Positions 1 to 64,000 are shown, counted from the stretch's first letter. The stretch is 64,000 nucleotides of DNA from an uncultured Lentisphaeraceae bacterium (GCA_964386865.1 CAYLUN010000012.1:13029-77028); one strand, 5' to 3'. Numbers and translations: made by a program. Notes: generated from the letters alone by a model not told the origin.

Positions 1-1137
1 GCCCGCCAGACCTTCGCCCGCGACGGCGTGCGCCAGCTCAAGACCGACCTCATCAAAACCGCGCTGACCAAGAACTACGACGCCTTCAGCGACGCCGGCA
101 AGAAGGTGGCCCTCGAACTCATCAAGGAGCGCCGCATCGCCGAGGCCGCCGCGCTCGGCCTCGCCGCGCTCGACTCGAAAGACGAGGAGGCCGTCATCGC
201 CGGCTACCGCCTGCTGCGCGAGATCGCCGACAAGGGCCAGGCCGACATCCTCGTCGCCAAGCTCCTCGCCACCACCGGCCGCGTGACCCCCGAAGCCCAG
301 ACCACCCTCGCCGCCGCCGCCCGCCGCGACGCCTCGGGCGCGTACGCCGCCGCCCTCCTCAAGTCCCTCCAGTCCGCGACCGACACGCAGAAGCCGGTCG
401 CCCTCGAAACCGCCGCCCGCCTCGGCGGCGACGCCCTGCTGAACGCCGTCGACGCCGCCTGCGCCTCGCCGAACGCCGAGATCGCCACCGCCGCCGTGCG
501 CGCACTGGCCGCCTGGGCAGACTCCGCCTCCGTGCCCGCGCTCCTGCGCCGCGCCGCCACCGCCGCCAACACCAAGCAGCAGACCCTCGCGCAGCGCGGC
601 CTCGCCAAGAAACTCAACGAGTCCGGCGCGGACAAAAAGGCCGCCTTCACGCTCTGGCAGAGCCTTAAGCCGAGCGTCGCCGACGAGGCCCGCAAGAAGG
701 CCATCGACGACCTCTTCAAGCAGGAGGCCAACGTCGCCCTCGGCAAACCCGTGGCCACCGACGTCCCGACCGAGGGCAACCACGTCCCAGCCAACCTCAC
801 GGACGGCACAACCAACAAGGCCTGGCACGGCGCGAAGTCGCCGGCGCATGCGACCATTGACCTCGGCAGCGTGCAGACGGTCGGCGCCCTGCACGTGACC
901 TTCTACAACGACGACGGACGCACCTACACCTTCACGCTGGAACTCTCCGAGGACGGCAAGGCGTGGAAGCAGGTGGCCGGCAACGCCGACGCGCCCAAGC
1001 CCGCCACGGCCGAGGGCCTGCGCCTCGACTTCGCGCCCACCCCCGCCCGCCACGCGCGCCTGACGGTCCTCAAGAACAGCGCCAACCCCGCTGTCCACGT
1101 GTTGGAGCTGAAGCTGCTAGCGACCACGACGCCGTAA
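1..1137 (+). CDS. HEAT/ARM-repeat protein with C-terminal F5/8 type C (discoidin, CBM32-like) domain; 5'-partial
   Basis: Frame is open from base 1. Ala/Leu-rich helical repeats are followed by NVALGKPV...NLTDG...W...IDLG...Y.LELSEDGKAW...ARHARL, typical of F5/8C. Confidence 0.75.
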   Translation, partial: ARQTFARDGVRQLKTDLIKTALTKNYDAFSDAGKKVALELIKERRIAEAAALGLAALDSKDEEAVIAGYRLLREIADKGQADILVAKLLATTGRVTPEAQTTLAAAARRDASGAYAAALLKSLQSATDTQKPVALETAARLGGDALLNAVDAACASPNAEIATAAVRALAAWADSASVPALLRRAATAANTKQQTLAQRGLAKKLNESGADKKAAFTLWQSLKPSVADEARKKAIDDLFKQEANVALGKPVATDVPTEGNHVPANLTDGTTNKAWHGAKSPAHATIDLGSVQTVGALHVTFYNDDGRTYTFTLELSEDGKAWKQVAGNADAPKPATAEGLRLDFAPTPARHARLTVLKNSANPAVHVLELKLLATTTP

Positions 1138-1139
1138 CC

Positions 1140-2444
1140 ATGAGCCGAATACGCCTGCCCTATCACCGGACCCATCTGGAAGCGGAGGTTCCTGACTCCC
1201 ATCTCAGGGGCATTCTTGTTCCGCGCGGGCACGGCGGCTCGCCGGACCTGTCGCTTTCCGAGGCGGCGCAGCAGCGGCTTGTCAACCTGGCGCTCGACTG
1301 TCCGGTCGAATCCGAGCCCCTTGAAAAGCTGGCCGCTGGCAAGCGGCGCGCGACGGTGATCACCAGCGACCACACCCGTCCGGTGCCCAGCCGCCTCACC
1401 CTGCCGCTCGTGCTGGAGCGGCTGCGCCGCGGCAACCCAGAGATCGCTGTTACCGTGCTCGTGGCCACCGGCTGCCACCGCGCCACCACCGCGCAAGAGC
1501 TGCGGGCCAAATTCGGCGACCGCATCTGCGACGCCGAGCGGCTCGTGATCCACGACTGCGAGGACGCCGCCAGCCTGCGCCACATCGGAACCCTGCCCTC
1601 GGGCGGCGCGCTGTGGCTCAACCGCCACGCGCTGGACACCGACCTGCTGGTCGCCGAGGGCTTCATTGAGCCCCACTTCTTCGCAGGCTTCTCGGGCGGC
1701 CGCAAGAGCGTCCTGCCCGGCATCGCCGGGCGCCAGACCGTGCTGGCCAACCACTGCTCGGCCTTCATCGCCGACCCCTGCGCGCGCGCCGGCTGCCTGG
1801 AGGGCAACCCCCTTCACCGGGACATGCTGTTCGCCGCCCGGCAGGCCGGCCTGGCGTTCATTCTCAACGTTACCCTGAACCCCGACAAGACAATCTCCGC
1901 CGCCTACGCCGGGCATCCGGAGCAGGCTCATGAGCGAGGCTGTTCCCACCTGAAAGCGGCTGTCCGGATCGCGGCGGTCCCGGCTGAGATCGTCATCACC
2001 AGCAACGGCGGCTACCCCCTGGATCAGAACATCTACCAGGCGGTCAAAGGCATGACCGCCGCGGAGGCCTGCTGCCGGGCCGGCGGCACGATCATCATGG
2101 TGGCCGGCTGCAGCGACGGCCACGGCGGCGAGGGCTTCTATCGCGGCCTGGCCGGCGCGGAGAGCCCGCAGGCCCTGCTGCGGCACGTGCTGCAAGTCCC
2201 GCAAGAGGAGACCCCTCCCGACCAGTGGGAGTACCAGATCCTCGCCCGCATCCTGGCCCGGCACCGCGTGATCCTCGTGACCGACCTCTGCGACCCCCAG
2301 ATGATCCGCGACATGCACATGGAGCACGCCCCGACCCTGCAGGCGGCCGTGGACAGGGCCCTCGCTGGCGCGGGGCCCGGCGCGGGCGTCACCGTCATCC
2401 CCGACGGGGTCGGGGTGATCGTTGAGCCCTCACGTCGCGATTAG
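1140..2444 (+). CDS. larA: Nickel-pincer-dependent lactate racemase (LarA) family protein
   Basis: ATG 2 bp after the upstream stop. Motifs SDHTRP, ATGCHR, IHD, EPHFFAGFSGGRKS, NH, GGYPLDQNIYQAVKG and VIPDG; both NPN-related Lys and the His residues are present. Confidence 0.88.
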   Translation: MSRIRLPYHRTHLEAEVPDSHLRGILVPRGHGGSPDLSLSEAAQQRLVNLALDCPVESEPLEKLAAGKRRATVITSDHTRPVPSRLTLPLVLERLRRGNPEIAVTVLVATGCHRATTAQELRAKFGDRICDAERLVIHDCEDAASLRHIGTLPSGGALWLNRHALDTDLLVAEGFIEPHFFAGFSGGRKSVLPGIAGRQTVLANHCSAFIADPCARAGCLEGNPLHRDMLFAARQAGLAFILNVTLNPDKTISAAYAGHPEQAHERGCSHLKAAVRIAAVPAEIVITSNGGYPLDQNIYQAVKGMTAAEACCRAGGTIIMVAGCSDGHGGEGFYRGLAGAESPQALLRHVLQVPQEETPPDQWEYQILARILARHRVILVTDLCDPQMIRDMHMEHAPTLQAAVDRALAGAGPGAGVTVIPDGVGVIVEPSRRD

Positions 2445-2467
2445 AGGTTCAATCAGACGCGCCGCCT

Positions 2468-3925
2468 TCACGGGCTCTGGTCGATCTTCTCGCCCATCAC
2501 CCGCCGGATCTCGGACGCCCGAACGTCGCGCACCGCCACGTTCTTCTCGCACGCCAGATGCGCGGCCACGCCCGCCGCTTCGCCGAGCTGCATCATCGTG
2601 CGCGAGAGGCGGCAGCTCGACGCGGCGATCGCGCTGAAGCTTGCCGCGCGGCCCGCGATCAACACGTTCTGCGTCTTGAGCGGCAGCAGGCAGCGGTACG
2701 GAACGCCGTACGGCCCCTTCAGCTCGCCGCCCGGCCCGCCGCCGCCGTGGTTGTCCATCGGGTGATCCGCGATCGCAATGATATCCTCGTGTATCTGCTT
2801 GGCGAGTCCGGCGATCAAGTCGTTCTGGTTCAGCACGTATTCGCCGCGCACGCGCCGCGTCTCGCGCAGGCCCGCTTTCGGAAAGATCATCTTCAGCTTG
2901 AACCGGCGGAACTCGTCGAAGTTCGACTGGTACCAGTGCCAGTGCGCCCGCACGCGGCGCTCGCACTCGGCGTAAGCCTTCTCCGCTCCCAGCGCCAAGA
3001 ACTCCTCGCCCTTCATGGTCGGCAGCATGTTGATAAAGCGGTCGCCGCACGGGTACTGCCCCACGAAGGCGACCGGGAAGCCCTTCTGCCACCAGCAGGT
3101 CTCGGGGATGCCCTCGGGCAGCGGCTCCACGAGGTCGGGCTCCTTCTTGCCGATGGGCGTGATGCGGTAGACCAGCGTCGCGCCGTTCATCTGCCGCAGC
3201 GGCTCCGGCGGCGCGCCGGGCTCGTCGAAGTCCGCGCGGCGATCCCGGCCGACCATGAGGTCGCACCCTAGCCGCTCGCAGAGCACGCCGTCCGTCGCAT
3301 CGACAACAACCTTCGCCCGCACCGTTGTGCCGTCCGAGAGCGTGAGTGACTCCACGCGGCCGTCCGCGTGCGCAGCCGCCGTGAAGGCCGTCTTCAGGAA
3401 CACGCGGCAGCGGCCGGTCTCCTTGAGCATGTCGAGCATGACCGCCGACATCGCGTCCGGCTCAAAGATCACGCCGTGGCAGTGCTCGCGGAACCACGCC
3501 TCGTCGCCCATGCTGAACCCGTGGCGCAGCAGCGTGTGCGCGTAGGTCAGGCACGGGTCGGTCTCGATCATGCCGCCTGGAAAGGTGTACTTCTCCCACG
3601 GCTTTTTCCACGACAGGTGGCGGTCGAACCGGTAGACGCCCGCCGCGCCGGGGATCTGCGCGAGCCGCTGGTAGACTCGGTACGGCACGCCGGTGCCGCC
3701 CATGCCCGGCTCCCAGTTGTTCACGCCGCCGAGGGTCGAGGTGCCGCCCAGCACCGACTCCTTCTCCACCAGCACGACCGTGCTGCCGAGGTGCGCGGCG
3801 GACCACGCCGCGCCGAAGCCGGCGCTGCCGCCGCCGACCACGGCGACGTCCACCTCTAGAGCCAGCCCCTGGGCGCGGGCACACGCCGCGAACAGCACGA
3901 ACGGCCAAACGAAACACCGATTCAT
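2468..3925 (-). CDS. Secreted FAD-dependent oxidoreductase (FAD_oxidored-like family)
   Basis: GGAGG RBS, signal peptide, DVAVVGGGSAG Rossmann motif, LGGTST, DAT-DG, RETRRVRGEY, YGVPYRCLLP, GEAAG. Confidence 0.85.
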   Translation of the reverse strand: MNRCFVWPFVLFAACARAQGLALEVDVAVVGGGSAGFGAAWSAAHLGSTVVLVEKESVLGGTSTLGGVNNWEPGMGGTGVPYRVYQRLAQIPGAAGVYRFDRHLSWKKPWEKYTFPGGMIETDPCLTYAHTLLRHGFSMGDEAWFREHCHGVIFEPDAMSAVMLDMLKETGRCRVFLKTAFTAAAHADGRVESLTLSDGTTVRAKVVVDATDGVLCERLGCDLMVGRDRRADFDEPGAPPEPLRQMNGATLVYRITPIGKKEPDLVEPLPEGIPETCWWQKGFPVAFVGQYPCGDRFINMLPTMKGEEFLALGAEKAYAECERRVRAHWHWYQSNFDEFRRFKLKMIFPKAGLRETRRVRGEYVLNQNDLIAGLAKQIHEDIIAIADHPMDNHGGGGPGGELKGPYGVPYRCLLPLKTQNVLIAGRAASFSAIAASSCRLSRTMMQLGEAAGVAAHLACEKNVAVRDVRASEIRRVMGEKIDQSP

Positions 3926-3992
3926 AGCCCCCTCCAAATGCGTCGGGCGTGCCGGCAGCGCCCGGCACGCCCGACAGCGATCACGCGCTCCT

Positions 3993-5762
3993 TCAAACGT
4001 CCTTCTGGTGGTAGTGCGTGTGCAGCAGGTGGTGCGACTTCTCGCCCAGCGGCTTGCCCAGATACTCCTCGTAGAGCTTCATCACGTCCGGGTTCTCGTG
4101 CGACTTGCGCATTGTCTTGCACTCGTCTTCGCAGTAGATGCCCGCGATGCGCTTCAGCCGCACGGAGTCGTCCGTGAAGCGCGGCTGCCCGCCGCCGCCG
4201 ATGCAGCCGCCGGGGCAGGTCATCACCTCGACGAAGTGGTAGGTCGGGCCGTTCGCCTTGATGTGCTCCAAGAGCCGGCGCGTGTTGGCCAGCCCGTGGC
4301 ACACCGCGACCTTGAGCTCCACGCCCTCGAGGAAGGACCACTCCTTCACGGTGCCCGTGATGGTCAGCGACGCCTCCTTGATGCCTTCGAGCCCGGAGAC
4401 CGCCTTCACGTGCAGGTTGTCCACGGGCAGCGTGCGCCCGGTGACGATCTCGTAGGCCGTGCGCAGCGCGGCCTCCATCACGCCGCCGGTGTTGGCGAAG
4501 ATGTCCGCCGCGCCGGACGAGAGCCCCAGCGGCGCGTCCATCTGCTCATCCGGCAGATTCTTGAAGTCGATGCCGGCCTCTTTGATCATCTTCGCCAGCT
4601 CGCGCGTCGTGAGCACGTAGTCCACGTCGCGAACGCCGCTGGCGTTCATCTCGGGGCGCTGCGCCTCGAACTTCTTGGCCGTGCACGGCATGACCGAGAC
4701 CACCACGAGCTCCTCGGGCTTGCGCCCGATCTTCTGCGCGTAGTAGGTCTTGGCGATCGCGCCGAACATCTGCTGGGGCGACTTGCAGGTCGAGATGTTC
4801 GGCAGGAACTGCGGGAAGTAGAACTCCGCGAAGTTGATCCAGCCGGGCGAGCAGCTCGTGAACATCGGCAGCGCCACGGGCTCCTTCTTCACCAGCGCCT
4901 TCTTCAGGCGGGTGAGCAGCTCCGTGCCCTCCTCCATGATGGTGAGGTCGGCCGTGAAGTTGGTGTCGAACACGCCGTCGAAGCCGAGCCGGCGCAGCGC
5001 CGCCGCCATCTTGCCGGTGACGCGCGTGCCCGGCTCGTAGCCGAAGCACTCGCCCAGCGCGGCGCGGATGGCCGGCGCGGTCTGCACGATCACGTGCAGC
5101 TTCGGGTTCTCCAGCGCCTTCCACACGGCGGGGATCTGGCTCTTCTCGGTGATCGCGCCGACCGGGCAGATCGCCGCGCACTGGCCGCACTGCACGCACG
5201 CCACGTCGCCGAGGTCGCGGGTGAAGGCCGGCCCGATCTCCGTCTGGAACCCGCGCCCCTGCGGATGCAGCGCGCCGACGCCCTGCACCTCGCTGCAGAC
5301 CGTCACGCAGCGGCGGCACTTGACGCACTTCGCGTTGTCGCGCACGAGCGCGGGCGTGGAGTCGTCGATCTTCTTCTTGGCCTTGGCGCCCTCGTAGGGC
5401 AGGCAGGTCACGCCCATCTCCTCGGCCAGGGCCCGCAGCTCGCAGTCTCCGCTGCGGTCGCAGGTCTGGCAGTTGCCGTCGTGCTCCGACAGCAGCATCT
5501 CCAGCACCTGCCGCCGCGCGTTGCGCGAGTGCGTGGTGTTCGTGCGCACGACCATGTTCTCGGTCACCGGCGTCGAGCACGCGGCCACCAGCGTGCGCGC
5601 GCCCTCGACGTCGACGAGGCAGACGCGGCACGCGCCGATCGCCCCTCGCTTCTCCAAGTTGCAGAGCGTGGGGATCGTGACTCCCACCTGGCGCGCCGCC
5701 TGCAGGATCGTCGTGCCCTCGGGCACCTGCAGCTTCTGGGTGTTGATTGTAACGTTCAGCAT
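3993..5762 (-). CDS. hydA: [FeFe]-hydrogenase group A catalytic subunit (HydA/HndD-like)
   Basis: H-cluster motifs TSCSPGW, MPCTAKKFE and EVMTCPGGCIGGGGQP; N-terminal 2Fe-2S, His-ligated 4Fe-4S and 2x4Fe-4S Cys motifs; C-terminal RKSHEN...LLHTHY. Confidence 0.97.
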   Translation of the reverse strand: MLNVTINTQKLQVPEGTTILQAARQVGVTIPTLCNLEKRGAIGACRVCLVDVEGARTLVAACSTPVTENMVVRTNTTHSRNARRQVLEMLLSEHDGNCQTCDRSGDCELRALAEEMGVTCLPYEGAKAKKKIDDSTPALVRDNAKCVKCRRCVTVCSEVQGVGALHPQGRGFQTEIGPAFTRDLGDVACVQCGQCAAICPVGAITEKSQIPAVWKALENPKLHVIVQTAPAIRAALGECFGYEPGTRVTGKMAAALRRLGFDGVFDTNFTADLTIMEEGTELLTRLKKALVKKEPVALPMFTSCSPGWINFAEFYFPQFLPNISTCKSPQQMFGAIAKTYYAQKIGRKPEELVVVSVMPCTAKKFEAQRPEMNASGVRDVDYVLTTRELAKMIKEAGIDFKNLPDEQMDAPLGLSSGAADIFANTGGVMEAALRTAYEIVTGRTLPVDNLHVKAVSGLEGIKEASLTITGTVKEWSFLEGVELKVAVCHGLANTRRLLEHIKANGPTYHFVEVMTCPGGCIGGGGQPRFTDDSVRLKRIAGIYCEDECKTMRKSHENPDVMKLYEEYLGKPLGEKSHHLLHTHYHQKDV

Positions 5763-5777
5763 GAAAGGTCTCTCCGA

Positions 5778-8700
5778 TTAAGCGTGTTCGCACTCGCAGG
5801 GTTGTTTGCCGTAGTCGCACCGCAGGCAACGCTTGGCCTGCCGGAGCGCCGTGTTCTCGTTCCACGGCTGCTCCACCTCGGCGAAGTTCTGCCGCCGCTT
5901 CTCCAGCGGCATGGTGTGCAGCTTTTCGCGGGCGTAGTTGACCGGGTCGGCATACGGGTCGAACGCCACGCCTGGATCGCGGTAGCCGCGCCAGAAGGCG
6001 TGCTCGGCCCCGGCCAGCAGCGCGTCGATCGCGACCGCCGTCCGCTCGCCCGCCGCGATGGCGTCCGCCACCGAGGAGGGCCCGGACGCCGCGTCGCCGC
6101 CCGCGAACAGCCACGGCACCGAGGTCGCGCCCGTGCGGGGGTCGGCCTTGATCCAGCCGCGCTCGTTGTGCTCCACGTCGATCGAGCCAGAAAGCGCCTT
6201 CTTGTCCAGCGCCTGGCCGATCGCGACGATCACCTGGTCGGCCGGCAGAAGCTCGCAGGCCTCGTCGCCGCCCTCCGGACGGCGCCGCCCGGAGCGGTCG
6301 AACTCGCCCAGCTTCATCGCGCGCAGCCGGAGCCCCGTCACGTGGCCGTCTTCCACTTCGAACGCCTCGGGGTGCACCAGCGTGCGCAGCGTGACGCCCT
6401 CGTGCATCGCCTCCTCGATCTCCTCGGCGTAGGCTGGCATCTCCTCGCGGGTGCGGCGGTAGATCACGGTCACGCTCTGCGCGCCCAGCCGGATCGCCGT
6501 GCGCGCCGCGTCGATCGCCGCGTTGCCGCCGCCGATCACCGCCACGTGCTTGCCCACCGGCACCGAGCCGCGGATGTTATAGTGGCGGAGGAACGACATG
6601 GCCTCGGTCACGCCGCGGGCGTCCGCGCCCGGCACGTCAAGCGCGACGCCGAGCGGCGCGCCCACCGCCAGAAAGACCGCCTCGTAGCCCTTGTCGCGCA
6701 GCTCGGCCAGCGTGAAGTCGCGGCCCAGCGCGCGCCCGGTGTCGATGGTCACGCCCAGGTGCTCGATCATGCGCACCTCGCGGGCCAGCTCCTCGCGCGG
6801 CAGGCGGTAGGCGGGGATCGCCTGCACCAGCATGCCGCCCGGCCGGGGCTCGGCTTCGAGCACGTCCGGCCGATAGCCCAGGCGCGCCAAGAAATACGCG
6901 CAGGACAGGCCAGCGGGGCCTGCGCCGATCACGGCGACCTTGCGCTTCGCGTTGGCGGCGTTCTCGCGCACCTCGGGAACCTGCACGGTCACCTCCTGGT
7001 CCACCATGAACCGCTTGATGCCGCGGATCGAGACAGGCTCGTCGAGCGCCGCGCGGCGGCACTTGTCTTCGCACGTGTGGAAGCAGACGCGGGCGCAGAC
7101 CGAGGCGAAGGGGTTGCGCTCGCGGTGCAGCCGCAGCGCCTCGGCGTAGCGCTTCTCGCCGACCATCGACACGAAGCCCGGCACGTCCACGCCCACCGGG
7201 CACGCGCTCAGGCAGGGCGCGCGCACGAGGCCGGCGCAAACGCCGGCGGCGCAGTGCCGGTCGCGGATATGCTCTTCGTACTCGTGGCGGAAGTGCCGAA
7301 TCGTCGACAGCACCGGGTTCGGCGCCGTCTGGCCCAGGCCACAGAGCGAGGCGCTCTTGATGAAGGTGCCCAGCTCGATCAGCCGCTCGATGTCGCCCGA
7401 CTCGCCCTGGCCCGCGCAGATGCGCTCCAGGATCTCCAGCATGCGCCGCGTGCCGACCCGGCAGGGGACGCACTTGCCGCACGACTCCTCCTGCACGAAC
7501 TCGATGAAAAAGCGCGCGACGTCCACCATGCAGGTGTCCTCGTCCATCACGATCAGGCCGCCCGAGCCCATGATTGCGCCCAGCTCGGCCAGCGACTCGT
7601 AGTCGAGCGGCACGTTGAGGTTCTGGCGCGGGATGCACCCGCCCGAAGGCCCGCCGATCTGCGCCGCCTTGAAGTGCTTGTTGTTGCGGATGCCGCCGCC
7701 GATGTCGTAGACCAGCTCGCCGAGCGACGTGCCGACCGGCACCTCGACCAGGCCGGTGTTGCGCACCGCGCCCGCGAGCGCGAACACTTTCGTGCCCTTG
7801 CTCTTCGGCGTGCCCATCGAGGCGTACCACGCGCCGCCCTTGAGCAGGATGGCCGGCACGTTGGCGTACGTCTCCACGTTGTTCAGCACCGTCGGGCGGC
7901 CCCACAGGCCCTTCTGCGCCGGGAACGGCGGGCGCGGGCGCGGCTCGCCGCGCTTGCCCTCGATCGAGGCGATCAGCGCCGTCTCCTCGCCGCAGACGAA
8001 CGCGCCGGAACCCATGCGGATCTCGAGGTCGAACGAGAACGCCGTGCCCAGGATGTTCGCGCCGAGCAGGCCGCAGGAACGCGCCTGCGCGATGGCCGCG
8101 GAGAGGCGCTCCACCGCCAGCGGGTACTCGGCCCGCACGTAGACGTAGCCCTGCTGCGCGCCGACGGCGAAGGCGGCGATCGCCATGCCTTCGATGACGC
8201 TGTGGGGGTCACCCTCCAGCACGCTGCGGTCCATGTAGGCGCCCGGGTCGCCCTCGTCGGCGTTGCACAGCACGTAGCGCACGCCCGGCTCGGACTGGCG
8301 GGCCAGATTCCACTTCAGCCAGGTCGGGAAGCCCGCGCCGCCGCGGCCTCGCAGGCCCGAGGTCTGCATCTCTTCCACCACGCGCTCGGGCGTGAGCTCC
8401 GTCAGCACCTTGGCCAGGGCGGCGTAGCCATCGTGGGCGATCGTGTCGCCGATCTTCTCGGGGTCGATCCAGCCGCAGTTGCGGAGCACGATCTGCGTCT
8501 GGCGCTTGAAGAACTCGATGTCCTGGCGGCACGGGGCGGGCTTCTTGCCGGCCGCGTCCAGCACGAGAAGCCGCTCCACGCGCTGGCCGCCGCAGATGTG
8601 CGTCCGCACGATATCCGCCGCGTCGCTGGGCTTGACGCCCTGGTAGAACGTCCGGTCGTCGCCGATCAGCACGACCGGCCCCATCACGCACGGCCCCATG

Positions 8701-8930
8701 CAGCCCGTCTCGACCAGCGCGACCTGGTCGCTCATCTTCTCCATCTCGAGCGCCAGGCGCAGCGCGTCGCGAACCTCTTTGGCGCCCGAGGCCAGGCAGC
8801 TTCCGCCGAAGCAGACAAGGATCTGGCGCACGGGCGCGCCGCCGCCGGCGGGCTTCTTGGCGCGCAGCCGCTCGCGGAGGGCGGCGAGCTCGGCCACGCT
8901 GTTAATCCGTTTCAGGGCTGGGGCTTTCAT
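5778..8930 (-). CDS. hydB: HydB/NuoF-like FMN/NAD subunit fused to a GltD/NfnB-like FeS-FAD-NADP(H) module
   Basis: GLRGRGGAGFPT, NADEGDPGAYMDR, GAFVCGEETAL, GGPSGG and ESCGKCVPCR, followed by CLSACP...CARVCFHTCEDKCRR, GAGPAG, GGGNAA-D, YRRT, GGD and RCLRC. Confidence 0.92.
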   Translation of the reverse strand: MKAPALKRINSVAELAALRERLRAKKPAGGGAPVRQILVCFGGSCLASGAKEVRDALRLALEMEKMSDQVALVETGCMGPCVMGPVVLIGDDRTFYQGVKPSDAADIVRTHICGGQRVERLLVLDAAGKKPAPCRQDIEFFKRQTQIVLRNCGWIDPEKIGDTIAHDGYAALAKVLTELTPERVVEEMQTSGLRGRGGAGFPTWLKWNLARQSEPGVRYVLCNADEGDPGAYMDRSVLEGDPHSVIEGMAIAAFAVGAQQGYVYVRAEYPLAVERLSAAIAQARSCGLLGANILGTAFSFDLEIRMGSGAFVCGEETALIASIEGKRGEPRPRPPFPAQKGLWGRPTVLNNVETYANVPAILLKGGAWYASMGTPKSKGTKVFALAGAVRNTGLVEVPVGTSLGELVYDIGGGIRNNKHFKAAQIGGPSGGCIPRQNLNVPLDYESLAELGAIMGSGGLIVMDEDTCMVDVARFFIEFVQEESCGKCVPCRVGTRRMLEILERICAGQGESGDIERLIELGTFIKSASLCGLGQTAPNPVLSTIRHFRHEYEEHIRDRHCAAGVCAGLVRAPCLSACPVGVDVPGFVSMVGEKRYAEALRLHRERNPFASVCARVCFHTCEDKCRRAALDEPVSIRGIKRFMVDQEVTVQVPEVRENAANAKRKVAVIGAGPAGLSCAYFLARLGYRPDVLEAEPRPGGMLVQAIPAYRLPREELAREVRMIEHLGVTIDTGRALGRDFTLAELRDKGYEAVFLAVGAPLGVALDVPGADARGVTEAMSFLRHYNIRGSVPVGKHVAVIGGGNAAIDAARTAIRLGAQSVTVIYRRTREEMPAYAEEIEEAMHEGVTLRTLVHPEAFEVEDGHVTGLRLRAMKLGEFDRSGRRRPEGGDEACELLPADQVIVAIGQALDKKALSGSIDVEHNERGWIKADPRTGATSVPWLFAGGDAASGPSSVADAIAAGERTAVAIDALLAGAEHAFWRGYRDPGVAFDPYADPVNYAREKLHTMPLEKRRQNFAEVEQPWNENTALRQAKRCLRCDYGKQPCECEHA

Positions 8931-9478
8931 GCGTGCTCCTTTTCCCCGGCAGCAGGAGCGCCGGACAGAATCTGATTGACCAGTTCGCCGACGCGCGCCG
9001 GCTTGACACGCTGGTAGGTCGTGTCATTGACCATCACCACCGGCGCCATGCCGCACGCCCCGAAGCACCGGCCGACCTCCAGCGAGAACAGCCGGTCAGC
9101 GGTTGTCTCCCCCACCTCGATCGAGAGCTTCTTCTTGAACGCGTCCAGCACCTCTTTGCCACCGCGCACGTAGCAGGCCGTGCCGAGGCACACGCGCACC
9201 AGATACTTGCCGCGCGGATGCAGGGTGAAGAAGGAGTAGAACGTCACCACGCCGGCGACCTCGCTCATGGTTTTGCCGAAGCCGTCTGCGATGCGGCGGA
9301 TCACGGGCTCGGGAAGGTAGCCGAAGATGGTCTGGGCGGTCTGCAGCGCGGGGATCAGACCGCCGGGCTTCTCGTGATACTCGCCGATCACGTCGTCGAG
9401 GCGTTTGTACAGGTCGGCATCCGAGGGCTCGCATCCACAGGCGCAGCCGCAGGGGGCAGAAGCGGGAAGAGACGTCAT
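8927..9478 (-). CDS. hydC: HydC/NuoE-like 2Fe-2S subunit
   Basis: GVVTFYSFF, VCLGTACYVRG and RCFGACGMAP; its stop overlaps the hydB start (ATGA). Confidence 0.92.
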   Translation of the reverse strand: MTSLPASAPCGCACGCEPSDADLYKRLDDVIGEYHEKPGGLIPALQTAQTIFGYLPEPVIRRIADGFGKTMSEVAGVVTFYSFFTLHPRGKYLVRVCLGTACYVRGGKEVLDAFKKKLSIEVGETTADRLFSLEVGRCFGACGMAPVVMVNDTTYQRVKPARVGELVNQILSGAPAAGEKEHA

Positions 9479-9585
9479 GAAAGAACTCCAGACTGCCTTC
9501 GGGCAAAGCCGAAGAGAATTGACGGGAAGCGCGTCCGCCCCTGCCTCCAGGCGGCAGACGGCGGACGGCGTGCCCGGCGCGTCGG

Positions 9586-10029
9586 TTAGAGAGAGCCCTC
9601 GATATATTTCTCGAGGTTCCGGATCAGGGCGTCCTGCTCCGAGGCCACGAACTTGACGAGGTCGCCGATCGAGATGATGCCCAGGATGCGCTCCTGCGCG
9701 TCGATCACGGGCAGGTGGCGTATGCGCTTCTGCGTCATCAGCGCCATGCACTCATCCACCGTCGTCTCGGGCGAAGCATAGACCACTTTCTTAGTCATCA
9801 CGGACTTCACGAGCACGTCGCGCGGGGACTTGTCGAGCAGGATTACTTTACGGAAACAATCGCGCTCAGCGAAAATGCCGGCGATCTTCCCGTGCGCGTT
9901 CAGCACCAGCAGGGAGCCGATATTCTTTTGATCCATCAATTGAATGGCTTCGAAAACCGAAGCCTGGGGCGAGATGGCCACGATATCCCGCCCCTTCTGC
10001 ATGAGCAGTTGGTTGATCGGCGTGTTCAC
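9586..10029 (-). CDS. Stand-alone tandem CBS-domain protein
   Basis: GIFAERD, VMT and RIRHLPV...GIISIGDLVK. GTG start after a GAGG-like RBS; the start is uncertain (ORF extends to 10068). Confidence 0.88.
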   Translation of the reverse strand: MNTPINQLLMQKGRDIVAISPQASVFEAIQLMDQKNIGSLLVLNAHGKIAGIFAERDCFRKVILLDKSPRDVLVKSVMTKKVVYASPETTVDECMALMTQKRIRHLPVIDAQERILGIISIGDLVKFVASEQDALIRNLEKYIEGSL

Positions 10030-10187
10030 TTCACGTTCCTCCTTTGCGCTGGTTGACAACGGGCGCACGCGCGCCCGGGAGCGACCCCGCTTTCACCCGG
10101 CATATAACGGCACGATGGGCGCGAAGAAGCCCCAACAATCAATCATCACAACAGCCGGGCGGATTATCCATCATTACCGCCATTGTC

Positions 10188-10216
10188 AGTTTACGGCATC
10201 CCTGGCCACTGGTCAA
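10188..10216 (-). promoter_or_regulatory. Sigma70-type promoter for the CBS-hydCBA operon
   Basis: Minus strand TTGACC-17 nt-TAAACT. Confidence 0.55.
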
Positions 10217-10292
10217 GTCCGCTCCCGAATAAATCCTCGGGGGCGCGATTCAACTCCTAACGCCTAACTCCTCCTTTGCTGCGAGGCTCTGT

Positions 10293-10321
10293 TTGACGCC
10301 GCCGCGGCCTCTGAGTAGACT
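10293..10321 (+). promoter_or_regulatory. Sigma70-type promoter for murI
   Basis: TTGACG-17 nt-TAGACT, 28 bp before the GTG start. Confidence 0.55.
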
Positions 10322-10349
10322 ACTCGCAACTGAATTGGAGAGAAGAGCC

Positions 10350-11117
10350 GTGCGAATCGCTTTCTTTGACTCCGGCATCGGCGGCCTCACCGTGCTGAAG
10401 CAGGCCCTGGCCGCCCTGCCGAACGAGGAGTACCTCTATTTTGCGGACACCCGGAACGTGCCCTACGGCGTTCGCCCGAAAGACGAGGTGCTCAGCCTGA
10501 TCCTGAGCGCCGCCGAATTCCTGGCCCGCCAAGATATCCGGGCGCTCGTGGTCGCCTGCAACACGGCCACCTCGGCGGCCATCGGCGAGCTGCGCCGCCG
10601 CTACCCGTTCCCGGTCATCGGCATGGAGCCCGCCGTCAAGCCGGCGCTCGCCCGCAACGCCGGGAAGAAGGTGCTCGTGGCCGCCACCTCGCTCACCCTC
10701 CGCGAAAGCAAGCTCGAGACGCTCATCGTGCGGCTCGACAGCTCGCACCGCGTCGAGCGGCGGGAGCTGGACGGGCTCGTCACCTTCGCCGAGCGCTTCG
10801 ACTTCGACTCGCCCCTCGTCCGCGGCTACCTCGAGGAGAAGTTCGCCCACACCGACTGGTCTCAGTACGAAACCCTCGTGCTAGGCTGCACGCATTTCAT
10901 CTACTACCGAAGCCTGCTGCAAGCGCTCGCGGGCGACGGCGTCCAGCTGCTCGACGGCAACGCGGGCACCGTGAACCACCTCGTGAACACGGTCGGGGCG
11001 AACCGCTCGGCGACGCCGCCCGCGGGCGGCCGCGTCCGCTTCTACTCGTCGGGCGGCGAGGAGGAGACGCCCGAGCGCGTGCGGCGCCTGCTAGGCCTGC
11101 TCGCGGGCCCTCTCTGA
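10350..11117 (+). CDS. murI: Glutamate racemase
   Basis: FDSGIGGLTV, PYG, VACNTA, EPAVKPA and LGCTHF. Confidence 0.95.
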   Translation: MRIAFFDSGIGGLTVLKQALAALPNEEYLYFADTRNVPYGVRPKDEVLSLILSAAEFLARQDIRALVVACNTATSAAIGELRRRYPFPVIGMEPAVKPALARNAGKKVLVAATSLTLRESKLETLIVRLDSSHRVERRELDGLVTFAERFDFDSPLVRGYLEEKFAHTDWSQYETLVLGCTHFIYYRSLLQALAGDGVQLLDGNAGTVNHLVNTVGANRSATPPAGGRVRFYSSGGEEETPERVRRLLGLLAGPL

Positions 11118-12395
11118 CGTCCACCCCAGCTCGCGCCGGATGGCTTCCGCCACCGGCCAGCACAGCAGGTGCAGCAGCGACATCAGCGCGAGCACGTAGC
11201 GGAAGGCGTCGTCGCCCGACGCCGCGCAGGCCACCAGGATGAAGGCGGCCGTACCGATCACGCGGCCCGCGAAGATGCCGGCCTCGTGGCTGACGATGTA
11301 CGCGTAGCGGTTCTCCTTGCCGTCGCCCGACACCGCGTCGAGAGCGCCCAGCAGGATCGGCCCGTACGAGAGGTCGAACATCGGCTGCGCCACGAGCTGG
11401 CAAGCCATGAAGAACAGCACGGAGAACCGGTCGTACAGCGCCGCGTTCAGGGTGGCCCCGACCCCGTACAGCACGAGCGCGAACGCCAGCACCGCCACGC
11501 GGTGGTGCGGCCGCGTCGTCCGGCCGATCAGGTACATCAGCGCCGCGGCGGCGACCGCGCCCACGCTCTGAACCAGACCCAGCGCGCCCTCCTGCCCGCC
11601 GAGCACGCGCATGATCAGCACCGCCGGGGCGGTCGTCAGAAAAATGTGCACCGTCCCCTTGAGCGTCGCCAGCAGCAGCAGCTTGCGCCACACGGGCGGA
11701 TACCGCGCCCGCACCGTGAGCGCCGGCCGCTCGGTCGGAAACCCGCGCCGCAGCAGGAACGACGCCCCGCCCACCACCAGGGCCAGCGCCGCCGCCGCCA
11801 CCCACCGGTAGGCCTCCCGCGCCCCGTCCGCCGTGGCCTGCGGGCCGCCCCACCAGGCGATGAAGGCGCCGACCGCGCCCGGGACGATCACCCCGCTGAT
11901 GCAGTAGAAGAAGCTCTCCACGCCGAAGTAGTAGTTGCGCGTGCCGTCCTGCGTGCAAACCAGCGACAGGTAGTTGCGGTTCGCCCAGAGGAGCCCCGTA
12001 GCCAGACCCATCAGAAACCCCATCCCGACGGTGCGCGCCCACGTCAGTTCGTCCAGGGCCGTCATCGCCGCAAGCACCGCGCCGCACATGACGAGGCCGA
12101 AGGCGTACAGGTGCGCGAAGCTCAGCCGTCCGCCCACCAGGTAGCGGTTGAGGACGAACGCGAACGGGATACCCGCGTACAGGGCGAACTGGAATGCCAT
12201 CACGTGGTTCACGTCCTGCGTGTCGCGCAGGATGAGCGCGTACACGAAGATCGAGATCACCGGCATGGCGAAGACCGACAGCGAGGACGCGCCCAGCATC
12301 AGGCGCGCCTGGCGCGGCAGCGCGGCAAACAGCGCCCACTCTTTTAAGACCATCGACCGAATCAAAGCCCAGTTCCCCTTGTTCCCTCCTATCAT
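11091..12395 (-). CDS. MFS transporter
   Basis: About 12 hydrophobic segments in two halves; 27-bp convergent overlap with murI. Confidence 0.8.
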   Translation of the reverse strand: MIGGNKGNWALIRSMVLKEWALFAALPRQARLMLGASSLSVFAMPVISIFVYALILRDTQDVNHVMAFQFALYAGIPFAFVLNRYLVGGRLSFAHLYAFGLVMCGAVLAAMTALDELTWARTVGMGFLMGLATGLLWANRNYLSLVCTQDGTRNYYFGVESFFYCISGVIVPGAVGAFIAWWGGPQATADGAREAYRWVAAAALALVVGGASFLLRRGFPTERPALTVRARYPPVWRKLLLLATLKGTVHIFLTTAPAVLIMRVLGGQEGALGLVQSVGAVAAAALMYLIGRTTRPHHRVAVLAFALVLYGVGATLNAALYDRFSVLFFMACQLVAQPMFDLSYGPILLGALDAVSGDGKENRYAYIVSHEAGIFAGRVIGTAAFILVACAASGDDAFRYVLALMSLLHLLCWPVAEAIRRELGWTSERAREQA

Positions 12396-12654
12396 ACTAG
12401 GGCCGGCGCCTTCTGGCCACCACTTTGCTCGCCTGCCCGATGCGCGCGCTTCATTTGAGAGACCGGAAAATGCGTGGGCAAGCAGACGCTTGCTCCCCGG
12501 CCATCAGAATCCGGTTACACAGGGACGAGCGTCTGCTCGTCCTCTCTGCAAATGAACTGAGCGTGCGCCCCGATGCGGCGCCCCCTCTTTTCGCGACTGC
12601 AGCCTTGAGCGCGGCGGCCCAACCCATTACACTAGCGACAAGGAGTTTCAAGCC

Positions 12655-14619
12655 ATGCGTTCTGCACTCGCCGTCCTCGCTTTCTGCGCGTGCGCCTCCG
12701 CCGCACCGGGCGCCGCAGGCCAGCGGCCCTGGGGCGGACGCTACCGGACAATCCTCTGGTGCGGCGACCGCGTCGAGCGCAGCCGGGCGCACACCAACGC
12801 CCTCGCCTCCGCCTGCCGCGAGCTGGGCGTAACCACGCTCATGACCGGGCCTCGGGGCGACCCCACACCCTGGCTGGGCGCAGGCTTCGACTACTACGTG
12901 GAAAACGTCGTCAGCCCCGGCCTCTGCCTCAAGTTTCGCTCGACGGTCACCGACTGGGACGCCTTCGTCACCGCGTGGGCGAAGCACAGGGGCCACGGCG
13001 AGTTCACGCGCGACTACTGCCTGGCCGACCCCGTCTGGCGCGGCGGCGCCCGCGCCGCCGTCCGCGAGGCCGCCGCCCGCCACGCGCCTGATGCGCCGGT
13101 CCTGTACGACCTCCGCGACGAGCTCTCGGTTACGGTCTCGGCCAACCCGTTCGACTACGACTTCGCGCCGGCCAGCCTGGCGGCCTTCCGGCTCTGGCTC
13201 CAGACGCGCCACCCCTCGCTCGTCGCCCTCAACGCCGCGTGGCTCACGGCCTATCCGTCATGGGAGGCGGTCACGCCCTTCTCGACCGACGAGATCAAGG
13301 CCCGCCTGGCTGGACTCGTGGACGCCCAAGGCCGGAAGCCCGACTGGCCCGCCGTGCGCGCCACGCGCTACACGCCGGAGGCGGTCCGCGCCGCGCCCGC
13401 ACGCTGGCACCTCGCGCCGTGGTGCGACTTCCGCACGTTCATGGACGACTGCCTCGCCGAGACGCTGGACGATCTGTGCGCGGCCTCGCATGCGGCCGAC
13501 CCCGCCACGCCCGTCGGCATCGAGGGCACGCAGATGCCCAGCGCCTGGGGCGGCTACGACCTCTGGAAGCTTTCGCGCGTACTCGACTGGGTGGAGCCTT
13601 ACGACATCACTGCGGCCCGCGCGGTCTTCGGCTCCTTCATGCGCGGAAAACCGCTCCTCGCGACCTACGGCGAGCGCGACCCCGTGGCGGTCTCGCGGCG
13701 GATGTGGCACCTGCTGCTGGAGGGCGACTGCGGCGCGATCCTCTGGTGGAGCGAAGACCTGCTCGAGGGCGAGGGCGGCGCGCTGCGCCTCAGCGCCAAG
13801 GGCCGCGCCCTCGCGCCTGCCGTGCGCGAGATGCAGACGCCACTCGCCCGCCTGCTGCTACGCGCTGAACGCGTGAGCGATCCCGTCGCCGTCCACTACT
13901 CGCAGGCCTCGATCCAGCTCGCCTGGCTCTTCGAGTCCTTCGAAGACGGCGCCACGTGGCACCGGCGCTTCTCCAGCTACGAAGCGACCCACAGCCGCCA
14001 CGCCGCGCTGCGCACCGAGCTGTGGCAGCGCCTGCGCGAAGCCGGCTGGTCGCCGCAGTTCGTCTCGTACGAAGAGATCGAAAACAACGCGCTCGCCGAG
14101 CGCGGCTTCAACGCCTGCCTGCTGCCCGACTCGTACGCGCTCTCGGACCGCGAGGCCCTGGCCCTGAGGGCCTTTGCCAAAATCCCCGGCAACCGCCTGC
14201 TCCACACGGGAGAGCCGGGCGTCTTCGACGCTAGCGGCACGCCGCGTGATGCGCCGCCCTTCCCGTCCTGCCCCCAGACGGCCGCCCAGCTCGTCGACGG
14301 CCTGCCGCCGCCCGCCGTCCGAGTCGCCACGCCCGGCACCGGCGTGTGCGTGTACCGCTACCGCGTCGGAGGGGAGCCGATCTTCGCGCTCGAACAGCGC
14401 CAGCACGGACAGGTCGGCGAGGACGTCACCGCGAGCGCCACACCCGAGAAATCGGGCAAGACACAGCGCGTGTCCTTCGTCTATAATGACCGACGCCCGC
14501 TGCTGGATCTGCGCAGCGGACAGACGGTAGGAAGGGACGGTCGCGCCGAGGTCGCCGTGCCGTTCGAGCGGCCCGCCGTTCTGGGGTTTTCGATGGCGCT
14601 GGCCCCGCCCGACCAGTAG
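12655..14619 (+). CDS. Secreted GH42-like (clan GH-A) glycoside hydrolase with trimerisation-like domain
   Basis: Signal peptide, DLRDE, FRLWL..RHPSL.ALNAAW, W.DFR.F and a class-I GATase-like C-terminal part. Confidence 0.65.
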   Translation: MRSALAVLAFCACASAAPGAAGQRPWGGRYRTILWCGDRVERSRAHTNALASACRELGVTTLMTGPRGDPTPWLGAGFDYYVENVVSPGLCLKFRSTVTDWDAFVTAWAKHRGHGEFTRDYCLADPVWRGGARAAVREAAARHAPDAPVLYDLRDELSVTVSANPFDYDFAPASLAAFRLWLQTRHPSLVALNAAWLTAYPSWEAVTPFSTDEIKARLAGLVDAQGRKPDWPAVRATRYTPEAVRAAPARWHLAPWCDFRTFMDDCLAETLDDLCAASHAADPATPVGIEGTQMPSAWGGYDLWKLSRVLDWVEPYDITAARAVFGSFMRGKPLLATYGERDPVAVSRRMWHLLLEGDCGAILWWSEDLLEGEGGALRLSAKGRALAPAVREMQTPLARLLLRAERVSDPVAVHYSQASIQLAWLFESFEDGATWHRRFSSYEATHSRHAALRTELWQRLREAGWSPQFVSYEEIENNALAERGFNACLLPDSYALSDREALALRAFAKIPGNRLLHTGEPGVFDASGTPRDAPPFPSCPQTAAQLVDGLPPPAVRVATPGTGVCVYRYRVGGEPIFALEQRQHGQVGEDVTASATPEKSGKTQRVSFVYNDRRPLLDLRSGQTVGRDGRAEVAVPFERPAVLGFSMALAPPDQ

Positions 14620-14723
14620 GGACGCCGCCCCGCCGGCGTCCGCGATCCGCGCGGGGTGCCGTCGCGGCTGCAGCGGCCGGCTGCCCACCTGTGCAGAGCT
14701 TAGCAAACAAGAAGGAAACAGCC

Positions 14724-16568
14724 ATGACGCATCTGACCATACTCGCCCTCGCTCTCCTCGCCACCTGCGCCCGCGCCGCCGAACAGGCGCTCGAATCGCC
14801 CGACAAGGCTGTCCGCGCCGTCATCGCCCTCTCGCCTGAGGGCGCGCTCACCTACCGCGTGGATTACAAGGGCAAGCCGCTCATCCTGCAGTCGAAGCTG
14901 GGCTTCACAAGCGAAGACAAGGCCGACCTGACGACGGGCTTCTCGTTTGTGGACGCCAAGCGGTCGGCCGTTAGCCAGACGTGGAAGCCGCCGTACGGCG
15001 AGCGGGCTCTGGTGGCCGACGCCTACACGGCGCTCATGGCCACCTACATGATCAAGGGGACGGGAGACCTCACGCTGACCCTCGAGTGCCGCGCCTATAG
15101 CGAGGGGTTTGCGTTCCGCTACGTCTTCCCCAAGCAGACGCGCGCGCAGCTCGACATCGCCAAGGAGAACACCGAGTTCGCCTTCGCCGGCGACCACCGC
15201 GCGTGGCCCGTCTACGCGGCGCAGGGCACCTACAAGCCGGCCCTGCTCAGCGAGGTCAAGGACGGCGCGGAGCGGCCCCTCACCGTTGAGGTCAAGGACG
15301 GGCCGGTCGCGGCGATCGGCGAGGCGGGCCTCTTCACCTTTGCCCGCATGAAATTCGCCCCCGTCGCGGGCAAGCCCTACGCCCTCGCGGCCCGCCTCGA
15401 CGGCAAGGCCGCGCTGCCGCTGCCCGGCGCGACCCCCTGGCGCTACGTGATGGTCGCCGACAGCGCGGCCCGCCTGCTGGAGCAGAACGATTTCATCCTG
15501 AACCTGAACGAGCCGTCGAAGATCGCCGACACGTCGTGGCTCAAGCCCGGCAAAGTCATCCGCGAGACCTCGCTCACAACGGCCGGCGGCAAGGCGTGCG
15601 TCGACTTCTGCAGGGTCATGAACCTCCAGTACATCGAGTTCGACGCGGGCTGGTACGGCCACGAGTACAGCGACGCCTCGGACGCGCGCGCGGTCAACCT
15701 TGACCCCAAGCGCTCCAAGGGCCCGCTCGACCTGCCAGAGGTGATCCGCTACGCCAAGGAGAAGGGTGTGGGCGTGCTGCTCTACGTCAACCGCCGCGAG
15801 CTGGAGCGCCGCCTTGACGAGCTGCTGCCGCTCTACAAATCGTGGGGCGTCGCGGGCCTGAAGTACGGCTTCGTCAACGTCGGCAGCCAGCAGTGGACCG
15901 CGTGGCTGCACGACGCCATTCGCAAGGCGGGCGAGGCCGGGCTGATGATCGACATCCACGACGAGTACCGCGTCACGGGCAACCAGCGCACCTGGCCGAA
16001 CGTCATGACCGTGGAGGGCATCAGCGGCAACGAGGAGATGCCCGAGGCGACACACAACTGCGCGCTGCCTTTCACGCGCTACCTCTGCGGCCCCGGCGAC
16101 TACACGCCCTGCTGGTACAACAACCGGGTTAAGAACACCCGCGCCCACCAGCTCGCGCTGCCGGCGGTCTACTACAGCCCGTGGATGTTTGTCTTCTGGT
16201 ACGACAGCCCCGGCCTGTACAAGGGCGACCCGGAACTCGACTTCTGGCGGCAGATCCCGACGGTCTGGGACGACACGAAGGTGCTCAACGCCAAGATCGG
16301 CTCTTACGCCACCGTGGCCCGCCGCAGCGGCGCGCAGTGGTTCGTCGGCACGATCAACGCGGGCGAGCGCCGTACGCTCAGCATCCCGCTCGCGTTCCTC
16401 ATGCCCGGCACGCGCTACACCGCCTCGATCTACAGCGACGGCGCGCCGGACGGCAGCGATCGCACGCGCGTAGCTTGTGCGACACGCGAGGTCACTTCGT
16501 CTGACACGCTCACGGCGGACCTCGCCGCGAACGGCGGACACGCCGTGCGCCTGGCGCCAATGAACTAG
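14724..16568 (+). CDS. Glycoside hydrolase family 97 protein
   Basis: Signal peptide, SPD N-terminus, RAY.EGFAFRY, TPWR, WLKPGK, DAGWY, RTWPN...EG..GNE, PFTR..GP.DYTP and PTVWDDT. Confidence 0.92.
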   Translation: MTHLTILALALLATCARAAEQALESPDKAVRAVIALSPEGALTYRVDYKGKPLILQSKLGFTSEDKADLTTGFSFVDAKRSAVSQTWKPPYGERALVADAYTALMATYMIKGTGDLTLTLECRAYSEGFAFRYVFPKQTRAQLDIAKENTEFAFAGDHRAWPVYAAQGTYKPALLSEVKDGAERPLTVEVKDGPVAAIGEAGLFTFARMKFAPVAGKPYALAARLDGKAALPLPGATPWRYVMVADSAARLLEQNDFILNLNEPSKIADTSWLKPGKVIRETSLTTAGGKACVDFCRVMNLQYIEFDAGWYGHEYSDASDARAVNLDPKRSKGPLDLPEVIRYAKEKGVGVLLYVNRRELERRLDELLPLYKSWGVAGLKYGFVNVGSQQWTAWLHDAIRKAGEAGLMIDIHDEYRVTGNQRTWPNVMTVEGISGNEEMPEATHNCALPFTRYLCGPGDYTPCWYNNRVKNTRAHQLALPAVYYSPWMFVFWYDSPGLYKGDPELDFWRQIPTVWDDTKVLNAKIGSYATVARRSGAQWFVGTINAGERRTLSIPLAFLMPGTRYTASIYSDGAPDGSDRTRVACATREVTSSDTLTADLAANGGHAVRLAPMN

Positions 16569-16604
16569 AGGCTGGCACGGGTGGGCGAGCCAACCGACCA
16601 TCGC

Positions 16605-19163
16605 CTATTCGCTGTCGAGCGCCTCGCGGACTTTGGTCGCCAGATCGTTCATGGACATCGGTTTCTGTATGAAGTGCACCCCTACGTCAAGCACGCCGTG
16701 GTGGGCGATTACGTCCGCCGTGTAGCCGGACATGAACAGACGCTTCAGGTTCGGACAGAAAGCGAGCAGGGTTCTAGCCAATTCGCGCCCGTTCATCTCG
16801 GGCATAATCACATCGGTCATGAGCAGATGAATCGGCCGGCGGCACTCCGTGGCCAGGCGGATCGCCTCGCCGGGAGACCGGGCGGCAAGCACGGTGTAGC
16901 CCAACCGCTCGACGAGCCGCGTGATGAGCCGTAGCATCGCCGGCTCGTCCTCAACCAACAGGACGGTCTCTTGGCCGCGTTTGACGGGCTCCAGTGCGCG
17001 TTCCTTCTGAGACTGGCCAGGCTTGCTCACATGCCGGGGCAGAAATACTTTGAATGTGGTGCCGATCCCCTTCTCACTGTGGACACTGATATGCCCGTTG
17101 TTCTGTTTGACGATGCCATAGACGGTCGCCAGACCGAGTCCGGTCCCATGCCCCACGTTCTTGGTCGTGAAGAACGGCTCAAACAGGTGCAGCTGCGCCT
17201 CCTGATCCATTCCGCAGCCGTTGTCGCTCACAACCAGCATGACGTATTCCCCGGGCAAAAAGCCCGCGTGCCGCTCACAGCTCTCCTCATCAATCACGCA
17301 GTTACCCGTCTCAATCATGACCCGGCCGACGTCATGGATGGCGTCACGTGCGTTCACGCTCAGATTGGCCAGTATCTGGTCGACCTGTGACGGATCGACC
17401 CTGACCGGCCACAGATCCAGCTTCGGCTTCCACACGAGGTCGATGTCCTCGCCGATAAGCCGCTTCAGCATCTTGAGCATCCCTTCGACGGTTTCGCTCA
17501 AATTCAGCACTTTGGGCGTAACGGTCTGTTTGCGGGCGAAAGCCAAAAGCTGCCGCGTGAGGTCCGCCGAACGCTCCGCGGCCTTGCGGATTTCCAGCAG
17601 CTCGGCGAACAAAGGATCGCCGCGCGTCAGCTCACCCAAGGCGATTTCCGTGTTTCCGAGAATCACGCCCAGCATGTTGTTGAAGTCGTGAGCCACGCCG
17701 CCCGCCAACCGGCCGACCGACTCCATCTTCTGGGCCTGCTGGAGTTGCGCCTCCAACCGGGCCTTATCTTCCTGAACGCGCTTGCCTTCGGTCGTGTCGG
17801 CCAGAATGCAGGCGAACTGTCCGGGGGCCGGCCGAAAGGCCTTCACCTCATAGTGCCTGCCTAGCTCGGTGGCGAAGTCTTCGAACGAGGTCGGCTCGCC
17901 GGTCAACGCCACTTTGCCGTACGTCTCGATCCAGTGCGACTCGATGCCGGGCAAAACATCCCGAACCGTGCGCCCCTCAACCTCCTCTGCCTTCAGTCCG
18001 GTCAAACGCTCGAAGGCCGGGTTGACAGTCAAGAATCGATAGTCAACCGGCCGCCCCTTCTCATCGCAGATGATCTCGTGCAGCGCGAAACCGTCCAACA
18101 TTTCCCGGAAGAGCGTCCGATAGTTCTCTTCGGCCAGGCGATGGGCTGTGATATCGCGGCTGATCGAGAGAACCGACTGCACCACCCCCTGAACGTCCCG
18201 TTCGGGCATCAACCGCCAGTTGAGGATCATCCGGCCGCGTTTGCCGTCTAGCCTGAACTCCGTCTCGTAGGGCGCGCCGTTCTTGAACACACGCTGGATC
18301 GCCCCGCCCCAGAGGCGGCACAATGCCTCTGAATAGCCCAGCTCGCGATGCGTCTTGCCGATGAACTGCGACGCGCGAACCCCAAACATGTCGCCGCCGT
18401 TGGCGGAGACGAACAGGTGCCGCCCCTGGCGATCAAAACGCGCCACAAAGTCGGGAAGCCCCTCAACCAGCGCCCGATAGGTCTCCTCGCTCTTCCGCAG
18501 CGCCTCTTCGGCCTGTTGGCGCTCCCCGATGAACCGGGCCTGCTGGACGTTCTGGTAGGCCGCCCCCGAGAGCTGGCTCGCCAGTGTGAATAACGCCTGG
18601 GCGACTTGCGTGAACCGCGCCAGCGACATGACCGGCACCTCGCGAAAGGCCTCCAGGAAAGCCGTCTCGTCCGCGCCGATGGTGCGGGCGTATTCCAGCA
18701 TCCCCTGCTCGCTCTGAGTCTCGTCTCTGACCTGACCGATCAGCCAATTGGCGATGTGCCGGTCACCGACGCAGATGCTTGTCCCCGCATCCCATAGCCC
18801 GCCGCTCAGGCACGGCTGGATGCGGGGCCCGCCCGGATGGCGCCCCCCCAGCGCGGAGTCCGAATGGAAGCAGTTTCGCCGCCCTATTTCGGTACAACGG
18901 ATGACATCCCTACAGAGCCGGCAGAAGTTGCTCGGCCGGGTTATGGGTGTCCCGTCCGGCCGCGTGATGATCGAGGCCACGCCTGTCGCGGCAGAAAAGT
19001 CATCTTGAATGCGCTGAATGTCGCCCGGATCGAACAGGTCTTCAAACGTAACGCGCTCCGGCTGATCCAACGGACGAGGGAGGGCATTATCGAGCAGAGT
19101 CACGTCCGCGCCTGACATCACCGGATTGTGCCGACAGCGCTCATCCGTCTCGCTCACACTCAT
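16605..19163 (-). CDS. PocR-PAS-PAS hybrid sensor histidine kinase/response regulator
   Basis: PocR motif (IQDDFS.ATG...FCRLC...C...CLSGGLWD...IGQV), two PAS domains, AHDFNNML, NARDA, DNGCGM, GTGLGL and a C-terminal REC (TDVIMP). Confidence 0.92.
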   Translation of the reverse strand: MSVSETDERCRHNPVMSGADVTLLDNALPRPLDQPERVTFEDLFDPGDIQRIQDDFSAATGVASIITRPDGTPITRPSNFCRLCRDVIRCTEIGRRNCFHSDSALGGRHPGGPRIQPCLSGGLWDAGTSICVGDRHIANWLIGQVRDETQSEQGMLEYARTIGADETAFLEAFREVPVMSLARFTQVAQALFTLASQLSGAAYQNVQQARFIGERQQAEEALRKSEETYRALVEGLPDFVARFDRQGRHLFVSANGGDMFGVRASQFIGKTHRELGYSEALCRLWGGAIQRVFKNGAPYETEFRLDGKRGRMILNWRLMPERDVQGVVQSVLSISRDITAHRLAEENYRTLFREMLDGFALHEIICDEKGRPVDYRFLTVNPAFERLTGLKAEEVEGRTVRDVLPGIESHWIETYGKVALTGEPTSFEDFATELGRHYEVKAFRPAPGQFACILADTTEGKRVQEDKARLEAQLQQAQKMESVGRLAGGVAHDFNNMLGVILGNTEIALGELTRGDPLFAELLEIRKAAERSADLTRQLLAFARKQTVTPKVLNLSETVEGMLKMLKRLIGEDIDLVWKPKLDLWPVRVDPSQVDQILANLSVNARDAIHDVGRVMIETGNCVIDEESCERHAGFLPGEYVMLVVSDNGCGMDQEAQLHLFEPFFTTKNVGHGTGLGLATVYGIVKQNNGHISVHSEKGIGTTFKVFLPRHVSKPGQSQKERALEPVKRGQETVLLVEDEPAMLRLITRLVERLGYTVLAARSPGEAIRLATECRRPIHLLMTDVIMPEMNGRELARTLLAFCPNLKRLFMSGYTADVIAHHGVLDVGVHFIQKPMSMNDLATKVREALDSE

Positions 19164-19405
19164 TCACAGCCTCCGAACGCCAGCCGACGCGTGAGGGTTT
19201 AGCAACTCCGCCCAGCGGCGGCGCCTGGCCGGCAGCTATTCGTCATGACCGCCACTCAACAGGTGCCGAAGGTCTCTCGACCCTATCCACTATCAATGAA
19301 ACGCTGAGCGTCTGATAGGACTCGTAACCTTACCATTAGGACTTTGTATGATACCGAAGCTCAGGTGGCGCAACAAGTCAGCAATACGGAAAATGTGCAG
19401 ACATG

Positions 19406-19437
19406 AAAAAAAGGCCGCCCGAGCCCGGGCGGCCTTT
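19406..19437 (-). terminator. Intrinsic terminator downstream of fusA
   Basis: Stem AAAGGCCGCCCG/CGGGCGGCCTTT followed by a T7 tract on the minus strand, about 30 bp after the fusA stop. Confidence 0.85.
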
Positions 19438-19467
19438 CTCTTGAGGGTGTCTTGTCCAGCCCGGCGC

Positions 19468-21552
19468 CTAGCGCACCTTGCCGTCCTTCTTGCGCTTCTC
19501 GATGATGGTCTCGGCGAGCTCGAAGGGCACGCCCTCGTAGCGCTCGAACGTCATCGAGAAGGTGGCGCGGCCCTGCGTCACCGTGCGGATCGCGCTCGAG
19601 TAGCCGAACATCTCGCCGAGCGGAACGAAGCCGCGCACCAGCTTGGTGCCGGCCTTGTCGTCCATGCCCTCGACGCGGCCGCGGCGCGAGCAGATCGAGC
19701 CGGTCGCCGTGCCCATGTACTCTTCGGGAACAGCCACCTCAACGCTCATGATCGGCTCGAGCAGCAGCGGGTTGCCCTTGAGGAAGAGGTTCTTAAAGCA
19801 CTGGCGCGCGCACTCCACGAAGGCGAACTCGTTGGAGTCGACCTCGTGGTAGGAGCCGTAGTGGACGACGACCTTGACATCGACCACGGGGAAGCCGCCG
19901 CACGGGCCGTTCTCCATGGCTTTGATGATGCCCTTTTCGACCGCCGGAATATACTCGTTCGGGATCACGCCGCCCTTGACCTCGTTGACGAAGGCGAACC
20001 CGTGGCCCGGCTCCTGCGGCTCGAGGCGCAGGCAGACGTGCGCGTACTGGCCGCGGCCGCCGGACTGCTTGACGTGCTTGTACTCGCCGTCCACCTTGTG
20101 GCGGATGGTCTCGCGGTAGGCGACCTCGGGCTTGCCGACCTCGCACTCCACGCCGTATTCGCGGCGCAGGCGGTCCACGATGATCTCGAGGTGGAGTTCG
20201 CCCATGCCCGAAATGACCGTCTCGCTCGTCTCGGGGTCGAACTTCACGATGAAGGTCGGATCCTCCTGTGCCAGCGAGTGCAGCGCGGTTCCGAGCTTCT
20301 CGTTGTCGCCGCGCGACGACGGGCGGATCGCGATCGAGATTACGGGCGCGGGGAACTCAATCGACTCCAGCACGATCGGGTGCTTGGGGTCACAGATCGT
20401 GTCGCCGGTGCGGGTCTTGGAGAGGCCCACCACCGCGATGATGTCGCCCGCGTAAGCCTCGTCCAAAGCCTCCTGGCGGTTGGCGTGCATCCGGAAGAGG
20501 CGCCCGATGCGGGCCTCCGCCTCCATCGTGCTGTTGTACACCGGATCGCCCACTTTCAGCGTGCCCGAGTAGATGCGCACGAAGGTGATCTTGCCCATGT
20601 GCTTGTCGGAAAGAATCTTGAACGCCAGGCCGGCGAACGGGTCCTTGTCGTCCGGGCGGCGAACCTTCTCCGGGTTGTCCGCGGCATGCACCGAGCCCAC
20701 GTCCAAGGGCGACGGCAGATAGTCGATCACGCCGTCGAGCAGCGGCTGCACGCCCTTGTTCTTGAAGGCTGTGCCGCAGTAGGCGGGAACGAGCCTGCGC
20801 TCGATGGTGCCCTTGCGGATGCCCTGCTGGATCTCCTCGACCGTCAGCGAGCCGCTCTCGAAGTACTTGGTCATCAGGGCTTCGTCCTGCTCGGCGGCCT
20901 TCTCCATCATCTCGAGATGCAGGCGCTCGCACTCCTCGCGGTACTCCTCCGGAATCTCGCTCTCAATCACCTTGACGCCCTTGGACGCCTCGTCGAAGGT
21001 CAGCGCCTTCATGGTCAGCAAATCGATCACGCCGGCGAAGGTCTCCGCCGCGCCCATCGGGTAAACCATCATCACCGGGTTGCCGCCCAGCGTGTCGCGG
21101 ATCTCGTTGATCACGTTGAAGAAGTTCGCGCCCACGCGGTCCATCTTATTGACCATGCACAGCTTGGGCACCTCGTACTTCTCGCTCTGGCGCCACACCT
21201 GCTCGGTCTGGGGCTGCACGCCGCCGACCGCGCAGAACAGCGCAACCGCGCCGTCCAGCACGCGCAGCGAGCGCTCCACTTCAGCCGTAAAGTCCACGTG
21301 CCCCGGGGTGTCGATCAGGCTGATCTGGTGGTCGCGCCAGGAGACCGCCGTCGCGGCCGACGTGATCGTGATGCCGCGCTCCTGCTCCTGCACCATGTAG
21401 TCCATGGTCGCCGCGCCCTCGTGCACCTCGCCGATCTTGTAGTTCTTGCCGGAATAGAAAAGGATGCGCTCGCTGCAGGTCGTCTTGCCCGCGTCGATGT
21501 GGGCCATGATGCCGATGTTGCGGACTCGGTCCAGCGGAATGGATCTGGGCAT
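19468..21552 (-). CDS. fusA: Elongation factor G (stand-alone, divergent paralog)
   Basis: RNIGIMAHIDAGKTT, RGITI, DTPGHVDF, NKMD, GMGELHL, KQSGGRGQY and LLEPIM; 694 aa; no rpsG or tuf neighbours. Confidence 0.95.
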   Translation of the reverse strand: MPRSIPLDRVRNIGIMAHIDAGKTTCSERILFYSGKNYKIGEVHEGAATMDYMVQEQERGITITSAATAVSWRDHQISLIDTPGHVDFTAEVERSLRVLDGAVALFCAVGGVQPQTEQVWRQSEKYEVPKLCMVNKMDRVGANFFNVINEIRDTLGGNPVMMVYPMGAAETFAGVIDLLTMKALTFDEASKGVKVIESEIPEEYREECERLHLEMMEKAAEQDEALMTKYFESGSLTVEEIQQGIRKGTIERRLVPAYCGTAFKNKGVQPLLDGVIDYLPSPLDVGSVHAADNPEKVRRPDDKDPFAGLAFKILSDKHMGKITFVRIYSGTLKVGDPVYNSTMEAEARIGRLFRMHANRQEALDEAYAGDIIAVVGLSKTRTGDTICDPKHPIVLESIEFPAPVISIAIRPSSRGDNEKLGTALHSLAQEDPTFIVKFDPETSETVISGMGELHLEIIVDRLRREYGVECEVGKPEVAYRETIRHKVDGEYKHVKQSGGRGQYAHVCLRLEPQEPGHGFAFVNEVKGGVIPNEYIPAVEKGIIKAMENGPCGGFPVVDVKVVVHYGSYHEVDSNEFAFVECARQCFKNLFLKGNPLLLEPIMSVEVAVPEEYMGTATGSICSRRGRVEGMDDKAGTKLVRGFVPLGEMFGYSSAIRTVTQGRATFSMTFERYEGVPFELAETIIEKRKKDGKVR

Positions 21553-21797
21553 GTCTAGGACTCCTTGTTGCCTGTTCGTCTACCGGGGCCTGATTTCGCA
21601 GGTTTTTCCCGACGTGCCGGCCTGTCGTTCCCGGCTACCGAAACACCCTTCTGAGGGTTGGTTAAAGGTGGTAGTATTGAGCTTTTTCGGGCAGCTTTCA
21701 AGCGCAAAAGGCGAGAAATCGAAAAAAGCCGGAATTCGGGCCGGAAAAAAACGCCGGAACAATAACTGCGGCCGGCATCGTCGGCCCGCGGCGCGCC

Positions 21798-22826
21798 CTA
21801 GAACGCCGGGCGCTCCGGCTTCTTCGCGCCGGCTTCTTCATCGTCGCCGGCGTTCGCGCCCGCGGCGTCCTTGCGCTGCGCCTGGCGCGCCTGCCGCCGG
21901 GCCTCGTGAGCCGCCCGCTGCTGCTCGACTCGCACCTGGATCATCTTGCGCATCAGATCTTCGGGCAACCGGAGGCTCACCACCACGACCTCGTCCTGCA
22001 GCGCCACCTGGGCGCTCTGAGCCACGGCAGCCGCATCCGGGTTCTGCGCCGCCTGCAACGTCAGCAGCGCTTGGATTCCCTGCGCCGCTTGCTGCATCTG
22101 CTGGGCCTGCTCCTTTGTCGACGCCTTGACCATCAGCGTGCAGTCCAGCCCGTTCGTAGCGGCCAGCTGCCCGACCTCCAGCAGCAGCGCGTCGGCCTGC
22201 TTGAGCATCTGAAGCTTCGGGTTGGCGACGGCCAGCTCAGCCACGCTGTTGGCCTGCGCGGCGAGGAAGCGCCCCTTCTTGCGAGACAGCGCCTGCGCGA
22301 ACGGCCCCTCGCCCTCCGCCCCCCGTGCCGCCCCGTCAACCCGCGCGACGGCCTCGAGGATCTGGGCCTCGTCCCACGACAGGATCACCATGGTGGGGTC
22401 GATGAAGCACAGGTGCCGGCGCTTGCTGCCTTCGCGCCAGCTCAGCAGGCTGCGCTCGCCCAGCGCCTTGTTCTGAAACTCCTTGCCGCCGCCGACCAGC
22501 GCCGTCAGCTTCGCCACGTCGAACCGCCCGCAGGCGACCTGAACCACGCCCGTTGTCTGCAGCTTACCCTGGGTATAGGCAACGAAGTAATCCACGTCGT
22601 TCGTCAGGTTGATGCCAGCCGCCGACTGAAGCCACGACAGCCCGCGCCGGGCGTTGTCGTCCAAAGACTGCTGGATGAACGCCCCCATGGGCGACGCGTT
22701 CAGCTCCTTCAGATCCACGCACACGACCGCCGCCGCATCCGAAGGGAGGTGCGCCGCCTTGAGCTGCGCCCGCGCCGACACGACCACACACAGGACTACG
22801 CCCATCACCAGCATCCATTGTCTCAT
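21798..22826 (-). CDS. Secreted hypothetical protein
   Basis: Signal peptide MRQWMLVMGVVLCVVVSARA and coding-like codon usage; the upstream part of the ORF track is AT-rich promoter DNA. Confidence 0.7.
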   Translation of the reverse strand: MRQWMLVMGVVLCVVVSARAQLKAAHLPSDAAAVVCVDLKELNASPMGAFIQQSLDDNARRGLSWLQSAAGINLTNDVDYFVAYTQGKLQTTGVVQVACGRFDVAKLTALVGGGKEFQNKALGERSLLSWREGSKRRHLCFIDPTMVILSWDEAQILEAVARVDGAARGAEGEGPFAQALSRKKGRFLAAQANSVAELAVANPKLQMLKQADALLLEVGQLAATNGLDCTLMVKASTKEQAQQMQQAAQGIQALLTLQAAQNPDAAAVAQSAQVALQDEVVVVSLRLPEDLMRKMIQVRVEQQRAAHEARRQARQAQRKDAAGANAGDDEEAGAKKPERPAF

Positions 22827-23119
22827 ATCACGCTCCGCGTCACGAACCAGACCAAGAACCACCGTTAATGAGTATACACGATAGACGAACGAATCGTTAC
22901 AGTCGAGCGCATTTCCGGACTTCTGAGCCATCATTCTCGCCCAGCAGATCATGTAATAATTATATTCTTTCGCGAAATAACGAGTTGTTTGTTTCATGCC
23001 CGACATGCCATTATGAGCCCCAAACAGGTGGAGCAGGATCTGCCGGCTGAGAATTATTCGCGCGCTCTGCCCTGTCGACTCGGACTCCTCTCCTGTTACC
23101 AGAAGAAGACCAACCCGAA

Positions 23120-24277
23120 ATGAGCGTCACCCTCAACGACATCGCACGACACGCGGGCTGTTCACCCGCCACGGTCTCGCGCGCCCTCAACGGCACGGCG
23201 GGCGTCGAGCCCAAGCTTCTCTCCCGCATCCGCTCGGCCGTCAAATCCCTCGAGGGCGACGCCGGCGCCGCGCCCGTCGAGGCCGGGCGCGCCGCGCCCA
23301 AGCGCGGCCGGCCGCGCGGCACGCTGCGCAAATCCGACATCGCCGACGTGATCGTCTTCCGGCGCGAGGCGGTCGAGCCGCTGAGCTTCTCCGACAGCAG
23401 CCTGACCGTCGCGCCGCTGACCGACGCCACGCCCAACCTCTTTTTCTCGCCGCGCTTCCGGCTGACCACAGACTTCTACCGCCACATCATCGACGGCGCC
23501 GTCTCGGTGTTCGCCGCGGCCGGACTCAAAGCCGTCCAGCACGTCCGAAACGACCTGCTCGACAAGCACCTGCTCCACGACCTGCAGACGTCGCGCCACC
23601 GCGGCGTGCTGCTGCTGGGCGAGCCCGACCCGCAGGTCCAGGCCTTTGCAGACGCGTGCGGCTGCCCCGTCGTGCTGGTGGACATCCTCGGCGTGGCCGG
23701 GCACCCCGTCGTGGCGATCGATAACGCGGGCGGCATTGGCCTCGCCCTCCGCCACCTGCTCGACCTCGGCCACCGCGACATCGGCTTTGCGGGCCACCCC
23801 AGCAACCCCAGCCTACGCGAGCGCTTCCTGGCCTTCTGCGGCGGCATGACCGAAGCCGGGCTGACCGTTCGCCCCGAATGGCGCTACGGCGGCTCGGGCC
23901 ACATCCGCGACGTCGCCGAAGGTGTGCGCCCCATCCTCGCCCGCAAGCGCCGGCCAACCGCTTTTGTCTGCGCCGGCGACTACTACGCGATCGGCGTGCT
24001 CGAGGCCTCGCGCGCGCTCGGGCTGCGCACGCCGCAGGACCTCAGCGTCGTCGGCTTCGACGACGTCGACGCCGCCGCGCTGCTGTCGCCGCCGCTCACC
24101 ACCGTGCGCGTCCCGAAAATCCAGCTCGGCGCCTGCGCCGCCGACCTGCTCCAGCGCGGCACCTCGGAAGGTCTCCCGGACATCTGGCGCCACTGCGAGG
24201 TGCGCTGCCGCACCGAACTGGCCGTCCGCGCTTCCACCGCCGCCATTCGAAAAGCCAGCCGACTCTCACCCAACTGA
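23120..24277 (+). CDS. LacI-family transcriptional regulator with atypical hinge
   Basis: TLNDIARHAGCSPATVSRALN HTH, HLLDLGHRDIG and PQDLSVVGFDD...PPLTTV. Confidence 0.92.
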   Translation: MSVTLNDIARHAGCSPATVSRALNGTAGVEPKLLSRIRSAVKSLEGDAGAAPVEAGRAAPKRGRPRGTLRKSDIADVIVFRREAVEPLSFSDSSLTVAPLTDATPNLFFSPRFRLTTDFYRHIIDGAVSVFAAAGLKAVQHVRNDLLDKHLLHDLQTSRHRGVLLLGEPDPQVQAFADACGCPVVLVDILGVAGHPVVAIDNAGGIGLALRHLLDLGHRDIGFAGHPSNPSLRERFLAFCGGMTEAGLTVRPEWRYGGSGHIRDVAEGVRPILARKRRPTAFVCAGDYYAIGVLEASRALGLRTPQDLSVVGFDDVDAAALLSPPLTTVRVPKIQLGACAADLLQRGTSEGLPDIWRHCEVRCRTELAVRASTAAIRKASRLSPN

Positions 24278-24288
24278 AGGAACACACA

Positions 24289-27200
24289 ATGCGCTCACGC
24301 CACCTCTACACCCTGCTGGCCGCCCTGCCGGCCATCCTCACCGCCGCCGAGATCAGCCTCACGCAGAAAGGGCTCGCCGTCAACGCCGGCCCCGCGCTGG
24401 GCACGCTGACCCTCGACTACCCCGCGCTCACCCGCGCGGGCAGCGCTGAGCGCCGAGCGCCCGAGAAGGTCGCCGTTAGCGGCCAGGCCGCCTCGCTCAC
24501 CTACGCCGGCGGCGCGCAGCTCACGTTGACCCTCTCGCCTGACGGCGCGGCTCAAGTCCACGCCAGCGGGCTCAGCGCGACGGACAAGGGCCTCTCGCTG
24601 AGCATGCTGCTGCCCACGTCACTCGCGGGCAAAGCCCAGTGGTCGATCAAGGACTCCGCCGCCAAACTCCTTCCCGCCGCCGCAGGCGCGGACGCCTTCC
24701 TGTGGCGCGGCGACGCCACACGCTTCACGCTCTCCGACGGTGCGGGTAAGGGCGTCTCCATCGTCATCGAACACGGCTACCAGCAGCTCCAGGACAACCG
24801 CGTCTGGAACACCGACGCGTTCCAGTGGCTCTCCTTCTCCGCGCTGCCGCGCACGGGCGGAAATGAGGCGTTCTTCAAGCTGCACGTGCTCGACGCGGGC
24901 GCGCCCATCCCGGCACCCAAGGCCGCTGCGGCCGCCCCGGCCAAGCCCGCGCCCAAGAAGCCGACGGCAGACGACCGCCTCGCGCTGGGCCTCTCCGACA
25001 AAGGCATCGGCCTCGCGTGCGGCAGCATGGGCTCCTTCACGCTGGCGTTCCCGAAGCTGGACTTCGGCGACAGCAAGAAGCGCGAGCCCGTCGAGACGCG
25101 CGTGCAGGGCGTAACCGCCACGCTCACCTACGAGGGCGGCGGCAAAGTCTCCGTCTCCGCCGCCTCCGGCACGCTCACCTTCACCTTCGAGAACATGCCC
25201 GCGGCCCTGAAAGCCTTCTCCACCGAGTTCTTCATCGCCCCCAACTACAGCGAGGGCGGCACCTGGCGCACCGAGGGCGCGAGCGGCGCGTTCCCGCGGG
25301 AGAAGCCCGCGAAGCCGCACCTTTTCCAGAACCACGGGCGCCAGTTCGAGTTCGCAGACGTCAATAACAAGCGCCTCTCCCTCGCCCTGCCGGAGTACAC
25401 CTACATTCAGCTGCAGGACAACCGCGAGTGGGGCTGGAACATCTTCTGGGTCAACTTCAAGATCCCCTACCTCGCCGACCGCCCCGCCTACACGATCGCC
25501 GTCGCCCTGGACGCCAGCGCGGCCCAGCGCGTCGTGCTGGTCGACCGCTTCGGCCAGACCACACAGCGCGACTTCCCCGGCAAGGTCAAGGACGAGGCCG
25601 AGCTCAAGGCCGATGCCGCCGCCGAGGCCGCCTACTACGCGTCGCTCACCCCGCCCAGCCGCAGCCGCTTCGGCGGCCTCGCGGGCAGCGGCGCGAAGCT
25701 GGGCCTCAAGATAACAGGCTTCTTCCACGTCGAGCAGAAGACGCTCGGCGGCCGCGACGTCTGGATCCTGGCCGATCCCGACGGCGAGGCCTTCTTCCAC
25801 CTCGGCGTCTGCACCTTCGGCCCCGGCGAGGACTACACCACGGTCGAGAAGCGCGAGGACGTCTACGACTGGCTGCCGCCGCACGCCGAGGCCTTCGCCG
25901 CGGCCTGGCACCCGGACACGTGGTGGAACCCCCGCGCGGTCTCGTTCTACAAGGCCAACGTGATCCGCAAGTACGGCGCCTACGACGAGGACGCCCACAC
26001 CGGCCGCCTCGTGGACCGCGTGCGCCAGCTCGGCTTCAACTCCGTGGGCGCCTTCTCCGGCGGCTCGCAGGTCTTCGCCCAAAAAGGCTTCCCGCGCGTC
26101 GGCACCCTGCCGCTCAGCACCTGGGCCCTCGGGCCCTCCCTCCCCGGCGTGCGCGGCGTCTTCGACCCCTTCGACGCCAAGAACCTCGCCAAGATGGACG
26201 GCCTCTTCGCCAAGTCCGTCGCCGAGAAGGCCGCCGACCCGTTGCTCATCGGCTACTTCCTCGACAACGAGCAGGGCTTCGAGGACCTCCCGCGCGCCAT
26301 CCCCGCGCTGCCCGGCAAGCACGCCGCCAAGCGCGAGCTGGTCGCGCAGCTCCGGGCGACCTACAAGGAGATCGCCGCCTTCAACGCCGCCTGGGGCCTC
26401 GACGCCGCCTCCTTCGAGTCGCTCGCCGACCGCGGCCTGCCGCTCACCACCCAGGCCGCCTACGCCGACATGCAGGCCTACACCGAGCGCTTCCTCGACA
26501 CCTACTACCGCTCGATCACCGAGACCTTCCGCAAATACGACAAGAACCACATGCTGATCGGCAACCGCTGGCAGCCCGGCACGGCCAACAGCGAGGTCCT
26601 CTGCCGCGTCGCCGGCAAATATATGGACGTCATCAGCATCAACTACTACACCTGCGGCATCGACGCGGCCTTCGTCCGCCGCCTCTACGAGTGGACCGGC
26701 CGCAAGCCGCAGTTCTGGAGCGAGCTTTACTTCACCGCGAGCAAGGAGAGCAACGTCGCGCCGAGCAACATGGACCTGGCCACGCAGACGGAGCGCGGCC
26801 TCGCCTACCGCCACTACGTCGAAGGCGCCGCCGCGCTCGGCTTCGTGGTCGGCGTGGAGTGGTTCACGCTCATCGACCAGGCGGTCACCGGGCGTTTCTT
26901 TGAGGGCCTCAACGGCGAGCGCGGCAACACCGGCCTTTTCAACGTGGCCGACCGCCCCTACCGCGACCTCTTCGCGGAGATGGCCAAGACGCACGCCGCG
27001 CTCTACGACGTGTGGCTGGGCGGCAAGGCCCCCTACCTGCTCGACAACCCGCGCTTCAGCGGCAAGGCCGGCGGCGCGACCCGCACGGTCTCGGCCGGAC
27101 GGCCCACCGCGGCCATGACGATCGACGGCCAGCTCGAAGGGTGGCCGGGCCGCCCGCCCGAGCGCGTCGCCACCGACCGCCTCGTCGCGGGCCGCGAAAG

Positions 27201-27687
27201 CAACGGGCTGGAGGCCGCCTTCAAAGTCGCGTGGGACGACAAGGCCCTCTACCTGCTCGTGAACGTCACCGACGCGACGCCCATGAAGAACGCGCACGCC
27301 GGCGACCACCTCTGGAGCGCCGACGGCATCGAGCTATTCATCGGCAGCGAGCGGCTCGACCAGGGCGGCACGCTGCTCTTCACCGACCGCCAGATCCTGC
27401 TCGGCGCGGGCCAGGCCAACCAGGCGCACGTCGTGAACGCGGCCCGGCAGCCCGCCATCGAGACCTCGGTTACGCCCGCCGTGGACGGCAAGGGCTACAC
27501 GCTCGAGGCCTCGATCCCGTGGCCCGCGCTCGACGTCACGCCGAAAGAGGGCCAGACGCTACTCTTCGACCTCATGGTGGACAACAGCGACGACGGCAAG
27601 GGCCGCACCTGCCAGCTCGGCTGGAACGGCGGCGCCCGTAACTCCGCCGACCGCAGCGCCTGGGGCCGCCTCACGCTGACCCCCTAA
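24289..27687 (+). CDS. Multidomain GH50-like (beta-agarase-like) hydrolase with duplicated N-terminal domain and C-terminal CBM9/DOMON-like domain
   Basis: GFFHVE...W...DPDG..FF.LG, LGFNS, LIGYFLDNE, DVISINYY, VGVEWF and ERGNTGL; C-terminal IDGQLEGW...WDDKALYL...DGIELF...GYTLEASIPW. Confidence 0.75.
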   Translation: MRSRHLYTLLAALPAILTAAEISLTQKGLAVNAGPALGTLTLDYPALTRAGSAERRAPEKVAVSGQAASLTYAGGAQLTLTLSPDGAAQVHASGLSATDKGLSLSMLLPTSLAGKAQWSIKDSAAKLLPAAAGADAFLWRGDATRFTLSDGAGKGVSIVIEHGYQQLQDNRVWNTDAFQWLSFSALPRTGGNEAFFKLHVLDAGAPIPAPKAAAAAPAKPAPKKPTADDRLALGLSDKGIGLACGSMGSFTLAFPKLDFGDSKKREPVETRVQGVTATLTYEGGGKVSVSAASGTLTFTFENMPAALKAFSTEFFIAPNYSEGGTWRTEGASGAFPREKPAKPHLFQNHGRQFEFADVNNKRLSLALPEYTYIQLQDNREWGWNIFWVNFKIPYLADRPAYTIAVALDASAAQRVVLVDRFGQTTQRDFPGKVKDEAELKADAAAEAAYYASLTPPSRSRFGGLAGSGAKLGLKITGFFHVEQKTLGGRDVWILADPDGEAFFHLGVCTFGPGEDYTTVEKREDVYDWLPPHAEAFAAAWHPDTWWNPRAVSFYKANVIRKYGAYDEDAHTGRLVDRVRQLGFNSVGAFSGGSQVFAQKGFPRVGTLPLSTWALGPSLPGVRGVFDPFDAKNLAKMDGLFAKSVAEKAADPLLIGYFLDNEQGFEDLPRAIPALPGKHAAKRELVAQLRATYKEIAAFNAAWGLDAASFESLADRGLPLTTQAAYADMQAYTERFLDTYYRSITETFRKYDKNHMLIGNRWQPGTANSEVLCRVAGKYMDVISINYYTCGIDAAFVRRLYEWTGRKPQFWSELYFTASKESNVAPSNMDLATQTERGLAYRHYVEGAAALGFVVGVEWFTLIDQAVTGRFFEGLNGERGNTGLFNVADRPYRDLFAEMAKTHAALYDVWLGGKAPYLLDNPRFSGKAGGATRTVSAGRPTAAMTIDGQLEGWPGRPPERVATDRLVAGRESNGLEAAFKVAWDDKALYLLVNVTDATPMKNAHAGDHLWSADGIELFIGSERLDQGGTLLFTDRQILLGAGQANQAHVVNAARQPAIETSVTPAVDGKGYTLEASIPWPALDVTPKEGQTLLFDLMVDNSDDGKGRTCQLGWNGGARNSADRSAWGRLTLTP

Positions 27688-27811
27688 CGCTCAACGCTCA
27701 ACGAATCAAAATCGCTATCGGCATCGCTATCGGTATCGGCCCCCGTTTCCGACGCGGCACGCGCGCCCCGCCCGCGCCCCCTTTCTCCACTTGAGCGCTG
27801 AGCGTTGAGCG
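27686..27811. repeat. Short tandem heptamer/hexamer repeats in inverted arrangement
   Basis: (AACGCTC)x2.5 at 27686-27703, ATCG(C/G)(T/C) hexamer repeats at 27711-27738 and (T/C)TGAGCG x3 at 27791-27811. Confidence 0.6.
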
Positions 27812-28096
27812 CTCTCTCCCGCCCCACTTATCATCGTCTGGCCGTTATGCACGGCCTGGCGGTACATAACGTCAAACCCGCGCGCCACGACATTCTGTCG
27901 CGGCTTGCCGACCGACTGGTCGGCGAGCGAGCAACTACTTGAATGTCAGAGAATTACGTATTCTCGTAGCTTGGACTTGACGAAACCACGGTTCCCTGAG
28001 TAACTTCCCAGCCGTCGGCGTTCAGCATCGTTTTACCCGCCAGACCCGCGGATTGCGTTTGGACGCCTATTTCATGTTCGCCAGCAAAGGAGAAAC

Positions 28097-28468
28097 ATGA
28101 GAACAGGAACAGCATTCATGGGTGCGGTTGCTATGGCGGTCAGTCTGCTGGTTGCGGGATGCTCACCCGCAGGCGGGCGGGCGGAAACCATCGCAGAGGG
28201 AACCATCTACTACGTTGAGTTCACGAAAGCAGGCGGGGGGGCCGAAGGCTTCACGCGTGTCAACAGTTCCACAGCGGTGCCCGGACGAAACGGCAGTTGG
28301 AATATGGATGCATACGGTCGGCTCACACGGGACTTCCTGACGATTACGCGCCCACGACAGAAAGATCTTGGCCCCCTGGTGATCCCGGTCCACCGGCTGG
28401 TGTCGATTCAGTTCGGTGATGGCGGCATCAAGACGGTCAGTGAGAATCACCCTGCAGCGCCACAATGA
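28097..28468 (+). CDS. Hypothetical lipoprotein (gene-cassette ORF)
   Basis: AAGGAG RBS, lipobox LVAGC, lower GC than the flanks, followed by an attC. Confidence 0.7.
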   Translation: MRTGTAFMGAVAMAVSLLVAGCSPAGGRAETIAEGTIYYVEFTKAGGGAEGFTRVNSSTAVPGRNGSWNMDAYGRLTRDFLTITRPRQKDLGPLVIPVHRLVSIQFGDGGIKTVSENHPAAPQ

Positions 28469-28479
28469 CAGAAGCGGAA

Positions 28480-28539
28480 GGCCAACCATCCGCTGCTCGG
28501 CACGTCGCTTCGCGCCGCCCGAGAGCGCCCACGTTGGTC
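28480..28539 (+). mobile_element. Integron attC recombination site (60 bp)
   Basis: R'' GGCCAAC and R' GTTGGTC; inner arms CGCT(G)CTCGG / CCGAGAGCG with one extrahelical base; lies 11 bp after a stop and 13 bp before the next ATG. Confidence 0.75.
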
Positions 28540-28552
28540 AATAGAGTAAAGC

Positions 28553-28798
28553 ATGCTTAAAGGTGTTTTGAAAGTAGCGTTGTCAGTTGCCACAGTCATG
28601 GCATGGGCGGCTTTTTTGTTTCTCGACTCGCTCTGGAGTGCGTGCCTCAGCCGTGCGGTCGAGGAGGGGAGCAAAGCCTACGGCGAAATTTACGGGCCGC
28701 TTTCCTTCTTCCGTCCGCTCTCGATGTATTCCGCCTGGGCTCTTTCACTGCTCTGCGCCGGCTTACTGGTGATCGGCTCGAAAGAAAAGAAGCAGTGA
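28553..28798 (+). CDS. Small two-TM hypothetical protein (second cassette ORF)
   Basis: Starts just after the attC; two hydrophobic segments; lower GC. Confidence 0.55.
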   Translation: MLKGVLKVALSVATVMAWAAFLFLDSLWSACLSRAVEEGSKAYGEIYGPLSFFRPLSMYSAWALSLLCAGLLVIGSKEKKQ

Positions 28799-29023
28799 AC
28801 GGGCTCACAAACTGAGTGTGGCGCGGCGACGTCCGCCAGCCGTGCCACACCTACCGCGAGGGTTCGCCGCCGTACAAGAAGGGCATCGCCTCGGGCCCCA
28901 GCCGTCTGCGGCCTGAGCGCTGAGCGCGCTGGAAATCTGAATTGACTCCTCTTCTCTTCAGGTCATAATACTGGCTCGTTGAGCCTGGGGACGCATGGGC
29001 CATACGCTGAAATGGGGGTCTCG

Positions 29024-32000
29024 ATGAGAGCACGCATCATCTGTCGTCGCGGGCTGGCGCTGGCCGCCGGCCTTCTGTTCGCACACCAAGCCGCGCGGGC
29101 GGAGCTTGAGGCCGAGCGCCTGCGCTGCGAGTACCGCAAGAATCCGCAGGGCATCGACGAGGCCCAGCCGCGCCTGAGCTGGCAGCTCGATGCGGACGGC
29201 GCTCGCGGCGTCAGGCAGAGCGCCTACCATGTCTTGGTGGCCAGCAGCGCGGCGCTGCTCAAGAAAGGCGCGGGCGACCTGTGGGACTCGGGCAAAGTCG
29301 CCGCGGACCGCAGCACGCAGATCGCGTACGCGGGCAGGCCGCTCGCTTCGCGCCAAGCCTGCTTCTGGAAGGTCCGCGTCTACGGTCAGGACGGCGAGGC
29401 GTCGGACTGGAGCGACCCTGCGTCGTGGACCATGGGCCTGCTTCAGCCGAGCGACTGGCAGGGCACGTGGATTGGCAAAGACGAGACGGCGAAGACCGTC
29501 CTGCTCGAGGGCTGCTCGTGGATCGGACACCCCGAGAGTTTCAAGGGTGTCACCGCCGGGCCGGGCCTGCGTTTCTACCGCCGCGCGTTCGAGCTGCCCG
29601 CCGACCGCCCCCTGCGCCGCGCCGAGCTGAACCTCGCGGGCGACAACCTCTTCTCCTGCTCGATCAACGGCGAGCACGCGCTGGCCGGCGGCAGCTTCGC
29701 GGCAGTCACTCAGCGCGACGTCACGCGTTTCTTGCGCCCGGGCCGCAACGTCATCGCCGTGCAGGTCAACAACCTCGGCGACAACCCCAACCCGGCAGGC
29801 GCGGTCGGCAAGCTCACCGTCACGTTCGAACGCGGCGAGCCGCTCGTGATCGCCACGGACGGACAGTGGAAGTCGCACGGCGCCGAGATCAAGCAGTGGC
29901 ACCTGCCCGCCTTCGACGACGCGGCGTGGAAGCCCGTCAACGTCCTGGGGCCTGTCGGCATGCAGCCGTGGGGCCCGGTGCACGGCCCCGAAGACCGCAC
30001 CCTCGCAGCCCGCATGCTGCGCAAGGAGTTCGCTGCCGCCAAAAAGGTCGCGCGAGCGACCGTCTATTTCAGCGGCCTCGGCCTCTCCGAGCTCTACCTC
30101 AACGGCGAGAAGGTCGGCGACGCCGTGCTCTCGCCGGGCCTCACCCACTACACTGCCCGTGCCTTCTACGTGACCTTCGACGTGACCGAGCAGCTCCGGC
30201 GCGGCGCCAACGCGCTGGGCGTCTGGCTCGGCAACGGCCGCTTCTTCGCGCCCCGCTCCACCTATCCGATGAAGACGCTCAGCTACGGCTATCCGAAGCT
30301 CCTGCTTCAGCTCGAGATCGACTACGCCGACGGCACGCGCGACACGGTGGCCAGCGACGGCACGTGGCGGCTCACCTGCGACGGCCCGATCACGGCCAAC
30401 AACGAGTACGACGGCGAAGCCTACGACGCCCGCCGCGAGCTGCACGGCTGGGCCGTGCCCGGCTTCGACGACTCTGCGTGGCAGGCGGCGCAGCGCGTGG
30501 ACGCGCCCGGCCCCACGGTCTCCGCGCAGATGGCCGAGCCCATCCGCGTGACGGGCGCGCTCACGCCCGTCGCGCTCACCGAGCCCAAGCCCGGCGTGTT
30601 CATTTACGACATGGGGCAGAACCTGGTCGGCTGGTGCCGCCTCCGCGTGCGCGGGCCTGCAGGAACAACGGTCAAGCTGCGCCACGCTGAAACCCTGCTG
30701 CCGGACGGCACGCTCTACCTCGACAACATCCGCAGCGCCAAGGTCACCGACACCTACACGCTCAAAGGCGGCGGCAGCGAGGTCTACGAGCCGCGCTTCA
30801 CCTACCACGGCTTCCGCTACGTCGAAGTCACCGGCTTCCCGGGCAAGCCAGACCTCCACACGCTCGGCGGCTGCGTGGTCAACGACGACGTCGCGAGCGC
30901 GGGCGACTTCACCTGCTCGAATCCGACCATCAACAGCATCTATCAGATCTCCCGCTGGGGCACGCGCGGCAACTACCGCAGCATGCCGACCGACTGCCCG
31001 CAGCGCGACGAGCGCCAGGGGTGGCTCGGCGACCGCTCCTCGGAGTCCAAGGGCGAGTCGTACTTCTTCGACGTTGCGGCGCTCTACACCAAGTGGCTGC
31101 ACGACATGGCCGACTCGCAGAAGGAGAGCGGCAGCATCCCGGACGTCTGCCCGCCCTACTGGCCGCTCTACAACGACAGCGTCACGTGGCCCGGCAGCGC
31201 GGTCATCATCCCCGGCGCGCTCATCGACCAGTACGGCGACACGCGCATCGTCGCGCGCCACTACCCCGCCATGCAGAAGTGGATCGCGCACATGAGCAGC
31301 TACGTCACGAACGGCATCATCGAGAAGGACAGCTACGGCGACTGGTGCGTGCCGCCCGAGGACCCCAAGCTGATCCACTCCAAGGATCCGGCCCGCAAGA
31401 CCGCGCCGGCGCTGCTCGCCACCAGCTACTTCTATCACTGCCTCACGCTGATGGCCCGCTACGCCACGCTGCTCGACAAGCCCGCCGACGCGCAGCGCTA
31501 CCTCGCGCAGGCCGATGCCATGAAGCTCGCCTTCAACGCCACATTCTACAAGCCCGACCTCGGCACCTACGACAACGGCACCCAGACCGCCTGCGTGCTG
31601 CCCCTTGCCTTCGGCCTCGTGCCGCCGGCCGAGCGCGGACGCGTGTTCGGTCACCTCGTCAAGAAGATCACGGGCGAAACCACGGGGCACGTCGGCACCG
31701 GCCTCGTCGGCGGCCAGTGGCTCAACCGCGTGCTGACCGAGGGCGGCCGCGCCGACCTCTCGTACGGCTTCGCCACGCACACCGACTACCCGAGCTGGGG
31801 CTACATGCTCAGCAAGGGCGCGACCACGGTGTGGGAGCTGTGGAACGGCGACACCGCCGACCCCGCGATGAACTCCGGCAACCACGTGATGCTCGTCGGC
31901 GACCTGATCATCTGGTTCAATGAGACGCTCGCGGGCATCGCGCCCGACCCGGCGCAGCCCGGCTTCAAGCACATCGTCATGCGGCCGCAGCCGGTCGGCG

Positions 32001-32266
32001 ACCTCACCTCTGTCAAGGCCTCGCACCACTCGCCCTATGGCACGATCCGCAGCGAGTGGGCGCGCAAGGACGGCGCGTTCGACTGGCGCATCGAGGTGCC
32101 TGCCAACGCGACCGCCACCGTGTACGTGCCTGCCGCAGGCGCCGACGCTGTGACCGAAGGCGGCAAGCCGCTCGCGAAGGCCAAGGGCGTCAAGCTGCTC
32201 CGCGCCGAGGGCGGCGCGGTCGCGCTTGAGGTCGGGTCTGGCGAGTACCGCTTCTCTGTTCGCTAG
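29024..32266 (+). CDS. Alpha-L-rhamnosidase, GH78
   Basis: LRCEY..NP.GID..QPRLSW, DMGQNLVG, FTYHGFRY, PTDCPQRDERQGWLGD, YGDW and GATTVWELWN...MNSGNH. Confidence 0.95.
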   Translation: MRARIICRRGLALAAGLLFAHQAARAELEAERLRCEYRKNPQGIDEAQPRLSWQLDADGARGVRQSAYHVLVASSAALLKKGAGDLWDSGKVAADRSTQIAYAGRPLASRQACFWKVRVYGQDGEASDWSDPASWTMGLLQPSDWQGTWIGKDETAKTVLLEGCSWIGHPESFKGVTAGPGLRFYRRAFELPADRPLRRAELNLAGDNLFSCSINGEHALAGGSFAAVTQRDVTRFLRPGRNVIAVQVNNLGDNPNPAGAVGKLTVTFERGEPLVIATDGQWKSHGAEIKQWHLPAFDDAAWKPVNVLGPVGMQPWGPVHGPEDRTLAARMLRKEFAAAKKVARATVYFSGLGLSELYLNGEKVGDAVLSPGLTHYTARAFYVTFDVTEQLRRGANALGVWLGNGRFFAPRSTYPMKTLSYGYPKLLLQLEIDYADGTRDTVASDGTWRLTCDGPITANNEYDGEAYDARRELHGWAVPGFDDSAWQAAQRVDAPGPTVSAQMAEPIRVTGALTPVALTEPKPGVFIYDMGQNLVGWCRLRVRGPAGTTVKLRHAETLLPDGTLYLDNIRSAKVTDTYTLKGGGSEVYEPRFTYHGFRYVEVTGFPGKPDLHTLGGCVVNDDVASAGDFTCSNPTINSIYQISRWGTRGNYRSMPTDCPQRDERQGWLGDRSSESKGESYFFDVAALYTKWLHDMADSQKESGSIPDVCPPYWPLYNDSVTWPGSAVIIPGALIDQYGDTRIVARHYPAMQKWIAHMSSYVTNGIIEKDSYGDWCVPPEDPKLIHSKDPARKTAPALLATSYFYHCLTLMARYATLLDKPADAQRYLAQADAMKLAFNATFYKPDLGTYDNGTQTACVLPLAFGLVPPAERGRVFGHLVKKITGETTGHVGTGLVGGQWLNRVLTEGGRADLSYGFATHTDYPSWGYMLSKGATTVWELWNGDTADPAMNSGNHVMLVGDLIIWFNETLAGIAPDPAQPGFKHIVMRPQPVGDLTSVKASHHSPYGTIRSEWARKDGAFDWRIEVPANATATVYVPAAGADAVTEGGKPLAKAKGVKLLRAEGGAVALEVGSGEYRFSVR

Positions 32267-32309
32267 GCTGACTTCGCTAGCGCTCGTCAACGCCAAGGGA
32301 GACGTGAAG

Positions 32310-33038
32310 ATGAAAAACCCCATGGACAGACAGCTCGAGAAGCGGCTCTCCGACCGAGCCGTCGCCATCGGCCGCGAGGCCGAGGTGCCGGCCTTCGCAG
32401 AGCTGCTCGAGGGCCTGCGCTCTTCGTCCGCCAATGTCCGGCGTCTCTCGGCGTCCGCGCTCGGCAAGCTCGCATGGCTGGGCGTCGATCAGGCGGCGGC
32501 CGTGCCCGCGCTCGCGCCGGTCGCGCGGGCTGACCCGCACGCGCAGACGCGCCAGTATGCCATCAAGGCGCTCAAGGCCTACGGCGCAGCGGCGCAGCCA
32601 TGCGTACACGACCTGCGCGATCTCTCGCGCAACCCCGACGAAACCGATTACAACCGGCGCGACGCGGCATCGGCCGCCGACTTCGTAGAGGAGGCCGTGC
32701 GCGTCTGCGCGGCGCAGGCCGAACACCGCTGCCAGCGGTACAGCGTGCGCGTATCCGCCGACGAGTTCGCCCGCTCGCAGCAGGCCTTTCAGCGCGTCTA
32801 TTGCGACCACTGCTTCGACTACATCGAGTACGGGGGCCTCGACACGCCGCAGTACAAGATGAGCATGTACAAGAAGCAGATGCTCTACCAGCAGGAAGGC
32901 AAGCGCTTAGTCTCAGTGTATCCCCGCGACCTGCCCAGCCTCGATGTCCTCCTCACCTCCAAGCTCCGCCTGTTCGGCTACACAGTCAGCGCCAACGAGC
33001 GAAGCGAAGTCAGCTTTGTCCGGAGACCACCCCTATGA
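32310..33038 (+). pseudogene. HEAT-repeat protein with a truncated PD-(D/E)XK-like C-terminal domain; probably internally deleted
   Basis: HEAT repeats (NVRRLSASALGKL; TRQYAIKAL) and CDHCFD joined directly to YIEYGG...KK.LY...RLVSVYP. The frame is open, so the gene may still be translated. Confidence 0.45.
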
Positions 33039-35698
33039 CAGCCGTACTCTCCCTCTGCGCCGCTTTCGGCCTGCGCCTCATCGAGGTGCCCGCCGGCGAA
33101 TTCCAGATGGGTTCAGACACTGGAAGTCGCGACCTCTGCTTCGGCGAGCGCTCCGCGCACGCGGTGCGGCTCACGCAGCCCTTCCGCATCTCAGCCACGG
33201 AGATCACGCTGGAGCAGTACAGGCAGTTCAGGCCGGACTTCGCCGGCACGACCAACTGCGCGCCCTACGCGGCGGGGCTAAGCTGGCGCGACGCCGACGC
33301 CTTCTGCGCCTGGCTCAGCACGCGCGAGGGCAAGCCCTACCGCCTGCCGACCGAAGCCGAGTGGGAGCACGTTTGCCGCCAGGCCGACAAGCTCGGCGTG
33401 CAGCGCCTGTTCGACGAGCCGCTCGAGTGGTGCGCCGACTGGTACGGCGAGTATCCCGGCGGCCCGCTCACCGACCCGGCTGGCCCTGACAGCGGGCTCG
33501 CGCGCGTCGTGCGCGGCGGCTGCCTCGACGAAAAGGCGAAAGCCGAAGACTACGCGCACGCGTCAAACCGCGCGGGCATCGCGCCCGCCTTCGGCCTCGC
33601 CCCCGGCGCGCCCGCCGGGCTCGGCGCGCACCGCATCGGGTTCCGCGTCGTGCAGGCCCCGCCGCTCAGCGCGAGGCCGTGGCCGGCCCTCACCAGCCTC
33701 GTGCGGCAGGGTGTCAAGGACACGGCCGCGCTCGCCAAGCAAGGCCCGGATCCCGCAAAGCCGTATTTCCGCAAGCGCCACCTGCTCCCCGTGCCGCCCG
33801 ACAACGCCCCAACCGAGGTGATCGACGCGACCGGGCTGCACCCCTCCTTCCGGCGTCACAACCACAGCCCCGCGCTGACCGCCTGCCCCAACGGCGACCT
33901 GCTGATGGCCATCTACACGTCGCTCCGCGAATACGAGCCCGAGGTGTCGCTGGTCGCCGCCCGCCTGCGCTTCGGCGCCGACGAGTGGGACCGGCCCGCG
34001 CCCTTTGTTGACTTCCCCGGCACCAACGACCACGCGCCGCTGCTCGCTGCGGACGGCGCCACCGTGCGCCTCTTCTGGGGCAGCCCGCACCTGCCCGGCG
34101 GCTTTCCGTTCCAGTGGATCGAGTCGCCTGACAGCGGGGCGACGTGGAGCGACGCGCGCTTCCCGCGCTTCCTGGCAGAGCCCGGCCCGCACTCGCGCCA
34201 GCCGATCAACAGCTCCTTCCGCGACGAGCGCGGCACGCTCTACGTCGCCAGCGATGCAGGAGGCTCGACCTCGGTGCTGTGGGCGAGCGACGACAGCGGC
34301 CTGACCTGGCGCGACACCGTCGGCCGCAGCGCGGGACGACACACGGCCTACGCCCTGCTCAAGGACGGCAGCCTCCTCGGTCTGGGCGGCAAGAACAGCA
34401 GCGTGGACGGTTACATGCCGCAGGTCGTCTCGCGCGACGGCGGCAAGACCTGGGAGAAGCGCGCGACGGTTTTCCCCGCCCTCGCCAACAACCAGCGCCC
34501 CAGCCTGCTGCGCCTCCAGAGCGGACGGCTCTTTTTCGCGGGCGACTATCAGGATATCCGCGGGCAGCGCCCGGCGGGGGTCACCGAGCGGGGCTCCTAC
34601 GTGGCGCTCTCCGAGGACGACGGCCAGACCTGGCGCCAGAAGCGGCTGATCGGCACCCAGCCCCACGAGTCCGCCAGCGCCCTCGGCGGCGCAGACACGC
34701 TGGGCTACTCCGCCGCTTGCCAGGCCCCCAACGGCATGATTCACCTGATCACCACGATGAACCACCCCTGCCTCCACTTCGAGCTGAACGAGGCGTGGAT
34801 CCTGGCGCCCGCCGCGCCTGCGCCCCGCGCCGCCGCGCTGCTGGCCTCTTCCGCCACCGACGTGCCCGAGGCCCTGTCATATCGGGAGACCTATCCGGAC
34901 GGCAAACCGCGCATCACGTGGCAGGGCGGCTGTGCGGACGACGGGCGCTTCCTGATGCACGGCACGGAGACGCGCTATTTCCCTGACGGGCGCAAGCAGT
35001 ACGAGGCCACCTACCGGCTCGGGCGCAAGACCGGCGCCGAGACGCTGTGGCGCGAGGACGGCACCGCGCACGAACAGGGGCAGCATCGCGAAGACGGCGT
35101 GAGCGTCTGGACGCAGTTCTGGCCAAGCGGCAAGAAGAGGGCCGAGTCGAGCTGGCGCGGAGCCTTCGCCGACGGACCCGCCACGTGCTGGGCGGCGGAC
35201 GGCTCAGTCGCGAGCCGCGCCCGCTTCGCCAACGGCCAAGCGACGCTGGAAGCGGCGGACGGCTCCGCAGATGCCGCCAAGCCGGGCCAGCGCGTGCCGG
35301 GCGGCGCGTTCGAAGGCGCGCCGTGCTACGTCGACCGAGACTACCGCATCGCGTCGCTGCCGTCAACGCTGACGGGCGGCGACCTCGTGCGCACCGCCAA
35401 CGACGACGACTACGCGGCCGCCGAGGACTACCTCGCGCTCGACCTCGACGCCGACGCTACGGTCTACGTGTGCTACTGGGCCGAAGCCAACGAACTGCCG
35501 AAGTGGCTGAAGCAGGGGGGCTGGGAGCGCACGACCGGCCAGGCCCGCGTCAAAATCGGCACCGAATACAAGGCCTACACCGTCTTCGCCCGCGCCGCGC
35601 CCAAGGGCCGGCTCCTGCTCGGCGGCAACTCCCGCGCCCGCACCGGCGCGGTCAGCACCTATTTCGCCGTGATCCAAACCGCAAAACCGAAACCGTGA
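33035..35698 (+). CDS. FGE-sulfatase (SUMF1-like) / Asp-box sialidase-like propeller / MORN-variant repeat fusion protein
   Basis: PAGEFQMGS, YRLPTEAEWE, RVVRGG and IGFRVV; Asp boxes SPDSGATW, SDDSGLTW, SRDGGKTW and SEDDGQTW; YPDGK, YFPDGRK and FWPSGKK repeats. Confidence 0.8.
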   Translation: MTAVLSLCAAFGLRLIEVPAGEFQMGSDTGSRDLCFGERSAHAVRLTQPFRISATEITLEQYRQFRPDFAGTTNCAPYAAGLSWRDADAFCAWLSTREGKPYRLPTEAEWEHVCRQADKLGVQRLFDEPLEWCADWYGEYPGGPLTDPAGPDSGLARVVRGGCLDEKAKAEDYAHASNRAGIAPAFGLAPGAPAGLGAHRIGFRVVQAPPLSARPWPALTSLVRQGVKDTAALAKQGPDPAKPYFRKRHLLPVPPDNAPTEVIDATGLHPSFRRHNHSPALTACPNGDLLMAIYTSLREYEPEVSLVAARLRFGADEWDRPAPFVDFPGTNDHAPLLAADGATVRLFWGSPHLPGGFPFQWIESPDSGATWSDARFPRFLAEPGPHSRQPINSSFRDERGTLYVASDAGGSTSVLWASDDSGLTWRDTVGRSAGRHTAYALLKDGSLLGLGGKNSSVDGYMPQVVSRDGGKTWEKRATVFPALANNQRPSLLRLQSGRLFFAGDYQDIRGQRPAGVTERGSYVALSEDDGQTWRQKRLIGTQPHESASALGGADTLGYSAACQAPNGMIHLITTMNHPCLHFELNEAWILAPAAPAPRAAALLASSATDVPEALSYRETYPDGKPRITWQGGCADDGRFLMHGTETRYFPDGRKQYEATYRLGRKTGAETLWREDGTAHEQGQHREDGVSVWTQFWPSGKKRAESSWRGAFADGPATCWAADGSVASRARFANGQATLEAADGSADAAKPGQRVPGGAFEGAPCYVDRDYRIASLPSTLTGGDLVRTANDDDYAAAEDYLALDLDADATVYVCYWAEANELPKWLKQGGWERTTGQARVKIGTEYKAYTVFARAAPKGRLLLGGNSRARTGAVSTYFAVIQTAKPKP

Positions 35699-35709
35699 GG
35701 AAACAACCC

Positions 35710-37125
35710 ATGGCCACACGTCGCGGCTACGCCCTTGTTCTGTGCCTGCTCGGAGCTGCTTTACCGCTGCGGGCGGCGGACAGCGTGACGCAGAAGCCCC
35801 ACGCCTTTCCGCTCCTCTTCTCCGGCTCGCAAGACGTCGCCGACACGTGGGGCATGCTCCATTTCGGCACCACGCCCCTGCAGCGGATCCGAAACTGCCA
35901 GAGCCCCGGCTTCGAGCTCAGCTACTGCGCGCCGCGCGACGACGGCGCGTGGGACGTCTACGGTCTAACGTTCAAGGAAATTGCAAAGCACAACGACCAG
36001 GTCCGGGGCACCAACGTCTGGTCCGTAGTCCACGCGACCACGCGAGACGCCGTCACCTTCGAGAGCGTCGAGACCGTCTACGAAGCCGAGCCGGGCGCCT
36101 GGACCTTCAACCACGCCATGACCTACAACCCGGAGGCCAAGGAGTTTCTGCTGCTGAAGTTGCGGATGGACAACTTCGGCTTTCAGTACACCGCCTTCTT
36201 CAGCCCCGACGGCCGCACTTGGAAGCAGCACCCGCAGGCGCCGCTCTTCTACGACGGCGACGCGATCAGCCTCTTCTGGAGCCCCGTGCTCCACCGCTTC
36301 GTCCTCGTCGCCAAGAGCCTTCAGCCGGTGCCGGGCGGCAGCAAGCGCATCGTCGACCACGGCGGCAAGAACCGCCGCGTGATCGCCTTCCGCACCAGCC
36401 CGGACGGCCGCGCGTGGGAGCCGTCCGACTCCATGGAGGACGTCTGGAACCGCGGCGGGCGCTGGAAGCCGCGGCCCGACGCGGTGCTGACCGTGCCCGA
36501 CGCGCTCGACCCGCCGGACCTGGAGTTCTACAGCGGCAACGGCTTCTGGTACCGCGACCGCTGCTACCTGATGGTGCTGAACTACGCCGCGAGCGCGCTC
36601 AGCGTCCGTAAGCATGCGCCCCAGATGGACACCGAGTGGTGGGCGGGGAGCGACGGGCTGCGCTGGGAGCGCCCCGGACGCGGCGTGAACGCGACGGGCG
36701 CGGAGGTCAACCGCCTCACCCACAACCCGCTACTGATCGACGGCATGCTCCTCCTCCACTACGGCGACCACCTGCTCGGCATGAAGCAGGACCGCCTCAG
36801 CTTTGCCAGCGCGCGGGCCAACGCGGAGTTTTCAACCGTGCCGTTCACGATGCCGGCGGGCGACCTGCTGCTGAACGCCGCCGCGCCCTCGCCCGAGCGC
36901 GCCTTCGCCACGCAGCAGGCCTACATCCTGGCGGCCGTGCTCGATGACAAGGGCGCGGTCGTGCCCGGCTTCGAGCAAGACAAGTGCGTCCTACAGAAAG
37001 CCGACGCCATCGACCTGCCCCTCCTCTGGAACGGCAAGTCGGCGCGCGAATTGGCCGGGAAGGCCATCCGTTTACGCTTCTATCTGCGCAGCGCGAATAT
37101 CTACGCCGTATCACTCAAGGAGTAG
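35710..37125 (+). CDS. Secreted beta-propeller glycoside-hydrolase-like hypothetical protein
   Basis: Signal peptide, Asp-box-like SPDGRTW, SPDGRAW and SDGLRW, D..DPPDLEFY, and a C-terminal IRLRFYLR.A.IY beta domain. Confidence 0.6.
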   Translation: MATRRGYALVLCLLGAALPLRAADSVTQKPHAFPLLFSGSQDVADTWGMLHFGTTPLQRIRNCQSPGFELSYCAPRDDGAWDVYGLTFKEIAKHNDQVRGTNVWSVVHATTRDAVTFESVETVYEAEPGAWTFNHAMTYNPEAKEFLLLKLRMDNFGFQYTAFFSPDGRTWKQHPQAPLFYDGDAISLFWSPVLHRFVLVAKSLQPVPGGSKRIVDHGGKNRRVIAFRTSPDGRAWEPSDSMEDVWNRGGRWKPRPDAVLTVPDALDPPDLEFYSGNGFWYRDRCYLMVLNYAASALSVRKHAPQMDTEWWAGSDGLRWERPGRGVNATGAEVNRLTHNPLLIDGMLLLHYGDHLLGMKQDRLSFASARANAEFSTVPFTMPAGDLLLNAAAPSPERAFATQQAYILAAVLDDKGAVVPGFEQDKCVLQKADAIDLPLLWNGKSARELAGKAIRLRFYLRSANIYAVSLKE

Positions 37126-37456
37126 CTGAAGAGAGTAAACGCTCGACGACCGACACGCAGCCCTCCGAAGTTGCGCGACAATTGGGTTGCGGGACAAGGC
37201 CGGCTCTTTCCTGCGCTCAGCCACCGCGGCCAGAGCGGCCAGATCTTCGGCACAACCATCCAGAACCGCGGGGCTCGGTCCGCATTAGGAGGTGTGCCGA
37301 GCCAGAAGCATCACCACAGCGACGTATTCGGACTCACGCTCCCAACCTCGTTACGCGTCTGGGGACATGAGGATGCTGGCCGTTCGGTCGGCGAATCGCC
37401 CGGGCGCACGAGTTTTTCGTATGACCTCCGTTCACTCGTTCTGTTATACTGCGCAC

Positions 37457-40438
37457 ATGATGAACACGACGCTCATTCGCTGGACAGCGGCATGGGGGAT
37501 GGCGCTGTCCGTCGTCGCCGCTTCGGCGGGCGAGGGCGAGTCACCCTATCCTGCAACGCTCCGTTGGATCTGGTATCCGGAGGGCCAGCCCGCGCACAGT
37601 GCGCCCGTGGGCATACGCTACTTCCGCGCGGCGTTCACGCTCCCCGCCGACGCCGCAGTTACCGCCGCCCAGCTCATCGTCAACGCCGACGACTCCTGTA
37701 CGCCGTTCGTGAATGGCACCCGCCTCCCCGAGAAGGGCGGCGGCTGGACGGACTTCAAGACCTACGACGTGACGCGACTGCTGCGCCCCGGCCGCAACGT
37801 GGCGGCGGTCGAGGTCGAGAACGGCGCGTCCGCCGCTGGCTTCATCGGCTGGATCGCGGTCCGCGCTGGAAAAGAGAAGCGCGTGCTCGCCGTCACCGGC
37901 GGCTCGTGGAAAAGCTCTGACACCTTTAAGCCGACTTGGGAGCAGCCCTCGCACGATGATTCGGCCTGGAAGCCCGCGCTGGAGCTGGGGCCCGCCACCA
38001 TGGCTCCGTGGAGCCCGCGGATGCAGTGCGCCCTCGAACCGATGATGACGCTGACGCGGCGTTCGGCCGACAAGCCCGTCACGCCCGGGCAGGCGCAGGC
38101 GCTGATCGAGGAGGACTGGCTTTTTCAGGCCAGCGACCGCACGACCGCGAGCCGGGCGCGGCGCGAGATCGGCTGGGCACGCGAACTCGCCGCGCGGCTC
38201 TGTGCGCAGACGCGCTCGCTGGATCTCGCCGCGGAGCTGGCTTCCCTCGCCGCGCTCGAACGCCTGCTGAGCGCTCTGCCGCCCGAGCAGGACGACGACG
38301 CCACGCGCGACCTCTATCTGGCGGTGCGGCGCGTGAAGCGCGCGCTCATGCTTCGCAACCCGCTCCTAAACTTCGACCGGCTCCTGCTCGTGGACACGCC
38401 CTCCTACGCGGGCCGGCACGAGTCGGCGCACCGCAACGGCTACAGCTACGGAGCCGCCTCTGGCAGCCGCCTCCTCGTGCTGGAGGGGCTGCGCCCGGAC
38501 GGCGCGGAGCGCGAGCTGGTCTCCGGCGACGAGGGCTACATCATGCGCATGGACCCTTCGTTCGACGCCTTGACGGTCGTGTTCAGCCTCAAGCCGAAAG
38601 GCGAAAAGAGTTTTCACCTCTACGAAATCGGCGTCGACGGCAAGGGCCGCCGCCAGCTGACGAACAGCCTCTACGACGACATGGATCCGATCTACCTGCC
38701 GGACGGGCACCTCCTCTTCTCCACCTCGCGCGGCAACTCCTACGTCCGCTGCCTGCCGCCGTCCGCCTCCACCGTGCTCGCGCGCTGCGAGGCCGACGGC
38801 CGCGCCATCACGATCATCTCGCGTAACAACGAGCCCGACTACACGCCCGCGCTGCTCCCGGACGGCCGCGTGCTCTACACGCGCTGGGAGTACACCGAGC
38901 GCCCGCTGTGGCGCCTGCAGAAGCTCTGGACGATCAACCCCGACGGCACGGGCGAAGCGCTCTACTGGGGCAACGGCAGCGCCTACCCTGACATGCTCTG
39001 GGAGGCGCGCGCCACGCCGGATGGCACGCGCGTGATGTTCGCCGCCGTCGGCCACCACAACGTGCTGACCGGCTGCCTCGGCCTGCTCGACATCGGCCGC
39101 GGCCTGCAGTGGCCGAACGGCATCACGAAGATCACGCAGGAGCTGGCGTGGCCCGAGGTCGGCGAGCCCGAAGGCGGCAGCCCCGCCGCCTCCCCGCGCT
39201 ACCACACCAGCGGCGCGCTGTGGTCCGCGCGCTGCCCCTGCCCGCTCGGGCCAGAGGACTTCCTCGTCTCCGCCGCTCGCACCGACGGGGGCGACTTTGC
39301 GCTCTTCCTGATGGACATCCACGGCAACCGCGAGCTGCTCTACGCCGGCCGCCAGAACGTCTGGTACGCGCAGCCGCTCCGCCCGCGCGCGCGGCCCCCC
39401 GTGCTGCCGGACCGCGTTGCGTGGCCGCTCGCCGACGAGAAGCCGCAGGACGGCGTGCTGTTCAGCCCGAACGTCTACGCCGGCGCCGAGGGCATACCGC
39501 CCGGCGCGGCGAAGTACCTGCGCGTGATCGAGATGGACGCCAAGACCTACAGCATGGGCATCAAGTCGTGGCGCCACTCGGGGCCAGCCGTCTCGGTGAT
39601 CCAGGAGGACGGCGTGAAGCGCATCCTCGGCACCGTGCCGATCCAGCCCGACGGCTCGGTCGCTTTCCAGGTGCCTCCGGGCAAGGCGCTGCACGTCCAG
39701 CTGCTCGACGAGCGCCAGCGCTGCATCCAGATCATGCGCTCCTTCACCGGCGTCATGCCGGGCGAGACGCGCGGCTGCCTCGGCTGCCACGCCTTGCACA
39801 CGGCCACGCCGGACACGCGCGCGAACGCGCTCGCGCTGCGCGCCAAGCCTGCGGCGCTCACGCCGCCGCCGTGGGGTGCGGGAACCAGCGTCAGCTACGA
39901 GCGCTTCTGCCAGCCCGTGCTGGACAAGCACTGCGGCGCGTGCCACCAGGGCGACGGCAAAGGCCGCGCCAAGCTCGACCTGACGCTGCGCGGCGGCGTG
40001 CCGGAGACCGGCGTCGACGACCCGAAGCTCTGGCCCTTCAAAGAGCCCTACCTCACGCTCGTCGGCCAAGCCTGGTCCGGGCCGAAGCCAGAAGGAAAGG
40101 GCGCGGGGCTCGGCCTCGCCGGCTGCCTCAACGTCGAGGTCGGCCACCAGTATGCGGCCATCAAGCCCATGGCCCTGCTCTCCTCCGCCAGCCGGCTCAT
40201 CGAACTTGCGACCAGCGGCAAGCACAACCGCGTGAAGGTCGAGGGCGAAGACCTGCAGCGCCTCATCGCGTGGGTGGACTGCAACTGCGTCTACCGCGGC
40301 GACGAGGAGATTCGGCAGATCCCCGACCCGCCGCCGCAGACCGCCAGGCGCTTCCCGGTTCCCGTCAAGACCCGCACCGCCCCCACCATCGCCAGGCTCC
40401 AGCCCGTGACAGACCCCTCTGCCGGCGACGCCCCATAA
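37457..40438 (+). CDS. Secreted HzsA-like (hydrazine synthase alpha-related) beta-propeller protein with two CxxCH motifs and an N-terminal CBM67-like domain
   Basis: Signal peptide, YDDMDPIYLPDG, DGRVLYTRWEY, LWTINPDGT, KRILGTVP..DGS..F.VP, QLLDE and MRSF; CLGCH at 39776-39790 and CGACH at 39932-39946. Confidence 0.8.
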   Translation: MMNTTLIRWTAAWGMALSVVAASAGEGESPYPATLRWIWYPEGQPAHSAPVGIRYFRAAFTLPADAAVTAAQLIVNADDSCTPFVNGTRLPEKGGGWTDFKTYDVTRLLRPGRNVAAVEVENGASAAGFIGWIAVRAGKEKRVLAVTGGSWKSSDTFKPTWEQPSHDDSAWKPALELGPATMAPWSPRMQCALEPMMTLTRRSADKPVTPGQAQALIEEDWLFQASDRTTASRARREIGWARELAARLCAQTRSLDLAAELASLAALERLLSALPPEQDDDATRDLYLAVRRVKRALMLRNPLLNFDRLLLVDTPSYAGRHESAHRNGYSYGAASGSRLLVLEGLRPDGAERELVSGDEGYIMRMDPSFDALTVVFSLKPKGEKSFHLYEIGVDGKGRRQLTNSLYDDMDPIYLPDGHLLFSTSRGNSYVRCLPPSASTVLARCEADGRAITIISRNNEPDYTPALLPDGRVLYTRWEYTERPLWRLQKLWTINPDGTGEALYWGNGSAYPDMLWEARATPDGTRVMFAAVGHHNVLTGCLGLLDIGRGLQWPNGITKITQELAWPEVGEPEGGSPAASPRYHTSGALWSARCPCPLGPEDFLVSAARTDGGDFALFLMDIHGNRELLYAGRQNVWYAQPLRPRARPPVLPDRVAWPLADEKPQDGVLFSPNVYAGAEGIPPGAAKYLRVIEMDAKTYSMGIKSWRHSGPAVSVIQEDGVKRILGTVPIQPDGSVAFQVPPGKALHVQLLDERQRCIQIMRSFTGVMPGETRGCLGCHALHTATPDTRANALALRAKPAALTPPPWGAGTSVSYERFCQPVLDKHCGACHQGDGKGRAKLDLTLRGGVPETGVDDPKLWPFKEPYLTLVGQAWSGPKPEGKGAGLGLAGCLNVEVGHQYAAIKPMALLSSASRLIELATSGKHNRVKVEGEDLQRLIAWVDCNCVYRGDEEIRQIPDPPPQTARRFPVPVKTRTAPTIARLQPVTDPSAGDAP

Positions 40439-40457
40439 GCGCTGCCGCGCCGCTTAT
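40435..40457. terminator. Hairpin between convergent genes
   Basis: ATAAGCG-9 nt-CGCTTAT spanning the two stop regions; no U-tract. Confidence 0.3.
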
Positions 40458-40460
40458 AGC

Positions 40461-42443
40461 CTAGCCCGCGTGGGCGGCGAGCACGTCCTGCAGCTTCTGG
40501 CCGAGGGCGTTCTTCGTGAACGGCTTCTGGATAAGGTGCAGCCCCGGCTCAAGCACGCCGCAGTGCGCGATCGCGTCGGCGGGATAGCCAGACATGAAGA
40601 GGCACTTGATGCGTGGGCGAACCTCGCCAAGCAGCTGCAGCAGCTCGTGCCCGTCCATGTCCGGCATGATCACGTCTGTGAGCAGCATGTGGATCTCGCC
40701 TGCGTGCTCAGCGGCCACGCGCAGCGCCTCCTGCGGCCCGCCCGCGCAGAGCACGCAATAGCCCAAGGCCTCCAGAAGGCGACGGGCCAGGCGCAGCAAC
40801 GGCGCCTCGTCCTCGACCAACAAGACCGTAACCGAGCCGCCGGGTACGGCGAGCGGCCTGTCCGAGCGAACGCCCGACCCGTCCGTCTCGGCCTGACGCG
40901 GCAGATAGAGCTTGAACGACGTCCCGAGCCCCGACACGCTGTCGACCGCGATCATGCCTCGGTTCTGCTTGACAATGCCGTACACCGTAGCCAAGCCCAA
41001 GCCGGCGCCAACGCCGTCGCCCTTGGCGCTGTAAAACGGCTCGAAGATCCGCGCCTGCTCTTCCCGGCTCAGCACGCGCCCGTTGTCGCGAACCACAAGC
41101 GCCACGTACTCGCCGGGGGCGGCGTCAGGGTGCTCCCGGCAATACCCCTCGTCGACGACCGCCTGCTCCGTCTCGATCATGACTCTGCCTGTGCCCGCGA
41201 TCACTTCACGCGAGTGAACCATGAGATTGGCCAATATCTGATCAAGCTGCGACGGATCCATGCGAACCGGCCACAGCTTGGGGGCGGGCCGCCAGACAAG
41301 CTCGATGTCCTCGCCGATCAGACGCCGGAGCATCTTCAGCATATCCGTGACCGCTTGGTTGAGATCAAGCGTCTTGGGTGTGATCGTCTGCTTCCGGGCA
41401 AACGCCAGCAGCTGGCGGGTCAGGTCGGCCGAGCGCTGCGCCGCCCTCTCGATTTCCTGAAGGTCTTCCACCCGAGAATCGTCCGGCGGCATGTCGCGCA
41501 TCAGCAGCTCGGTCGTGCCGAGTATCGTCTGCAGCATGTTGTTAAAGTCGTGCGCCACCCCGCCCGCGAGCCGCCCAACCGCCTCCAGCTTCTGCGCCTG
41601 AAACAGCTGTCGCTGCAGCTCCCCGTGCTTCGCTTCGGCGGACTTGCGATCCGTGATATTGCGCGACCAGAGCAGCATGCGCTCGACCTTGCCGTCAGCC
41701 CCAAGCAGCGGGCGGCACCGCGCCTCGATCCACAGCCATGAGCCGTCCTTGCAGAGCGCACGGTGCTCGATGTTCGTCGGCTCTCCGCGCAGATTGGCCG
41801 CGCGCGCTCTCTCGACGGCGGGCAGGTCTTCAGGATGCACGCGCTGCCGCCAGTCCACGACCAGAAGTTCGTCGGGCGTCCACCCCGTCACCCGCCAGTA
41901 AGAGGGGCTGAGATAAAGCCGCCGCCCGTCAACATGGTGTATGACCACGATATCGTCCGAACACTCAGCGAGCAGCCGGTAGTGCTCTTCGCTCTCACGA
42001 AGCGCCCGCACGTCCGCCTGCCGGGCGCGGAGCGCGGCTCCATCCCGCAGGCAGCGCGCGATCGCGGAGACCAGCCGGTCCGGCTCCCCCGAAGGCACGA
42101 CATCCCACGCCCCGCACCGCAGCAGCGCCAGCGCGTCGTCGACAGACCTGCTCCCCACCAGCAGAATTACGGGCACCTCGCGGTCCGCCGCCGCCACGGC
42201 TCTGACCACCGCCCCGCCGTCCAAGCTGAGCGCGTCGCAGTCCGCCAGCACCAGATCCCAGCTGCCCTGAACTAACTCGCCCGCCAACTCCGCCACGCCC
42301 GACACGCGCAGGCAGCACGTGCAGATTCCGTGCAGGCCCAGCTGGGCTTCCAGCTTCTGCTGGCCGCTAGCATTCGAGACGACCAGCACGTGGCAAGCTT
42401 CACTCGACTCGTCGTGCTCTTCCGCTGTGTTCTGCGTTTCCAT
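40461..42443 (-). CDS. REC-PAS hybrid histidine kinase with degenerate ATP-binding boxes
   Basis: Degenerate N-terminal REC, PAS_3 (VHPED), AHDFNNML and a C-terminal REC (TDVIMP); N box NLMVHSRE and G1 DNGRVL. Confidence 0.88.
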   Translation of the reverse strand: METQNTAEEHDESSEACHVLVVSNASGQQKLEAQLGLHGICTCCLRVSGVAELAGELVQGSWDLVLADCDALSLDGGAVVRAVAAADREVPVILLVGSRSVDDALALLRCGAWDVVPSGEPDRLVSAIARCLRDGAALRARQADVRALRESEEHYRLLAECSDDIVVIHHVDGRRLYLSPSYWRVTGWTPDELLVVDWRQRVHPEDLPAVERARAANLRGEPTNIEHRALCKDGSWLWIEARCRPLLGADGKVERMLLWSRNITDRKSAEAKHGELQRQLFQAQKLEAVGRLAGGVAHDFNNMLQTILGTTELLMRDMPPDDSRVEDLQEIERAAQRSADLTRQLLAFARKQTITPKTLDLNQAVTDMLKMLRRLIGEDIELVWRPAPKLWPVRMDPSQLDQILANLMVHSREVIAGTGRVMIETEQAVVDEGYCREHPDAAPGEYVALVVRDNGRVLSREEQARIFEPFYSAKGDGVGAGLGLATVYGIVKQNRGMIAVDSVSGLGTSFKLYLPRQAETDGSGVRSDRPLAVPGGSVTVLLVEDEAPLLRLARRLLEALGYCVLCAGGPQEALRVAAEHAGEIHMLLTDVIMPDMDGHELLQLLGEVRPRIKCLFMSGYPADAIAHCGVLEPGLHLIQKPFTKNALGQKLQDVLAAHAG

Positions 42444-42624
42444 GCTGCGCTTTCCTCGAACGGCTGCCTACACAGTCCCGATAGTCAAAACTGTCAATTT
42501 ATAGTGTACATGCGCCGCACCCTGACTGAAAGCGCAAACATATGCGCTGATTCTGCCTGATATTCTGCCCGATTATCGCTATCATGTTTCTCACTTCAGT
42601 CTTGCAAGGAATTCGGGGGAGCCC

Positions 42625-45600
42625 ATGAATCACCTTAGAGCCAGCCTGCCTTTCGTTCTGCTGACCGCAGCCGTTACCCTTGGCGAACCGGCGCCGACCG
42701 ACCTCGAGCGGGGCTTTGTCCAGCCGCCCGACGCCGCCAAGCCCCTGACCTGGTGGCACTGGCTCAACGGCAGCGTCACGAAAGCGGGCGTCACCGCGGA
42801 TCTCGAGTCCATGAAGCGCGCGGGCCTCGGCGGCTGCTACCTCTTCAACTGCGGCGGCAAGTACCCCGAGGGCGACGTGCGCTTCATGCAGCCCAAGTGG
42901 CTGGAGATGATGGACCACACCGTGCGCGAGGCCGAGCGGCTGGGCCTGAAGTTCGGCGTCCACAACTGCGACGGCTTCTCCCAGAGCGGCGGGCCGTGGA
43001 TCAAGCCCGAGACCTCCATGAAGGAGCTGACGTGGAGCGCGGCCGACGCCGAGGGCGGAAAGCCCTTCGACGCCCGCCTCGCTCAGCCGGACATGCAGGA
43101 GGGCTTCTACCGCGACGTCGCCGTGGTCGCCTTCCCGCTCCCCGAGGGCGGGCCGCTTGCGGGCGCGACCCTGTGCGGCACGCTGCCGGCCGCCGAACTG
43201 AAGAAGCTCGCCGACGGCAGCGAGAAGACGCAGGCCGCCTTCCCCGTGCCCGCCGACCAACACGCCATCGATTTCGTTTTCGACAGCCCGCGCGTCGTGC
43301 GCTCCTTGACGATCAGCCATTTCGCGCCCCACCGCTGGGAGGAGGACTTCCCGCTACGCCTCGACGCCTCCGATGACGGCGCCGCGTTCCGCCCCGCCGG
43401 CGAGTTCACGGCCAACTGGGATTTCCGGCAGGGCGGCGGCGCGACGGCGGCCTTCGCGGACACGACCGGACGCGTCTTCCGCGTGACCTTCAAGAATCCG
43501 CTGCCCGTGCAGCTCGGCGAAATCGAGCTGAGCGGCGCCGCCAAAGCCCACTTTGCCGAGGCCAAGGCGGGCCGCATGCGCAGCCGCGGCCACGGCGCCG
43601 AGACGCGCCACCACCGCGCCTTCCCCGGCCCCGACAGCCGCCGGCCGCTGGCGCCCGGCCTCGTCGTCGACCCCGCCGCCGTCTGCGACTTGACCGCCAA
43701 GATGGCGGCCGACGGCTCGCTGAAGTGGGACGTCCCCGCCGGCCGCTGGCGCATCCTGCGCATCGGCTTCACCAGCAACGGCCACTACGTCTCGCCCGCC
43801 ACGCCCGAGGGCCGCGGGCTCGAGTGCGACAAGCTCGACCCCGCCGTCGTGCGCTTCCACCTCGACCAGTACGTCGGCAAATTGCTCGAGCGCTACGGCT
43901 CGGCAGCAGGCAAGACCTTCGCCGCCGTGGAGATCGACAGCTGGGAATGCGGCATTCAGAACTGGACCGCCGGCTTCGAGCGCCGCTTCCGGGAGCGCCT
44001 CGGCTACGACCTGACCCCCTACTGGCCCGCGCTGCTCGAAGGCTGGATCGTCGGCGACGCGGACCGCACCGACCGCCTGCTCTGGGACTGGCGCCGCTTC
44101 CTCGCGGACCAGTTCTCGGCCTGCCACTTCGCCGTCGCGGCCGACTACCTGAAGTCGAAGGGCGTCACCTACGTCGGCGAGTCCACCGGCCGCCAGCAGT
44201 ACCTCTACGACGTCGCCTACATCCGCAACAGTGACGTCACCATGGGCGAGTTCTGGATCGACGCCGGGCCCGGCCAAGGCGTACGCGTCGACAACAAGGT
44301 CGCCTCCTCCATCGCCCACGTCGCGGGCAAGCGCATCGTCGCCTCGGAGTCCTACACCTCCAGCCCCGGCGCGGCGAAGTGGCAGAACCACCCCTACAGC
44401 CTCAAGCCCGAGGGCGACCGCGCCTTCTGCGCCGGCGTGAACCAGTTCGTCTTCCACACCTTCGCGCACCAGCCCTACCCGGCGGTCGGCCCGGGCTTCA
44501 CCTTCTTCTACTGGGGCCTGAACTTCAATCGCGGCAACACGTGGTGGCCCGCCGCCGACGCGTGGATGGCTTACCTCACGCGCTGCAACTTCATGCTGCG
44601 CCAAGGCCAGCAGGTTTGCGACGTGCTCGCGTACGTCGGCGAGGACGTGCCCAACCGCATCGCCTGGCGCGACGAGCTGACGCCCACCCTGCCCGCCGGC
44701 TACGACTTCGACGGCTGTGACGTGACCGCCCTGTTGGAGGCCCGCGTGGAGAACGGCCTGATCGCGCTCCCCTCCGGCGCGACGTACCGCGTGCTGCTGC
44801 TGCCCGACCTGCCGACCATGCGCCCGTCCGTCGCCAAAAAGGTGCTCGCGCTTGCCCAGGCCGGAGCCGCCGTTTTTGTGCCGCGCCGCCCCACCCAGTC
44901 GCCAGCGCTGAGAGACGTCAGCTTGGGTGATCACGACGTGCACGACTGCATGCAAATTCTGTGTAGCGAGAACAGAGGCGGGAGCACGGAACGTCCGCCG
45001 TTTAAAGGGCGCTCCTTCAGCGACACCACCTTCGAGCGGGTCTTCGCCGCCCTCGGCCTCGCGCCCGACTTCGAGACGCGCAAAGCCGCGCCCGACGCCG
45101 ACATCCTCTACGTGCACCGCCGCGACGGGGACGCCGACTTCTATTTCCTCTCGAACCAGCAGAGCCGCCCCGAGTCGTTCGACGCGCTTTTCCGCGTCGC
45201 CGGCAAGGCACCCGAACTTTGGGATCCTGCCACCGGCGCGGTCACGCGGCCCGGCCTGTTCCGCTCCGAGAAAGACGGCCGCACCTGCGTGCCGCTGCGC
45301 CTCGACCCCAACGGCTCGGCCTTCGTCGTGTTCCGCGAGAAGGCACCCGCCCGCCACGCGGTCGCGCTCGAGTTCCCCGACCCCGCCCAGACGGCGTTAT
45401 CCGCCAGCCAGCCGCCGCCCGTCGAGCTGGCGCAGGGCATAGACGGCACGCTGACCGCGACGTTCCTGACGTCCGTCGCATGCACCGTCGTGCGCGAAGA
45501 CGGTCAGCGGACCGCGCTTCAGGCCCCCGCCCTGCCAGCCCCACTCACCCTCGACGGCCCGTGGCAGGTCTCCTTTCCGCCGAACCTCGGCGCGCCGGCC

Positions 45601-46125
45601 GCGGCCGCCTTCGACCGGCTGCTCTCGTGGCCCGACCACGCGGACGCGGGCATCCGCTTCTTCTCCGGCACCGCGACCTACACGAAGTCGTTTGAACTGC
45701 CGCCCACGCTCTTCGGCAAAGACCGCGAACTCCTTCTCGACCTCGGTCGCGTCGAGGTGATCGCGCAGGTCACCCTCAACGGCCAGCCGCTGCCGACGCT
45801 CTGGAAGCCGCCCTTCCGCGTGCGCGTTGACGGCGCCGCCAAGCCCGGCGCGAACGCGCTCGAAGTCCGCATCACGAACCTGTGGCCGAACCGCCTGATC
45901 GGCGACGCGTCGCTGCCGGACGACATCGAGTGGCAGGCCGGAGGCAAGGGCTCGTCGCTGCCCGAGCGTTGGCCCGAGTGGCTGGTCAAGGGCCTGCCAC
46001 GCCCCAGCGGGCGCATCGCCTTCTGCACGCGCAAGGACGTGTACGCCAAGGACGACCCGCTGCTGCCCTCCGGCCTGCTCGGCCCGGTCACGGTCCGTGC
46101 AGCCGAGCGCGTGCCCGTGAAGTGA
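42625..46125 (+). CDS. GH106-family glycoside hydrolase (alpha-L-rhamnosidase-like)
   Basis: F..PP..AKP.TWWHWLNG, DLESMKRAGLGG, SGGPWI, GLECDK, IDSWE, ASESYT, GYDFD, ITNLWPNRLIGD and SGLLGPV. Confidence 0.9.
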   Translation: MNHLRASLPFVLLTAAVTLGEPAPTDLERGFVQPPDAAKPLTWWHWLNGSVTKAGVTADLESMKRAGLGGCYLFNCGGKYPEGDVRFMQPKWLEMMDHTVREAERLGLKFGVHNCDGFSQSGGPWIKPETSMKELTWSAADAEGGKPFDARLAQPDMQEGFYRDVAVVAFPLPEGGPLAGATLCGTLPAAELKKLADGSEKTQAAFPVPADQHAIDFVFDSPRVVRSLTISHFAPHRWEEDFPLRLDASDDGAAFRPAGEFTANWDFRQGGGATAAFADTTGRVFRVTFKNPLPVQLGEIELSGAAKAHFAEAKAGRMRSRGHGAETRHHRAFPGPDSRRPLAPGLVVDPAAVCDLTAKMAADGSLKWDVPAGRWRILRIGFTSNGHYVSPATPEGRGLECDKLDPAVVRFHLDQYVGKLLERYGSAAGKTFAAVEIDSWECGIQNWTAGFERRFRERLGYDLTPYWPALLEGWIVGDADRTDRLLWDWRRFLADQFSACHFAVAADYLKSKGVTYVGESTGRQQYLYDVAYIRNSDVTMGEFWIDAGPGQGVRVDNKVASSIAHVAGKRIVASESYTSSPGAAKWQNHPYSLKPEGDRAFCAGVNQFVFHTFAHQPYPAVGPGFTFFYWGLNFNRGNTWWPAADAWMAYLTRCNFMLRQGQQVCDVLAYVGEDVPNRIAWRDELTPTLPAGYDFDGCDVTALLEARVENGLIALPSGATYRVLLLPDLPTMRPSVAKKVLALAQAGAAVFVPRRPTQSPALRDVSLGDHDVHDCMQILCSENRGGSTERPPFKGRSFSDTTFERVFAALGLAPDFETRKAAPDADILYVHRRDGDADFYFLSNQQSRPESFDALFRVAGKAPELWDPATGAVTRPGLFRSEKDGRTCVPLRLDPNGSAFVVFREKAPARHAVALEFPDPAQTALSASQPPPVELAQGIDGTLTATFLTSVACTVVREDGQRTALQAPALPAPLTLDGPWQVSFPPNLGAPAAAAFDRLLSWPDHADAGIRFFSGTATYTKSFELPPTLFGKDRELLLDLGRVEVIAQVTLNGQPLPTLWKPPFRVRVDGAAKPGANALEVRITNLWPNRLIGDASLPDDIEWQAGGKGSSLPERWPEWLVKGLPRPSGRIAFCTRKDVYAKDDPLLPSGLLGPVTVRAAERVPVK

Positions 46126-46140
46126 ACGCGGCCCGGGCGT

Positions 46141-46590
46141 TCAAGCGTCCCCGCGCCGGCTCTTTGACGCCTTCTTCGCGGGCTTGGTCTGTTCGGCGCC
46201 CGGAAGCGCCAGGCCGGGCATGTCGAGCTTGGGCGCCGCTTTGAGCTGCTCGGCCGCGCCGGAGGCGTTCTCCCAGATCACCTTGTCGCCGTCGAACGCG
46301 GCGGCGTACTCGGTGCCGTTGACGCTGGAACTGGAGGCCTTGACCATCCCGGAGGTCTGGCCGCTGAACACCTCCTCGCCTTTGTACGTCACCGTGGTCT
46401 GGCCGTTTTCCGTTCGAACGCTGATGCTGGAACTGGCCGAGGCGCTGTCGCTCGAACTCGACGACGAGCGATTCTCCGCCGCGCCCTGCTTCGCGGACTT
46501 TGACTGCTTTTGGCCGCCTGTCGCGACCGCCGCGGCGCACATGAGCACAGCCGCCGCCAACGCCCCTTGTTTCATGCCTGCGTGTTTCAT
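46141..46590 (-). CDS. Secreted Ser-rich hypothetical protein
   Basis: AAGGAG RBS, signal peptide, last gene of the ECF operon. Confidence 0.7.
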   Translation of the reverse strand: MKHAGMKQGALAAAVLMCAAAVATGGQKQSKSAKQGAAENRSSSSSSDSASASSSISVRTENGQTTVTYKGEEVFSGQTSGMVKASSSSVNGTEYAAAFDGDKVIWENASGAAEQLKAAPKLDMPGLALPGAEQTKPAKKASKSRRGDA

Positions 46591-46605
46591 TCTTCTCGCT
46601 CCTTC

Positions 46606-47457
46606 CTACCTCTGCTTGTCCGGTTGCTGCGCTTGGCTGGCCGCCTTCAGCGCGTCCTCCACGATCTGACGGATCTTGGCGTCGTCGAGCTTCAGGCTCT
46701 TCACCACCTCAGCCGGGTCGCACCCGCCGTTGTCGACCCCGCCGAACGTGATCACGTTACCGCCCGACCCCGCCCCGCCGCCGCCGCCGGAGCCGAAACT
46801 CCAGTTTGTGGAGAAGTGAAAGATCGAGCCGGACGCGGGGCTTCCCGGCTGCGGCATTGACCCGATGATTTTCTGAACGTCGAGGCTGAAGTCGCCCAGG
46901 TTAATCACCTGCGGGCCATCGCTCTCCCGCTCATCTCGCTCGGCCAGCGTCACGGTCGCCGAAGCCTCCTTGCCCTTACGCCGATAGGTCAGCGTCGCGC
47001 TGTCCCCCGCCTTCTTGGCACGCACCAAGTTGCGCAGCTGGTCTGGATCCATCAGAATCTGGTCGCCGAAGCGGACGAGGATGTCGTGGTTCTGTAGGCC
47101 CGCCTTCGCGGCCGGGCTCTCCGGAACCACGCCGAAGACCGTCAGCCCCACGCCCGGGTCGAGCGAAAGTTGCGCCCGCACCTCGTCGGACGAGGTCTCC
47201 GTCGACACGCCCAGCCACGTCACCTTCGCGGCGCCGCCTGGCGAGTTCCCTTCCTCGACCAAGCCGGCGCCGTCGCGGTCGAAGACCTGCACGCTGGCGC
47301 TTCCATCCTGCTTCCGCGTCTGCACGATCACCTTCACGCTGCTGTTGGTCGTGCTATGGACGCGCACCTGCGCGCTGCCGCCCGCTCCTCCGGCGAGCGC
47401 CGGACCCGCCACGATCGCCGCCAGCGCGGCGTAAAGCCACATGACTCGGCTGTTCAT
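46606..47457 (-). CDS. Secreted single-PDZ-domain protein without a protease domain
   Basis: WLGV...GLTVFGVVPESPAAKAGLQNHDIL...YRRKGK; no trypsin GNSGG motif. Confidence 0.85.
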   Translation of the reverse strand: MNSRVMWLYAALAAIVAGPALAGGAGGSAQVRVHSTTNSSVKVIVQTRKQDGSASVQVFDRDGAGLVEEGNSPGGAAKVTWLGVSTETSSDEVRAQLSLDPGVGLTVFGVVPESPAAKAGLQNHDILVRFGDQILMDPDQLRNLVRAKKAGDSATLTYRRKGKEASATVTLAERDERESDGPQVINLGDFSLDVQKIIGSMPQPGSPASGSIFHFSTNWSFGSGGGGGAGSGGNVITFGGVDNGGCDPAEVVKSLKLDDAKIRQIVEDALKAASQAQQPDKQR

Positions 47458-47479
47458 CTCGCGTTCCTTTATTCCGTTA

Positions 47480-47953
47480 TTACTGATTCTTCATCGCCAG
47501 CAGCAGCACGCGCTGCCGCGGCTCACGCAGTTCCACCTGCGCGCCCCCGCCCGGGTGGCCTACGACGGTTTGATTCACGGCTAGGCATTGGATCACCCTG
47601 TAAGCGCGCCCGTCAGGGGAGCGCCAGACGCCCGCACGCCGCGCGCCGACGATGTAGTCCTGAGACGGCAACGCCGTCAGACCCGCCGACGCACTCACGC
47701 CTGCGGGCGCAGATGACGCCCTCGTCTGACGCTGCGGCACAGCGTGACAGAGCGCAAACACGCCTGCGAGCAGGACGGCAGCCGCGGCCGCCGCGGCCCA
47801 TGCCAGCGGGAAGCGTGCGCCGCGCTGCGGCTGGACGCCGGGCTGCGGCCGAACCGCTCGCAGACGCTCCATCAGGTCGGGCGGCACTGCCGCCGGCCGG
47901 AGGCTCTTCAGCCGCGCCTCAAGCGCGCCAACCGGATCGTTATCGCCCATCAT
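47480..47953 (-). CDS. Putative single-TM anti-sigma factor
   Basis: Overlaps the sigma stop; LEARLKSLRP N-terminus and one TM helix (WAAAAAAAVLLAG). Confidence 0.7.
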   Translation of the reverse strand: MMGDNDPVGALEARLKSLRPAAVPPDLMERLRAVRPQPGVQPQRGARFPLAWAAAAAAAVLLAGVFALCHAVPQRQTRASSAPAGVSASAGLTALPSQDYIVGARRAGVWRSPDGRAYRVIQCLAVNQTVVGHPGGGAQVELREPRQRVLLLAMKNQ

Positions 47954-48455
47954 TCGCCTCCTCCAGTCCCCGTCTTAACGCCTCCAGCGCATACCGATAC
48001 CTCGAGGCCGCCGTGTTCGCGGGAACAGACACCGCCTCGCCAATCTCCTTGAACGTCAACTCGCCCCAGATCTTCAGCGTCAGAACCTCCTGCTGCTCAG
48101 CGGGCAGCTCGGCGATCCGCCGCTGCATGACCTGGGCGTCAAGCCCGCCGCCGAAATCCGCCTCGAACCACCCCGGCTGCTGGGCGCCCGCCGACTCTTC
48201 CCGCGCGCGCCGCCGGTCCGCGCTGCGCGCGCGGTCAACCGCGCGCCGCCGGATCGTGCTGTACACCAGCGCGAGGGGCGGCGTGCCAGACTGCCCCGCC
48301 CGCGACCAAGCCTCGACGAGCGCCTCCTGCAACACGTCCTCGGCGTCGGACGGCACACGGCACTGCTGCCTCGCGAAGAGCAACAGCCGCCCCGCATGCT
48401 CATCCAGCCACTGCTGCCATCCGTCCGTACTCGTCGGCATTCGATTGCTCCCCAT
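47940..48455 (-). CDS. ECF-type RNA polymerase sigma-70 factor
   Basis: DAEDVLQEA region 2; LPAEQQEVLTLKIWGELTFKEIG...NTAASRYRY region 4. Confidence 0.92.
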   Translation of the reverse strand: MGSNRMPTSTDGWQQWLDEHAGRLLLFARQQCRVPSDAEDVLQEALVEAWSRAGQSGTPPLALVYSTIRRRAVDRARSADRRRAREESAGAQQPGWFEADFGGGLDAQVMQRRIAELPAEQQEVLTLKIWGELTFKEIGEAVSVPANTAASRYRYALEALRRGLEEANDGR

Positions 48456-48783
48456 CACTCCAGCGGGTTTGCCTGTAAAGCGACACCGCCCGTCGCTTTT
48501 GTCTAGACAGAGTCACTCGAGCTTCATTAATTCTGACACAGACCCCGCGCCGCCGACAGTTCAATTAAGGCTCCGCCGATATGCGGGCGCGGCACAGCCG
48601 GGGCTCACTCCGGGGGTGCGATTCAGTTTAGCCGAAACTAAGTCGCACCAAAGGAGGCCCTTTTCGCGCTTGTCCGCGCACCGCCGCATCCGCTATAGTT
48701 AGGAGCACGGTCAACAGTCTTGCCTGCCGCAGTCCGCGGGCGCGGATGGGGAGCAGGCCACGCAAAATCGAACAGGAGGGCGT

Positions 48784-49800
48784 ATGATGAATCGAGTTGT
48801 TTTCGCGATGGTCGGCTGCCTGGCGTTCACGGCCGTTCAGGGCGACGAAGTTCTCTTCAAGTCGGGTGACCGCCTGACCGGCACCGTCAAAGCGGTGTCC
48901 GACGGCAAGATGACCTTCGAGTCGAAGGTGGCGGGCAAACTCACCCTCAACATGGCCGACATCAAGACCTTCTCCACGGACGCGCCCATCGAGATCAAGC
49001 TCGCCGACGGAACCGTCGTGCAGCAGAAGGCGGCGGCGGCGGCCGAGGGCCAGATCGCCGTGCAACCCAGCGGGGCGGCCCAGCCGCAGACGCTCGCGTT
49101 CTCGAGCATCTCCAAGGTCAACCCCGAGAAGCCGCACTGGAAGGGCGCGGTGATCGCGGGCGCAACGATTGTCCGCGGCAACACCGAGAGCACCACGGCC
49201 AACATTGCCGCCGACGCCGCGCGCCGCACGGAGCACGACCGCATCACGCTGGGCGCGGGCTACTACTTCGCCAAGCAGCGCGACAACGCCACCGGGAACG
49301 ACAGCACCATCACCGACAACTGGTTCGCCAAGGGCCAGTATGACCGCTTCCTGTCTGCGCGCTTCTACGGCTACGGCAACCTCCGGTACGAGAAAGACCG
49401 CATCGCCAATCTGGACATGCGCCTCGCGCCCGGCATTGGCTTCGGCTACCAGTGGACGGAGAAGACGGTCTTCAACTTCTCGACCGAGGGCGGCGCGTCA
49501 TGGATCTACGAGAAGTACACGGAGCCCGCTGAGACCCGCACCTACATGGCCGGGCGACTGGCTTACCACCTCGACAAGGCCTTCAACGACCATGTGAAAG
49601 GGTTCCACAACACGGAGTACATCCCCAGCTTCGAGCGCGTTGACACCTTCCTCATCAACACGGACGTTGGGCTGCGCGCCGCGCTGACTTCGCAGCTGGC
49701 GCTCGAGGCCAAGGCCCAGATGGCCTACAACTCACAGCCTGCCGAAGGCCGCGACAAGCGGGACCTGCGCTACATCCTGGGCGCCGGCTGGACGTTCTAG
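48784..49800 (+). CDS. DUF481-like outer-membrane beta-barrel protein
   Basis: Signal peptide, GDRLTG N-terminal domain, RGNT, amphipathic strands and a C-terminal GWTF; upstream TTGTCC-18-TATAGT. Confidence 0.82.
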   Translation: MMNRVVFAMVGCLAFTAVQGDEVLFKSGDRLTGTVKAVSDGKMTFESKVAGKLTLNMADIKTFSTDAPIEIKLADGTVVQQKAAAAAEGQIAVQPSGAAQPQTLAFSSISKVNPEKPHWKGAVIAGATIVRGNTESTTANIAADAARRTEHDRITLGAGYYFAKQRDNATGNDSTITDNWFAKGQYDRFLSARFYGYGNLRYEKDRIANLDMRLAPGIGFGYQWTEKTVFNFSTEGGASWIYEKYTEPAETRTYMAGRLAYHLDKAFNDHVKGFHNTEYIPSFERVDTFLINTDVGLRAALTSQLALEAKAQMAYNSQPAEGRDKRDLRYILGAGWTF

Positions 49801-49808
49801 CGCCGCGC

Positions 49809-52800
49809 TCACTTCCTCCGCTTCAGCACCTCGGTCGCGTGCAGCGCGTAAACGCCGCGCAGGTCGCGTGCGTATTCGCGCAGCGTCTTCTCGCCCGCCC
49901 CGTCGCGGTCGCCGCAGCGCACGAGCGCCCGCGCCACCGCCAGCTCGCGCAGGCAGAGGTTGCGCTCGTTGCCGCTGCCCCCGCCGCCGTACCCGCCAGC
50001 CGGCGAGATCGCCTTCGCGTCCGTCATCGCGTGCCCGCCCACGCCGGGCTTGGCCAGCAGCTCGGACAACGGCCGCGCGGCCGCCGGATCGGCCAGCGCT
50101 TCGAGCGCCAGCGTCACGGCGCGGACGCGCGAGAACGCCGATCTCTCGTCGAGCTTCGAGGCCTCCTCCAGCAGCGGCGCGAGCCCGCGCTTGTCACGGG
50201 TCCGCCCCAGCGCCACGATGTAGCTGTCCATCTCGCTCATGCGCCGCCCGAACGCGCCCTCGCCCGTCACGCTCAGCCCAAGCCCGGGCTGCTTGCCCGC
50301 GACCACGCTTGCCAGCGTCTCCGCGCCCGCCGGGTCGCCCATGATCCCCAGCACGTGCGCATACACCAGCCGCTCCGACGGCGTCTGCGCCGCCGCATAC
50401 GCCTGCCGCACGTGCGGCAGCGACTGCTCCCACTGCGCCAGAACGAGGCTCACGTCCTTGTAGCCGACGCCCAGGCCCTTCACCGCCACAGCCAGCCGCT
50501 CGCGATCAACGAGCGCGTTGTCCTCCCACCCCAGCACCTCCTGCGGGAGGTTGCCGATCTCGACCAGGTGCCGCTGCAGCTTCTTGAAGTCGATCGTCCG
50601 GAACGTCTTGCCCTCGCGAGCGGCCGTCGCCCCCGCCACGCCCGCCACGTAGCCCATGTTCTGGACGTCCGGCTGCATCCGCATGATCGGCATCGCGTCG
50701 CGGTGCGCGCTGATGCCGATCCCGATCACCATCAGCCCCTCCAGCCCCTTGGGCAGCAGCGCCCGGTACGGCACGTTGGCCGAGAATACGCTGCGCCCTC
50801 GCGCCTCCTTCCCGTCGAGCGGCTCGCTGACGTAGCAGATCTCAGCCACCGTGTATCCGTGGCTGTCGAAGTTGCTGCGCGCCTGCACCACCGTGTCCGG
50901 GAAGGTCCTCCCGTTCAGGATGTCCAGCGGCGTCACCCAGCAGTCGCCCACGATGCGCTGGCGCTCGCGGCTCTCCACAAGCTGCGAGACGTCCCAGACG
51001 TTGCCAGCCCCGGCGCGGCCGCGCACGCCGAACAGCCACAGGTCCGCCGCGTCGCAGTCGTTCACGTAGCCGAAGTCGGAGTTGATGTAGCTCGCGCCGA
51101 GCTTGCGCGGCGAGAGCCCCACGCCCTGAACGGCGATCTCTTCGGCCCCCTGAAACACGCAGGGCGCGCCCGCCGCAGCCGCGACCTCGGCGTTGCCGGT
51201 CGCGTCCACCACGCTCTTCGCCAGCACCACTCCGCGCCCGGCCGGCGTCGCCACCACCACGCCGGTCACGCGGCCGTTCTCCACCAGCGTCCCACAGCCC
51301 AGCGCGCCGAACCAGATCTCCGTGCCCGCCTTGCGGTTCTCGCTGCGCCACCACTCGGCCTTGCCGACAATGTACACCGCCGCGTCCAGTTTTTCCACGC
51401 CCGCGTCGTGCTCCGCCGTGAACCCGCACGCGTTCCCGTACCAGTATTTGCCGATCATGCCGAGCGTGCCCACGCCGCCCAAGCCGTGCAGGTGCTCGAT
51501 CAGCAGCGCCTTCCCGCCCTGCCGGCCCGCCGCGATCCCCGCCGGCGCGCCTCCCGTGCCGCCGCCCACCACGACCACGTCATACTCGCCCAGCACGGGC
51601 AGCGTCGTCCGCTCCGCACGCACCGTCGGCAGCCCGCTCAAGAACGGCCGCGGCCCGCTGAGCGACTCTTTGACCTCGCCTGCGGCGACCGCCGACACCG
51701 CGCCGCCCTTGCGCACCGCGGCCTTGGGCGCAGGCAGCGCCTTCGCCTCGGCCGCAGCCGCCGCGCCCACCCGCCCGCCCGCCGCCATCAGCTCCAGCGG
51801 CCGCAGCAGCTTCGCGGCCGCCTCGCGCGTCATGTCCGCGCACCCGCCCAGCACGTAGACGCGCGGCACGCCCGCAGGCCTGAAGCAGCCGAGATCGGCC
51901 TTCTCCGCGCCCGGCCACACACCCGCCAGCGGCGCCGCGGCCTTCATCGGGTCGGGCGGCACCTGGAACAGCGAGTCCGCGCCCTCCAGCAGCGTCTTGA
52001 CGAAAGTCCGGTCGCGGGCCTCCTGCTCGGCCTCGGCGAACGAGCGGTACGACCCGTCCCGCATTCCGATGCGCATCGCGCACTCGAACGCGTGGCCGGC
52101 CACGCTTTTCGCTGCGCCCTTGCGACCCATCGTCAGCGGCGCGTCGTACTCGCCAGGCAGCGTCCGCAGCGCGACCTCTTTCGACGCGGGCGGCTCGCCC
52201 GCGATCACCACGCGCGTGAAGAGCTGCGGCCCCGCCGGATAGGGCCGGAACGACGCGCCGGCCAGCCTCGCCACCGTGCCGCGCTCGGTCGCGTCGACGA
52301 TCGCCTTCGCCAGAACCGCCTGCCGCCCGCTGCGGTTCGCGATCACGATGCCGGCCAGGTTCCCCTCCGCGTCGCGCAGCACGTCGGTCGCGTACGAGCT
52401 CGTCAGAAACGCCGCGCCGCTGTCCAGCAGCGCCCGATCCAGCGCCTGCTTCACGCGCAGCGGCGTCGGCGTGACCACCGCCGCGCCCGCTCCCTTGGCC
52501 TTCACGCTCAGCTCGCTCAGCAGCAGCCGCTTGGCGCCGGGCTTCATCTTCACCGCCACCTTCACGTGGCGCACCGGCCGATCCAGCGACGCCGCGTAGC
52601 GGATCAAATCTTCGGAATCAGCCCCCTCTGCGGGCGCGAGCGGCAACGCCGCGCTCCACGCCTTGCCGTCCGCGCTCACGGACATGTGGCAGGAGCCAAC
52701 CTCGAAGTCGCCCGCCCGCTTGAACGCGACCAGCTCGACGCCGTCTACCGGCTTCACGCCGCCGAGGTCGGCCAGAATGGCCACGTCACCCGCGAACTCG

Positions 52801-53207
52801 ACGGTGTGGTGCTGCACGTCGTCGTAGCTGCCGTCGCACAGCATGTCGCCCGTGTCCCTGTGTTTGCCGCCGCTCGCGACGTCGGTCTTGTACGTGATCG
52901 GCAGGCTCGTCTCCTTCGGCACGTAGATGGCCTTCGCGAGCGGCGAGACAGGCGCTTCGCCCTCTTCGAGCCACAGCCGCAGCGTGCCCGCCAGATCGTC
53001 GCCAAGGTACGGCCGGGGAGCAGCCAGAAACACCTTTGCGCCCGCTTGGGCGGCCGCCTCCGCCGCCGCCACGGCGCCGCACGTTCCGCCCACCACCACG
53101 ACGTCAACCTCTTGGCAGACCGGTATCTCCCGCTCCGACTCCACCACCGCCGCCGCCCTCGCGAAACCGACCGCCATCACCGCCGCCGACAGAAAACGTG
53201 TCCTCAT
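49809..53207 (-). CDS. Secreted tandem-domain FAD-dependent oxidoreductase with an inserted F5/8C-like domain and C-terminal HEAT-like repeats
   Basis: Two Rossmann starts (DVVVVGGTCGA; YDVVVVGGGTGG), DATERG and DATGNA, FDSHG, VPYRALLP and RMQPD; insert ADLG...VSADGKAW...VRHVKV. Confidence 0.82.
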   Translation of the reverse strand: MRTRFLSAAVMAVGFARAAAVVESEREIPVCQEVDVVVVGGTCGAVAAAEAAAQAGAKVFLAAPRPYLGDDLAGTLRLWLEEGEAPVSPLAKAIYVPKETSLPITYKTDVASGGKHRDTGDMLCDGSYDDVQHHTVEFAGDVAILADLGGVKPVDGVELVAFKRAGDFEVGSCHMSVSADGKAWSAALPLAPAEGADSEDLIRYAASLDRPVRHVKVAVKMKPGAKRLLLSELSVKAKGAGAAVVTPTPLRVKQALDRALLDSGAAFLTSSYATDVLRDAEGNLAGIVIANRSGRQAVLAKAIVDATERGTVARLAGASFRPYPAGPQLFTRVVIAGEPPASKEVALRTLPGEYDAPLTMGRKGAAKSVAGHAFECAMRIGMRDGSYRSFAEAEQEARDRTFVKTLLEGADSLFQVPPDPMKAAAPLAGVWPGAEKADLGCFRPAGVPRVYVLGGCADMTREAAAKLLRPLELMAAGGRVGAAAAAEAKALPAPKAAVRKGGAVSAVAAGEVKESLSGPRPFLSGLPTVRAERTTLPVLGEYDVVVVGGGTGGAPAGIAAGRQGGKALLIEHLHGLGGVGTLGMIGKYWYGNACGFTAEHDAGVEKLDAAVYIVGKAEWWRSENRKAGTEIWFGALGCGTLVENGRVTGVVVATPAGRGVVLAKSVVDATGNAEVAAAAGAPCVFQGAEEIAVQGVGLSPRKLGASYINSDFGYVNDCDAADLWLFGVRGRAGAGNVWDVSQLVESRERQRIVGDCWVTPLDILNGRTFPDTVVQARSNFDSHGYTVAEICYVSEPLDGKEARGRSVFSANVPYRALLPKGLEGLMVIGIGISAHRDAMPIMRMQPDVQNMGYVAGVAGATAAREGKTFRTIDFKKLQRHLVEIGNLPQEVLGWEDNALVDRERLAVAVKGLGVGYKDVSLVLAQWEQSLPHVRQAYAAAQTPSERLVYAHVLGIMGDPAGAETLASVVAGKQPGLGLSVTGEGAFGRRMSEMDSYIVALGRTRDKRGLAPLLEEASKLDERSAFSRVRAVTLALEALADPAAARPLSELLAKPGVGGHAMTDAKAISPAGGYGGGGSGNERNLCLRELAVARALVRCGDRDGAGEKTLREYARDLRGVYALHATEVLKRRK

Positions 53208-53510
53208 AGTCTCCACCGCCTCCCTTACATGCGCCCAGTGTAAAGTCGCCGGCCCGCAAGTCAAGCCCCAAGCCCGCCCTTGTCCGCGCTTCGGGCCGGA
53301 GCCCGCCCTGCCAAATACGCCACCTGCGAACCGACCGGCGGCGGGCCGCCTTTTCGCGGGCAGGAGTGCCCGCGCTCCCAGCCTGGCGTCACCTTTTCAT
53401 CTCAAACGCGCCCCTCTCGCATACTTCGGGCACCAACCGATTACGCGACCGGCCGCGTCCGCCCTTGACGGCCTTCGCATTCCGCACTACAGTACAGCTG
53501 ATAAGTTCAA

Positions 53511-55178
53511 ATGAAACGGAAGCAGTCAACGGACGTAGCCAACATGAGCCAGCCGGCAAAAGCCCCGCCGGCGACGAGGCTGTATGCGTTGCCTCCCGAG
53601 ACGTCGAAGGCGAAAGCCAAGGGGGCTCGCCGTCTTCACGGGCTACAGGTTCACCCGCTCGAGTTGGAGCGGCAGAACCAGGAGCTGCGCAAAAGCGAAA
53701 CGAACTTCCGCGCCTTCTTCGAGGCCCTTGGCGACATGATCGTTATCACCGACACCGCGGGCAGGATCGTGTTCACGAACCAGACCCTCGTCAGGAAACT
53801 GGGCTACAGCGCCAAGGAACTCACGCGCATGACCGTGCTGGATCTGCACCCTGCTGACCTGCGCCACGAGGCTGAAAGAACGTTTGCCGCCATGCTGCAG
53901 GGCGAGATGAACGTCTGCCCCCTACCGCTGGCAGCCAAGTGCGGCACGCAAATACCCGTTGAGACGCGGGTCTGGTTGGGCCAGTGGAGCGGCTCCGCGA
54001 GCATGTTCGGCCTCTGCAAGGATCTGAGCGTGGAGCAGGAGGCCCAGCAGAGGTTCGAGCGCCTGTTTAGAAACAACCCGGCTCTGATGGCGCTGTCAAT
54101 CCTACCGGAACAGATATTCGTAGACGTCAACGACTCCTTCCTGAAGACGCTCGGCTTTTCAAAGGGCGACGTCGTCGGCCGAACGTCCGCCGAGCTAGGC
54201 CTGTTCCCAAATCCAAAGCAGCAGGCCATGGCAGCTGCGCGGCTGCTGTCCGAGGGCCGCATCATCGATATCGACCTGCAGGTGCGGGGCAAAGACGGGA
54301 GGCTTCTCGACGGACTGTTCTCCGGCGAGGCGATCAGCAGCCAGGGGCGGCAGTACTTCCTCACGGTAATGCTCGATGTGACCGCGCGAAGGCAAGTGGA
54401 GGCCGCCGAAAACATCCGCCGGCTGAACGCGGAGCTGGAGGAGCGGGTTCGCCAGCGCACCGCGACCATCCGGAGGCTCCACACGGATCTGACGCTCGCC
54501 GAGCAGCGCGAGCGCTCGCGCGTGTCCATGATCCTTCACGAAAATCTGCAGCAGCTCATGGTCGGAGCGAAGTTCCTGCTGCAGAATGCTGTGGAGCGGC
54601 TGCCGGAAGAGGATCGCAAGAGGATTGCGCGCGTGGACCAGATTCTTTCGGACTCCGTCCAGGTCGTCCGCAACCTCGCCGTGGAGCTCAGCCCTCCCAT
54701 TCTGAGAGATGAGGGGCTGGCCGCCACGCTCAAATGGCTGGGACAATGGATGCTGGAAAACTACGGCCTTGCCGTGCGCGTGAGGGTCGGAACGGCCCGC
54801 AAGACGCTTTCGGAAGAGCTGTCGGTCATCCTGTATCAAGTCGTGAGGGAGCTGCTGTTCAACGTTGTCAAGCACGCCAAAGTGAAGGCGGCCGACGTCT
54901 CCATGGAGCAGGCGGGCGGACAGCTGAGAATCGCGGTCAGCGACGCTGGCGTCGGCTTCTCCCCGAACAACCCTCAGCTCTGGGCTTCGCCGGCGAACAC
55001 GCTTGGCCTGATGTCGGTGCGCGAGCGCCTGGCCCTGCTGGACGGGCAGCTGGACGTCGAAAGCGCTCCAGGGCGCGGCTGCCGCATCAGCCTGCGGGTG
55101 CCGCTGACCCCCACGCGAGCCCGGGCCCTCGAGCAGGCAGGCGGATCTAAGAAGCCATTACGCTCACGCCACGCGTAG
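53511..55178 (+). CDS. PAS-PAS sensor histidine kinase, HisKA_3 (NarX/DesK type)
   Basis: ERSRVSMILHENLQQ, LSPPIL, ELLFNVVKHA, DAGVGF and LGL..VRER. Confidence 0.9.
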   Translation: MKRKQSTDVANMSQPAKAPPATRLYALPPETSKAKAKGARRLHGLQVHPLELERQNQELRKSETNFRAFFEALGDMIVITDTAGRIVFTNQTLVRKLGYSAKELTRMTVLDLHPADLRHEAERTFAAMLQGEMNVCPLPLAAKCGTQIPVETRVWLGQWSGSASMFGLCKDLSVEQEAQQRFERLFRNNPALMALSILPEQIFVDVNDSFLKTLGFSKGDVVGRTSAELGLFPNPKQQAMAAARLLSEGRIIDIDLQVRGKDGRLLDGLFSGEAISSQGRQYFLTVMLDVTARRQVEAAENIRRLNAELEERVRQRTATIRRLHTDLTLAEQRERSRVSMILHENLQQLMVGAKFLLQNAVERLPEEDRKRIARVDQILSDSVQVVRNLAVELSPPILRDEGLAATLKWLGQWMLENYGLAVRVRVGTARKTLSEELSVILYQVVRELLFNVVKHAKVKAADVSMEQAGGQLRIAVSDAGVGFSPNNPQLWASPANTLGLMSVRERLALLDGQLDVESAPGRGCRISLRVPLTPTRARALEQAGGSKKPLRSRHA

Positions 55179-55308
55179 GCGCCGGCGTTGCGCGTGCGCA
55201 TCTCCCGGCAGGCAGGCGTCCGGCCTAAGCCTGCGCTTGACCCTCTCTTATGATTCCTTCATAATTGAAAAATTACATCCGTTTCATGGGACAGTAAGGA
55301 GGCATCGC

Positions 55309-55863
55309 ATGTTCAACAGTGAGCTAGGGAGAACGATGGAGGACATGTTCTTCTTCGAGCGCGAGCAGACCCTGATCGAGGCGCGAAAGAAACTCGAGCA
55401 GCTTAAAGAGACCAAGGAGAACTTGGCCAAGGTATCCGGCATCCGGAACGAAGCGGTGCTGGAGAACCTGGTCGCTCTCGGCATTCGGCCGGAGACGCTG
55501 ACCACGCTCTTGGCGGTTCCTTTGGCCGAGGTTGCCTGGGCAGACGGCGAGCTGCAGGAAAAGGAGCGGGATGCTCTGATCGCGTATGCGGAGAAGGCCG
55601 GCGTACGGAACAAGGACGTCAACCCCGAGACGGTGTCGGCCTGGCTGAGGAGGAAGCCCGAGGTGGAGCTGATGAACGCCTGGGAACTCTACATCCAGGC
55701 GCTGAGCCGCGAGCTCAGCGAATCGGACCGGCTCGCGCTGAAGGAGGAGGTCATGGCCGACGCGCGTTCAATCGCGGATGCCGCCGGCGGCTTTCTGGGC
55801 TTCGGCCGGCTCTGCCAGGCGGAGCAGCGCATGTTGGCCCGGCTTGAGGCGGCGTTCGGCTGA
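55309..55863 (+). CDS. TerB-like helical hypothetical protein
   Basis: AAGGAGG RBS; VAWADGEL..KER and IADAAGGFLG...E motifs. Confidence 0.6.
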   Translation: MFNSELGRTMEDMFFFEREQTLIEARKKLEQLKETKENLAKVSGIRNEAVLENLVALGIRPETLTTLLAVPLAEVAWADGELQEKERDALIAYAEKAGVRNKDVNPETVSAWLRRKPEVELMNAWELYIQALSRELSESDRLALKEEVMADARSIADAAGGFLGFGRLCQAEQRMLARLEAAFG

Positions 55864-55932
55864 ACGGCGCGCCCCCGCGCTTGCCCGCTTTTGACTCCAC
55901 GCGACGCTTCGGCTCTGCTACACTACGACCGC

Positions 55933-56622
55933 ATGAATGCCCTTATTTTCGACATGGACGGCGTGCTCGCCGACAACTCGGACTTTCATGTGCAGGCCTG
56001 GACGGTCTACTCGCGCCAGTACGGGCGCGAACTGAGCGTCGACGACGTCAAGAGCCGGCTCGGCTTCAACAATCGCGAGTACATGCGGTTCGTGCTCGGG
56101 CGGGAGCCCTCCGAAGCTGAAGTCCTCAAGTCCACGATCGAGAAAGAGGCGCTGTACCGCGAGATCTACCGCCGGCACCTCGCGACCCCGCCCGGCCTCC
56201 TCGCGCTGCTCGGCGCCGCGAAACGCAGCGGCCTCGCCTGCGGCGTCGCCACCTCGGCGCCGGAGGACAATGTCCGCTTCGTGCTCGACGGCCTCCAGCT
56301 CCGCCCCTTCTTCCGGGAGATCGTAGACGCTTCGCAGGTGAAGCACTGCAAGCCCGACCCCGAGATATACCTGAAAGCCTCCGAGCGCCTCGGCATCCCG
56401 CCCGCCCGGTGCCTCGTGTTCGAAGACGCCATCGCGGGCATCCAAGCGGGAAACGCGGCGGGCATGCGCGTGATCGCGCTCACCACGTCTTACCCCGCCA
56501 GCATCCTTGCGGCACACAAGCCCGCCGCGATCATATCGTCGTTCACCGACCTCGCGAAGCCCGGCCCCGCCGCCGACTTGCTCGCGTCCGTGACCGGCCA
56601 GCGGCTGCTGCTGCAAAACTAA
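55933..56622 (+). CDS. HAD-superfamily phosphatase (beta-phosphoglucomutase-like)
   Basis: FDMDGVL, ATS, KPDPEIY and FEDA..GI.A..AAGM. Confidence 0.9.
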   Translation: MNALIFDMDGVLADNSDFHVQAWTVYSRQYGRELSVDDVKSRLGFNNREYMRFVLGREPSEAEVLKSTIEKEALYREIYRRHLATPPGLLALLGAAKRSGLACGVATSAPEDNVRFVLDGLQLRPFFREIVDASQVKHCKPDPEIYLKASERLGIPPARCLVFEDAIAGIQAGNAAGMRVIALTTSYPASILAAHKPAAIISSFTDLAKPGPAADLLASVTGQRLLLQN

Positions 56623-56638
56623 CGGCCTACAGCCTCCC

Positions 56639-58261
56639 TCACCCCCGCTCCAGAAACCGCCCGCGGCGCTCGCCGGTGAACTGGCCGCTGTCGTACGACA
56701 CCGCGCCGTTCACGACCACCTGCCGCATGCCGACCGAGAATTGGTGCGGCTTCGCGTAGGTCGCCTGATCGCAAAAGGCCGCCTCGTCGAACACCGCGAG
56801 ATCGGCAAACGCGCCGACCCGCAAGACGCCGCGGCCGCGGATGCCGAACGCCGCCGCAGGCAGCCCCGTCATGCGGCGCACGGCCTCTTCCAGCGAGCCG
56901 ATTCTCTCCAGGCCTGACGCGTAGCCCTGCATCACGCGCAGGAAACGCGGCATGGTGCCGTAGGCCCGCGGATGCGGATGGTCTTTTCCGAGCGGGCCCC
57001 ACGGCGCACGCACCGACGCGTCGCTTCCGGCCATGACCCACGGCTCACCGTAGATGCGCCGCAGGTTCTCCTCGCACATGCCGAAGAAGAAGGCGCCGGT
57101 GCGCGTCTCGTCCAGGTCGATGAACCGGCAGGCCGTCGCGCCCGGCGTCAGCCCCAGCGCCTGCGCCGCTTCGGCCACCGTGCGCCCGCTGAAGCGCCGG
57201 ACCTCGTCGCTCCAGCCTCCGCCGACCATCACCTCCGACCAGTCGCGCCCCTCCTCGTTCAGCGCGTCCTCGACCCGCCTGCGCGTCTCCGCATGGCGCA
57301 GACAGCTCAGGATCGCGTCGCGCCCGCCGGCCGACGCCCAGTCGGGCAGCACCACGTCGAGGTCTGTTCCCGCCGCCGTGTAGGGGTAACGGTCCGCATG
57401 CACGTGGAGGCCCTCTCCGCGCGCCGCGTTGATCCGCGCCAGCGCCGCCTCGACCTTATGCCAGTTGTCCCTGCCGGAGGTCTTGAGGTGGGAAATCTGG
57501 GCGCGCACGCCCGTCTCGCGAGCCAGGCGAACTACGTCGTCGAGCGACTCCAGCAGCTGATCGCCCTCGCTGCGCATATGCGTCGCGTACACGCCGCCGC
57601 GCGCGGCCGCCGCGCGCACAAGCGCCAGCACCTCGTCATCCGCCGCGTGCTTGCCGGGCGGGTACAGAAGGCCGGTCGTGAAGCCCCAGCCGCCCTCGTC
57701 CAGCGCCTGCTCCAGCCGCCGCCGCATCTCGCGCACCTCGTCCGGCGTCGCCGCGCGAGGCTCATAGCCCATGACGCCGGCTCGCAGCGTGTTGTGGCCG
57801 AGGAACTGCACCGTGTTAACCGCCGGGCGAACCGCATCGAACAGCTCGCGGTAACCCGCCACGGTTGTCCACGTCGGCCCCGGGCTCTCGGCCCATTTCA
57901 CATATCCGGCTAGGTGAGACGGGTAGGTTTGGGAGGCCCAGTCGGAGGAGAGGCGGGCCTGACCCAGGCGCGGCACAGCCGAGCCGCCGCACTGGCCGTT
58001 GACCTCGGTGGTAATTCCCTGCGAAAGCTTGCTCGGAGCGTCAGGCTCCAGAAGCAGATAGGCGTCGGAGTGCGCGTGCGCGTCAATGAAGCCCGGGGCC
58101 ACCACGAGGCCGGACGCGTCGATCACGCGCGGCGCCTGGGCTCCTGAAAGGTCGCCGATCGCGGAGATGCGCTCTCCCGTGACCGCCACGTCAGCGCCCC
58201 GTTCGGGAACGCCCGTGCCGTCCACCAACCGCCCGCCACGTATGATCAGGTCGAAGGACAC
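56639..58261 (-). CDS. N-acyl-D-amino-acid deacylase (D-aminoacylase)
   Basis: PGFIDAHAHSD, GITTEVNGQCG, THMRSE, SHLK, YPYTA, GSD and PHPRAYGT. Confidence 0.92.
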   Translation of the reverse strand: MSFDLIIRGGRLVDGTGVPERGADVAVTGERISAIGDLSGAQAPRVIDASGLVVAPGFIDAHAHSDAYLLLEPDAPSKLSQGITTEVNGQCGGSAVPRLGQARLSSDWASQTYPSHLAGYVKWAESPGPTWTTVAGYRELFDAVRPAVNTVQFLGHNTLRAGVMGYEPRAATPDEVREMRRRLEQALDEGGWGFTTGLLYPPGKHAADDEVLALVRAAAARGGVYATHMRSEGDQLLESLDDVVRLARETGVRAQISHLKTSGRDNWHKVEAALARINAARGEGLHVHADRYPYTAAGTDLDVVLPDWASAGGRDAILSCLRHAETRRRVEDALNEEGRDWSEVMVGGGWSDEVRRFSGRTVAEAAQALGLTPGATACRFIDLDETRTGAFFFGMCEENLRRIYGEPWVMAGSDASVRAPWGPLGKDHPHPRAYGTMPRFLRVMQGYASGLERIGSLEEAVRRMTGLPAAAFGIRGRGVLRVGAFADLAVFDEAAFCDQATYAKPHQFSVGMRQVVVNGAVSYDSGQFTGERRGRFLERG

Positions 58262-58779
58262 TCTCCCCCCAGCGTCTTGGTCCCGCTCAGCAGCGCGACA
58301 ACCTGTTGCTGCACCTCACCGAGACGGTCGAGGCGCAGGCGCGGATCGAGAACCACAAAGGTGTCGCCGCTTCTCTTGTGCTCATAGACTCTGAGGATGC
58401 CGCCGCTCTCGTGCGGCTTGGCGTCGCGCTCGACGAGCTGCTTACCCCGCTCCAGCATCACCGCCAGCACGTAAACCACGTTGCTCATCGCGGGATCCTC
58501 GAGCGTGATGAGCCGGCGCAGCAGGCTCTCGGCGTTCTCTTTCTTGACCGGCTCGTTCCTTGCCTGCGACGGTGCGGGCGCCGCGTACTCGCCCTCCCAC
58601 ATGCTGAACGGCTCCCAGTCGCGCGGCGTGCTCTGCCAGCAGGCCGGGTGGCAGTCCAGCCGCTCGTACGCGTTCTCGGTCTCGCGCAGCGCCGACACGC
58701 ACGGCTTCTTGTCCGCCAGCGGCTGCGCGCAGATCGAACAGACATGCCCTCTCGGGCGGATATTCCACTCTTGTGCCAT
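58246..58779 (-). CDS. Hypothetical protein with a putative Zn-binding N-terminus
   Basis: CxxC...HxxC (CSIC, CHPAC) and YVLAVMLER; overlaps the deacylase start. Confidence 0.7.
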   Translation of the reverse strand: MAQEWNIRPRGHVCSICAQPLADKKPCVSALRETENAYERLDCHPACWQSTPRDWEPFSMWEGEYAAPAPSQARNEPVKKENAESLLRRLITLEDPAMSNVVYVLAVMLERGKQLVERDAKPHESGGILRVYEHKRSGDTFVVLDPRLRLDRLGEVQQQVVALLSGTKTLGGECPST

Positions 58780-58885
58780 GCGCCTCAGTATAGCAGAAAC
58801 GCGCCCGGCAGACATCTGCGGTTTTTCACCGGAGCCCCTTGCGTATCGACGGGCTGCGCCCCCCGCCCCAGTGGGGCTCGGTCTC

Positions 58886-61138
58886 TCACGTCTCGGCCAA
58901 TACGGGCTCACCCTCCACAACCGGGCCGGCTGCGCCGCCCTGATTCTGGGCCTTGCGCCTAGAGGCGGAAACTGACTTTGCCTCACGCAGAATATCAATC
59001 AGACGCTCAAGCCGAATCGGCTTAGAAATATAGTCGTCCAGACCGGCCTGCAGGTAACGCTCGCGGTCACCTTGGAGCGCGTGCGCCGTCAGCGCGACAA
59101 TGACGGGCTGCCGGCTCAAAGGCACCTCCCTGCGGATGCGCACAGTAGCTTGCTCGCCATCCAGTTTAGGCATCTGAATATCCATTAGAACGACGTCGTA
59201 CTCCCCTTCGGCAACAGCCCGGACCGCTTGCCCCCCGTCAGCGACCACGTCAGCCTCATACCCGAGTTTACGCAGGATGCTGACCGCCACCTGCACGTTC
59301 ACCTCGTTGTCCTCGGCCAGCAGGATCTTAAGCGGGTACTTTTGGCTGAAGGTCCGGCTCAGCTGTCTGACAAGCGTTTTCGCTGACGCCGGCTTCTGGG
59401 CTGCGTGCTCGGCCAATGCCTTCGTGATAGCCTTGTGCAGAAGCATGGCCGGCACCGGTTTGGTGAGGCACTCCGGATCAGCCGCCCCGTCCAATTCGCC
59501 CTTCTCTCCCTCGGACAGCAACAGGATCACGGGCAGCCGCGGCCTATTGGGAAGGCCCTGGATCTCCTCAAGGAGCCGGAAGACGTTATAGTCGATAATA
59601 TCGGAGTCGAGAAGCACAAGATCAACGGGATGGGAAGAGCTCAAGAGATCTAGGGCCGCCGACCCCGTGACCGTCGTGGAAGCCTCCATTCCCCACACGA
59701 CGAGCTGCTCGGACAACGTCCTGCGACTCGCCGTATTGCCCTCCACAATCAGAATGCGGCTCTTCTCTTGTGCGCATTCCAACCCGCCGGCGGCGGGAGC
59801 CGCGAGCCAAATGTCGCGATGCACGATAACCGAGAACTGAAACACGCTTCCCTGTCCCGCAACGCCAGAGCTCTCGACGGAGATCGTCCCGCCCATCATC
59901 TCGCAGAGCCCTTTGCTGATCACCAACCCGAGGCCAGTTCCCCCAAAACGCCGCGTCGCAGAGGTGTCAACTTGGCTAAACGGCTGGAATAGCAGCTTCT
60001 GATGCTGCGGCAGAATTCCAACTCCCGTATCGCGCACGGAGAACGAAAGGCAGCACTTCTCGTGCTCGAGCAGATTGCCGCTCACACTAATGTCGACCGA
60101 TCCCCGTTCGGTGAATTTGATCGCGTTACCGACAAGGTTGACGAGGATCTGGCGCACCCGACCCACGTCGCCGACCCAACACTTCTCAAGAGACGGATCG
60201 ATGCGATACCCGACCTTGAGCTTCTTCTTCGCGGCTGCCGGCACAACCACGCGGAGAGACTCATCCAGACAGTGGCGAAGGTCAAAAGAAGCCGCCTCCA
60301 AAACAATCTTGTTGGCCTCGATCTTCGAGTAATCGAGCACCTCGTTGACTACGACCAGCAGTGCCTCCGCGCTCGCGCGTATCGTGTCCGCATATTCCCG
60401 CTGCTCGTCGTCGAGGTCCGTGGTCATCAGCAGCCCCGACATCCCGATCACGCCGTTGAGCGGCGTCCGGATCTCATGGCTCATGTTCGCGAGGAACTGC
60501 CCCTTCGCGCGGCTCGCCTGCTGGATCTCCAAGTTCATCTTTTCGAGATCCCGCGAGTTCTGCCGTAATCGTTCCTGACTCCGCCGAATCACGGACACGT
60601 CGTCCAGCATAACAACCGCTTGCTTAACGCCCCCAATGTCTACCGGCTCCGCACACACACTCAGCCAGACGCTACGCAACCCATCCTTAAGCAAGAGGGC
60701 CAGCTTCACTTCCAGGCCCCTAATTGACTTGCCTTCGGAAAAAACGGCTTGAAGCTCCCTGCGCAGGGAACAGCAGGGGCAATCCGAGCCCTCCACACAC
60801 TTATTGCCAAGAGGGCCGACGCTGGCACACACGAAGATCTGCCCGAACTTGAGATGTTGCGGCGACCTTCCCCACTGGGCGGTCATCATCGCGCCCGCCG
60901 CAACGTTCGCCTGCACCACATTCAGGCTCTCGTCGAAGATGAGCATATTTGCGGGGGATGCCTCGAAATAGACGTCCTGACGGGGCTGCTGTGCAGGGAC
61001 GCCCTTCGCCAGCCAACGCGTCCGTCGCAACACTGCGGCAAGCAGAAACACGACGGCGAGAAGCGGTACCGCAAGGGCGAGAAGCAACAACTGCGGGGAG
61101 GCTGGAAGAACGAAACATAAGACGAGCAGGTCAACCAT
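58886..61138 (-). CDS. Membrane-anchored hybrid histidine kinase (PAS-HisKA-HATPase-REC-REC)
   Basis: [38 protein letters not shown] and MDIQMP; lower GC than the core genes. Confidence 0.92.
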
Positions 61139-61202
61139 ATGATTACAAATTTCTCTGTCTCAAAACATTAAATACAACCGACAAACTACTTCATGTTGAT
61201 TA

Positions 61203-61232
61203 ACTATATATGATCGGCTATCGCATAGTCAA
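61203..61232 (-). promoter_or_regulatory. Sigma70-type promoter for the hybrid kinase
   Basis: Minus strand TTGACT-18 nt-TATAGT in AT-rich DNA. Confidence 0.45.
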
Positions 61233-61250
61233 TACCCATGATTACTGCTT

Positions 61251-61830
61251 TTGGTGAAGGTGTTGCGCGCCGTCTTTGCCTGCGCCATGAACGAAGGCTT
61301 CGTGGTCGGCAACGCATTCAAGTTGAAACCTCTCGATGCCGATTCCGTGGAAAAGCAGGCGTTCGCCCTCCAGCAGGTTCAGCGGCTCATGGATGTAGCA
61401 GATCCCGAATGGCGCTCACTGATTACGTTTGGAATCTTCACCGGCCAACGGCTGGGCGACCTTGTGGCGCTCACGTGGTCACAGATCGACCTTAACCGAA
61501 AAGAAGTCCTTTTCAAAACCGAGAAGACAAGTCGGCGGGTGGCGATCCTGGCCAACGAAGCGTTATGGGCGCATATCCTCACCATGAAGCGCGGCACCCC
61601 TACCGCACCTCTGCACGCAAGAGCCTACGAGGTCAAAGCGGCTCACGGCATAGGGCTTGTTTCCAAAGATTTCACACGGCTGATGGTAATAGCCGGACTT
61701 TGTGCGGCGAAGCCCAACAACAAGAAACGCGAGAAGAAAGGCGACGTGTCGCGGGAGGTCAACCCGCTGACCTTCCACAGCCTGCGCCATGCCGCCGCCA
61801 CCTGGCTGCGTGACGCCGGAGTATCGGAGA
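61251..61830 (+). pseudogene. Tyrosine recombinase/integrase fragment
   Basis: TGQRLGD (catalytic R), EKT (K) and FHSLRH (HxxR). Lacks the N-terminal domains and the C-terminal GH...Y nucleophile region. Confidence 0.85.
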
Positions 61831-62066
61831 ACCTCGCCGCCTCCCATTGCTGGACAATCCACTCCACACCGCGCAGCATGGGCTCGTCCGCGCTGGCATA
61901 ACGCACGGGAAAGTCGAGTCGCTCGGCGACCTGCTGCGCCAGCATGGACTTGCCCACCTGACGCGGCCCCGCCACGACCTGGATAAAGGCGGCGCGGCTC
62001 ATGCAGTCGCGCCGCGAGCACCGCGCCCTGTGGGCGCCGATAAAGTTCTTTCTTTTTGCTCTTCAT
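61830..62066 (-). pseudogene. N-terminal fragment of an AAA_14-type (DUF4143-associated) ATPase, frameshifted
   Basis: MKSKKKELYRRP...LHEPRR, then an extra C near 61988, then FIQVVAGPRQVGKS (Walker A); ends at QQWEAAR where the integrase fragment ends. Confidence 0.75.
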
Positions 62067-62400
62067 GGTGAGTATTCTTACTCAACATCCTGAGTAGTTT
62101 AAGTAAAAATCGTCACAGAACTGTTTACGAAACGTTGCCTCATTATTCCTGAAGCTGCAAGTATTCCCGTTTGATAAATTTAAGATTATTAAGATATTCA
62201 GATTCTGCCGGTGGTCACTGGCTAAACTCGAAGCCGCCTCGAGCCCGCAGGCCCATGTCCCGGCAAGTCCACCCGCTGCCATTAGCGCAGCATCACCATC
62301 GCAACCCCGTATGCTGACAGACAAAACCGGAGCCGGGCGGCCCCGACCCAGGGTCGCTGCATGACAGTGGTCGTTAACTTACTATGGTCGTCTAGTCTAT

Positions 62401-63876
62401 TCATTTAAAGTCGTTCGGCTGACGACTGGTGGCGGCAGCCCGCGAAACAACAGCAAAAGCCGCATCATTTGACGCACCCATGCATGAAATCCGCCGAATA
62501 TCCGCAGAACCACCAACGGAGGGCAATCTTATCGAAACGCGAGACAGCGTGCCGGTATAACACGAATTCCCGTCAAGGCGCAGGCGGTAGCTGCGGCAGA
62601 CGCCGTCCGTTTGAACCACTAGAGGATATGTCAAAGAAGGTCTGTCTCCAGTGGGCTTGATGATAACCTGCAGTTGCAGTTCCCTGCTAGCGTTCACTGC
62701 GTAAAAGGCGCCGTCGAGAGCGAACACCGGCACCTGCTCCGCCAGCCAGTGCGTCTCGGGGCTGACAAGCGCGCCTCGTGCGGCTCCAGCAAATGAGCAC
62801 TTGAGCCCGTCCTTGATCGGCCACCCTGTATCCGTCACTTCGCCCTGATAGACCCAGCCGTGCCGGTCGTCAGAAAACGTCCAAGACGGTCCAGGCACCT
62901 GCTCCCGCAATGCGTAGGCGCTCGCGCGGATTTCGTCTACCGTGCCCACGACCACATACGCCCGGTAGGTCCAGTCGATGTTCGCGTCCAAAATGCGTGT
63001 CCCGACGGGCGCGATGTAGCCGGTCTGCCCATCACGCTCTCCCCCCGCGCCTTTCTTCGCATCGCCCCCCGCGAACCCGCCTAGAAAGCGCGTCACCTCC
63101 GGCTGAAAAACGCCCACCCCGCTGCCGGTGTCGTCCACCAGCGCGGACCAACGCTCGGAGGCGTGGAACGAGAGCCACGGCCAGCCTTTGCCGTCGCCCC
63201 AACCGACCAATTCCGTGAGCGGCGCTTGTTCGAACGGACGGTCGCCGTCATAGGTTATCAGCCGATACCAACGGCCGTTCGTGTACAGTGCGGGCATCTC
63301 CTGCTGCCTGCCCGGATACTGCATCTTGTCCGTCCTCCGGTTCAGCAGGCGGGCCGCCATTTCGACCACGTTCGAGCCGACCAGCCGGTATGTCACCTCG
63401 AACTCGCAGTCGCCGGGCACGTTGTCGTGCGGCCACTGCATCGGCATGCACCTGACGCGCAACGTCCGCGCATCAGGCTGTTCGCAGGCGAGCGTCGTCG
63501 ACCTAACCTTGCCGACGCTGCCGGACTGGATGGGATTCCAACCGAGCTTCGCCCACGTCTGATGCGGCTGCTCGCCGTTCGGGCCGACATACGGAGTCGG
63601 CCCACTGTAATAAGACAGTTGGATCTGACGGCCCCAGTCGTGGCTATTGATCATGTTCGCGCCGCCATTTGCCGTGTCCTCCAGCACGGTGACTGCGCCG
63701 CCCAAACTCAGGTCCACGCCCAGCCGCAGACGGCCACTTGACAGATAGCGCATCGGCTCAGTGCCGTAATCAAAGGCGCTTGCCCCACAGGCACACCACG
63801 CACCCGCCGAAATCGCACCCATGACTATCGCCTTGGTCGTTCTTTGAATATAGGTGAGTCTAAATGTGGTCATCAT
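62401..63876 (-). CDS. Secreted hypothetical protein, possibly a galactose-mutarotase-like beta-sandwich
   Basis: Signal-like N-terminus; GVDLSLGGAV, NMINSHDWGRQIQLSYYSGP, WNPIQSG and QEMPALY. Confidence 0.7.
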   Translation of the reverse strand: MMTTFRLTYIQRTTKAIVMGAISAGAWCACGASAFDYGTEPMRYLSSGRLRLGVDLSLGGAVTVLEDTANGGANMINSHDWGRQIQLSYYSGPTPYVGPNGEQPHQTWAKLGWNPIQSGSVGKVRSTTLACEQPDARTLRVRCMPMQWPHDNVPGDCEFEVTYRLVGSNVVEMAARLLNRRTDKMQYPGRQQEMPALYTNGRWYRLITYDGDRPFEQAPLTELVGWGDGKGWPWLSFHASERWSALVDDTGSGVGVFQPEVTRFLGGFAGGDAKKGAGGERDGQTGYIAPVGTRILDANIDWTYRAYVVVGTVDEIRASAYALREQVPGPSWTFSDDRHGWVYQGEVTDTGWPIKDGLKCSFAGAARGALVSPETHWLAEQVPVFALDGAFYAVNASRELQLQVIIKPTGDRPSLTYPLVVQTDGVCRSYRLRLDGNSCYTGTLSRVSIRLPSVGGSADIRRISCMGASNDAAFAVVSRAAATSRQPNDFK

Positions 63877-63879
63877 GTA

Positions 63880-64000
63880 TCACTCCTGCACGGAAAGCCA
63901 CTTCTTGAGTTGACTCACGCCGATCCGACGGAACTCCGACTCCGTGATCCGGCCGTCCTTGTCTTTGTCCATCGCAAGGATCTGCCCGCGATGCTTCTGC
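63880..64000 (-). CDS. C-terminal end of an EF-hand-containing protein (partial)
   Basis: Manual translation ...AMDKDKDGRITESEFRRIGVSQLKKWLSVQE* contains a canonical EF-hand loop; stop is 3 bp before the next start. Confidence 0.7.
   Translation of the reverse strand, partial: QKHRGQILAMDKDKDGRITESEFRRIGVSQLKKWLSVQE

Follow-up and report, generated by a model that had tools for sequence, protein, structure and literature searches.

The window, the whole stretch of 64,000 nucleotides analysed here, carries on its minus strand the genes of a three-gene [FeFe]-hydrogenase, and all three reading frames lie where the sequence-only reading had placed them. hydC, hydB and hydA are arranged head to tail, with a 4-base overlap between hydB and hydC and a gap of 15 bases between hydB and hydA, and the G+C content of the operon is 0.66-0.74 throughout. 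The features of the locus, with HydB divided into its segments, are:

9586-10068, minus strand: CBS-pair gene (Pfam CBS x2), 107 bases upstream of hydC
8927-9478, minus strand: hydC, 183 aa counted from ATG, within a longer GTG frame; NuoE-like [2Fe-2S] subunit
5778-8930, minus strand: hydB, 1050 aa; Bfu-type NuoF-like flavoprotein fused to an NfnB-like FAD/NADP(H) module
8604-8825, minus strand: HydB 36-109, N-terminal thioredoxin-like [2Fe-2S] domain (cluster B2), Pfam PF01257, predicted ligands C40, C45, C77, C81
7266-8453, minus strand: HydB 160-555, NuoF core with FMN/NAD(H) site, SLBB and [4Fe-4S] B1, TIGR01959 nuoF_fam 498 bits
7236-7274, minus strand: HydB 553-565, hinge EHIRDRHCAAGVC, the last segment common to canonical HydB; fusion point
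6987-7250, minus strand: HydB 561-648, Fer4_20 (DPD_II) domain with ligands for two [4Fe-4S], Pfam PF14691, 72 bits
6048-6941, minus strand: HydB 664-961, FAD-binding and NADP(H)-binding folds, Pfam Pyr_redox_2, 122 bits
5817-5930, minus strand: HydB 1001-1038, C-terminal helix and RCLRC (C1035, C1038), two cluster ligands
3993-5762, minus strand: hydA, 589 aa; [FeFe]-hydrogenase catalytic subunit

Every motif that the sequence-only reading had quoted for HydB was found in the translation. Its first half holds CFGGSC (40-45), GCMGPC (76-81), GRGGAGFPT (195-203) and NADEGDPGA (223-231); from the hinge onward follow APCLSACP (571-578) and SVCARVCFHTCEDKCRR (610-626), and the FAD/NADP part displays GAGPAG (669-674), GGGNAAID (800-807), IYRRT (823-827) and RCLRC (1034-1038). 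GGPSG and DEDTC are seen as well. Pfam returned 2Fe-2S_thioredx and the domain set that had been predicted, namely Complex1_51K (189-359, 160 bits at a cut-off of 31.2), SLBB (383-430, 26.7 bits, E = 5e-6, marginally below the 27-bit cut-off), NADH_4Fe-4S (470-554, 119 bits) and, in the tail, Fer4_20 and Pyr_redox_2. Among the Pfam models listed for HydB at E <= 0.01, there was no ferredoxin-type Fer4 dicluster family.

Up to the hinge, HydB keeps the bifurcating-type core that had been claimed for it, scoring 764 bits against the HydB of A. mobile (7t2r_B) and 758 bits against that of A. woodii (7q4v_B, over HydB 35-569); the likeness to these two chains and to 8oh5_B ends at the hinge HIRDxxCxAxxC. 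Ligand conservation was counted in an alignment of 49 fused HydB homologs from many phyla. [quoted passage not shown] The AF2 model of HydB (mean pLDDT 88.7, pTM 0.85) gave target-normalised TM-scores of 0.84-0.95 against Bfu B subunits, and no solved chain spanning both halves was found, the highest query-normalised TM-score being 0.52.

Behind the hinge, the predicted GltD/NfnB-type module does stand in place of a ferredoxin-type tail. Its nearest relatives belong to the Stn/NfnABC (Nfn-Bfu) enzymes: NfnA of C. saccharolyticus (9bov_A) scores 357 bits, StnC of S. ovata (8oh5_C) 332 bits and the T. sibiricus protein (9n5u) 320 bits. The NfnB of T. maritima and the NfnL of P. furiosus are also matched. 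The cluster ligands of the Fer4_20 domain include C573, C577, C612, C616, C620, C624 and K639, and in the alignment to StnC/NfnA, C577/C616/C620/K639 correspond to C108/C147/C151/K170. C573, C577, C616, C620, C624, C1035 and C1038 are each found in 49/49 fused homologs, and K639 is a lysine in every one of them. The predicted FAD site comprises GAGPAG, E692, R709 and GD (945-946), the predicted NADP(H) site GGGNAA (800-805) and Y824-R825-R826; of these folds, G800, G802, A805, Y824 and R825 are kept in 49/49 and R709 and R826 in 48/49. The nucleotide of the tail is most likely NADP(H), because the module's second Rossmann strand, VTVIYRRTREEMPA, recurs almost unchanged in NfnA of C. saccharolyticus and StnC of S. 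ovata, whose enzymes are described as oxidising NADPH in the available parts of PMC11829005 and PMC10482914; the strand also matches NfnB. Residues 1001-1038 align to T. maritima NfnB 13-43, to 9bov_A up to 567 and to 8oh5_C up to 567. The counterparts of C1035/C1038 are thus N-terminal in free-standing NfnB, and the HydB module is therefore circularly permuted.

The proximal cluster is informative with regard to the role of the FAD. StnC carries Lys-170 where bifurcating NfnB has Glu, and its authors conclude, in the part of PMC10482914 that is accessible, that the StnC FAD is non-bifurcating. Since the StnC-type lysine is found in 49/49 fused homologs, we infer that the tail FAD of HydB would be non-bifurcating, a plain converter. 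The position of StnC Cys-114, which can replace the lysine as ligand, is V, I, A or S in the fused homologs and thus has no counterpart there; this may count against a reading in which NADP(H) takes the place of ferredoxin. Two narrower identities were considered for the tail and rejected. It is not GltD proper, given 191 bits for TIGR01317 (cut-off 448) and 261 bits for TIGR01318 (cut-off 483), with no gltB beside the operon, and it is not the bifurcating NfnB of NfnAB (NfnSL), having Lys and not Glu at the proximal cluster and no NfnA/NfnS partner among the operon neighbours.

An assembly chimera at the fusion point (HydB residue ~566, window ~7232) had been named as a possible source of this architecture, and it is contradicted by the read data. 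Exact-match contigs bridge the junction in four runs from three studies, i.e., two DNA runs, neither of them from the study that may be the source, and two RNA-library runs of one sample (X3, 7086-7445; X9, 7086-7443; X6, 6667-7445; X7, 7078-7446), and the same HydB fusion occurs in 65 of 80 related loci. In two RNA libraries from a single sample, contigs match parts of hydC, hydB and hydA, which is only a hint of transcription, as an RNA library may contain DNA.

HydA and HydC show the characteristic features of their families. HydC matches Pfam 2Fe-2S_thioredx with 165 bits (residues 28-170), and its [2Fe-2S] ligands C97, C102, C138 and C142 are invariant in the 29 sequences of alignment A2. 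HydA consists of an N-terminal [2Fe-2S] domain, a His-ligated cluster domain, a 2x[4Fe-4S] domain and the H-cluster domain; it scores 882 bits with NCBIfam NF040763 (cut-off 765), 530 bits with TIGR02512 (cut-off 406) and 331 bits with Pfam Fe_hyd_lg_C, and Fe_hyd_SSU was matched, too. Among solved structures, it is closest to A. woodii HydA1 (7q4v_A, 639 bits), with which it shares a serine replacing one cysteine ligand of the H-cluster [4Fe-4S]; the Ser variant of this motif is active in A. woodii. The H-cluster motifs are TSCSPGW (302-308), MPCTAKKFE and EVMTCPGGCIGG, and Pfam revealed no extra C-terminal cluster domain in HydA. With P1, P2 and P3 in place, family scores above cut-off and the maturases all encoded in the genome, each above its cut-off (hydE, 323.5 bits, contig C87; hydF, 581.2 bits, C203; hydG, 426.1 bits, C81), the enzyme bears the hallmarks of a group A [FeFe]-hydrogenase. 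The presence of hydE/F/G, the conserved synteny and, as a hint, the RNA-library contigs indicate that the hydC-hydB-hydA set is functional and selected. A separate contig of the same genome encodes a canonical HydAB with a ferredoxin-type tail, which argues for a distinct role of the fused enzyme, and Rnf is present, so that the genome runs a ferredoxin pool.

The fused HydB is widespread, and its carriers include the cultured Pelotomaculum terephthalicicum JT (locus L037). The gene order hydC-hydB(fused)-hydA is seen in 31 loci whose HydA is complete and in five more in which HydA is cut by a contig end, and only these three genes form the unit conserved across phyla. In a tree built without the reference sequences of Zheng & Huang, HydB falls into an all-fused clade of 29 rows (SH-aLRT 100) that includes the Hydrogenedentota locus L058. 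The caution in the sequence-only reading, that the fusion might be poorly characterised and not unique, was correct and even understated, as the architecture was described in silico in 2024. In the accessible text of that purely bioinformatic study (Zheng & Huang 2024, mSystems, PMC11406978), "sub-type I BfuABC" is characterised by the replacement of B3/B4 of BfuB by DPD_II and a C-terminal FAD/NAD(P)-binding domain, and the FAD is proposed as a possible second bifurcation centre. HydB shows the same replacement without structural difference; TSCSPGW agrees with the Ser reported at the fifth position of P1 in M3a-type BfuA; and BfuD, given there as absent in homologs from Kiritimatiellota, Verrucomicrobiota, Planctomycetota and Spirochaetota, is absent here, too. 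By its domain make-up, the operon is another member of sub-type I BfuABC, and its architecture is already published and not new. In the literature that could be searched, we found no activity, cofactor content or structure for any member with a fused HydB.

Schut et al. 2022 (PMC9304861) define the Bfu family by a BfuB with Nuo51 (IPR011538), SLBB (IPR019554), NuoF [4Fe-4S] (IPR019575) and a ferredoxin-type domain (IPR017896), and by a BfuC with a NuoE-like [2Fe-2S] (IPR002023). Nuo51, SLBB (with a marginal score), NuoF [4Fe-4S] and a NuoE-like BfuC are all present here, but HydB lacks the C-terminal B3/B4 ferredoxin-type domain, as judged by Pfam models and not by the InterPro/PROSITE profile. 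In comparison with the bifurcating HydABC of A. woodii (7q4v/8a5e), T. kivui (8a6t) and T. maritima (7p5h), gene order, the set of FMN, B1, C1, B2 and hinge, and the NuoE-like HydC are shared, whereas the mobile 2x[4Fe-4S] domain B3/B4, their ferredoxin-reducing site, is replaced by a FAD/NADP(H) module of ~480 residues. With Stn/NfnABC, the tail has in common the FAD fold, the GxGxxA NADP(H) fold with YRR, the proximal [4Fe-4S] of three Cys and Lys, the NADPH strand YRRTxxEMPA and the C-terminal RCLxC permutation, and HydB(1-570) and HydC, too, have close homologs in the B and C subunits of those enzymes. Their NADPH module, however, is inserted in the A subunit, which is NuoG/HydA-like without an H-cluster, and feeds the mid-potential entry, and ferredoxin is reduced by their B subunit, which retains B3/B4. 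In the present complex, the B subunit bears the module and a true hydrogenase serves as the A subunit. For the archaeal hybrid [FeFe]/[NiFe] hydrogenase (Greening et al. 2024, Cell, PMC11216029), too, the available text describes a HydB with a domain of the glutamate-synthase type, modelled on chain I of 7MFM; the partner subunits there are a HydA-HyhS fusion, HyhL and HydD, and the domain is assigned to a low-potential acceptor, 'likely ferredoxin'. Among our related loci is one from Thermoplasmatales (L043) whose HydB is fused.

As to function, sequence and fold provide a HydA with a complete H-cluster site and FeS relay, a HydC with [2Fe-2S] C1, and a HydB with the N-terminal [2Fe-2S], FMN with a NAD(H) pocket, B1 and the hinge, followed by a Stn/NfnA-type module with two [4Fe-4S], FAD and a NADP(H) pocket. 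When the C-terminus of HydB is deleted, low bifurcation activity remains (PMC10021017), and B3/B4 in NfnABC receives the low-potential electrons destined for ferredoxin, according to the accessible part of PMC11829005; the domain replaced in HydB is the ferredoxin branch. Our preferred reading, held at slightly short of an even chance, is a cytoplasmic multimeric hydrogenase of the sub-type I BfuABC type in which NADP(H) would take the place of ferredoxin. The branch normally ending at ferredoxin would end at FAD and NADP(H), and with the branch so rerouted, H2, NAD(H) and NADP(H) would be coupled without ferredoxin, the putative reaction being NADH + NADPH + 2H+ <-> 2H2 + NAD+ + NADP+. A fermenter would use it in the direction of H2, with the unfavourable oxidation of NADH pulled along by the NADPH pool, which is the more reducing one in cells. 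The coupling centre would stay at FMN-B1-C1, and the FAD, as in StnC/NfnA, would simply convert between two-electron and one-electron transfer; the tail is assumed by analogy to be wired to C1/B2. More specifically, we tentatively consider a ferredoxin-free confurcating hydrogenase, a possibility that we would still place below evens, in which low-potential electrons from FMN-B1-C1 would pass through the two [4Fe-4S] clusters to FAD and NADP+, and NADH and NADPH would be oxidised together to make H2. Against the preferred reading, the NADH and NADPH pools in cells lie only ~100 mV apart, and the energetic gain from coupling them would be much smaller than with ferredoxin. The sequence-only reading had likewise proposed that one complex couples the three substrates, which is reasonable; its label 'hydrogenase-transhydrogenase hybrid' exceeds the evidence.

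Rather unlikely, though the strongest of the competing explanations, is an uncoupled dual-nucleotide hydrogenase, in which the FAD/NADP(H) arm and the FMN/NAD(H) site would each trade electrons with the H-cluster independently, H2 being made or consumed with either nucleotide without obligatory energetic coupling. Non-bifurcating HydAB(C) enzymes with beta subunits lacking the extra clusters are known (PMC7311640), the tail is of the Stn type, in which, as far as the available text on it goes, FAD is a plain entry point of a linear chain, and the canonical ferredoxin domain needed for bifurcation is absent. Nevertheless, the core retains all the features that separate bifurcating from non-bifurcating B subunits (N-terminal [2Fe-2S] in 45-49/49, His/Cys hinge in 49/49), the architecture is conserved in many phyla beside canonical enzymes, and an ungated link between NADH and NADPH would presumably short-circuit both pools.

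A ferredoxin-dependent enzyme appears improbable. In this case, NADPH would reduce the FAD as a second bifurcating centre, and its electrons would be split between the core and ferredoxin at the distal cluster of the tail, as in NfnAB, making a four-substrate enzyme. Such a centre is speculated on by Zheng & Huang in the accessible part of PMC11406978, the tail is homologous to bifurcating NfnB (4ylf_B, 296 bits) and NfnL (5jca_L, 270 bits), the FAD-site arginine R709 is kept in 48/49, and Rnf implies a ferredoxin pool. Our residue comparison points the opposite way: the diagnostic proximal-cluster ligand is Lys in 49/49, as in non-bifurcating StnC/NfnA, and not the Glu of NfnB; the scores for NfnA/StnC (357/332 bits) exceed those for NfnB/NfnL, the circular permutation is that of NfnA/StnC, and the operon holds no gene for an NfnA/NfnS-like [2Fe-2S]/FAD partner.

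It is very unlikely that the tail serves another acceptor, such as a glutamate-synthase large subunit or the sulfur/polysulfide of SudA-type relatives, or only senses NADPH/NADP+ to gate the hydrogenase, for although GltD-type modules serve many partners (PMC5736913, in its available part), the NCBIfam names for the tail are generic with all scores below their cut-offs, and the conserved upstream CBS-pair gene hints at small-ligand regulation, no gltB-like or sulfur-related gene adjoins the operon, the cross-phylum unit is limited to the three hyd genes, and the residues for catalytic FAD/NADP(H) chemistry and the two-cluster wire are (near-)invariant in the 49 homologs.

If the confurcating reading is true, the complex would be the first Bfu enzyme with a pyridine nucleotide as low-potential partner, and a direct valve would link H2 to both nucleotide pools in many uncultured anaerobes. 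The CBS-pair gene is possibly co-transcribed with hydC-hydB-hydA; in each of the three most closely related loci (L008, L009 and L015), hydC is directly preceded by a homolog, with 80, 45 and 44% identity, respectively, and a promoter-like site, a consensus match only, is seen at 10216-10188 on the minus strand.

The hydrogenase operon of the window consists of three genes arranged head to tail, with hydC and hydB overlapping by 4 bases and hydB and hydA being spaced by 15 bases, in a stretch with a G+C content of 66-74%.

Genes of the operon
8927-9478, minus strand: hydC, 183 aa
5778-8930, minus strand: hydB, 1050 aa
3993-5762, minus strand: hydA, 589 aa

Analysis via Pfam and NCBIfam identified HydC as a NuoE-type [2Fe-2S] protein and HydA as a complete group A [FeFe]-hydrogenase (NCBIfam NF040763, 882 bits versus a cut-off of 765; Pfam Fe_hyd_lg_C, 331 bits) with [2Fe-2S], His-ligated and two [4Fe-4S] relay domains. 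For HydB, the sequence-only reading had proposed that a GltD/NfnB-type module replaces the ferredoxin-type tail. The domains it had predicted were recovered by Pfam and NCBIfam, all motifs it had quoted are present in the translation, and the replacement itself is confirmed by domain and structure-sequence matches; no ferredoxin-type dicluster family is listed among the Pfam matches of HydB.

Pfam domains of HydB
Residues 36-109: 2Fe-2S_thioredx
Residues 189-359: Complex1_51K
Residues 383-430: SLBB (marginal)
Residues 470-554: NADH_4Fe-4S
Residues 561-648: Fer4_20
Residues 664-961: Pyr_redox_2

The two halves of HydB have different relatives. Residues 35-570 are very near to the B subunits of proven bifurcating enzymes, namely the NiFe-HydB of A. 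mobile (764 bits), HydB of A. woodii (758 bits), StnB (719 bits), NfnB of C. saccharolyticus (706 bits), and HydB of T. kivui (688 bits), and this likeness stops at the hinge HIRDxxCxAxxC. A sequence rule for the nucleotide preference of the FMN site was not found in the available parts of the Katsyv paper. Residues 567-1040 are nearest to the NfnB-like NADPH module within the A subunit of the Nfn-Bfu/Stn transhydrogenases, as represented by NfnA of C. saccharolyticus (9bov_A, 357 bits), StnC of S. ovata (8oh5_C, 332 bits), and the T. sibiricus chain 9n5u_A (320 bits), followed by free-standing NfnB/NfnL (296 and 270 bits), GltD, and then dihydropyrimidine dehydrogenase. Since the final stretch of 40 residues (E..R..NF.EV...A..EA.RCLRC) has its counterpart at the N-terminus of T. 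maritima NfnB and at the module end in StnC and NfnA, the tail is circularly permuted in the manner of Stn. An AlphaFold2 model of HydB, built with 49 homologs, reached a mean pLDDT of 88.7 and a pTM of 0.85, while Foldseek found no solved chain spanning both halves, which were matched separately. A CECE sequence following RCLRC at the C-terminus (residues 1045-1048, window 5787-5798) is unconserved, with Cys at its two columns in 4/49 and 1/49 homologs and a model pLDDT below 50.

An assembly chimera at the junction, raised in the sequence-only reading as one possible refutation, was ruled out by bridging contigs, database proteins, and genomes of the phylum. Exact-match contigs span the junction at about position 7232 in four runs, of which two are DNA runs that belong to other studies and two come from RNA libraries of a single sample. 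Among the matches listed in a collection of 5.8 billion proteins, 116 of 119 other proteins align over 96% or more of HydB with identities of 70-92%, their named sources being MAGs of Kiritimatiellae, Lentisphaerae, Verrucomicrobia, and Marinimicrobia, and about 13 of the best 150 matches in a library of 50%-identity representatives are full-length fusions (35-49% identity). In a sample of 201 genomes from the organism's phylum, its own genome counted, a full-length HydB match occurs in at least 21, and a further 295 matches scored lower than those listed.

We further compared 80 related loci from one-genome-per-species contigs, a sample biased towards fusions because the search patterns were taken from the fused query. 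A strict in-frame fusion test was passed by 63 of them; the fusion is also present in L054 and L060, which are truncated where their contigs begin and stand outside the 63, 13 are unfused, and 2 are not judgeable.

Genes downstream of hydB in the 63 strictly fused loci
31: full hydA
5: hydA truncated at the end of the contig
11: only a FeS protein resembling the HydA N-terminus (a different type of A subunit)
4: no hydA-like gene within 700 nt, and a second hydC-hydB set further downstream
12: tail itself cut or incompletely aligned

In the four loci with a second hydC-hydB set, this is followed by a full hydA in three and, in L047, only by a HydA N-terminal match. The fusion is carried by Planctomycetota, Spirochaetota, Bacteroidota, Actinomycetota, Acidobacteriota, Chloroflexota, Bacillota (among them the cultured Pelotomaculum terephthalicicum JT, whose locus L037 has a full hydA after the fused hydB), Thermodesulfobacteriota, Atribacterota, and a Thermoplasmatales archaeon; with so many phyla, and with the architecture in print since 2024, the earlier expectation that a NuoF-GltD fusion would not be unique was borne out. 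The NuoF-like part was also placed in a rapid maximum-likelihood tree, unrooted and drawn from a biased sample, with 58 fused and 21 unfused sequences among its 79 rows and with unjudgeable tails excluded. There, HydB groups within a clade (SH-aLRT 100) whose 29 rows are all fused and carry record labels of at least 10 phyla. To explain the complete tree, at least 4 to 6 changes of the fused state are needed, which fits lateral spread together with several gains or losses of the fusion.

The residues predicted to hold the cofactors are conserved almost throughout 49 fused HydB sequences.

Cofactor sites of HydB and their conservation
N-terminal [2Fe-2S]: C40 (45/49), C45 (46/49), C77 (47/49), C81 (49/49)
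B1 [4Fe-4S]: C484, C487, C490, C530 (49/49)
Hinge: H554, C560, C565 (49/49)
Tail cluster ligands: C573, C577, C616, C620, C624, C1035, C1038 (49/49)
Extra tail Cys: C612 (48/49)
Proximal-cluster Lys: K639 (49/49)
FAD-site Arg: R709 (48/49)
NADP(H) fold: G800, G802, A805, Y824, R825 (49/49), R826 (48/49)

In the alignment, C577, C616, C620, and K639 correspond to C108, C147, C151, and K170 of StnC and NfnA, which hold the FAD-proximal cluster there (PMC11829005, PMC10482914). The predicted ligands of the distal tail cluster are C573, C624, C1035, and C1038. K170 of StnC was reported to be essential, bifurcating NfnB has a Glu at this position, and the FAD of StnC is non-bifurcating (PMC10482914). 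As it carries Lys and not the NfnB-type Glu at the proximal cluster, the tail of HydB is, by this residue criterion, of the non-bifurcating kind. Cys-114 of StnC has no counterpart in fused HydB, where V, I, A, or S is found. The hinge of T. maritima HydB binds Zn by three Cys and one His (PMC9499530), and H554, C560, C565, and perhaps C612 would fit as ligands of a hinge metal by analogy.

In canonical enzymes, ferredoxin is reduced at the C-terminal clusters B3/B4, the deletion of this domain leaving low bifurcation activity (PMC10021017), and in NfnABC the low-potential electrons pass from C1 via B3/B4 to ferredoxin (PMC11829005). In the fused HydB, the B3/B4 domain is replaced by a predicted two-cluster wire that leads to FAD and an NADP(H) pocket. 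The simplest reading, which we infer tentatively and rate a little short of even, is that NADP(H) substitutes for ferredoxin while the coupling site would stay at FMN/B1/C1, giving NADH + NADPH + 2H+ <-> 2H2 + NAD+ + NADP+. The interpretation offered in the sequence-only reading is partly supported. Rather unlikely, though next in rank, is an uncoupled enzyme using either nucleotide. Zheng & Huang suggested a ferredoxin-dependent enzyme in which the FAD is a second bifurcation centre; we consider this improbable, as the Lys ligand, the Stn-type permutation, and the YRR motif argue for a plain NADP(H) port, a residue-level argument added by the present analysis. That the tail serves another acceptor or a sensing role appears very improbable.

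Exactly this fused B subunit was described as 'sub-type I' BfuB by Zheng & Huang (2024; PMC11406978), who named the replacement domains 'DPD_II' and 'FAD', noted the Ser in motif P1, and counted Kiritimatiellota among the phyla with homologs lacking BfuD. A glutamate-synthase-type domain was also reported on HydB of an archaeal hybrid complex (Greening et al. 2024; PMC11216029). The Bfu family was defined by a domain set including the ferredoxin-type domain (Schut et al. 2022; PMC9304861), a requirement by which fused HydB would be excluded, and a word search of the available text of that paper found no mention of a fusion of this kind. Nor is it described in the accessible portions of papers on Chloroflexi, Dehalobacteriia, Chitinispirillum, and K. 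glycovorans; Spring et al. (2016), as far as the text was available, only mention two adjacent bifurcating hydrogenases. Searches of the openly accessible full-text literature turned up no biochemical work on this fused protein. The architecture is thus already known in silico (2024) but uncharacterised, and the value of our locus lies not in discovery but in one more intact example that is present in RNA libraries. The present definition of Bfu-type enzymes rests on a core from which low-potential electrons always go to ferredoxin, and a widespread natural variant with an NADP(H) flavin module for the ferredoxin domain offers a ready means to test the site and mode of electron splitting in these enzymes. 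For numerous uncultured fermenters, this variant would also alter the metabolic models (Kiritimatiellia, Lentisphaeria, Planctomycetota, Bacteroidota, Thermoleophilia), in which the fused gene is routinely taken for an ordinary NADH/ferredoxin hydrogenase.

The H-cluster motif of HydA, TSCSPGW (residues 302-308, window 4839-4859), has Ser at a position where most [FeFe]-hydrogenases have a Cys that is a ligand of the [4Fe-4S] subcluster. The same Ser occurs in the active HydA1 of A. woodii (Ser301). Next to a complete fused HydB, 28 HydA sequences revealed TSCSP (21) or TSCCP (3) or did not match the search pattern (4), and 16 other HydA matches showed TSCSPGW (15) or TSCCPAW (1). An unusual H-cluster was therefore ruled out, the Ser being present in an active enzyme and frequent among the HydA of this lineage, irrespective of a fusion in HydB. 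The N-terminus of HydC displays a CxCxCxC run (C10, C12, C14, C16; residues 10-16, window 9430-9451), of which C12 is shared by 90% or more of the 29 homologs of HydC that fused operons encode.

Three neighbouring genes were considered.

Neighbours of the operon
963-2444, plus strand: LarA-type lactate racemase homolog
2468-3937, minus strand: FAD-dependent oxidoreductase (PF12831, FAD_oxidored) with a hydrophobic N-terminus
9586-10068, minus strand: CBS-pair gene, 107 bases upstream of hydC

The CBS-pair gene is preceded by a promoter-like site and kept in the 3 closest loci. No counterpart of the LarA homolog was found in related hydrogenase loci, and the FAD_oxidored gene was rejected as a component of the system, with a counterpart in 0/80 of them. 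Of the operon's sampled words, 75-79% occur in two metatranscriptome runs made from a single freshwater sample, and the contigs of these runs cover parts of hydC, hydB, and hydA, a presence in RNA libraries, where DNA is possible, that hints at expression. In both of these RNA-library runs, contigs over the CBS-pair gene have about 10x the depth of those over hydB, a contig depth by which expression cannot be ranked.

The MAG itself (6.7 Mb, 302 contigs, 93% complete) encodes HydE, HydF, HydG, and RnfC as well as a second, canonical hydrogenase operon on another contig (C49:19457-24046), with the HydA motif TSCCPAW and a HydB of about 595 aa that has two CxxCxxCxxxCP motifs at its end. This operon further comprises an ATPase-like gene and a gene for a small thioredoxin-like [2Fe-2S] protein. 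Given this canonical hydA-hydB pair and the other systems of the genome, the fused enzyme is an addition to, and not a substitute for, a ferredoxin-linked hydrogenase. Two further NuoEF-type clusters are found on contigs C7 and C120. The first (C7:103432-107555) is Stn-like, having HydC-like and HydB-like parts in one open frame of 851 codons, next to a gene with an N-terminal [2Fe-2S] domain and a GltD-like FAD fold, in whose sequence no second GxGxxA/YRR nucleotide fold was seen. The other (C120:3497-5918) is a fourth NuoE/NuoF/NuoG-like trio and probably represents another Bfu- or Fdh-type complex, since the match of its third gene to HydA is confined to the N-terminal FeS part.
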